Made by a program: the position numbers and the translations under genes | In this document: positions 1-30,940 of the stretch, piece after piece | Numbering within the stretch: the stretch's first letter is position 1 | How the letters are laid out: the number at the start of each line of letters is the position of its first letter | The notes under the pieces: generated by a model | What the model was told of the DNA's origin: nothing | The model's database searches: none | The model's input: the letters and a program-made list of their open reading frames with translations, nothing else | Assembly (NCBI GenBank): GCA_035643355.1 | Contig: DASQQQ010000019.1 | Span: 1 to 30,940 of the forward strand | Direction: 5' to 3' | DNA: 30,940 nt | Source: Actinomycetota bacterium | Lineage (GTDB): Bacteria > Actinomycetota > UBA4738 > HRBIN12

Positions 1-737
1 CGGCCGACTGCGCGTACCTCGTGGACAAGTTCTCCCGAGGCTTCGACCACCTGATCTACGTGTGGGGCGCCGACCACCACGGGGACGTGGTGCGCGTGAG
101 GGGGGCGGCGGAGGCGCTCGGGTTCGACCCCGACGCGGTCGAGATGATCCTGTACCAGTGGGTGGCCCTGTACCGGGGGGGCCGGACGGTGGGGATGAGC
201 AAGCGCGCCGGCACGCTGGTCACGCTCGACGAGCTGCTCGACGAGGTGGGGGCGGACGCCACCCGGTTCACGCTCCTGTCCCGGTCGAACGATGCGACGA
301 TCGACTTCGACATCGAGGCCGTGAAGCAGCGGTCGATGGAGAACCCCGTCTACTACGTGCAGTACGGGCATGCGCGGATCGCCAGCATCCTGCGGCACGC
401 GGCCCAACGCGGCCTGGACCTGCTCCCGGTGGAGGAGGCCGATCTGTCCCAGTTGAGGACCGAGAGCGAGCTGGACCTGCTCCGGGCCGTGGCCGAGATG
501 CCGGAGCAGGTGGCCCAGGCCGCCACCCTGCGGGCCCCGCACCGCCTGACCCACTACGCTCAGGCGCTGGCCGCGCAGTTCCATCGCTTCTACACGGAGT
601 GTCGGGTGGTGACCGAGGATCGGGCCTTGACCCAGGCCCGGCTGTGGCTCTGCACCGGCACCAAGCAGACCATCGCGAACGTCCTCGGGCTGCTCGGCGT
701 CTCGGCCCCCGAGTCCATGGAACGGACCGATGCGTGA
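1..737 (+). CDS. argS: Arginine--tRNA ligase, C-terminal part (5' truncated by window edge)
   Basis: The frame is open from the window start. It contains GADHHG, the KMSKS-like MSKRAG, ENPVYYVQYGHARIASI and a DALR-type anticodon-binding C-terminus. It lies upstream of lysA, as in actinobacterial argS-lysA operons. Confidence 0.96.
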   Translation, partial: ADCAYLVDKFSRGFDHLIYVWGADHHGDVVRVRGAAEALGFDPDAVEMILYQWVALYRGGRTVGMSKRAGTLVTLDELLDEVGADATRFTLLSRSNDATIDFDIEAVKQRSMENPVYYVQYGHARIASILRHAAQRGLDLLPVEEADLSQLRTESELDLLRAVAEMPEQVAQAATLRAPHRLTHYAQALAAQFHRFYTECRVVTEDRALTQARLWLCTGTKQTIANVLGLLGVSAPESMERTDA

Positions 738-2571
738 CGCGCTGGACCGGCCCTCGGCACCGGGCGATCCCTGGCCGTCGGCCGCGACCTTCGGGCCGGA
801 GGGGCTCCGGATCGCCGGCGCCCGGGCGCTCGAGCTGGCGGAGCGGTACGGCACCCCGCTCCTGGTCGTGGACGAGGAGCACCTGCGCGCCCGATGCCGG
901 GCCTTCGCGGAGCTGTTCCCGCATCCGCTCTACGCGGTCAAGGCGTTCACGTCGCGTGGGGCGATCCGGATCGCCGCTGAGGAAGGCCTCGACCTGCTGG
1001 CCGCCACCCGGGGTGAGCTCGAAGCGTGCCTGCGCGCCGGCGTCCCGGCGGAGCGAATCGTGCTGCACGGCAACAACAAGTCCGAGCGCGAGCTCCACCT
1101 GGCGGTCGACGAGGGGATCCGCCTGGTCAACGTCGACAACCGGGACGAGCTCCAGCGCCTGTCCGCGATCGCCGAGGCCGCCGGGGTGGAGCAGCCGATC
1201 CTGATCCGGGTCGTCCCCGAGATCGTGGCCGGCGGGCACGAGAAGATCCGCACCGGTCACCGCGGGTCGAAGTTCGGTCTCCCGCTGGAGGAGGTCCCGG
1301 ATGCCGTGTCCGAGGCGGTGGCCCTCCCCGGCGTGCGCCCGCTGGGCATCCACGCGCACGTCGGTTCTCAGGTCCTCGAGCCGGGTCCCTTCCTGGAGGC
1401 GGTGGACGTCCTGCTCGATCTCCTGGTGCGGGTGCGCGAGGTATCCGGGTGCGAGGCGGAGGTCCTCGACCTGGGTGGAGGATTCGGGGTGGCCTACACG
1501 GATGAGTCGCCACCATCGTTGGAGACGCTCGCTCCGGCGCTGCTCGGCCGGGTGCGGGAGGGCGCTCGGTCCCGGGGCCTGGCGGTCCCGCACGTCTTGG
1601 TCGAGCCGGGCCGAGCGGTGGTGGGCGGGGCCATGGTCACCCTGTACCGGGTGGGCGCCGTGAAGCGGGCCGGTGAGCGGCTCCTCGTGGCGGTGGACGG
1701 CGGGATGTCGGACAACATCCGCCCCATGCTGTATGGCGCTCGGTACACGGTGGCACCGGCCGGCACCGAACGCCCGGGCGGGCCGACGACGGTGGACGTG
1801 GTGGGCAAGCACTGCGAGTCCGGCGACCTGTTGGCTCGGGACGTGCGGCTCCCGTGGCCGCCGCAGCGGGACGACCTGTTGGCCTTCGCGGCCACCGGCG
1901 CGTACACGTACTCGATGGCCAGCAACTACAACCGGGTCGGCCGGCCCGCGGTGGTGGCCGTCCGGCGGGGTGAGGTCCGGCCGTGGCTGCGCCGGGAGGA
2001 CCCGGCCGACCTCGATCGGTTGGAGGTGGCCCTGGAGGACCGGCCGATGCCCGAGCCGCCGGCCGAGGTCGAGGTCCGCCCGGCCCGCCCCGCGGACACG
2101 GACTCGTTCCTGGATGCCTATCGGAGCGTGGCCGCGGAGCGTCGGTTCATCCAGACCGAGGTCGTCACCGGAACCCCCCGCCAGTACCGACGGACGTTCC
2201 GCCGCGCCTGGACCTCCGAGGAGGCCACCCTGATGGCGCTCGCGGCCGGCCGCGTCGTGGGGAGCCTGTCGATCCGGCGCGACCCGCAGGGCGCCACCCG
2301 CCACGTGGCGACCCTGGGCATGTTCGTCCTGGACGGATGGCGTGGCCGGGGCGTGGGCTCGGCGCTCATGGCCGAGGCGCTCCGGTGGGCGCGGGCGCAG
2401 GGGGTCCGACGCGTGGAGCTCACGGTCTATCCGCACAACCGGGCCGCCCTGGCCCTGTACCGGCGCTTCGGCTTCGTGGAGGAAGGTAGGCTCATCCGGC
2501 ACGCGAGGAAGTCGTACGGGTACGAGGACGAGATCCTGATGGCGGTGTGGCTGGGCTCGGAGGGGGCGTGA
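730..2571 (+). CDS. lysA: Diaminopimelate decarboxylase fused to a C-terminal GNAT N-acetyltransferase domain (GNAT from about 2047)
   Basis: LysA motifs: YAVKAF (PLP lysine), HAHVGSQ, EPGR, VVGKHCESGD, GAYTYSMASNYN. The frame continues for about 174 aa with GNAT motif A WRGRGVGSAL and ELTVYPHNRAALALYRRFGF. The start overlaps the argS stop. Confidence 0.93.
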   Translation: MRDALDRPSAPGDPWPSAATFGPEGLRIAGARALELAERYGTPLLVVDEEHLRARCRAFAELFPHPLYAVKAFTSRGAIRIAAEEGLDLLAATRGELEACLRAGVPAERIVLHGNNKSERELHLAVDEGIRLVNVDNRDELQRLSAIAEAAGVEQPILIRVVPEIVAGGHEKIRTGHRGSKFGLPLEEVPDAVSEAVALPGVRPLGIHAHVGSQVLEPGPFLEAVDVLLDLLVRVREVSGCEAEVLDLGGGFGVAYTDESPPSLETLAPALLGRVREGARSRGLAVPHVLVEPGRAVVGGAMVTLYRVGAVKRAGERLLVAVDGGMSDNIRPMLYGARYTVAPAGTERPGGPTTVDVVGKHCESGDLLARDVRLPWPPQRDDLLAFAATGAYTYSMASNYNRVGRPAVVAVRRGEVRPWLRREDPADLDRLEVALEDRPMPEPPAEVEVRPARPADTDSFLDAYRSVAAERRFIQTEVVTGTPRQYRRTFRRAWTSEEATLMALAAGRVVGSLSIRRDPQGATRHVATLGMFVLDGWRGRGVGSALMAEALRWARAQGVRRVELTVYPHNRAALALYRRFGFVEEGRLIRHARKSYGYEDEILMAVWLGSEGA

Positions 2572-3857
2572 TCGACCGGAGGCTGCGCGTGGGGGTGCTC
2601 GGTGCGGGCACCGTGGGGGCGGCGGTGATCCGTCTGCTCGAGCGACACCGCGGCGACATCACGCGGCGCGCGGGCTGCGAGCTGGAGGTGGCCTCGGTGG
2701 CCGTGCGCGACCCGGCCAAGGCTCGGGACGTCCCGCTCGACCCGCCCCGATCCACCACCGATCCGATGGAGGTGGTCGACGATCCGAGCATCGATATCGT
2801 CTGCGAGCTCATCGGGGGCACGGAGCCGGCCGGGTCGCTGATCCTGGCGGCGCTCGAGCGCGGCAAGCCGGTGGTCACCGCGAACAAGGAGCTGCTCGCC
2901 AACCGGGGCCGTGAGATCCTCGACGCTGCCGACGCCAAGGGGTTGGATCTGTTCTTCGAGGCCGCCGTGGGGGGAGGGATCCCTCTGATCCGGCCGCTCA
3001 AGGAGTCGCTCACCGGCGAGCGGCTGTCCCGGGTGATGGGCATCGTGAACGGCACCACGAACTTCATCCTGTCCCGGATGGCCGAGGAGGATCGACCGTT
3101 CGACGAGGTCCTGACCGAGGCCCAGCGCCTGGGGTACGCGGAGGCGGACCCCACGGCGGACGTGGAGGGCTTCGATGCCGCGGCGAAGTGCGCGATCTTG
3201 GCCTCCATCGCCTTCAACGCCCGGGTGGTGGCCGGAGACGTGTACCGGGAGGGGATCGCCCGGGTCACGAACGAGGACATCGGATACGCGCGACGATTGG
3301 GGTACGTCGTGAAGCTGCTCGCGATCGCGGAGTTCGACGGCGAGCGGATCGCCGCCCGCGTCCATCCGGCGATGATCCCTGCCTCGCATCCCCTGGCCGC
3401 CGTCCGGGACGCCTTCAACGCGGTGTTCGTGGAGGGGCCGAACGTCGGGGAGCTGATGTTCTACGGGCGCGGGGCCGGCGGGGAGCCCACGGCCACGGCC
3501 GTGGTGGGTGACCTGGTGGCGGCGGCCCGGAACCTCCAGAACGGCACGCGCGGGGTGGGGTGCACCTGCTTCTGGGAGCGGACGATCCGGCCCATGGAAG
3601 AGCTCGCGGACCAGTACTACATCCTGCTGCGGGTGCAGGACCGCCCGGGCGTGTTGGCCGAGATCTCCCGCGTGTTCGGCGACAACGACGTGTCGATCCG
3701 GAGCGTGTGGCAGGAGGGGGGCGGGGCCGACGCCAAGCTCGTCTTCGTCACGCACCGGGCACTCGAGGGGAACTTCCAGCACGCGGTCGCCGCCCTGGAC
3801 GACCTGCCCGCGGTGGAAGAGGTGCGCAGCGTGGTCCGGGTGGAGGCGGAGGAGTGA
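2568..3857 (+). CDS. hom: Homoserine dehydrogenase with C-terminal ACT domain
   Basis: Motifs GAGTVG (NAD binding), [37 protein letters not shown] and YGRGAGG. ACT motif [10 protein letters not shown]. The GTG start overlaps the lysA stop (GTGA). Confidence 0.96.
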
Positions 3858-4909
3858 GCGCTCGGCCCTGGCGAGGCGTGATCGAAGAGTACCGCGACCG
3901 GCTGCCCGTCTCGGACGCCACACCGCTGGTCAGCCTGGGGGAAGGCGGGACCCCGTTGGTCCGCTCGGACGCCCTCTCGTCCGAGACCGGGTGCGAGGTG
4001 TACCTGAAGTACGAGGGGGCCAACCCCACCGGTTCGTTCAAGGATCGGGGGATGACCCTGGCCATCTCCAAGGCCCTGGAGGAGGGTTCGAAGGCGGTGG
4101 TGTGCGCCTCGACGGGCAACACCAGCGCGTCGGCGGCCGCCTACGCGGCGAAGGCCGGCCTGACCAGCGCGGTGCTGGTGCCCAAGGGGAAGGTGGCGCT
4201 GGGGAAGATGGCGCAGACGCTGATCCACGGGGCTCGGGTCCTGGAGGTCGATGGGAACTTCGACGCATCGCTAGACCTGGCTCGGGACCTGTCCCGGCAC
4301 TACCCGGTCACGCTGGTGAACTCCGTGAACCCGTACCGGATCCAGGGCCAGAAGAGCTGCGCGTTCGAGATCTGCGACGCGCTGGGCGGAGCGCCCGACC
4401 TCCACTGCGTGCCGGTGGGCAACGCCGGGAACATCACCAGCCACTGGATGGGCTACCGCGAGTACCTGGCCGATGGGCTCGTGGCGGAGCCACCCCAGCT
4501 GTTCGGTTTCCAGGCCAAGGGCGCGGCCCCCATCGTCCGGGGCGAGCCGGTGCCCGATCCCTCCACCATCGCCACCGCGATCCGGATCGGGAACCCCGCC
4601 TCCTGGGAGCAGGCGGTGGCGGCGGCGCGTGAGTCGGAGGGCGCCATCGCGGCGGTCACGGATCGACAGATCCTGGCGGCGTACCGGCGGCTGGCGCGCG
4701 AGGGCCTGTTCGTGGAGCTCGCTTCGGCGGCGTCGGTGGCGGGCCTGCTACAGCGCTCCTCGGACCGCCAGCTGCCCCGCGGCGCGACGGTGGTGTGCGT
4801 GCTCACCGGTCACGGCCTGAAGGATCCCGAGTGGGCCATCACCGGGGCCGGCCACCCACCCACCGTGCCGGTCGATCCCGCCGCGGTGGCGGTCGAGCTG
4901 GGGTTGTAG
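3854..4909 (+). CDS. thrC: Threonine synthase
   Basis: Motifs [19 protein letters not shown] (PLP lysine), [17 protein letters not shown] and [12 protein letters not shown] overlap with hom. Confidence 0.96.
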
Positions 4910-4913
4910 CAGC

Positions 4914-5798
4914 GTGCGGCTGCGCGCGGTGGTCCCGGCCACCTCGGCCAACCTCGGTCCGGGGTTCGACTGCTTCGGGCTGGCCCTGGACCTCTGCAAC
5001 GAGGTGACGCTGGACACCGAGGCACGGCCCGGCGTGCGCTGGGACGGCGAGGGCGCCCAGGAGCTCCCCACCGACGGGACCGACGTGGTGAGCCGGGCCA
5101 TCGCGGCGGCCGTGGAGCGCCGACGCCGACACCACCCCGAGATCTCGGCGCCCCCCTTCGGGCTCTACGGCGTGAACCGGATCCCGCTGGAGCGGGGCCT
5201 GGGCTCCTCGTCCGCTGCCGCGGTAGCGGGCACGGCGCTGGCCGCCGCGCTCCTCGGTCCGGTCGGCTGGGAGGACCTTCCCACCACCTTCGCGTACGCC
5301 GCGGAGCTCGAGGGACACCCCGACAACGCTGCCCCCGCGGCGTTCGGTGGCCTGACGGTGATCGCGGACGGCGGCGTGCACCGGCTGGACGTGCATCGGG
5401 CGATCCGGCCGGTCGTGCTGGTCCCGCAAGACGTCCGGACCTCCACCACGCGGGCCAGGCGCGAACTGCCGGCCCGCGTTCTCCTGGCCGATGCGATCTA
5501 CAACGTCGCCCACGGCGCCCTGGCGGTGAGGGCCCTCACCTCCGGCGATCTCGATCTGCTGCTGGTGTCCCTGCGGGACCGCCTGCACGAGCGGATCCGC
5601 CTGTCCTCGGTTCCCGCGGTCGAGGAGACCCTCGACCGGCTCCGCCGCTCGCAGGTCCCCGCCTGCGTCTCGGGATCGGGTCCATCGCTGCTGGCGTTCG
5701 AAGGGGACGGTCGTCCTGTCCCGCATCCGGGCCCAGGGTGGCAGGTGCTGCCACTCGCCGTCCGAGCCACGGGGGCGGAGGTGATCCGCGAAGGCTAG
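4914..5798 (+). CDS. thrB: Homoserine kinase (GHMP family)
   Basis: Motifs VPATSANLGPGFD, PLERGLGSS, EGHPDN and SGSGPS. It follows thrC. Confidence 0.95.
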   Translation: MRLRAVVPATSANLGPGFDCFGLALDLCNEVTLDTEARPGVRWDGEGAQELPTDGTDVVSRAIAAAVERRRRHHPEISAPPFGLYGVNRIPLERGLGSSSAAAVAGTALAAALLGPVGWEDLPTTFAYAAELEGHPDNAAPAAFGGLTVIADGGVHRLDVHRAIRPVVLVPQDVRTSTTRARRELPARVLLADAIYNVAHGALAVRALTSGDLDLLLVSLRDRLHERIRLSSVPAVEETLDRLRRSQVPACVSGSGPSLLAFEGDGRPVPHPGPGWQVLPLAVRATGAEVIREG

Positions 5799-6616
5799 GG
5801 CCGGACGATCACCGGCGTGCCCGGCCGGAGCAGGGGACGGAGCCGGGCCAGGGCCTGCTCGGACACGCGGAGGCATCCCGCGCTGGCGGACGTGCCGATG
5901 GTGGACGGCGCGCTCGTCCCGTGGATCGCCAGCTGGTCTCCGCCCCACCACCCCGCCGGCAGGTGCGACTGGATCCCCGAGATCCCGAAGGCGAAGCTCC
6001 CGTACGCACTGCCCGGGGAGAAGGGCACGCGGTCGGTGACGAAGTAGCGCCCCGTCGGGGTGGGCGTGGATGGAGCGCCGGTGGCGGCGGGGAAGTGGGC
6101 GACGGGGCGCGCTCCGCGCATCACGGTCAGCAGATGGCGAGACAGATCCACCTGCACGCTGATCCGGGTCCCGGTGCGCCGCATGCCCCGGAGGGCGATC
6201 CAACCCGAGCGGAGTCCGGCGCTGTAGGGAACCGCCAGCAACCCGTATCGGCCGTCCGCCGAGGTGCGCCGAACCCACGCGACGATCGGCGCGTGGTAGT
6301 AGCGGGAGACGGCCGGGACCCAGCCGATCAAGCGGCCGGCGCCGGGCTCGGAGCGGATCGGCGTCCGTGCGGTCACCCTGACGAGCAGCGCGCTCCCCGG
6401 CTGCGAACGGTGCGACGATCGGTCGGTGGCAGCGGCGCGCTCGGCGAGCGCCCGGCCCGGCCGGAGTGCGGGTCCGGCACCCCGCGTGATCCCCGCCGTG
6501 GAGGCCACCGGCCGGGCGCTGCTCTCGAGGGAACCCCAGGTCAGCGGGACGGCTGCCATCGCGGCCACGAGGATCAGGGCACGGATCCTGCTCGCTGCGC
6601 GGGTGGTCCGTCCCAT
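5795..6616 (-). CDS. Secreted L,D-transpeptidase (YkuD family)
   Basis: N-terminal basic plus hydrophobic signal-like segment. YkuD motifs VDLSRHLLTV, ATGAPSTPTPTG, AIHGT...SAGCLRV (catalytic His/Cys) and C-terminal PGTPVIV. Confidence 0.88.
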   Translation of the reverse strand: MGRTTRAASRIRALILVAAMAAVPLTWGSLESSARPVASTAGITRGAGPALRPGRALAERAAATDRSSHRSQPGSALLVRVTARTPIRSEPGAGRLIGWVPAVSRYYHAPIVAWVRRTSADGRYGLLAVPYSAGLRSGWIALRGMRRTGTRISVQVDLSRHLLTVMRGARPVAHFPAATGAPSTPTPTGRYFVTDRVPFSPGSAYGSFAFGISGIQSHLPAGWWGGDQLAIHGTSAPSTIGTSASAGCLRVSEQALARLRPLLRPGTPVIVRP

Positions 6617-6703
6617 GCCTCTGCCATCGGCGGTCCGGCCGGCACGCTGAAGGACGGGGCGGATGCCGCGCCGGTGCCGTGTTCGGGGCGGGAACCGGGA
6701 GGT

Positions 6704-7876
6704 TCAGCCCACGCAGGCGCCGGTGGAGACGGCGCGGGTGGAACCGATCGTGTGGGCGAGGCCGGACGAGGCGGCCGTGGACGAGATCGCGTAGCCGATG
6801 TCACGGTCGGTGGTCGAGGCCGCGAACACGATGCCGGCCACGGTCCCGTCCGTGAGGACGAAGGGCCCCCCGGAGTCCCCCGGTTGCACGGTCGTCTGGA
6901 GCTCGTAGACGCTCCGCTCGACCACCTGCCGACCGTAGATGTCCCGGCCCACGGCATCGATCGACCGGCGAACCGCGGCTCCGCTGCCGGTCAGGCTGCC
7001 TCCGCCGGGATAGCCCAGCACCGCACCCCGCGCGCCCCGGACGGCCGGGCTCCCGCTGAGCGGGAGTGGCGGGCCCGGATCGTGCGCCACGTACAGGACG
7101 GCGAGGTCGACGCGCGGGTCGAACATCACGGTGGTGGCCGACTGGCTCGCGCCTCCCTGCGCCTGGACCCTGGGTGCCATCACGCCGGCCACGACGTGTG
7201 CGTTCGTCATCACGTAGTGATCGGCCACCACGAACCCGCTGCCGGACTGGATCTCGCCGCAGGCCTGCCCGACGATCCGGAGGGTGCTGCCCGAGGCGGC
7301 GGCGAAGACGCGCCGGGCCTGGGCCCTGGATGGCGGGTCCACCGAGCCGGCCGGCGCCGGGGGGAGCCCCAGGAACACGTCGGGGAAGCCGTACCGGTTG
7401 AAAAACCTCCGGATCTCGCCGAGCAGCGACGGCGGCCGGGGCAACGAGGCATCGAGGCCCCGGACCACCGCCGAGCCTCGGATCTGGGAGGCGACGGCGG
7501 GGAAGGGTCCGTTCACGAGGTTGAGCGCGACGAACCAGATCGCGAGCAGAGCCGCGCCCATCGAGACGAGCACCCCTCCCCCCGCATCCACCGGCCGCAA
7601 GCCGCTGCGCCTGGCGCGAGCCCGTACCCAGGAGCCGAGGGCCCACCCCAGCGCGTTCCCGATGCTGCCCAGGCCGAGCAGCACGACCACCGCGATCCCG
7701 GCCCGGATGGCGTCCCCTCGGGCCAGGGAGGCGAGCGGGGGACCCAGCAGGGCTCCGGCCAGCAGCCCTAGGGCCAGGCCGCCGAAGGACAGCACCTGCA
7801 GGAGAGCCCCTCGCCGATACCCCAGGTACGCGGCCAGGCCGATCAGCGCGATGAGGAGCACGTCCAGGGCATCCAT
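6704..7876 (-). CDS. marP: MarP-like membrane serine protease (CvpA-like TM N-terminus plus trypsin-like domain)
   Basis: The start is most likely the ATG of MDALDVLL at 7876, followed by four hydrophobic helices. Catalytic triad motifs TNAHVV, DLAVL and PGDSGGP. The Cys pair ACG / TGAC matches the position of the MarP disulfide. Confidence 0.85.
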   Translation of the reverse strand: MDALDVLLIALIGLAAYLGYRRGALLQVLSFGGLALGLLAGALLGPPLASLARGDAIRAGIAVVVLLGLGSIGNALGWALGSWVRARARRSGLRPVDAGGGVLVSMGAALLAIWFVALNLVNGPFPAVASQIRGSAVVRGLDASLPRPPSLLGEIRRFFNRYGFPDVFLGLPPAPAGSVDPPSRAQARRVFAAASGSTLRIVGQACGEIQSGSGFVVADHYVMTNAHVVAGVMAPRVQAQGGASQSATTVMFDPRVDLAVLYVAHDPGPPLPLSGSPAVRGARGAVLGYPGGGSLTGSGAAVRRSIDAVGRDIYGRQVVERSVYELQTTVQPGDSGGPFVLTDGTVAGIVFAASTTDRDIGYAISSTAASSGLAHTIGSTRAVSTGACVG

Positions 7877-7987
7877 GCTCGGCGCTATCGTCTCACCCCC
7901 CACGGCGACGAACCATCGATCCGCGATGAGGTCCTGCTGCCACGCCGCTGCGGCGCACCGGTGCCTGGGCGGACTCCGGGACCCCGC

Positions 7988-7993
7988 TAGACT
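7988..7993 (+). promoter_or_regulatory. Putative -10 element (TAGACT) of a leaderless transcript starting at the GTG at 8000
   Basis: A TANNNT hexamer lies 6 nt before the start codon and there is no Shine-Dalgarno sequence. No -35 element is recognisable. Confidence 0.5.
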
Positions 7994-7999
7994 GGTCGC

Positions 8000-8791
8000 G
8001 TGGTCACGATCGCCCACATCTCCGATCCCCACGTGGGCTCCCCGTACTTCGTCCCCAACCTGATGAACCGCGTGATCGTCGAGCTGAACGAGCTCGCGCC
8101 CGACGTCGTGATCTGCAGCGGCGATCTGACCAACGAAGGGTATCGGCAGGAGTACAAGAACTGGGTGGCCTACGCCGAGCGGATCCGGGCCCCGCTCCAC
8201 ACCGTGCCCGGGAACCACGACGCCCGCAACGTCGGGTACCTGCACTTCGAGGAGCTGATCGGGCCCCGACATTGGTCGATCGATCTGCAGGGGGTCCGGG
8301 TGGTGGGAGCCGACTCCAGCGAGCCCGACCTGAACGAGGGTCAGGTGGGGCGTGAGCGCTACGGCTGGATCCGCGAGCAGTTCGCCGTTCCCGCGGACCT
8401 CAAGGTGTTCGTCCTGCACCACCACCTGCTGCCGGTCCCCGGGACCGGCCGGGAGCGGAGCACGGTGATGGACGCCGGCGACCTGCTCGAGGAACTGATC
8501 GGCGCGGGCGTGAACATCGTCCTGTCCGGGCACAAGCACGTCCCGTACGTGTGGCGTTTGGAGAACCTCTACATCGCCAACGCGGGGACCGTGGCCTCCC
8601 TGCGTCTCCGCGGGTACACGAAACCGTGCTACAACGTGCTCCGGTTCGAGGGGGACGACGTCAAGATCACCCGTCGGTTCCCCTTCGGGGGAGAGAGCAT
8701 CATCGCGCATTTCTCGCTGACCAGCGGTGAGCAGTTCTACCGGGAGTTCGAACCGCCGGTCCAGCAGACCGTTGCGCAGACGGGGGAGTAG
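8000..8791 (+). CDS. Calcineurin-like metallophosphoesterase (Icc/CpdA-like); candidate cDPG hydrolase
   Basis: All five motifs are present: HISDPH (DxH), SGDLT (GD), PGNHD, HHH and SGHKH (GHxH). The substrate is inferred only from gene context. Confidence 0.88.
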   Translation: MVTIAHISDPHVGSPYFVPNLMNRVIVELNELAPDVVICSGDLTNEGYRQEYKNWVAYAERIRAPLHTVPGNHDARNVGYLHFEELIGPRHWSIDLQGVRVVGADSSEPDLNEGQVGRERYGWIREQFAVPADLKVFVLHHHLLPVPGTGRERSTVMDAGDLLEELIGAGVNIVLSGHKHVPYVWRLENLYIANAGTVASLRLRGYTKPCYNVLRFEGDDVKITRRFPFGGESIIAHFSLTSGEQFYREFEPPVQQTVAQTGE

Positions 8792-8818
8792 CCGGAAGTC
8801 GTCTCGCCGGGGGGCATC

Positions 8819-10150
8819 GTGAGGGTTCTCGCGCTCGTCGACGGGGAGCACTATCCGCCGGTCACCCGCTGGGGGATCCGGCGGGCCGCCGAGCGGGGAC
8901 TGCGGGTCGAGCTCGCGTTGTTCCTGGGCGGGACCGAGAAGGTGCTGCCGGGCGCGCTCCCGGACCTCGGGGTGCCGGTGCTGCCGGCCGGCGCCGACGC
9001 CGCGGGGGCGCTGGCCTCGGCCCTCGGCCAGCACGCCGTGGAGGCCGTGCTGGACCTCTCCGACGAGCCGGTGGTGGGCTACCGGGAGCGCATGGAGCTC
9101 GCGGCCGCCTCGCTGGCCGCCGGGATCCCCTACCTGGGTTCGGATTTCCGGCTGGATCCTCCGATCCACGGTCCGCCTCTCAGCATCCCGACCGTCGCGG
9201 TGATCGGGACGGGCAAGCGGACCGGGAAGACGGCGCTGGGGGGGGAGGTCGCTCGGGTGGCCGCGCGGGAAGGGCTGAACCCGGTCCTGGTGGCGATGGG
9301 GCGGGGAGGACCGCCGGACCCGCAGGTGGCGCCGGCGGGGACCGTCGACCTCGACCACCTGCTGGAGCTGGTCCGTCGTGGGGAGCACGCCGCGTCCGAC
9401 TACCTGGAGGATGCCGTGACCTCCGGGGTGACCACGATCGGCGCCCGCCGAGCCGGAGGCGGGTTGGCCGGAGCCCCGTTCGCGTCGAACGTCCGGGAGG
9501 CGGCCGAGATGGCGGTGGAGCTCGGAGCAGGGGTCGCGGTCCTGGAGGGGAGCGGCTCGGCCATCCCGCCGATCCCGTGGGACGCGGGGGTGCTGGTGGT
9601 CCCGGCCTTCACGCCCCTCGAGTACGTCACCGGCTACCTGGGTCCCTATCGGCTGTTGCTATCGGACCTGGTTGTCCTTACAATGGCTCAGAGCTCACGA
9701 GCGGGGCTCGAGAACCTTCACGCTCTTCGATCCCACGTCCAGCGATCCCGTGGCGCACCACGGTTCGTGGTTACGGAGTTCGAGCCGGTGCCGCTGGGTG
9801 ACGTGGGGGGCATGGATGTGTTCTTCACCACCACGGCCCCCGAGCCGGTGGCCGCGAGGCAGGTCGAGGTGCTCGAGGCCGGTTACGGATGCCGGGTGGT
9901 GGGATGGAGCGCTCGTCTGGCCGATCGAGCCGGGCTCGCGCAGGACATGGACGAGGCGGAGGGATACCAGGTTCTCCTGACGGAGCTCAAGGCCGCGGCC
10001 GTCGACATCGCATGCGAACGGGCGTTGGCCTCGGGAGCCGGCGTGGTGTTCGTGGACAACCGTGCCGTCGCCGTGGAGGGAGAGTCCGATCTTCCCACCC
10101 TGCTCCGGGAGACGATCGAACTCGCGAGGAACCGCAGAGCAGCGAGATGA
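8819..10150 (+). CDS. cpgS: Cyclic 2,3-diphosphoglycerate synthetase
   Basis: Full-length run of cDPGS family motifs: VDGEHYPP, GGTEK, DLSDEPV, GTGKRTGKT (P-loop), AMGRGGP, HAASDYLEDA, RRAGGG, EGSGSAIPP, TTAP and LTELKAAAVD. Confidence 0.93.
   Translation: MRVLALVDGEHYPPVTRWGIRRAAERGLRVELALFLGGTEKVLPGALPDLGVPVLPAGADAAGALASALGQHAVEAVLDLSDEPVVGYRERMELAAASLAAGIPYLGSDFRLDPPIHGPPLSIPTVAVIGTGKRTGKTALGGEVARVAAREGLNPVLVAMGRGGPPDPQVAPAGTVDLDHLLELVRRGEHAASDYLEDAVTSGVTTIGARRAGGGLAGAPFASNVREAAEMAVELGAGVAVLEGSGSAIPPIPWDAGVLVVPAFTPLEYVTGYLGPYRLLLSDLVVLTMAQSSRAGLENLHALRSHVQRSRGAPRFVVTEFEPVPLGDVGGMDVFFTTTAPEPVAARQVEVLEAGYGCRVVGWSARLADRAGLAQDMDEAEGYQVLLTELKAAAVDIACERALASGAGVVFVDNRAVAVEGESDLPTLLRETIELARNRRAAR
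9656..9684 (+). promoter_or_regulatory. Intragenic sigma70/SigA-type promoter within cpgS (TTGCTA-N17-TACAAT)
   Basis: -35 TTGCTA at 9656-9661, 17-nt spacer, -10 TACAAT at 9679-9684. It is formed by the codons TTG CTA and CTT ACA, which are rare in this GC-rich coding context. Confidence 0.65.
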
Positions 10151-10157
10151 CCCCACG

Positions 10158-11108
10158 ATGACCAAGGATCTGAAGAGCCCGCACATCCTGATCAGCGACC
10201 GGGAGATGGGGCTGCCCTTCTCCAAGGGCCTGCTGGCATCACAGGTGATGGTGACGGGCCTGTCCCCCTACCGCGCCTACGAGGTCGCGGAGGCCGTGGA
10301 GGATCGGCTGCTCGACCTGTCGAGGCCTTCGGTCACCACCGAAGAGCTCGATGGGGTGGCGATCGAGGTGATCCAGGAGATCGCCGGCGAACGCTACGCG
10401 AAGAACTTCCTGCGGTGGAGGGAGGTCGACGCGCTGGACATCCCGCTGGTGCTGCTGATCGGCGGGACCACGGGGGTGGGCAAGTCCACCATCGCCACGC
10501 AGCTCGCCGCCCGCCTGGGGATCGTCCGCACCGTGGCCACGGACGCGGTGCGCGAGGTCATGCGGGCCATGTTCTCGCACGAGCTCATGCCCACGCTGTA
10601 CCGGTCCTCCTTCGAGGCGGGAGACGCCCTGCGCGAGCCCCCCACCCGCGACGCGGTGGTGGTGGGCTTCCGCGAGCAGGTGTCCGCGGTGGCGGTGGGG
10701 GTCGACGCGTTGGTGGAGCGGGCCGCCCTGGAGGGCATGAGCATGATCATCGAGGGGGCGCACCTCGTGCCGGGCTTCATGGACCTGGAGTCCAGGAACG
10801 AGCGCATCCTGGCGGTCCCCGTGGTGGTGACCGTGGAGGACGAGGAGGTGCATCGGAGCCACTTCATGGCCCGCTCCTCGGACCACCAGACGCGTCCGGC
10901 CACGCGATACCTGAGAGGCTTCGACAACATCCGGCGCGTCCAGCGCTACATCAAGAGCCAAGCCCTGTCCCACGGCGTGCCGGTGATCCCCAACTACAAC
11001 TTCGATCACACCCTGGCGGCGGTGATCGACCTGGTGATGGAGCGGGTAACGGAACGCGCGTCCGTGCTGGCTCCGACGGCGAACGGGACGAAAGGACGCG
11101 GTGCATGA
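10158..11108 (+). CDS. pgk2: 2-phosphoglycerate kinase (ATP-cone plus P-loop)
   Basis: N-terminal PFSKGLLA (ATP-cone-like), RWR, LIGGTTGVGKST, TDAVREVMR, ERAALEG and IEGAHLVPGF, all typical of archaeal-type 2PGK. Adjacent to cpgS. Confidence 0.92.
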   Translation: MTKDLKSPHILISDREMGLPFSKGLLASQVMVTGLSPYRAYEVAEAVEDRLLDLSRPSVTTEELDGVAIEVIQEIAGERYAKNFLRWREVDALDIPLVLLIGGTTGVGKSTIATQLAARLGIVRTVATDAVREVMRAMFSHELMPTLYRSSFEAGDALREPPTRDAVVVGFREQVSAVAVGVDALVERAALEGMSMIIEGAHLVPGFMDLESRNERILAVPVVVTVEDEEVHRSHFMARSSDHQTRPATRYLRGFDNIRRVQRYIKSQALSHGVPVIPNYNFDHTLAAVIDLVMERVTERASVLAPTANGTKGRGA

Positions 11109-11767
11109 GGCTCTTCCTGGATACGGCCAACCTCGAGGAGATCCGAGAGATCAACCGGTGGGGGGTGCTTTCCGGCGTGACCACCAACCCCACGCTGGTG
11201 GGCCGGGAGAACGAGGATCCCGGCCAGCTCTGGAAGCAGATCCTGGCCGAGGTCGACGGCGACGTGTCGCTCGAGACCACGGAGCCGGAAGCCACGCCGA
11301 TGTACGAGCAAGGCGTGCGGCTCGCCGGCATGGGCCCCAACGCGGTGGTCAAGGTCCCCATGACCCCGTCCGGCCTGGAGGCCGGCAAGCGGCTAGTGGC
11401 CGACGGGATCAAGATCAACGTGACCCTGGTCTTCTCGCCGGCGCAGGCCATCCTGGCGGCCGAGATCGGGGCCTACATCGCCTCCCCCTTCCTCGGTCGC
11501 ATCGACGACGCGGCATCGGACGGGATGCATGCACTGGCCCAGATCTGCGATATCTACGCCGTGCAGGGCTACGACACGCAGGTCCTGGCCGCCTCGCTCC
11601 GCCACCCGATGCACGTGGTCCAGGCCGCGGAGCTGGGAGCCGATATCGCCACCATGCCCTACGACGTGTTCACCAAGCTCGTGAAGCACCCGCTCACGGC
11701 TGCCGGGCTGCAGCGCTTCGACGAAGACTGGCAGACGCTCCAGCGGGGATTGAAGGGAGGAGCCTAG
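11105..11767 (+). CDS. tal: Transaldolase (TalC/FSA-like small family)
   Basis: Motifs DTAN, GVTTNPTL, VVKVP (Schiff-base lysine), NVTLVFS and ASLRH. Glu in SLE and Phe in TLVF indicate a transaldolase rather than an FSA. ATGA overlap with pgk2. Confidence 0.9.
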   Translation: MRLFLDTANLEEIREINRWGVLSGVTTNPTLVGRENEDPGQLWKQILAEVDGDVSLETTEPEATPMYEQGVRLAGMGPNAVVKVPMTPSGLEAGKRLVADGIKINVTLVFSPAQAILAAEIGAYIASPFLGRIDDAASDGMHALAQICDIYAVQGYDTQVLAASLRHPMHVVQAAELGADIATMPYDVFTKLVKHPLTAAGLQRFDEDWQTLQRGLKGGA

Positions 11768-11785
11768 TTGGCACCGGAGAGAACC

Positions 11786-13468
11786 ATGGACAGGGGCGAC
11801 CTTGAAGGCAAGGTCGCATCCGAGCTCCACACGATCGCCGATGGCCTCGGGATCGAGGGGCACCAGCGCCTGAAGAAGGCCGATCTGATCGAGCGGATCC
11901 TGGCGCACTCGGGGGGCGGCGGGAACGGAGCGCAGGCGGCCGCCGGCGCTGCCGCGGAGACGGCTCCCCCCGCCGAGACGTCGTCGCCGAACGGCGAGGT
12001 GGCGTCCGACCGGACCACGGTCCAGGAGTCCCCGTCCCAGACGTCGGAGGCGCCCCCCGGGGTCCGGGAGGAGCCGCGGGCCGAGGACCGGTCACCGCGC
12101 CCACGGATCGAGCGGGACACGCGGGAGGACGGCGGGGGCCGTCCCGAGCGCGAGGACCGCGGCGAACGTCCCAAGGGGCGAGAACCGCAGGGCGAACCGA
12201 GGAGGGATCGACCCGAGGGTCGCGGGGGCGAGGGCCGGCAGGACACCCGGGGCGGCGAGGGCGGACGTCGACGCCTGTCCCGCGAGGAGCGCCGCCGCCA
12301 GCGCGAGGAGCGCCGACAGCGGGAGATGGAGGCGCGCGAGGAAGAGATCGCCAATGCCCCCACGGCCACCGGGCTGCTGGACATCCTGCCCGAGGGTTAC
12401 GGGTTCCTGCGGACGTCGGGTTACCTGCCCGGCTCCGAGGACATCTACGTGTCGCTGTCGCAGGTACGGCGGTTCATGCTCCGCAAGGGCGACACCGTCA
12501 CCGGCAAGATCCGCCAGCCCAAGGACAACGAGAAGTACTTCGCTCTGCTGCAGATCGAGCACGTGAACGGGCTCGAGCCGGAAGAGGCCAAGCAGCGCGC
12601 GCATTTCGAGAAGCTGACGCCGCTGTTCCCGCACGATCGGTTCAGGCTGGAGACGGCGCCCGGCGACGTGACCGGTCGGATCATCGACATGGTGGCGCCC
12701 ATCGGGCAGGGGCAGCGCGGCATGGTGGTCTCGCCGCCCAAGGCGGGGAAGACCACGGTGCTGAAGAACATCGCGAACGGGATCATCGCCTCCAGCCCCG
12801 ACACCCACGTGATCGTGCTGCTCGTCGACGAGCGGCCCGAGGAGGTCACGGACTGGCAGCGCACGGTGGAAGCGGCGGAGGTCGTGTACTCCACCTTCGA
12901 CAAACCCGCCGATCAGCACATCCAGGTCACCGAGCTGGTGCTGGAGCGCGCCAAGCGCCTGGCCGAGACCGGCAAGAACGTGGCCATCCTGCTGGACTCG
13001 ATCACCCGTCTGGCCCGCGCGTACAACCTGGCGGCGCCGGCGTCGGGCAAGATCCTGTCCGGAGGCGTGGACTCCACCGCCCTGTACCCGCCGAAGCGGT
13101 TCTTCGGTGCGGCCCGGAACATCGAGGAGGGCGGCAGCCTCACCATCATCGCGAGCGCGCTGGTGGAGACCGGATCGCGGATGGACGAGGTGATCTTCGA
13201 GGAGTTCAAGGGCACCGGCAACATGGAGCTGCGGCTGGACCGGGCACTGGCCGAGAAGCGGATCTTCCCGGCCATCAACGTCGAGGCCTCGGGCACCCGC
13301 AAGGAGGAGCTGTTGATGCCCACCGAGGAGCTCGCGTTGGTGTGGCGGCTGCGCCGGGTGCTGCACGCGCTCGAGCCGGGTGCCGCGCTGGAGCTGTTGG
13401 TGGACAAGATCCGCGCCACGAAGTCCAACGAGCAGTTCCTGAAGGAGATCGCCAAGGCGCCGTCGTGA
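11786..13468 (+). CDS. rho: Transcription termination factor Rho with long charged low-complexity N-terminal insertion (alternative TTG start at 11768)
   Basis: Rho_N motif LKKADLI, RNA-binding [15 protein letters not shown]-loop [30 protein letters not shown] and [12 protein letters not shown]. Confidence 0.97.
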
Positions 13469-13502
13469 TGCGAACGGCCGGATGGAGGAGAGACCCGAAC
13501 CG

Positions 13503-13751
13503 ATGAAGCAGGACATCCACCCCGAGTACATGATCGCTACCGTGCACTGCTCGTGTGGGAACACCTTCCAGACCCGGAGCACCAAGCCCGAGCTCCGGGT
13601 GGAGATCTGCTCGAACTGCCATCCCTTCTACACGGGCAAGCAGAAGCTCGTGGACACCGGCGGGCGGGTCGAGCGGTTTCAGCGGCGCTACGGGAAGCAG
13701 GCGCCGACCGGTGGGTCCGCACAGGCGCGGCAGCCGCAGGGCCAGGGCTGA
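13503..13751 (+). CDS. rpmE: 50S ribosomal protein L31 (zinc-binding type)
   Basis: Motifs [21 protein letters not shown] and GRVERF. GGAGGA RBS upstream. Confidence 0.97.
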
Positions 13752-13759
13752 CCTCGAGC

Positions 13760-14674
13760 ATGGCCGCGGAGGCGCCGGCCAAGCAGCACTTCTACGGCGG
13801 CCAGGCCGTTATGGAGGGCGTGATGATGCGCGGCCGGGACGTGTGGGCGATCGCGGTCCGGCGCTCCGACCAACGGCTGCACGTGGAGTCGCACGACATC
13901 CACTCGATCGCCGAGCGCCATCCGATCTTCTCCAAGCCGGGGCTGCGGGGCGTCATCGCCCTGGGACAGGCGCTGTCGATCGGCGTCCGGGCGCTGGCCA
14001 TCTCGGCCAACCAGGCCTCGCCCGAGGAGGAGCAGCTCTCCTCGCGCCAGATGGTCCTCTCCATGGTGGTCGCGTTCGCGATCTTCGTCGCCGTGTTCAT
14101 CGTGGGACCGGCGGCGGCGTTCCGCTGGGTCGGGGGGCACCTGCGCTCCAGCATCCTGGTGAACGCCCTGGAGGGCGTCTTCCGGGTGCTGCTGTTCCTG
14201 GGCTACCTACTCGCCATCGGACGGACCAGCGAGATCCGCCGGGTCTTCGAGTACCACGGCGCCGAGCACAAGACGATCGCCGCCTACGAGCACGACGAGG
14301 AGCTGGTACCCGAGCGCGTGGATCGCTACTCCACCCTGCACGTGCGCTGCGGCACGAACTTCCTGCTGATCGTGATGGTCCTGACGATCCTGGTGTTCGC
14401 GTTCTTCGGCGATCCGGGGATCTGGTGGCGGATCGGCTCGCGGATCGTCGCCATCCCGATGATCGCGGGGCTGGCCTTCGAGATGCTCCGCCTCGGCGCG
14501 AAGTTCGAGCGATCCACGCTGATGCGCGCCCTGATGGCGCCGGGCCTGTGGCTGCAGAAGATCACCACTCGGCCGCCCGATCACGGGCAGATCGAGGTGG
14601 CCGTCGCATCCTTCAACGAGGTGTTGCGGCGTGAGGCCGAGAAGGTGGCGATGCGGGCGGGCCTGCAGGTCTGA
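13760..14674 (+). CDS. DUF1385 family membrane protein (YqhQ-like, predicted metal-dependent)
   Basis: Motifs YGGQAVMEGVMM, FEYHGAEHK and LHVRCGTNF, several TM segments, and position after rpmE. Confidence 0.85.
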   Translation: MAAEAPAKQHFYGGQAVMEGVMMRGRDVWAIAVRRSDQRLHVESHDIHSIAERHPIFSKPGLRGVIALGQALSIGVRALAISANQASPEEEQLSSRQMVLSMVVAFAIFVAVFIVGPAAAFRWVGGHLRSSILVNALEGVFRVLLFLGYLLAIGRTSEIRRVFEYHGAEHKTIAAYEHDEELVPERVDRYSTLHVRCGTNFLLIVMVLTILVFAFFGDPGIWWRIGSRIVAIPMIAGLAFEMLRLGAKFERSTLMRALMAPGLWLQKITTRPPDHGQIEVAVASFNEVLRREAEKVAMRAGLQV

Positions 14675-14686
14675 TTCGTCGGGTCG

Positions 14687-14714
14687 TTGATTCCCGGCCG
14701 CCGGCCCGTAGCAT
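14687..14714 (+). promoter_or_regulatory. Putative sigma70/SigA promoter TTGATT-N16-TAGCAT
   Basis: The hexamers lie upstream of AGGAGG (14743-14748) and the ATG at 14755. Confidence 0.5.
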
Positions 14715-14754
14715 GAGGCAAGCGGCTCCCCAACCGACCCGCAGGAGGCGATCC

Positions 14755-15534
14755 ATGTCCTCATCGGAGCTCGACCTTCCCGTGCTCGCGAGCCCCGACC
14801 AGATCCGGCGCCGCGAGTTCGTCACCACGAGGCGGGGCTACGATCCCGAGCAGGTCCGCGACTACCTCGAGCAGCTCGCCGCCCAGATGGAGCGGCTCGG
14901 CACGATGGCCCGTGAGGCACGGATGCAGGCGGACGCGGCGCAACGCGCGCAGGCCGAGACCCCGCAGGCCGATCCCTACGAGGAACTCGGACGCAGGATG
15001 TCGAACCTGTTCCGCACCGCTGAGCAGGAGGCGGAGCGGATCGGCCGCGAGTCCCGCGCGGAGGCGGAGGAGATCATCCGCGAGGCCAGGGCCGAGGCCG
15101 GACGGATCCGGCTCGACGCCCAAGCCAGGGCGGAGGAGGCTCGCGACGCCGCGGATCGCGCCCTGCGTGAGGCGCGGGAGCGCGCCGACCGGACCCTCGC
15201 CGGTCTGACCACCCGGCGCGATGCGCTGGTGCAGCAGCTGGCCGCCATGCAGGAGCGGCTCCTAGGGGTGGCCCGCGAGCTCGAGGTGGCGATCGATCGC
15301 GACGAGACCCACACGGTCGTGCTGGGGGAAGCGGGCCCGGCGGAGGAGGAGCGCTCCGAGCACGCCAATGTCCGTGCCGGCGGCACGGAGGACAGGAGCG
15401 GGTCCGCCGCCGGAACGGCACCGGGCGGCTTCGAAGAGCTGTGGTCAAGATCCGAGGGCGACGCCGACCTGTCGATCCCGGACATTCCGCCCCTGGATCT
15501 GGGCTGGGACGAGGACGATCCGGGCTCGTCGTAG
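14755..15534 (+). CDS. DivIVA-domain coiled-coil protein
   Basis: N-terminal SPDQIRRREFVTTRRGYDPEQVRDYL (DivIVA signature), AEQEAE/ARAEA heptad repeats and an acidic tail. AGGAGG RBS 6 nt before the ATG. Confidence 0.85.
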   Translation: MSSSELDLPVLASPDQIRRREFVTTRRGYDPEQVRDYLEQLAAQMERLGTMAREARMQADAAQRAQAETPQADPYEELGRRMSNLFRTAEQEAERIGRESRAEAEEIIREARAEAGRIRLDAQARAEEARDAADRALREARERADRTLAGLTTRRDALVQQLAAMQERLLGVARELEVAIDRDETHTVVLGEAGPAEEERSEHANVRAGGTEDRSGSAAGTAPGGFEELWSRSEGDADLSIPDIPPLDLGWDEDDPGSS

Positions 15535-15581
15535 CCCACCGTGCGTCCCCGGTCGCGGCCCGTTTGGGATGATCGAGGTCG

Positions 15582-16661
15582 ATGGACCTCACCGAACGCC
15601 TGGACGAGCTCGAGCATCGGTACGAGGGGCTGTCCGGTCGGATGGCCTCCCGCGAGGTGGCCTCCGATCCCGAGCTGCTGCGGAGCCTGGGCAAGGACCT
15701 GGCGGAGCTGCAGGAGGTGGTCCTGCCCTACCGCGAATACAAGGCCGCCCTGCATCAGGCGGACGAGGCTCGGATGCTCGGCTCTCGGGAACCGGACCAG
15801 GAGATGGCCGCCTTCCTGCAGGAGGAGGAGGCGGCGGCCCGCGGGCGGGCGACCGAGCTCCGGCGACGCCTGGAGGAGCTCTTGGTGCCGAAGGATCCCA
15901 ACGACGACAAGGACGTCGTGCTGGAGATCCGCGCGGGGGCGGGCGGACAGGAGGCGGCTCTGTGGGCGGGTGAGCTCTTCGAGCTGTACCGCCATTACGC
16001 GGAGCGCCGGCGCTGGAAGACCGAGGTCCTCTCGGCCTCGCCCTCGGACCTCGGCGGGTTCAAGGAGGTCGTGCTCGAGGTCCGGGGCCGGGGCGCGTAC
16101 TCACGACTGAAGCACGAGTCGGGGGTGCACCGGGTCCAGCGGGTCCCGGTCACCGAGTCCTCCGGCCGGATCCACACGTCCACCGCGACGGTGGCCGTGC
16201 TGCCGGCCGCCGAGGACGTGGACGTCCAGATCCGGCCGGAGGACCTGAAGACCGACGTCTACCGCTCCGCCGGTCCAGGAGGGCAGTCGGTGAACACCAC
16301 GGACTCCGCCGTGCGGATCACCCACCTGCCCACGGGCATCGTCGTGGCCGTGCAGGAGGAGCGCTCGCAGCTGCAGAACCGTGAGAAGGCCATGCGGTAC
16401 CTGCGCGCCCGACTGCTCCAGCAGGCCCAGCAGGAGGCCCAGGCCGAAGAGGCCGAGGCGCGGCGCGCTCAGGTGGGCACCGGCGAGCGGGCCGAGAAGA
16501 TCCGCACGTACAACTTCCCCGAGAACCGGGTGACCGACCACCGCGTCAAGATCACGCTGCACCGGCTGCCGGACGTGCTGCAAGGGGACATCGACGGGTT
16601 CGTCGATGCCCTGATGGCCGCCGAGCGCGCCCGTCAGCTCTCCGGCGACGGTAGGGGGTGA
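15582..16661 (+). CDS. prfA: Peptide chain release factor 1
   Basis: Motifs EIRAGAGGQEA, ESGVHRVQRVPVT (PxT), GPGGQSVNTTDSAVR and IRTYNFP. Confidence 0.98.
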   Translation: MDLTERLDELEHRYEGLSGRMASREVASDPELLRSLGKDLAELQEVVLPYREYKAALHQADEARMLGSREPDQEMAAFLQEEEAAARGRATELRRRLEELLVPKDPNDDKDVVLEIRAGAGGQEAALWAGELFELYRHYAERRRWKTEVLSASPSDLGGFKEVVLEVRGRGAYSRLKHESGVHRVQRVPVTESSGRIHTSTATVAVLPAAEDVDVQIRPEDLKTDVYRSAGPGGQSVNTTDSAVRITHLPTGIVVAVQEERSQLQNREKAMRYLRARLLQQAQQEAQAEEAEARRAQVGTGERAEKIRTYNFPENRVTDHRVKITLHRLPDVLQGDIDGFVDALMAAERARQLSGDGRG

Positions 16662-17497
16662 TGGCGATGCGACCCGCCCTGGTGCTGCGCCGCGCCACCG
16701 ACTACCTGGAGCGCCACGGCGTGGAGAGCCCGGAGCGGACCGCCGAGGTGCTGCTGGCATCGGTCCTGGGGACCGACCGGGCCGGTTTGTACGCGCGGAG
16801 CACGGGGCTGTCCACCGCCGAAGCGCGGATGTTCGGACGGGCGCTCTGCCAGCGTTGCTCCGGCACCCCTTTGCAGCACCTGACCGGGGACCAATCCTTC
16901 CGCGGCATCGTGCTCCGGGTGCGTCCGGGGGTCTTCGTCCCGCGGCCCGAGACCGAGATCCTCGTGGAGGTGGCCCTGACCGAGCTGGACCGGCAGGAAG
17001 ACCCGGTGGTGGTGGACGTCGGAACGGGGACGGGAGCGATCGCCCTGGCCATCAAGCAGGAGCGACCCGGGGCTGCCGTGTACGCGACGGACGCCTCGAT
17101 GGAGGCGGTGCGGCTGGCCACCGAGAACGCCAGCCGACTCGGGCTGGACATCACCGTGGTGGAAGGGGACCTGCTGGAGCCGCTCGCCGTCGAACTCCGG
17201 GGCTGGATCGATCTGGTGGTCAGCAACCCGCCGTACGTGACGGCCGAGGAGTACGAGACGCTCCCGCCCGAGGTGCGCGCCGATCCCTCCTCGGCCCTGT
17301 TGGGCGGGACCGCCGTGCACGAACGGCTGGTTCAGGAAGCGCTCCGCTGGCTCCGGGACGACGGCGTCCTGGCCGTGGAGATCGGCGCCGCGCAGGGCGA
17401 GGCCGTCTGGCGAGTGTTCGCCGCGTCCTACACCTCGGTGCGGGTGGCCCGGGACCTGGCGGGTCGCGATCGGGTGGTGGTGGGCCGACGACCGTGA
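16658..17497 (+). CDS. prmC: Release factor glutamine methyltransferase
   Basis: Motifs VFVPRPETE, DVGTGTGAIA and SNPPY. GTGA overlap with prfA. Confidence 0.95.
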   Translation: MMAMRPALVLRRATDYLERHGVESPERTAEVLLASVLGTDRAGLYARSTGLSTAEARMFGRALCQRCSGTPLQHLTGDQSFRGIVLRVRPGVFVPRPETEILVEVALTELDRQEDPVVVDVGTGTGAIALAIKQERPGAAVYATDASMEAVRLATENASRLGLDITVVEGDLLEPLAVELRGWIDLVVSNPPYVTAEEYETLPPEVRADPSSALLGGTAVHERLVQEALRWLRDDGVLAVEIGAAQGEAVWRVFAASYTSVRVARDLAGRDRVVVGRRP

Positions 17498-18105
17498 GGG
17501 ATCGGGTGGAGGCGGCGGCCGCTGCCGCGCTGTCGGGGGAGCTGGTGGTGCTGCCCACCGACACCGTGTACGGGATCGGGACGCGGCCGGACGATCCCGC
17601 TGCCACCGAGCGCGTGTTCCGGGCCAAGCACCGGTCCCCGACGCTCGAGCTGCCGGTCCTGGTGCCGAGCCCCGAGGTCGCCCGCGGGATCGCCGTGTTC
17701 GACCGGGCCGCCGAGACGCTGGCCGCACGGTTCTGGCCCGGCCCGCTCACCCTGGTGCTTCCCCGGACCGAGAGGAGCCGGGGGTGGGAGCTCGGGGGGG
17801 ATGGTCGTTCGGTGGGCGTTCGGATGCCCGATCACCCGCTGGCCCTGGCCCTCCTGCAGCGCACCGGCCCCCTCGCGGTCACCAGCGCGAATCCGAGCGG
17901 CGAGGCGACCCCGGTGGATCCGGGCGGGCTGGAGCGCGTCTTCGGCAGCGCCGTGTCCCAGTACCTGTGCTCGGAGCCGCTCCCGCCTGCACCGCCCTCC
18001 ACCGTGGTGGCGATCTCAGGGACCGACCTGCGGATGCTGAGGATCGGTGCGCTTTCGGAGCGGGCGATCCGAAGCGCCCTGGGGGCGACGGCCGGTCCGA
18101 TGTAG
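17494..18105 (+). CDS. tsaC: L-threonylcarbamoyladenylate synthase (short TsaC/YrdC form)
   Basis: Motifs PTDTVYGIG, WPGPLT, RMPDHP, TSANPSG and PST. GTGA overlap with prmC. Confidence 0.92.
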   Translation: MRDRVEAAAAAALSGELVVLPTDTVYGIGTRPDDPAATERVFRAKHRSPTLELPVLVPSPEVARGIAVFDRAAETLAARFWPGPLTLVLPRTERSRGWELGGDGRSVGVRMPDHPLALALLQRTGPLAVTSANPSGEATPVDPGGLERVFGSAVSQYLCSEPLPPAPPSTVVAISGTDLRMLRIGALSERAIRSALGATAGPM

Positions 18106-18113
18106 GTCCGATG
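18094..18113 (+). repeat. Tandem direct repeat GGTCCGATG x2 with 11-nt period, immediately before a TAGACT -10-like hexamer (18115-18120)
   Basis: Copies at 18094-18102 and 18105-18113, read directly from the sequence. Confidence 0.8.
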
Positions 18114-18131
18114 CTAGACTCGCCCGGTCCC

Positions 18132-18725
18132 ATGCCCCACGTCCTCGTCGTCTGTACCGGGAACATCTGCCGCTCGCCGATCGCCGAGGGCTTCTTGCGC
18201 GCCGCGTTCGAGCGCCGGCTGGGGCCGCAGGCTCCCGCGGTCACCTCGGCCGGCCTGGTGGCCCGCGATGGGAACGCCGCCGAGCCCGAGGCCGTCCGGG
18301 CGGCCGCCGAACATGGGGTCGACATCTCGGACCACGCCGCCCGGCGCCTGACCGGACGGATGATGGCCGAGGCCGATCTGGTGATCTGCATGACGTCCGG
18401 CCACCGGGACCGGATCGTGGAAGCGCTGCCCGACGCCCTGGCCAGGACCTTCACGCTGAAGGAGCTGGTCTTCCTCCTGGAGTCGCTGCCCGATCCGGCC
18501 GCCCACGCACCGGCCGACCGCCTGAGCGAGCGGGTGGCGGCGGCCCACGAGCTGCGGGAGCACAGCGACCGGCCGGTCGACGAGGACATCGGCGACCCCC
18601 TGGGCCTATCGATCCCGGCCTTCCGTGCCACGGCGATCGAGCTGGAGGGGCTGTGCACCCGCCTCGCCGACGGGCTCTTCCCCGAGCGGGAGGAGCGTCG
18701 GGCTGCTGGTCACGGAGGAGCGTGA
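18132..18725 (+). CDS. Low-molecular-weight protein phosphatase (LMW-PTP/YwlE position; alternative ATG at 18111)
   Basis: P-loop VCTGNICRSP, DLVICMT, and DIGDP general-acid loop. Confidence 0.9.
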   Translation: MPHVLVVCTGNICRSPIAEGFLRAAFERRLGPQAPAVTSAGLVARDGNAAEPEAVRAAAEHGVDISDHAARRLTGRMMAEADLVICMTSGHRDRIVEALPDALARTFTLKELVFLLESLPDPAAHAPADRLSERVAAAHELREHSDRPVDEDIGDPLGLSIPAFRATAIELEGLCTRLADGLFPEREERRAAGHGGA

Positions 18726-18728
18726 GGG

Positions 18729-19174
18729 GTGCGGCTGGCGATCGGCTCCGATCACGCCGGCTTCCCCCTCAAGGGGCCGCTGTGCGAGTTCCTGGAGGGA
18801 GAAGGGCATGAGATCCTCGATGTCGGGACGAACTCGGAGGAGCCGGTGGACTACCCGGCATTCTGTGCGTCGGTGGCGCGGGCCGTGGCCGGTGGAGACG
18901 TCGATCGCGGGATCATCCTGGGTGGCTCCGGACAGGGCGAGCAGATCGTCGCCAACAAGGTCCACGGCGTCCGGGCCGCCCTGTGTCACGACCTCTACAC
19001 GGCGCGCCTGTCCCGTGAGCACAACGACGCCAACGTGCTCACGATGGGAGCGCGCATCGTGGCGGCGACGCTGGCCCAGGAGATCGTCCGCGTGTGGCTC
19101 GACACCCCCTTCGATGGGGGTCGGCACGAGCGCCGGGTGGAGCAGATCTCGATGATCGAGCGGGGAGAGATGTG

Positions 19175-19175
<1 letters not shown>
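18729..19175 (+). CDS. rpiB: Ribose-5-phosphate isomerase B (Glu-base, mycobacterial type)
   Basis: Motifs GSDHAG, DYP, GGSGQGE, ANKVHGVRAA, HNDANVL and GGRHERR. Confidence 0.95.
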
Positions 19176-20440
<1,265 letters not shown>

Positions 20441-20485
20441 TCCCGCCCCATCGGAGCTGCCCAGGCGGGTACCATCACCAGCGGG

Positions 20486-21697
20486 TTGGTTCCCTATCTG
20501 GTCGTCTTCGGCGCCGCCGCCGTCGCGACGTTCGCCACGACGCCGCTGGTGCGGTGGGTATCGCTGCGTGTGGGCTGGATCGACCGTCCGTCCGATCGGA
20601 AGGTGCACCCGAACCCCACACCGACCGCGGGGGGACTGGCCATCTTGCTCGGCATCGTGACGGGCCTGGCCGTCTCGCGCCTGGTCCCCTTCCTGCGCGG
20701 TCTGCACGAGACGACGTCCGAGCCGGACGCGGCGCTACTGGCCGCCCTGGCCATCGTCCTGGTCGGGCTGATCGACGACGTGAAGGGTCTGTCTGCCGCC
20801 GGGAAGCTCGTGGGCCAGGTCCTGGCCGCCGGCATCCTGGTGCTGGCCGGCGTCCAGCTGCTGTACTTCTACCTCCCGATCGGGGGCATCGGGATTCTGT
20901 CGTTGTCGCCGGACATGGCCGTGCCCCTCACGGTGGTCTGGGTGGTGGCCACCGTGAACGCCGTGAACCTGGTGGACGGCCTCGACGGGTTGGCCGCCGG
21001 CATGGTGGCGATCGCGGCCATGGCCTTCTTCGCGTACATGTACCGAGCTCCGGGCGTGGACGGAGCTCCATCCACCGCCGCGCTGCTCTCGGCGCTGGTG
21101 GCGGGGGCCTCGGTCGGCTTCCTTCCGTGGAACTTCCATCCGGCCAGGATCTTCATGGGGGACTCGGGGGCCATGCTCTTGGGGCTGATGATGGCCGCTG
21201 CCAGCATCTCGGGCGTCGGACGGAACCAGTCGCCGACCGGCGGGGACTTCGCCGCCGTGGCCATCCCCATCGCCGTCCCCCTGATCATCCTGGCCGTGCC
21301 CTTCCTCGATGTGGTGCTGGCCATCGTCCGACGGGTCCGTCGCGGTGCTGGCATCACGCACGCCGACAAGGAGCACATCCATCATCGGCTGCTGGACATC
21401 GGGCACTCGCACCGCAAGGCCGTGCTCCTCATGTACCTGTGGAGCGCGCTGATCTCCGCGTGCGCCCTGGCCGTGGCCTTCATCAACGGCCGGATGCTGG
21501 TTGGGGGCATCGTCGCCGTGGCCGTGATCCTCGCCGCGGCGATCCCCAGGATCGTCATGCGACGTCCCGCGGGTGTGCCGATCCGGCGGGTGCGAGGCGA
21601 TGGGCAGATCGAAGCAGGGCTCTCGCTCGACCACGGCCCGGCGAGGACACCGATCCCCTCGCCAGAGCCTCCGGCAGCGCCGCACCAGGGCTCCTGA
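20486..21697 (+). CDS. wecA: Undecaprenyl/decaprenyl-phosphate GlcNAc-1-P transferase (WecA/TagO/Rfe, MraY family)
   Basis: Motifs RKVH..PTP.GGLAI, GLIDD, NAVNLVDGLDGLA, IFMGDSG and HIHHRLL, with about 10 TM helices. The TTG start is uncertain. Confidence 0.88.
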   Translation: MVPYLVVFGAAAVATFATTPLVRWVSLRVGWIDRPSDRKVHPNPTPTAGGLAILLGIVTGLAVSRLVPFLRGLHETTSEPDAALLAALAIVLVGLIDDVKGLSAAGKLVGQVLAAGILVLAGVQLLYFYLPIGGIGILSLSPDMAVPLTVVWVVATVNAVNLVDGLDGLAAGMVAIAAMAFFAYMYRAPGVDGAPSTAALLSALVAGASVGFLPWNFHPARIFMGDSGAMLLGLMMAAASISGVGRNQSPTGGDFAAVAIPIAVPLIILAVPFLDVVLAIVRRVRRGAGITHADKEHIHHRLLDIGHSHRKAVLLMYLWSALISACALAVAFINGRMLVGGIVAVAVILAAAIPRIVMRRPAGVPIRRVRGDGQIEAGLSLDHGPARTPIPSPEPPAAPHQGS

Positions 21698-21883
21698 ACG
21701 AGGGTCACTAGGACCGATATATGGGGGACGGGCGGCACATCCTCAGGGGTTGTCCACTCCGTACAAGAGACTGAATGGGAGTCAGCGGAACCAGGGCTCG
21801 CGGCGGGGGGCGAGGCACGCGATGATGCCCCCGCTCCCGGGGCATACGATCGGGCCGGGGGTTGGGCCGAAGAGGGGAGAGCC

Positions 21884-23011
21884 GTGGCGGAGATCGACGT
21901 TCGCCTGGACCGCGTGACCAAGGATTTCGGCGTGACGGTCGCCGTGGACGACCTGTCGCTCGACATCAGCGAGGGGGAGTTCTTCAGCCTGCTGGGCCCG
22001 TCGGGGTGCGGGAAGACCACCACCCTGCGGATGATCGGAGGCTTCGAGGAGCCCACCAGGGGCACGATCTACCTGGGCGGGCGTGACGTCACGGACCTGC
22101 CTCCCTACCGGCGCGACGTCAACACCGTGTTCCAGTCCTATGCGCTGTTCCCCCACCTGACGGTGTTCGAGAACGTCGCCTTCGGTCTTCGCAGGCGCAA
22201 GGTGAACAAGCACGAGATCGACGAACGCGTGAACGATGCGCTGCGCCTGGTCGATCTGACCGGCTTCGAGAACCGCAAGCCCGGGCAGATGTCGGGAGGA
22301 CAGGCCCAGCGGGTCGCCGTGGCCCGGGCCCTCGTCAATCGGCCCAAGGTCCTGCTCCTGGACGAGCCGCTGGGCGCCCTGGACCTGAAGCTGCGCAAGC
22401 GGATGCAGCTCGAGCTGAAGCGGATCCAGGGTGAGGTCGGGGTGACCTTCATCTACGTGACCCACGACCAGGAAGAGGCCATGACCATGTCCAACCGGGT
22501 CGCCGTCATGCGCGGCGGCCGGATCGAGCAGGTGGGGCCTCCCGAGGACGTGTACGAGAACCCGGTCACCGAGTTCGTGGCCAGCTTCCTCGGCGCGTCA
22601 AACCTGCTGGACGGCGAGGTCAAGGAGGAACGGAACGGGACCGTGGCGGTCCTGCTGACCGGGGGGGACACGGTGGCGGTCCCGGCGGAGCGGGCGCCGT
22701 CAGGCTTGGGATCCAAGGTCAAGGTGGGCGTGCGCCCGGAGAAGATCACGATCCGGGCGGAGGGAGCGGAACCTCGGCAGGGCTGGAACGGCATCACGGG
22801 CTTGCTCCGGATGTCGACGTACATCGGCGTGAGCCATCAGTACAAGGTGGAGGGGCCCGGGGGGGCGGAGATCACCGTGTGGGTGCAGAACCTCGGTACG
22901 GAACCGGTCCCCCGTCCGGGGGAGCGTGTTCGACTCTCCTGGCCGCAGGAGCACACCTTCGCCGTTCTCCCGCAGGAGGGATTGACCCTGGAGGAGGAGG
23001 AGGGAGCATGA
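21884..23011 (+). CDS. potA: Polyamine ABC transporter ATP-binding subunit
   Basis: Walker A GPSGCGKT, NTVFQSYALFPH, signature MSGGQ, LLLDEPLGALD and a TOBE-like C-terminus. Confidence 0.88.
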   Translation: MAEIDVRLDRVTKDFGVTVAVDDLSLDISEGEFFSLLGPSGCGKTTTLRMIGGFEEPTRGTIYLGGRDVTDLPPYRRDVNTVFQSYALFPHLTVFENVAFGLRRRKVNKHEIDERVNDALRLVDLTGFENRKPGQMSGGQAQRVAVARALVNRPKVLLLDEPLGALDLKLRKRMQLELKRIQGEVGVTFIYVTHDQEEAMTMSNRVAVMRGGRIEQVGPPEDVYENPVTEFVASFLGASNLLDGEVKEERNGTVAVLLTGGDTVAVPAERAPSGLGSKVKVGVRPEKITIRAEGAEPRQGWNGITGLLRMSTYIGVSHQYKVEGPGGAEITVWVQNLGTEPVPRPGERVRLSWPQEHTFAVLPQEGLTLEEEEGA

Positions 23012-24333
23012 ACCAGCGGGACGATCGGACGTTCCTCGAGCCGCAGCGGATGCAGGAGGTCCTGCGGCGGAGACTGACCCGTCGGAGCCTCCTCAAGGGC
23101 GCCGGGACGGGCGCGGCGGCCCTCGGCCTCGGGGGGCTGCTGGCGGCATGCGGCGGCGGCACCAGCGGCGGCGGCGGCACCAACGGAGGCGGGGGCAGCA
23201 CCTCCAGCGCCTTCGACGTGAGCCAGATCTACAGCGGGGACCCCGGATCCAGCATCAACTTCGCGAACTGGCCGCTGTACATCGACCACGCCAAGGACAA
23301 GAACGGCAACCGGTACATCCCGTCCCTGCGCAACTTCACCAAGGAGACGGGCATCGACGTCAGCTATCAAGAGGTGATCCAGGACAACACCGACTTCTTC
23401 GGCAAGCTGCAGCCGCAGCTGCAGGCCGGGGACGACACCGGCTGGGACATCATCGTGATCACGAACGGGCGCGAATTCACCGCGCTCACCAAGCTCGACT
23501 GGGTCTACCCCCTGGATCCCGGCAAGCGGCCGAACTTCGACGCGAACGCCGCCGCCTGGGCCAAGAACCCACCCTACGACCCGGACAACACGCACGGGAT
23601 GGCCTGGCAGTCCGGGATCACCGGGATTGGCGTCAACGACAAGCTGGTCAAGGGCTCCGTGACCAAGCTCGACGACCTGGCCAACCCGGACATCGTGGGT
23701 GTGGGCAAGGTGGGCATGCTGAAGAACGACATGCAGGACTTCGTGATGATCAACCTCGGCATCGACCCCACCACCTCGGGTCCCGACGAGTGGAAGGAGG
23801 CGGCGGACTGGCTCCGGAAGCAGCGCGATACCGGTGTGGTGCGCCAGTATTACGACCAGGGCTACGTGGACGATCTGACCGCCGGGAACCTGTCGGCCAC
23901 GATGGCTTGGTCGGGCGACGTCCTCTACTACAAGCTGTGGGCCGGCTACGACAACCTGGACTTCGTCTTCCCGGACGGGGGCGCGCTGCTGTGGATCGAC
24001 AACATGATGATCCCCGCGCACGCCAACAACCCGGTGGGCGCCATGGAGCTGATGGACTACTACTACAAGCCCGAGGTCGCCACCGGCGTGACCGAATGGG
24101 TCCTGTACATGTCCCCCGTGCCGGCCACCAGGGATCTGATCATGAAGGACTCCCAGGCGGCGCGGGACGAGGGGTCCAAGGGGTACGCGAACAAGCTGGA
24201 GGCCACGGCGAACAGCCCGTACCTGTACCCCGACGATGCGTTCCTGGCCCGCACGAAGTTCGGGCGTGACCTGAAGACCGACGAGGAACGGCAGGAGTGG
24301 GACTCGATCTTCCTGCCGATCACCCAGGCCTAG
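23008..24333 (+). CDS. potD: Polyamine ABC transporter substrate-binding Tat lipoprotein (PotD/PotF family)
   Basis: Twin-arginine TRRSLLK, lipobox LAAC, NFANWPLYID, WSGD and WIDNMMIP. ATGA overlap with potA. Confidence 0.85.
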   Translation: MNQRDDRTFLEPQRMQEVLRRRLTRRSLLKGAGTGAAALGLGGLLAACGGGTSGGGGTNGGGGSTSSAFDVSQIYSGDPGSSINFANWPLYIDHAKDKNGNRYIPSLRNFTKETGIDVSYQEVIQDNTDFFGKLQPQLQAGDDTGWDIIVITNGREFTALTKLDWVYPLDPGKRPNFDANAAAWAKNPPYDPDNTHGMAWQSGITGIGVNDKLVKGSVTKLDDLANPDIVGVGKVGMLKNDMQDFVMINLGIDPTTSGPDEWKEAADWLRKQRDTGVVRQYYDQGYVDDLTAGNLSATMAWSGDVLYYKLWAGYDNLDFVFPDGGALLWIDNMMIPAHANNPVGAMELMDYYYKPEVATGVTEWVLYMSPVPATRDLIMKDSQAARDEGSKGYANKLEATANSPYLYPDDAFLARTKFGRDLKTDEERQEWDSIFLPITQA

Positions 24334-24363
24334 CGGCCATCCGAGCGGGAGAGCCGGGACCAG

Positions 24364-25275
24364 GTGGACAGCTCGACGGGGGCGGCGCAACAGGGTCGGG
24401 TCAGGGGCCGGAGCATCGGTCTTCGCAAGAAGCTCGTGCCCTACTACCTGCTCGGACCGGGCGCGGTCTGGCTCCTGATCTTCCTGGTCCTGCCGCTCCT
24501 TCTGCTGGTGTACACGTCGCTACAGAGCGGTGGTCTGCTGGGGGGCTTCCACTTCACCTGGCAGTTCTCGAACTACGCCGACGCGCTCAGCCAGAACGGG
24601 AAGTACTTCGGCCGATCGCTGATGTACTCGTCCATCGTCACGGTGGTGGCGTTGCTGCTGGCGTTCCCCATGACGTATTGGATCGCCTTCTACGGTGGCC
24701 GGTGGAAATCCTCGCTGCTGCTGCTGATGCTGCTGCCGTTCTTCGTGTCGTTCATCATCCGCACGATCCAGTGGAAGTTCATCCTCGCAGACAACGGCAT
24801 CATCCTGGGCCCGCTCAAGAACCTGGGACTGCTGCCCCAGAGCTTCCACGTGCTGGCGACGCCGTTGGCCGTGGTGGCCGGGATCACCTACGACTTCCTC
24901 CCCTTCACGGCGCTGCCCCTCTACGTCTCGCTGGAGCGGATCGACAAGTCGCTGGTGGAGGCGGCCAAGGACCTGTACGCGAGCCGCTGGCAGGCGTTCC
25001 GCCACGTGGTGGTGCCGCTGTCGCTGCCCGGGGTGTTCGCCGCGTTCCTGCTCACCTTCGTCCCGGCCACCGGGGACTACGTGAACGCCGCCATCCTGGG
25101 TGGGCCGGGCACCACGATGGTGGGCAACATCATCCAGACCAAGTTCCTGTACCAGAACGTGTACTTCGAGGCGGCCGCGCTCTCGGCCGTGCTCATGCTG
25201 GGGATGTTCGTGCTGGTCAGCATCTACGCGAGGGTGCTGGGCACGGAAGAGGTCGTGAGGGCGGCGGCGGCATGA
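24364..25275 (+). CDS. potB: Polyamine ABC transporter permease (PotB/PotH-like)
   Basis: About 6 TM helices, LPFFVSFIIR and EAA loop SLVEAAKDLYAS. Confidence 0.85.
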   Translation: MDSSTGAAQQGRVRGRSIGLRKKLVPYYLLGPGAVWLLIFLVLPLLLLVYTSLQSGGLLGGFHFTWQFSNYADALSQNGKYFGRSLMYSSIVTVVALLLAFPMTYWIAFYGGRWKSSLLLLMLLPFFVSFIIRTIQWKFILADNGIILGPLKNLGLLPQSFHVLATPLAVVAGITYDFLPFTALPLYVSLERIDKSLVEAAKDLYASRWQAFRHVVVPLSLPGVFAAFLLTFVPATGDYVNAAILGGPGTTMVGNIIQTKFLYQNVYFEAAALSAVLMLGMFVLVSIYARVLGTEEVVRAAAA

Positions 25276-26129
25276 GCGTGGTGACCGCGGAGCGCGAGCA
25301 GCGCGTCCTGGAGCCGGCGCCGCTGCACCGGCCGAACAAGCGCTGGACCCGGTTCCTCCTGCCCGGCTTCACCGGTCTGATGATCGCCTACCTGATGAGC
25401 CCGGTGTTCGTGATGATCCTGTACGGGTTCAACAACATCCCCGGTGAGCGCCAGACCCCGAAGTTCTGGGGCTTCACGATCCATTGGTACAAGGAGCTGT
25501 TCGCGATCCAGGGCCTGACCACGGCGATCAAGAACTCGCTCATCATCGCCCCCACGGCCGCCGTGGTGGCCACGATCATCGGCACCTTCCTGGGGCTCGC
25601 CCTGGGCCGGTACCTGTTCCGGGGCAAGGGCGCGGTGGACTTCTTCATCTTCCTGGCGATCGCGGTGCCCGAGATCGTGCTGGGCTCCTCGCTGCTGTCG
25701 ATGTTCGTCCAGGCCAGGGCGTCCTTGGGGCTCGGCACGATCCTGCTCTCACACATCGCCTTCGACGTGCCGTTCGTTGCCGTCACGGTCCAGGCGCGTG
25801 TGGCGGGGATGGACCGATCCCTCGAGGACGCCGCCCAGGACCTGTTCGCCGATCCCGTCACCACGTTCTTCAAGGTCACCCTGCCCCAGATCCTCCCCGG
25901 GATCTTCGCCGGGTTCCTGTTGGCCTTCGTCCTGTCCCTGGACGACTTCGTCATCACCCAGTTCGTGTCCGGCCAGACCGAGACCTTCCCGATCTGGGTG
26001 TGGGGGTCCACGAGGATCGGGCTGCCGCCGCAGGTGAACGTGATGGCGACGTTGCTGTTCACCGCCGGCGTGGTGATCTCGATCGCCAACGTCGCGGCGC
26101 AGCGCCTCCGCCGCTCCAGGGCCGCCTGA
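25272..26129 (+). CDS. potC: Polyamine ABC transporter permease (PotC/PotI-like)
   Basis: Motifs WY..LF, VPEIVLG, SLEDAAQDL and SLDDFVIT. ATGA overlap with potB. Confidence 0.85.
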   Translation: MSVVTAEREQRVLEPAPLHRPNKRWTRFLLPGFTGLMIAYLMSPVFVMILYGFNNIPGERQTPKFWGFTIHWYKELFAIQGLTTAIKNSLIIAPTAAVVATIIGTFLGLALGRYLFRGKGAVDFFIFLAIAVPEIVLGSSLLSMFVQARASLGLGTILLSHIAFDVPFVAVTVQARVAGMDRSLEDAAQDLFADPVTTFFKVTLPQILPGIFAGFLLAFVLSLDDFVITQFVSGQTETFPIWVWGSTRIGLPPQVNVMATLLFTAGVVISIANVAAQRLRRSRAA

Positions 26130-26163
26130 AGAGGAACCGACGCATCCAGGCCTGCTGGAGGAT

Positions 26164-26181
26164 TCGTGAAGAGTTTCACAA
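26164..26181. promoter_or_regulatory. Palindromic operator TCGTGAA-GAGT-TTCACAA (Rex-like; also fits CRP-family TGTGA-N6-TCACA)
   Basis: One mismatch to the Rex consensus TTGTGAA-N4-TTCACAA, located in the AT-enriched intergenic region before the atp operon. Confidence 0.6.
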
Positions 26182-26240
26182 GCGCTCCGCGCGCCGTCCC
26201 CATAGTGGCATCTAGCTGCGAAAACGCTCCGCCGTCGCCT

Positions 26241-26270
26241 TTGACGGGCCCGTTGGGCCCCGGATATACT
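26241..26270 (+). promoter_or_regulatory. Putative sigma70/SigA promoter of the atp operon TTGACG-N18-TATACT
   Basis: -35 at 26241-26246 and -10 at 26265-26270, with the ATG at 26282 11 nt downstream. Confidence 0.7.
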
Positions 26271-26281
26271 GCCGCGCGCCC

Positions 26282-26494
26282 ATGGCCGGAGGACACGGGG
26301 ATGCATGGAGTGGCATGGGCACGGCGTGGAACGTCATGGGGACGCTCGCGTCGGGCATCCTCGTCTGGGGCGGCATCGGGTACCTGGTCGATCGGGTGGT
26401 GGGGTTCCACTGGCTCTTCCTGCCGATCGGGATGGTGATCGGCGTCTCGGCCTCCATCTACGTGGTGTACCTGCGGTATGGCAGAGATCACTGA
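26282..26494 (+). CDS. atpZ: AtpZ/AtpI-family small membrane protein (first gene of atp operon)
   Basis: 70 aa with two TM helices and a GYLVD..G...F.PIG pattern typical of this family. Confidence 0.75.
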   Translation: MAGGHGDAWSGMGTAWNVMGTLASGILVWGGIGYLVDRVVGFHWLFLPIGMVIGVSASIYVVYLRYGRDH

Positions 26495-26939
26495 GCGGGC
26501 GGAGCGGGAGCTGGTCCGGAGGGCTCTGGTGCCCTCGGCTGTGGCCGTTCCCCTCTCGCTGCTCATCGGGTGGGCCCTGGCTGGTCCCGGTGTCGGGGTC
26601 TCGGCGGCCATCGGGATCGCCCTGGTCTTCGCCAACTTCGCGGCCCACGGCCTCTCGCTGGCCTGGGCGTCGAGAGTATCCATCGTCGCCGTGCAGGTCG
26701 TGGCCCTGGCCGGGTTCGTCGTCCGGCTCGGCGTGGTCGTGGCCGCGATGTTCGTCCTGAACACCCTGGCGTGGTTCTCGCCGCTCGCCTTCGGGTTGGC
26801 CGTGGTCGTCGCAACGCTGTCGCTGTTGGTCTATGAGGCGCGGCTCGTGCTGCGCGGCATGGGCGGGACCCTCATGATCCCGGCCGATCCGGTGGCCGCG
26901 CAGGCGGCCCGAGCCTTGGCGGCCAGGGAGGCACGGTGA
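26478..26939 (+). CDS. atpI: ATP synthase protein I
   Basis: Four-TM hydrophobic protein with a G...R motif, directly before atpB. Confidence 0.75.
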   Translation: MAEITERAERELVRRALVPSAVAVPLSLLIGWALAGPGVGVSAAIGIALVFANFAAHGLSLAWASRVSIVAVQVVALAGFVVRLGVVVAAMFVLNTLAWFSPLAFGLAVVVATLSLLVYEARLVLRGMGGTLMIPADPVAAQAARALAAREAR

Positions 26940-27760
26940 TGCTGGCTGCCCTCGCGTCCGGGTTCGCCCCGGCGGTCGCGGCGCTCTCCCGTCCACCCGA
27001 AGGCTTCCACGCCCCAGACACGGCGATCTTCGACTACTCGAACAACTGCCTGTTCGGCAACGGCTCGTACTGCATCACGCGCCCGACGTTCTGGCTGTTC
27101 GTCTCCGTCCTGATCATCGCGGCGGTCTTCATCGCCGCGTTCCGCCGTCCTCAGCTGGTGCCTCGGGGGTTGCAGAACGCCGTGGAGTCCCTCATCGACT
27201 TCATCCGCAACGGCATCGTCATGGAGGTCATGGGTCCCGATGGCCTTCCCTACCTCCCGCTGCTGACGTCCTTGTTCGTCTTCATCTGGGTGAACAACAC
27301 GTTCGAGGTGATCCCGTTCATCCAGTTCCCGCCCACCTCGAAGATCGCGATCCCCATGATCCTGGCCGGACTGGTCTGGTTCATCTTCAACATCGTGGGC
27401 ATCGTGAAGCACGGGGGGTGGCGGTACCTGAAGAGCATCATGTTCCCGCCGGGCGTCCCTCCGGCGATCTACATCCTGTACACACCGATCGAGCTGGTCT
27501 CGACGATCATCGTGCGTCCCGTCACCCTGACCGTTCGTCTCACGGCCAACATGATCGCCGGTCATCTGATCCTGACGACGTTCTTCCTGGGGACCTGGTA
27601 CCTGCAGTGGAAGCTGCTCACGATCCCCTTCGCGGCGGCCTCCTTCGCCCTGGGGACGTTCATCACGGGGTTCGAGATCCTCGTCTCCGTCCTGCAGGCC
27701 TACATCTTCACGATCCTGACCGCCGTGTACATCGCCTCATCCATCCACCCAGAGCATTAG
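26936..27760 (+). CDS. atpB: F0 subunit a
   Basis: Motifs LQNAVE, RPVTLTVRLTANMIAGH (essential Arg) and LQAYIF. Confidence 0.96.
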   Translation: MMLAALASGFAPAVAALSRPPEGFHAPDTAIFDYSNNCLFGNGSYCITRPTFWLFVSVLIIAAVFIAAFRRPQLVPRGLQNAVESLIDFIRNGIVMEVMGPDGLPYLPLLTSLFVFIWVNNTFEVIPFIQFPPTSKIAIPMILAGLVWFIFNIVGIVKHGGWRYLKSIMFPPGVPPAIYILYTPIELVSTIIVRPVTLTVRLTANMIAGHLILTTFFLGTWYLQWKLLTIPFAAASFALGTFITGFEILVSVLQAYIFTILTAVYIASSIHPEH

Positions 27761-28024
<264 letters not shown>

Positions 28025-28036
28025 TCGGGGGGCGGG

Positions 28037-28597
28037 ATGTTGCACATGCTCGTACTGGTCGCCAAGGAGCAGCCCAATCCGATCATCCCCGACATCGCCG
28101 AGCTGATCTATGGCTCGGTGGCCTTCATCATCGTGTTCGCGCTTCTCGCGAAGTTCGCGTTCCCCGCCCTCAACACGATGCTGCAGGAGCGCACGTCCAA
28201 GATCCAGGGCGACCTGGAGAAGGCGGAGCAGGCCCGCACCCAGGCGGAGTCCGAGCTGGCCGAGTACCGTCGGCAGTTGGCCGATGCACGGGAGGAGGCG
28301 AACCGGATCATCGCCGAGGCGCACCGCACGGCCGACCAGCTCCGCCGCGATATGCAGGGCAAGGCCGAGCAGGAGGCCTCCATGACCATCGAGCGCGCGC
28401 AGGAGGAGATCAGGGCCGAGCGCGACCGGGCCCTCCAGGACCTCCGGGCGCAGGTTGGCGCGATCGCCGTGGACCTGGCCGGCAGGGTGGTCGAGGAGTC
28501 CCTGGACCAGGCGGCCCACCAGCGGCTGATCGACGAGTACATCGAGCAGGTTGCCGCTTCGAACGGCGGCAACGGGAAGGGCGCGGGTGGGCGCTGA
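28037..28597 (+). CDS. atpF: F0 subunit b
   Basis: Single N-terminal TM (KFAFP), ER..KI..DL..AE, coiled coil and LIDEYI. Confidence 0.94.
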   Translation: MLHMLVLVAKEQPNPIIPDIAELIYGSVAFIIVFALLAKFAFPALNTMLQERTSKIQGDLEKAEQARTQAESELAEYRRQLADAREEANRIIAEAHRTADQLRRDMQGKAEQEASMTIERAQEEIRAERDRALQDLRAQVGAIAVDLAGRVVEESLDQAAHQRLIDEYIEQVAASNGGNGKGAGGR

Positions 28598-29132
28598 GAG
28601 GTCCTCGCTGATCCAGGAATACGCGCGGGCGCTGCTCACCATCGCCAGTGCCGAGGGCGAGCTCGGGCTGGTCGAGGACCAGCTGTACGCCCTGAGCAAG
28701 GCGATCGATGCGGAGCCCGGACTCCGTGATGCGCTGGCCGACCCGGACCTTCCGGCCGAGAACAAGAAGGCGCTCCTTCGGGACATCATGGGCGAGGCGG
28801 CCAACCCGGTAGCCGTGAACGCGCTGGCGTTCCTGGTCGAACAGGGCCGGGGGCGCGATGTGGGGGAGATCGCCGAGGCGTTCGCCCGCGCTGCCGCCGA
28901 GAGCCGACAGCACGTCCTGGCCGAGGTGCGCTCGGCCGTCCCCATGGACGAACCCCAGCGCAAGCGTCTGGGCCAAGCGCTCTCCCGGGCCACCGGGAAG
29001 ACGGTCGAGGTCAAGGTCGTGGTGGACCCCACGGTGGTGGGGGGGATCGTGGCGAGGGTGGGGGACGAGGTCTTCGACGGCACGGTCCGCAATCGCCTGC
29101 AAGAGGCTCGTCGGCAGCTGGCCGGGGCCTGA
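28587..29132 (+). CDS. atpH: F1 subunit delta (stand-alone, about 181 aa)
   Basis: Motifs YARALL, V.SAVP, VDPTVVGGIVARVGD and DGTVRNRL. GTG start at 28587. Confidence 0.92.
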   Translation: MGAERSSLIQEYARALLTIASAEGELGLVEDQLYALSKAIDAEPGLRDALADPDLPAENKKALLRDIMGEAANPVAVNALAFLVEQGRGRDVGEIAEAFARAAAESRQHVLAEVRSAVPMDEPQRKRLGQALSRATGKTVEVKVVVDPTVVGGIVARVGDEVFDGTVRNRLQEARRQLAGA

Positions 29133-29159
29133 GCGTGATGACGAGGAGCATGTGAGCCG

Positions 29160-30857
<1,698 letters not shown>

Positions 30858-30860
30858 CCC

Positions 30861-30940
30861 ATGGGCGCGAAGCTCCGCATCGTTCGTCGACAGATCCGCT
30901 CGGTCCAGTCGACCATGAAGATCACCCGCGCCATGGAGCT
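30861..30940 (+). CDS. atpG: F1 subunit gamma, N-terminus (3' truncated by window edge)
   Basis: Translates as MGAKLRIVRRQIRSVQSTMKITRAMEL, the canonical gamma N-terminal helix, directly after atpA. Confidence 0.95.
   Translation, partial: MGAKLRIVRRQIRSVQSTMKITRAME

Follow-up and report, generated by a model that had tools for sequence, protein, structure and literature searches.

The biosynthesis of cyclic 2,3-diphosphoglycerate (cDPG) has been described in Methanothermus fervidus, for whose cDPG synthetase (CpgS) solved structures are available (PDB 8ORK, 8ORU; PMC10690619). In this enzyme, residues E45, K46, K145, R146, K149, T150, D208, E305, T353, E404, and K406 bind 2,3-diphosphoglycerate (2,3-DPG), Mg, and ADP, and the N-terminal CpgS_N domain contributes E45 and K46 to the substrate site of the partner subunit (PMC10690619). 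The abstract of that paper states that cDPG is exclusive to hyperthermophilic methanogens, and in ancestral reconstructions cDPG synthetase has been used to indicate a thermophilic lifestyle (PMC7554672). Its ability to stabilise proteins also gives the compound applied interest (PMC12136491). A link between cDPG and gluconeogenesis has been described, as have cDPG hydrolase activities that lack an assigned gene (PMC1224877). As summarised there, Methanothermobacter thermautotrophicus has one soluble cDPG hydrolase activity (Sastry et al. 1992) and another that is membrane-bound (van Alebeek et al. 1994). In the literature that we searched, no gene was assigned to cDPG hydrolase activity and no report of cDPG from any bacterium was found.

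Here we analyzed a 30,940-nucleotide stretch of DNA (hereafter the window) from an uncultured soil actinobacterium with a genome of ~71% GC, which encodes full-length homologues of both M. fervidus enzymes. Unlike the M. fervidus pathway, this one is found in a soil bacterium rather than a hyperthermophilic methanogen, its product is predicted from the genes, and its operon is headed by a phosphoesterase gene and followed by genes for a transaldolase and Rho. The reading that best explains the locus, to which we assign a probability of about 0.65, is that the operon makes cDPG through Pgk2 and CpgS and that the esterase probably degrades cDPG or 2,3-DPG. The substrates, the products, the part played by the esterase, and the purpose of the pathway are what we infer within this reading.

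Gene organization

The operon starts with a metallophosphoesterase gene (8000–8791, plus strand, 263 aa), followed on the same strand by cpgS (8819–10150, 443 aa), the 2-phosphoglycerate kinase homologue pgk2 (10158–11108, 316 aa), a gene of the short (subfamily-4 type) transaldolase/fructose-6-phosphate aldolase family (tal, 11105–11767, 220 aa), and the transcription termination factor gene rho (11768–13468). The gaps between these five genes are 27, 7, −4, and 0 nt, and a single co-directional, tightly packed operon is the best explanation of the arrangement. The GTG start of cpgS lies at 8819 and its TGA stop at 10148–10150, after which seven nucleotides (ccccacg) separate it from the pgk2 ATG at 10158. 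The pgk2 stop codon (TGA, 11106–11108) is overlapped by the tal start codon (ATG, 11105) in an ATGA, on the basis of which tal is considered translationally coupled to pgk2. The tal stop codon (TAG, 11765–11767) is directly abutted by a TTG at 11768, the start of the rho frame, and rho, with no gap to tal, is probably co-transcribed with it. The TTG is preceded 5 nt upstream by GGAGGAG, and an alternative in-frame ATG is found at 11786. The first-pass annotation, which had described intact cpgS and pgk2 genes 7 nt apart, the ATGA coupling, and the abutment of tal on rho, was thus correct on gene structure. The esterase gene lies inside the interval covered by that annotation and was not mentioned there.

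Family assignments of the two distal genes were as follows. The tal product matched Pfam TAL_FSA (E = 2e-53) and PDB 1VPX (E = 9e-69), and its score against TIGR00875 was just under the cut-off (244.3 versus 245.95 bits). The rho product matched TIGR00767 with an E-value of 1e-186.

Upstream of the operon, a CvpA-protease gene (6704–7876) is encoded divergently on the minus strand, and the intergenic region between them (7877–7999) is the presumed promoter region, a placement derived solely from the divergent gene arrangement. A consensus promoter scan gave no match in 7877–7999. When promoter and terminator consensus scans were applied to 7600–14000, one match each was obtained, both within coding sequence and at about the level of shuffled sequence, so that in this high-GC genome the scans are uninformative on where the operon begins or ends. 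Neither the Rfam nor the tRNA scan gave a match anywhere in the window. Two further open reading frames on the plus strand were rejected as spurious: one of 234 aa (11101–11805), which is in the wrong frame and matches no family, the real tal frame running from 11105, and one of 677 aa (5738–7771). Among sequencing runs, the locus was found in only two DNA runs (one soil-metagenome study) and in no RNA runs.

Conservation of CpgS

The window CpgS matched the solved M. fervidus enzyme (PDB 8ORU/8ORK) over its full length, with residues 2–436 aligned to chain residues 5–451 (phmmer, E = 8e-89, 301 bits). It shares the two-domain architecture of that enzyme, an N-terminal CpgS_N domain and a P-loop core. 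The CpgS_N family (Pfam PF27272) was recorded in precomputed annotations for an identical protein and its relatives, and is carried by the Atlas clusters. The Walker A motif (GxxGxGK[T/S]) reads GTGKRTGKT at residues 130–138.

Ten of the 11 ligand-binding residues named for M. fervidus (PMC10690619) are present. E40 and K41 align to M. fervidus E45 and K46, and these two residues together with K133, R134, K137, T138, D194, T339, E389, and K391 were invariant in 111 of 111 actinobacterial homologues. The invariant set therefore includes all of the 2,3-DPG and Mg contacts (M. fervidus E45, K145, R146, K149, T150, and D208), and likewise K46, the partner-subunit residue that lines the site. The sole deviating position is the ADP-contacting E305, which is Q291 in the window protein and is variable across the family. 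On this evidence, the window CpgS is predicted to cyclise 2,3-DPG to cDPG using ATP.

Pgk2 and its pairing with CpgS

Pgk2 scored 299.9 bits (E = 2e-89) against the NCBIfam 2-phosphoglycerate kinase model NF003259 (COG2074), covering positions 5–297 of 306. This is below the curated cut-off of 343, the equivalog threshold, so that the protein is a clear relative and a putative functional equivalent. Its P-loop (GGTTGVGKST) lies at residues 102–111, and G102, G103, G106, G108, K109, and S110 were invariant among 108 homologues. The protein consists of a weakly matching N-terminal ATP-cone (PF03477, residues 21–89, E = 0.0025) and a P-loop kinase domain (AAA_18, E = 3e-6), and the same two families are recorded for the genes that follow cpgS in Thermococcus and Hodarchaeota. 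As the first-pass annotation had proposed, the two proteins are homologous to the archaeal enzymes over their full length, with conserved catalytic residues, and neither fell in a different P-loop family.

The pairing of the two genes extends across domains. Among the 20 distant actinobacterial families, pgk2 adjoins cpgS in 19. The order of the window, with pgk2 adjacent to or overlapping the end of cpgS, was also found at three archaeal loci (Thermococcus, Hodarchaeota, and a Borrarchaeum-like Asgard archaeon) and one Cloacimonadota locus. The gene following cpgS in Thermococcus paralvinellae encodes a protein 37% identical to the window Pgk2.

These data bear on the possibility that the bacterial enzymes use a different substrate, or that the pathway ends with 2,3-DPG or some other phosphorylated acid, so that cDPG would not be a product of Actinomycetota. 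Besides the sub-threshold score of Pgk2 and the lack of any report of bacterial cDPG in the literature searched, this explanation draws on the diversity of the kinase family. Some relatives of 2-phosphoglycerate kinase act on other substrates (mevalonate-3-phosphate 5-kinase, for example), and relatives are also present in organisms without cpgS. Moreover, the pgk2 homologue of Rubrobacter xylanophilus is just 36% identical to that of the window and lies ~0.9 Mb from cpgS. However, the residues in contact with 2,3-DPG or Mg in the M. fervidus structure all show no variation among the actinobacterial proteins, nor does the partner-subunit lysine, and the cpgS–pgk2 pair is conserved in both domains of life. 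We therefore consider a different product quite improbable, and the source organism is predicted to produce cDPG.

Distribution and ancestry of the module

In a survey of 401 genomes of the phylum, cpgS was found in 228, pgk2 in 228, and the esterase gene in 227, with near-identical tallies by family. The esterase gene and cpgS share 224 genomes, with only four and three discordant ones, several of these being incomplete or truncated by a contig end. The four cluster proteins have correlated pairwise distances (r = 0.89–0.96), and dN/dS values of 0.06–0.25 showed that the four cluster genes are under purifying selection. All close relatives (about 90 loci) have kept the order from thrB through esterase–cpgS–pgk2–tal to rho. 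The same order was found, with few local gaps, in 20 further families represented by one genome each, with CpgS identities of only 41–52%. In all 20 of these distant families rho lies downstream of the cluster, so that the location immediately before rho, which the first-pass annotation had pointed out, is conserved.

In a CpgS tree of 76 representatives, the window protein fell within a 26-member clade (SH-aLRT 95) whose members of known origin are all actinobacterial, while the named archaeal sequences (Thermococcus and Asgard) formed a separate clade (SH-aLRT 97). The archaeal clade is defined by these named members only. Short-peptide matching identified no cluster representative for M. 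fervidus, the best match covering 45 of 67 positions.

A recent acquisition of cpgS and pgk2 from archaea by horizontal transfer would fit the first characterization of the enzymes in methanogens and the statement, in the abstract of PMC10690619, that cDPG is exclusive to methanogens. This scenario is already contradicted by several observations, and we regard it as extremely improbable. GC3 in the cluster genes (0.86–0.92) is similar to that in the rest of the window, indicating host-like codon usage. The gene order from thrB to rho is maintained, with few exceptions, in families whose CpgS proteins have diverged widely, and the window CpgS is separated from the named archaeal sequences in the tree. 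From the phylum-wide synteny, the matching phyletic patterns, and the tree, we conclude that the esterase–cpgS–pgk2 module is ancient, vertically inherited, and common in the phylum, and is neither rare nor a recent archaeal import. The long residence suggested by the first-pass annotation is strongly supported by these results. The rarity that it implied is not, with the pair present in 228 of 401 sampled genomes and both genes already machine-annotated and routinely named by NCBI and JGI. Its label of an archaeal-type pathway describes the hosts in which the enzymes were initially studied and not the range of the genes. The window thus carries one ordinary member of a widespread module.

A variant of the locus is found in R. 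xylanophilus, a cultured member of the same phylum. Its order is esterase–cpgS–glpX–rho (CpgS, WP_143527186.1), with the same adjacency of esterase and cpgS upstream of rho and with a class II fructose-bisphosphatase homologue in place of pgk2 and tal.

The linked metallophosphoesterase

The first gene of the operon encodes a protein that looks soluble and matches Pfam Metallophos (PF00149, E = 1e-18), with no Pfam match outside Metallophos domains. The metal-binding motifs (DxH, GD, GNH[D/E], H, and GHxH) are all present, as D9-P-H11, G41-D42, G71-N72-H73-D74, H140-H141-H142, and G177-H178-K179-H180 (a GHKH motif), and D9, H11, D42, N72, H73, H140, H141, G177, and K179 were kept in 103–104 of 104 homologues. 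With dN/dS of 0.06–0.12, the lowest values in the cluster, the esterase gene is under the strongest constraint in the operon.

The nearest solved structures were Rv0805 and GpdQ (PDB 2HY1, 3IB7, 2ZO9), which share with the window esterase the metallophosphoesterase fold family and the DxH, GD, GNHD, HH, and GHxH motifs. Rv0805 is a cyclic-nucleotide phosphodiesterase. The synthesis genes could act as proposed while the esterase stands outside cDPG metabolism, for example as a phosphodiesterase of cyclic nucleotides or glycerophosphodiesters whose place beside them has a historical or regulatory cause. In line with this alternative, the esterase gene is absent at the locus in 3 of the 20 distant families, and none adjoins cpgS–pgk2 at the Thermococcus and Hodarchaeota loci. 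However, Rv0805 and GpdQ resemble the window protein only remotely (E = 1e-12), whereas the esterases linked to cpgS in an Asgard archaeon and a Cloacimonadota bacterium matched it with E-values from 1e-34 to 7e-46. These proteins adjoin cpgS–pgk2 in gene orders that differ from each other, and the cpgS-linked esterases have in common an HHHLLPxPxTGRERS segment that marks the window protein off from Rv0805 and GpdQ. The near-complete co-occurrence of the esterase gene with cpgS and its strong constraint within the operon also argue against an unrelated role, which we consider unlikely.

The sequences indicate that the esterase belongs to a distinct subfamily travelling with cpgS–pgk2. Gene linkage and chemical plausibility make it a candidate cDPG or 2,3-DPG hydrolase. 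The reaction proposed for it, the ring-opening of cDPG to 2,3-DPG, is that of the M. thermautotrophicus hydrolases, a putative link drawn from gene neighbourhood.

Possible roles of cDPG in Actinomycetota

In the proposed pathway, Pgk2 would phosphorylate 2-phosphoglycerate with ATP to give 2,3-DPG, and CpgS would spend another ATP on joining the two phosphates to form the cyclic pyrophosphate cDPG, as in M. fervidus. The esterase would probably reopen cDPG, or dephosphorylate 2,3-DPG, and thereby return carbon and phosphate to lower glycolysis/gluconeogenesis. The neighbouring transaldolase gene, and glpX in Rubrobacter, would belong to the same metabolic context.

In a soil bacterium, cDPG would more plausibly store or buffer carbon, phosphate, and energy, or act as a moderate stress solute, than protect against heat, and a thermoprotective role in this host seems unlikely. 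Published solute analyses of R. xylanophilus, which has the esterase–cpgS pair, recorded trehalose, mannosylglycerate, and DIP. The paper does not mention cDPG, which was thus not reported as a bulk solute under the conditions studied there. A growth temperature of ~58 °C was obtained for the source genome from its IVYWREL fraction (0.42, 1272 long ORFs) with a published regression. This estimate was rejected as evidence because it was based on crude stop-to-stop frames and because 71% GC inflates the counts of R, V, and L.

The genes occur in over half of the Actinomycetota genomes sampled, soil MAGs among them, and keep a fixed, ancestral place beside rho. Either the statements on methanogen exclusivity and on cpgS as a thermophily marker are too narrow, or the bacterial enzymes act otherwise. 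A more far-reaching proposal, which we put forward tentatively and with some doubt, is that the esterase is the long-unassigned cDPG hydrolase, and that it would form with CpgS and Pgk2 an ancestral cycle of synthesis and breakdown in most deep-branching and soil Actinomycetota at ordinary temperatures. Such a cycle would buffer phosphate, C3 carbon, and energy in connection with gluconeogenesis, and would be co-expressed with rho. If so, cDPG would not be a speciality of hyperthermophilic methanogens, nor would cpgS mark thermophily. The linked esterase gene is a concrete candidate to account for the cDPG-degrading activity that was reported in the 1990s and has stayed without an assigned gene, and mesophilic bacterial enzymes could be useful in cDPG production. 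Cultured carriers of these genes exist, R. xylanophilus being one example.

Identity of the cluster genes

The cpgS gene (8819–10150, + strand) was assigned by homology to the solved Methanothermus fervidus enzyme; the Pfam and NCBIfam model sets that we scanned were without a model for its family. Its product aligned over the whole length with the M. fervidus cyclic 2,3-diphosphoglycerate (cDPG) synthetase structures 8ORU and 8ORK (E = 8e-89), as the first-pass annotation had anticipated, and also with 9SXB, another deposited cDPG synthetase. A newer Pfam family, PF27272 (CpgS_N), is on record for a protein identical to the window CpgS. The ligand contacts in the M. fervidus enzyme are E45 and K46 (from the partner subunit), K145, R146, K149, T150, D208, E305, T353, E404, and K406 (PMC10690619), and their window equivalents in the HMMER alignment were E40, K41, K133, R134, K137, T138, D194, Q291, T339, E389, and K391, respectively. 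Except for Q291, all contact positions had the archaeal residue and did not vary across 111 actinobacterial homologues from related loci.

The pgk2 gene product (10158–11108, +) matched positions 5–297 of 306 of the NCBIfam 2-phosphoglycerate kinase (2PGK) model with 299.9 bits, short of the curated 343-bit cut-off; judged by sequence, it is thus a clear relative, with a score that does not guarantee equal function. Its architecture (a weak ATP-cone and a P-loop) and its 37% identity to the gene directly following cpgS in Thermococcus paralvinellae fit the family. The tal gene (11105–11767, +) encodes a short, Thermotoga/Thermus-type transaldolase.

The gene junctions were as the first-pass annotation had described them. 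The cpgS TGA (10148–10150) is followed 7 nt on by the pgk2 start, pgk2 and the transaldolase gene share an ATGA stop–start overlap, and the tal TAG (11765–11767) is directly followed by the TTG opening the rho frame (11768–13468, +), with GGAGGAG 5 nt upstream of this TTG. Codon usage was likewise host-like, with GC3 values of 0.86–0.92 for the cluster genes matching the rest of the window. The interval first delimited also holds a 263-aa metallophosphoesterase gene (hereafter esterase; 8000–8791, +), not discussed there, which lies 27 nt upstream of cpgS.

Distribution, synteny, and phylogeny

CpgS had matches in over 7,700 90%-identity protein clusters, many of which NCBI or JGI already name cDPG synthetase. 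Of 401 genomes sampled evenly across the phylum, 228 carried cpgS, 227 the esterase gene, and 228 pgk2. These counts take in five unpublished genomes (G001, G048, G088, G120, and G318), all with all three genes, whose sequences were used nowhere else; without them, the numbers were 223, 222, and 223 of 396. Per-family tallies of the three genes were almost equal, and families were nearly all positive or all negative. By hand comparison, cpgS and the esterase gene occurred together in 224 genomes, and most of the few discordant genomes were either incomplete or truncated by a contig end. The module is not rare: more than half of the genomes sampled from the phylum carry it, databases already name it, and the window is one ordinary member.

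Among 91 related loci (CpgS 62–83% identical), the order esterase-cpgS-pgk2-tal-rho-rpmE-DUF1385 was kept wherever the contig reached, usually with thrB upstream of the cluster. We also sampled one genome from each of 20 other families of the phylum, where CpgS was only 41–52% identical. The esterase gene was immediately upstream of cpgS in 17 of these families and pgk2 immediately downstream in 19; tal came next in 16, and rho was downstream in all 20. Pairwise distances of the four cluster proteins correlated strongly (r = 0.89–0.96), a further sign of shared history, and dN/dS values of 0.06–0.25 indicated purifying selection on all four genes, with the esterase most constrained.

Among 1.84 billion representatives of 50%-identity clusters, 231 CpgS relatives were found at E ≤ 1e-30, and the 76 full-length ones were used for a maximum-likelihood tree. 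The window CpgS belonged to a 26-member clade with good support (SH-aLRT 95), whose members of known origin were all Actinomycetota. The named archaeal sequences (T. paralvinellae and two Asgard lineages) belonged to another supported clade, which had 7 members (SH-aLRT 97) and was nested among Bipolaricaulota, Cloacimonadota, and other Actinomycetota sequences. The tree, being unrooted and with many leaves unnamed, cannot show a donor. On the question raised earlier of archaeal transfer versus a bacterial clade, it gives a recent archaeal origin no support, and tree and synteny together bear out the proposed long residence as vertical residence in the phylum. These sequence comparisons are in favour of cpgS and pgk2 encoding genuine homologues of cDPG synthetase and 2PGK that have long been present in bacteria.

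Among the papers listed from the searchable literature, seven named diphosphoglycerate synthetase and none of these concerned bacteria; searches on 2-phosphoglycerate kinase and on Rubrobacter with diphosphoglycerate likewise yielded no work on bacterial cDPG. A 2005 comparative-genomics paper listed 2PGK (COG2074) among archaeal-characteristic genes of Thermus and Deinococcus, which these two have in common with archaea or eukaryotes and with no other bacteria; our control search agreed. The 2023 structure paper describes cDPG as exclusive to hyperthermophilic methanogens (PMC10690619), and an ancestral-reconstruction study treated cDPG synthetase as a thermophily trait (PMC7554672).

The linked metallophosphoesterase

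No metal-binding motif of the superfamily is missing from the esterase, and its nearest solved structures, Rv0805 and GpdQ, are remote (E = 1e-12). In a Borrarchaeum-like Asgard archaeon, a 511-aa tandem esterase after cpgS-pgk2 matched the window esterase twice (E = 2e-36 and 1e-34), and in a Cloacimonadota genome, a 499-aa esterase downstream of cpgS-pgk2-CBS also matched it (E = 7e-46). Both share the distinctive HHHLLPxPxTGRERS segment of the window esterase. The esterase was absent from the cpgS locus in Thermococcus, Hodarchaeota, and 3 of the 20 actinobacterial families. This subfamily is thus linked to the gene pair across phyla and in both domains, in varying gene orders, which is good evidence for a functional tie to cpgS-pgk2. 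The cpgS-linked esterases of the Asgard archaeon (locus L120, 7367–8902) and the Cloacimonadota bacterium (locus L125, 7733–9232) are tandem duplications of ~500 aa, and in the second half of the latter the metal motifs GD, GNHD, and GHxH have apparently been lost, by alignment.

Members of the metallophosphoesterase superfamily cleave phosphodiesters and phosphoanhydrides by hydrolysis; cDPG itself is a cyclic pyrophosphate. For Methanothermobacter, both soluble and membrane-bound activities of a cDPG hydrolase kind have been described, as summarised in PMC1224877, and no gene assigned to them was found in the searchable literature. Given this chemistry and these activities, the esterase is a reasonable candidate for a cDPG or 2,3-DPG hydrolase.

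Possible role of the product

The review literature ties cDPG to gluconeogenesis, carbon, phosphate, and possibly energy storage, and osmotic and thermal protection (PMC1224877). A role as a high-temperature protectant seems unlikely in the source organism, which comes from a soil metagenome. In the window, the transaldolase gene follows the cluster. In Rubrobacter xylanophilus (locus L098, G011:C1:950033-965328; assigned by exact protein match), a class II fructose-bisphosphatase (glpX) homologue (247.7 bits, just under the cut-off of 259.3) follows cpgS in place of pgk2 and tal, and a pgk2 homologue with 36% identity lies ~0.9 Mb away. In a Bipolaricaulota genome (locus L124, 6352–7908), a cofactor-independent phosphoglycerate mutase gene follows and overlaps cpgS. 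These neighbours all point to central sugar-phosphate metabolism. Published solute analyses of R. xylanophilus list trehalose, mannosylglycerate, and DIP, and the paper makes no mention of cDPG. These data speak against a bulk-solute role of cDPG in R. xylanophilus under the conditions studied and are compatible with lower or conditional levels. A gene for a mannosylglycerate-synthase-type glycosyltransferase lies upstream of cpgS in T. paralvinellae (locus L118, 3467–4609).

Source genome and gene map

The window is one contig of a soil-metagenome MAG, which has 2.67 Mb in 388 contigs, with 83% completeness and 71% GC, and the closest relatives of the window are all uncultured Actinomycetota. 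Genes were mapped by Pfam and NCBIfam scans of high-GC3 frames. The backbone, thrB ... rho ... prfA ... atp, is that usual in actinobacteria, with the cluster between thrB and rho. The 5' part holds argS, lysA-GNAT, hom, thrC, and thrB (all +), in which the gene in the lysA position (631–2571, +; 646 aa) encodes a diaminopimelate/ornithine-type decarboxylase with a GNAT acetyltransferase domain fused to its C terminus. Two minus-strand genes follow, encoding a YkuD L,D-transpeptidase (5795–6616) and a fusion of a CvpA membrane domain with a trypsin-like serine protease (6704–7876); the latter is divergent from the operon and keeps its position in most close relatives. A 677-aa Arg/Gly/Pro-rich frame (5738–7771, +) antisense to these two genes and a 234-aa frame (11101–11805, +) overlapping the real tal and rho frames were rejected as high-GC artefacts.

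Downstream of rho are rpmE, DUF1385, a DivIVA-domain gene, prfA, prmC, and sua5, followed by genes for a low-molecular-weight phosphatase, rpiB, glyA, a GT4 transferase, ABC-transporter genes, and the start of the atp operon (all +). The longest DUF1385 ORF (13553–14674, +) overlaps rpmE (13482–13751, +) by ~200 nt, so the true DUF1385 start is probably downstream of rpmE; the placement of DUF1385 between rpmE and prfA is conserved phylum-wide. The ABC-transporter genes (21698–25275, +), which follow the GT4 transferase gene and precede the atp operon, encode a permease and a TOBE-domain ATPase, and GC content falls to 0.63–0.67 across this stretch.

Follow-up and report, generated by a model that had tools for sequence, protein, structure and literature searches.

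[quoted passage not shown] The tie to the pathway appears very likely because the MPE gene keeps the same partners in two domains of life, because the order of these genes differs between lineages, and because they are absent together. The protein represents a real subfamily, well delimited within a known superfamily; its link to the pathway is well supported, and its substrate is a prediction.

The window analyzed here (the whole stretch of DNA, 30,940 nucleotides long) comes from the metagenome-assembled genome (MAG) of a high-GC soil Actinomycetota bacterium, which is not a methanogen and whose genome is fragmented (2.67 Mb in 388 contigs, 83% complete). Its closest public relatives are likewise MAGs from soil or sediment recorded as “Actinomycetota bacterium,” and the stretch itself is present in two public soil metagenome DNA runs from one study, with no RNA run listed. 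The MPE open reading frame (positions 8000 to 8791, plus strand) begins with GTG, encodes 263 amino acids (29.6 kDa), and is the first gene of the operon. It is followed on the same strand by the cpgS homolog (8819 to 10150; 443 amino acids), whose product matches the cDPGS of Methanothermus fervidus (PDB accession no. 8ORU and 8ORK; E value of 8.1e-89 to 8ORU over residues 2 to 436, with the P-loop GTGKRTGKT aligned), and by a 2PGK homolog of 316 amino acids (10158 to 11108), which starts at an in-frame ATG at 10158, 7 nt past the cpgS stop, and scores 299.9 bits against NCBIfam NF003259 (E value of 2.1e-89), under the curated cutoff of 343. The ATG of the next gene, encoding a fructose-6-phosphate aldolase/small transaldolase (FSA; 11105 to 11767, plus strand; TIGR00875, 7.4e-72; Pfam TAL_FSA, 2.7e-52), overlaps the 2PGK stop codon (ATGA, 11105 to 11108), and the operon thus extends beyond 2PGK. 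Directly downstream on the plus strand lies rho (11768 to 13468; TIGR00767, 1.1e-186), a context gene that is possibly cotranscribed. Upstream of MPE, a gene for a CvpA plus trypsin-like membrane protease occupies positions 6704 to 7876 on the opposite strand and is itself preceded by thrB-, thrC-, hom-, and lysA-like genes, which places the module inside a housekeeping block.

The original prediction described this locus as a cytoplasmic calcineurin-like phosphoesterase of the GNHD form, without a signal peptide, lying 27 nt upstream of cpgS behind a leaderless-type TAGACT promoter, and each part of this description holds. The spacer between the MPE stop codon (8789 to 8791) and the cpgS GTG (8819) is exactly 27 nt, and the match to 8ORU identifies cpgS as a true cDPG synthetase homolog. 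Within the spacer, 4 nt ahead of the cpgS start, the plus strand carries a G-rich run (8809 to 8814) that resembles a Shine-Dalgarno sequence and may act as one. The −10-like hexamer TAGACT is readily found in the sequence at 7988 to 7993 on the plus strand, 6 nt ahead of the MPE start codon GTG, although a generic sigma-70 scan of the stretch did not list it. Of 75 related loci, 64 carry TAGACT or TACACT at the equivalent position when a strict distance window is applied, and in the others the box lies a few bases further away. Since the hexamer is kept while the bases flanking it vary among these loci, it is not there by chance. No Shine-Dalgarno sequence precedes the MPE GTG, and together with the conserved −10 box this allows us to infer, with fair confidence, that the operon transcript is leaderless or nearly so.

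At the protein level, MPE matches the Pfam family Metallophos (PF00149) over residues 3 to 182 with 68.6 bits (cutoff, 21.5; E value of 1.3e-18), and its close homologs reach E values of 1e-167. All motifs of the superfamily are complete (D9-x-H11, G41-D42, G71-N72-H73-D74, H140-H142, and G177-H178-x-H180), and the metal-ligand motifs are invariant in the 20 active-type domains from bacteria and archaea that we aligned. The position of the catalytic aspartate at residue 9 leaves no room for a signal peptide, and hydropathy analysis found no transmembrane segment (the highest Kyte-Doolittle mean over 19 residues was 1.12), so that the protein is predicted to be cytoplasmic and soluble. The AlphaFold2 model (pLDDT of 92.6 and pTM of 0.90) shows the beta-sandwich of the superfamily. 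A search of the PDB with it gave over 400 significant matches, the best 50 of which all have the metallophosphoesterase fold, and the nearest solved folds are GpdQ and Rv0805 (TM of about 0.7 at 20 to 23% identity). A homodimer prediction with an alignment scored 0.36 (mark, 0.42) and counts neither for nor against a dimer.

Beyond the ligand motifs, the alignment revealed a set of basic residues (R76, R151, R153, K179, R202, and R204) that are invariant or nearly so beside these motifs in the same 20 domains. Further conserved positions in the MPE family are D105/S106, P109/D110, the loop T-G-R151-E-R153-N, and N212, most of which adjoin the ligand motifs in sequence, and the family-specific conserved loops read GNHDARNVGY, TGRERN, and RLRG. 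The conserved basic residues suggest a pocket suited to a small, highly anionic substrate. The host genome, at 83% completeness, holds no other MPE closer than an E value of 1e-5, so that the family has sharp boundaries. With regard to the described families of this fold, MPE falls outside LpxH/LpxG, ApaH, and ADPRibase-Mn, its match to LpxG being weak and partial (24.3 bits against a cutoff of 350). PdeM (PMC4320098), which we considered as a characterized relative, belongs to a different, ligase-associated subclass.

JGI records name close homologs of MPE “CpdA” or “Icc protein,” which would make it a class III cyclic-nucleotide phosphodiesterase. Indeed, Rv0805 of the CpdA (Icc) type shares the GNHD-type motif with MPE and, of all solved structures, matches it best in sequence (1.1e-12), followed by GpdQ, and it superimposes on the model with a TM of 0.67 (0.76 when normalized by the target). 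However, its identity to MPE is 21 to 23%, and MPE scores 37.7 bits against the CpdA equivalog NF008359 (cutoff, 225) and 38.8 bits against SpdA NF050112 (cutoff, 400). Because both cutoffs are missed by a wide margin, we regard these labels as overannotation. Such a role would moreover leave unexplained why the linkage of MPE with 2PGK and cpgS is conserved in bacteria and archaea alike, and we therefore consider this assignment highly improbable.

Next, we asked how far the association with cpgS reaches, which the original prediction had proposed to check by co-occurrence and neighborhood analysis in bacteria and archaea. Of 80 related loci collected via cpgS (62 to 79% identity), 78 include upstream DNA, and in all 78 MPE lies directly upstream of cpgS. 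FSA is found downstream in 79 of the 80 loci, followed by rho in 75. As FSA and rho are syntenic too, the adjacency of MPE and cpgS in close relatives could by itself merely reflect inheritance, in which case MPE would be an unrelated phosphoesterase with a housekeeping role, and its proximity to cpgS would carry no functional meaning. Across these loci, MPE (68 to 91% identity) is more conserved than both cpgS (62 to 79%) and 2PGK. We then turned to an even sample of 401 Actinomycetota genomes, counting MPE at E values of at most 1e-20. cpgS was present in 230 genomes and MPE in 227; comparing the two lists by hand, we found both genes in 225 genomes, cpgS alone in 5, MPE alone in 2, and neither gene in 169, although these counts overstate the number of independent events, since the sampled genomes are related. 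The tallies include five unpublished genomes (G001, G048, G088, G120, and G318), all of which hold both genes. The same families were positive or negative for cpgS and for MPE, whole families lacking both, and the two genes remain adjacent where cpgS identity is only 41 to 50%.

The exceptions in this sample could mostly be traced to their source. In G195, G281, and G315 the cluster is cut by a contig end, G391 holds a fragment, and in G177 the cpgS match is merely weak. This leaves G019 (95% complete and well assembled), in which a peptidase S49 gene takes the position of MPE next to cpgS-2PGK-FSA, and G117 (98% complete), in which MPE stands alone without cpgS. At another locus (L140), MPE adjoins cpgS, with 2PGK and FSA not found beside them. 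This arrangement, together with the joint absence of the genes across families and the archaeal loci described below, where the same partners occur in other gene orders, argues against inherited synteny as the sole explanation of the adjacency. The syntenic FSA and rho of close relatives and the location of the Methanobacteria-type orthologs among housekeeping genes would both agree with such an explanation, which we nevertheless judge to be very unlikely. Thus, the proposed co-occurrence was clearly borne out in both domains, and well beyond close relatives.

A search of 1.84 billion representative proteins returned 198 at E values of at most 1e-30, among them a large class with two MPE domains and a length of some 500 amino acids. 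One of these tandem proteins (P0131) belongs to low-GC archaeal MAGs in which the gene order is 2PGK, a CBS protein, and the tandem MPE. Long metagenomic proteins spanning MPE and cpgS (P0133, P0150, P0161, P0170, and P0215) were considered as possible fusions; they are patchy or truncated, and we took them as read-through in gene calling. Among 133 genomes of the Thermococcus-type phylum, cpgS was found in 97, MPE in 110, and 2PGK in 106. In most of the cpgS-bearing genomes, the tandem MPE lies 1 to 3 kb from cpgS-2PGK, in convergent, divergent, or codirectional orientation, and in a few it lies 10 to 40 kb away or elsewhere. A protein with a CBS pair (Pfam, 1e-29) is always encoded just before the tandem MPE, with a 4-nt overlap. 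All 106 genomes bearing 2PGK have an MPE match (weak in G427, at 8e-13), and the archaeal genomes listed in both the MPE and the 2PGK searches that lack MPE also lack 2PGK and cpgS. The link of MPE to 2PGK is at least as tight as its link to cpgS.

Twelve archaeal genomes from two groups (G401 to G403 and G405 to G407; G426 to G431) carry MPE and 2PGK, and cpgS was not found in any of them, nine being negative also with a Thermococcus-type query. The loci examined in both groups show the order 2PGK-CBS-MPE, and two of the twelve genomes additionally retain a single-domain MPE copy. The weak cpgS-like match seen in these archaea is a distant P-loop paralog of about 450 amino acids resembling CobW/HypB/UreG. 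Given that this paralog is present in 99 of 101 genomes from the phylum, including those without 2PGK or MPE and those with a true cpgS, it is not a specific stand-in for cpgS.

To obtain a better view of the tandem proteins, we compared their two domains with the single-domain forms. The full catalytic set is kept in all single-domain MPEs and in all N-terminal domains of the tandem proteins in the alignment. The C-terminal domains have lost the histidine of motif I in six of the seven examined, and GNH and GHxH in all seven. In the phylogenetic tree, the C-terminal domains cluster in a single clade that branches in parallel with the N-terminal domains, indicating that the duplication is old, and the MPE of the window falls together with single-domain MPEs from Methanobacteria-type genomes. 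From these alignments, the tandem MPE is best read as a probable pseudodimer with one active site and not as two enzymes.

Methanobacteria-type archaea, a class that includes known cDPG producers, were reached via a Methanobrevibacter MAG. Among their 221 genomes, 204 hold cpgS, 202 a single-domain MPE ortholog (43 to 48% identity; E values of about 1e-60 to 1e-68), and 217 2PGK, and an ortholog is also present in a record titled Methanothermobacter sp. (L156). MPE is not linked to cpgS or 2PGK in these genomes. Its neighbors are NAC, a tRNA-guanine transglycosylase-like gene, and an NYN RNase. cpgS occurs without MPE in 10 genomes, MPE without cpgS in 8, and neither gene in 9. Of the latter nine, seven have one 2PGK paralog, most other genomes having two, and in the remaining two (G628 and G656) no 2PGK was found. 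Downstream of one methanobacterial MPE paralog, in the same orientation, lies a conserved gene whose product, roughly 200 amino acids long, has several membrane-spanning segments. This gene was seen in 58 of 60 loci with room for it, in 49 of them within 400 nt.

How could a phosphoesterase serve this pathway? In the bacterial operon, MPE would be transcribed first, together with cpgS, 2PGK, and the small aldolase, from the conserved leaderless-type promoter, and its product would be a soluble enzyme with two metal ions of the Mn or Fe type in the active site. MPE would then act as the hydrolytic, phosphate-releasing arm of the pathway leading from 2-phosphoglycerate via 2,3-DPG to cDPG, opening the cyclic pyrophosphate of cDPG to yield 2,3-DPG and/or taking phosphate off 2,3-DPG to yield phosphoglycerate and Pi. 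cDPG is a pyrophosphate diester, and a P-O-P bond of the type found in it, with an ester on either side, is cleaved by such enzymes of the fold as LpxH, ApaH, and ADPRibase-Mn. As the nearest relatives of MPE are diesterases, the chemistry favors the opening of cDPG, and several enzymes of the fold, GpdQ among them, act on monoesters as well. On the other hand, the conservation of 2PGK-CBS-MPE without cpgS means that a role confined to cDPG cannot hold for the whole family. Since MPE is retained and tightly linked where 2PGK is present and cpgS missing, 2,3-DPG, or both compounds, would be the more economical common substrate. Judged by gene content, the 12 cpgS-less genomes thus favor dephosphorylation of 2,3-DPG, or a dual activity, over pure ring opening of cDPG, and the substrate common to the family may be 2,3-DPG, the product of 2PGK, rather than cDPG alone. 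All members of the family would accordingly share an activity on 2,3-DPG, those that occur with cpgS would in addition open the ring of cDPG, and a dual or sequential activity is the single most likely form of the predicted hydrolase.

Alternatively, MPE might act on a different phosphate ester of glycerol or glycerate (a glycerophosphodiester, for instance), and its link to 2PGK and cpgS would then arise from shared carbon or phosphate metabolism and not from a common substrate. GpdQ, the glycerophosphodiesterase of Enterobacter aerogenes (PDB accession no. 2ZO9, 3D03, and 2DXL), shares the two-metal core and the motif set with MPE and is the best structural match to its model (Foldseek E value of 4.5e-17; TM of 0.72), and the operon does include an aldolase/transaldolase of central sugar-phosphate metabolism. 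However, GpdQ is only 20 to 21% identical to MPE, with a sequence match of 1e-9, and its gene context is entirely different. Within the MPE family alignment, the TGRERN and RLRG loops are conserved. Across three phyla, MPE is also gained and lost together with 2PGK and cpgS, and we view an ester outside the pathway as a quite unlikely substrate.

Some observations stand against hydrolysis of cDPG or 2,3-DPG as well. The 10 cpgS-only and 8 MPE-only Methanobacteria-type genomes, in which the genes are unlinked, and the bacterial genomes G019 and G117 do not conform to a strict pairing. Furthermore, a synthase and a hydrolase of one compound encoded in one operon would run a futile cycle unless regulated. 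This problem would be avoided if MPE were a helper that leaves the end products intact, either clearing an inhibitory or misphosphorylated by-product of 2PGK or cDPGS (metabolite repair) or serving as a regulatory phosphatase or partner of these enzymes. The operon position and the co-occurrence are equally compatible with such a helper, as is the stronger conservation of MPE relative to cpgS. Yet no candidate by-product is known, and the fold class of GpdQ and Rv0805 comprises small-molecule esterases, not protein phosphatases, so that we view a helper role as unlikely. If MPE is the hydrolase that we favor, a futile cycle with the cotranscribed kinase and synthetase would have to be prevented posttranslationally. 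In Thermococcus-type archaea, the CBS-domain protein, presumably coupled to MPE in translation, would be the obvious candidate regulator, and its domain type points to possible control by adenine nucleotides. No regulator is visible in the bacterial operon.

Combining these strands, we tentatively propose that MPE may supply the missing catabolic branch of a phosphate and energy buffer based on 2,3-DPG/cDPG. Such a buffer would be no peculiarity of hyperthermophilic methanogens but common in mesophilic soil Actinomycetota, most Methanobacteria-type archaea, and Thermococcales. Its ancestral substrate would have been 2,3-DPG, the tandem pseudodimer would be gated by a CBS adenylate sensor, and the “membrane-bound cDPG hydrolase” of Methanothermobacter would be the paralog paired with the small membrane protein. 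As a whole, this combined scenario is speculative, and we regard it as possible rather than probable.

A sharply delimited family that tracks 2PGK and cpgS in two domains of life offers a concrete candidate gene for cDPG breakdown, an activity that, as summarized in PMC1224877, was measured in the early 1990s. If this assignment is true, it would complete the pathway and help explain how cells use a very phosphate-rich pool that stores phosphate, carbon, and energy. It would also be relevant to the biotechnological production of cDPG, the enzymatic synthesis of which has been published (PMC12136491), as a hydrolase of the host would reduce the yield. In addition, genes for cDPG are widespread in ordinary soil bacteria, although current work describes the compound as exclusive to archaea, and specifically to hyperthermophilic methanogens (PMC10690619). 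Our analysis adds 2PGK-CBS-MPE modules in which cpgS was not found, the loss of catalytic motifs from the second domain of the tandem MPE, gene counts for the Methanobacteria-type archaea, the conservation of the −10 box, and the resolution of the bacterial exceptions.

Our full-text literature search found no gene assigned to the cDPG hydrolase activity and no paper connecting 2PGK or cDPG with a metallophosphoesterase. The closest functional precedents are the cDPG hydrolase activities of Methanothermobacter thermautotrophicus, which convert cDPG into 2,3-DPG (Sastry et al. 1992; van Alebeek et al. 1994; both as summarized in PMC1224877). As far as that summary goes, these are activities without a sequence, and the function proposed for MPE is the same. 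One of the two (van Alebeek 1994) is described there as membrane-bound and inhibited by K+ and Pi, which speaks against the hydrolase assignment insofar as MPE is predicted to be soluble: with no hydrophobic segment (maximal 19-residue Kyte-Doolittle mean of 1.12) and no sign of membrane association, the protein of the window does not directly fit this particular activity as summarized. The closest genetic precedent is the pair of 2PGK and cDPGS from Methanothermus fervidus (PDB accession no. 8ORK and 8ORU; PMC10690619), which are clear homologs of the two genes downstream of MPE. Whereas the published M. fervidus pathway has no third component, the operon described here adds MPE to the pair and is located in a soil actinobacterium.

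The module for cyclic 2,3-diphosphoglycerate (cDPG) in the window lies between threonine genes and rho, since a lysA-like gene, hom, thrC and a GHMP kinase gene (thrB-like) occupy positions 730-5798 of the plus strand upstream of it. The block running from the threonine genes to rho is conserved in actinobacteria. The lysA-like open reading frame includes a GNAT acetyltransferase part and may therefore represent two genes. The divergent neighbour of the operon (6704-7876, minus strand) encodes a fusion protein that combines a membrane domain of the CvpA (colicin V production) type with a trypsin-like protease, an architecture known from mycobacterial MarP.

Loci elsewhere show other combinations of these genes. 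The actinobacterial genome G019 (locus L145, G019:C10:19000-28000) carries cpgS, the 2-phosphoglycerate kinase (2PGK) gene and the aldolase/transaldolase gene FSA and lacks the metallophosphoesterase (MPE); here, the start of cpgS is overlapped by a gene for an S49 peptidase, and just upstream lie genes for a cofactor-independent phosphoglycerate mutase of archaeal type and for a glycosidase resembling mannosylglycerate hydrolase. A cpgS-2PGK pair without an adjoining MPE was also found in an Undinarchaeota MAG (L110, CAZWFW010000026.1), and a search of that genome returned no MPE at E <= 1e-8. An MPE-cpgS pair was present on a contig binned as Chloroflexota (L114, JBKPCZ010000184.1); because its MPE is 59% identical to that of the window, this contig is possibly misbinned.

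In Thermococcus-type archaea, a gene for a CBS-pair protein of 139-149 amino acids overlaps a tandem MPE gene by 4 nt (L131:2865-4825, L133:2853-4801, L134:5932-7859, L135:2577-4528, and L084:5274-7157). The catalytic motifs are gone from the second MPE domain, the arrangement looks like a pseudo-dimeric enzyme, and the CBS-pair protein is probably its nucleotide-sensing subunit. A P-loop protein of ~450 amino acids with a weak CobW/HypB/UreG match (L149:2377-3726 in G406 and L152:2228-3631 in G426) is a distant paralogue of cpgS, with local similarity around the Walker B region; of 101 genomes from the Thermococcus-type phylum, 99 encode it, whatever their cpgS, 2PGK, or MPE status. As for cpgS itself, PDB entry 9SXB (436 amino acids) is a second solved cDPG synthetase, and its N terminus is similar to Thermococcus-type cpgS sequences (compared with L103), a resemblance suggesting that structural work on the enzyme of this group exists.

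Most Methanobacteria-type genomes (the phylum of G535) hold two 2PGK paralogues. Nine genomes have neither cpgS nor MPE; seven of them have a single 2PGK gene, and these lone copies are the best-scoring matches to the 2PGK of the window. In Methanobacteriaceae and Methanothermobacter, one MPE paralogue of ~262 amino acids is followed by a conserved same-strand gene (L153:1282-2843 in G549 and L156-L216). This gene was found at 58 of the 60 loci with room for it, within 400 nt in 49 of the 58. Its product of ~200 amino acids has four to five hydrophobic segments and matched no Pfam family. The pair may be linked to a hydrolase activity of Methanothermobacter thermautotrophicus that was reported as a "membrane-bound cDPG hydrolase" (PMC1224877).
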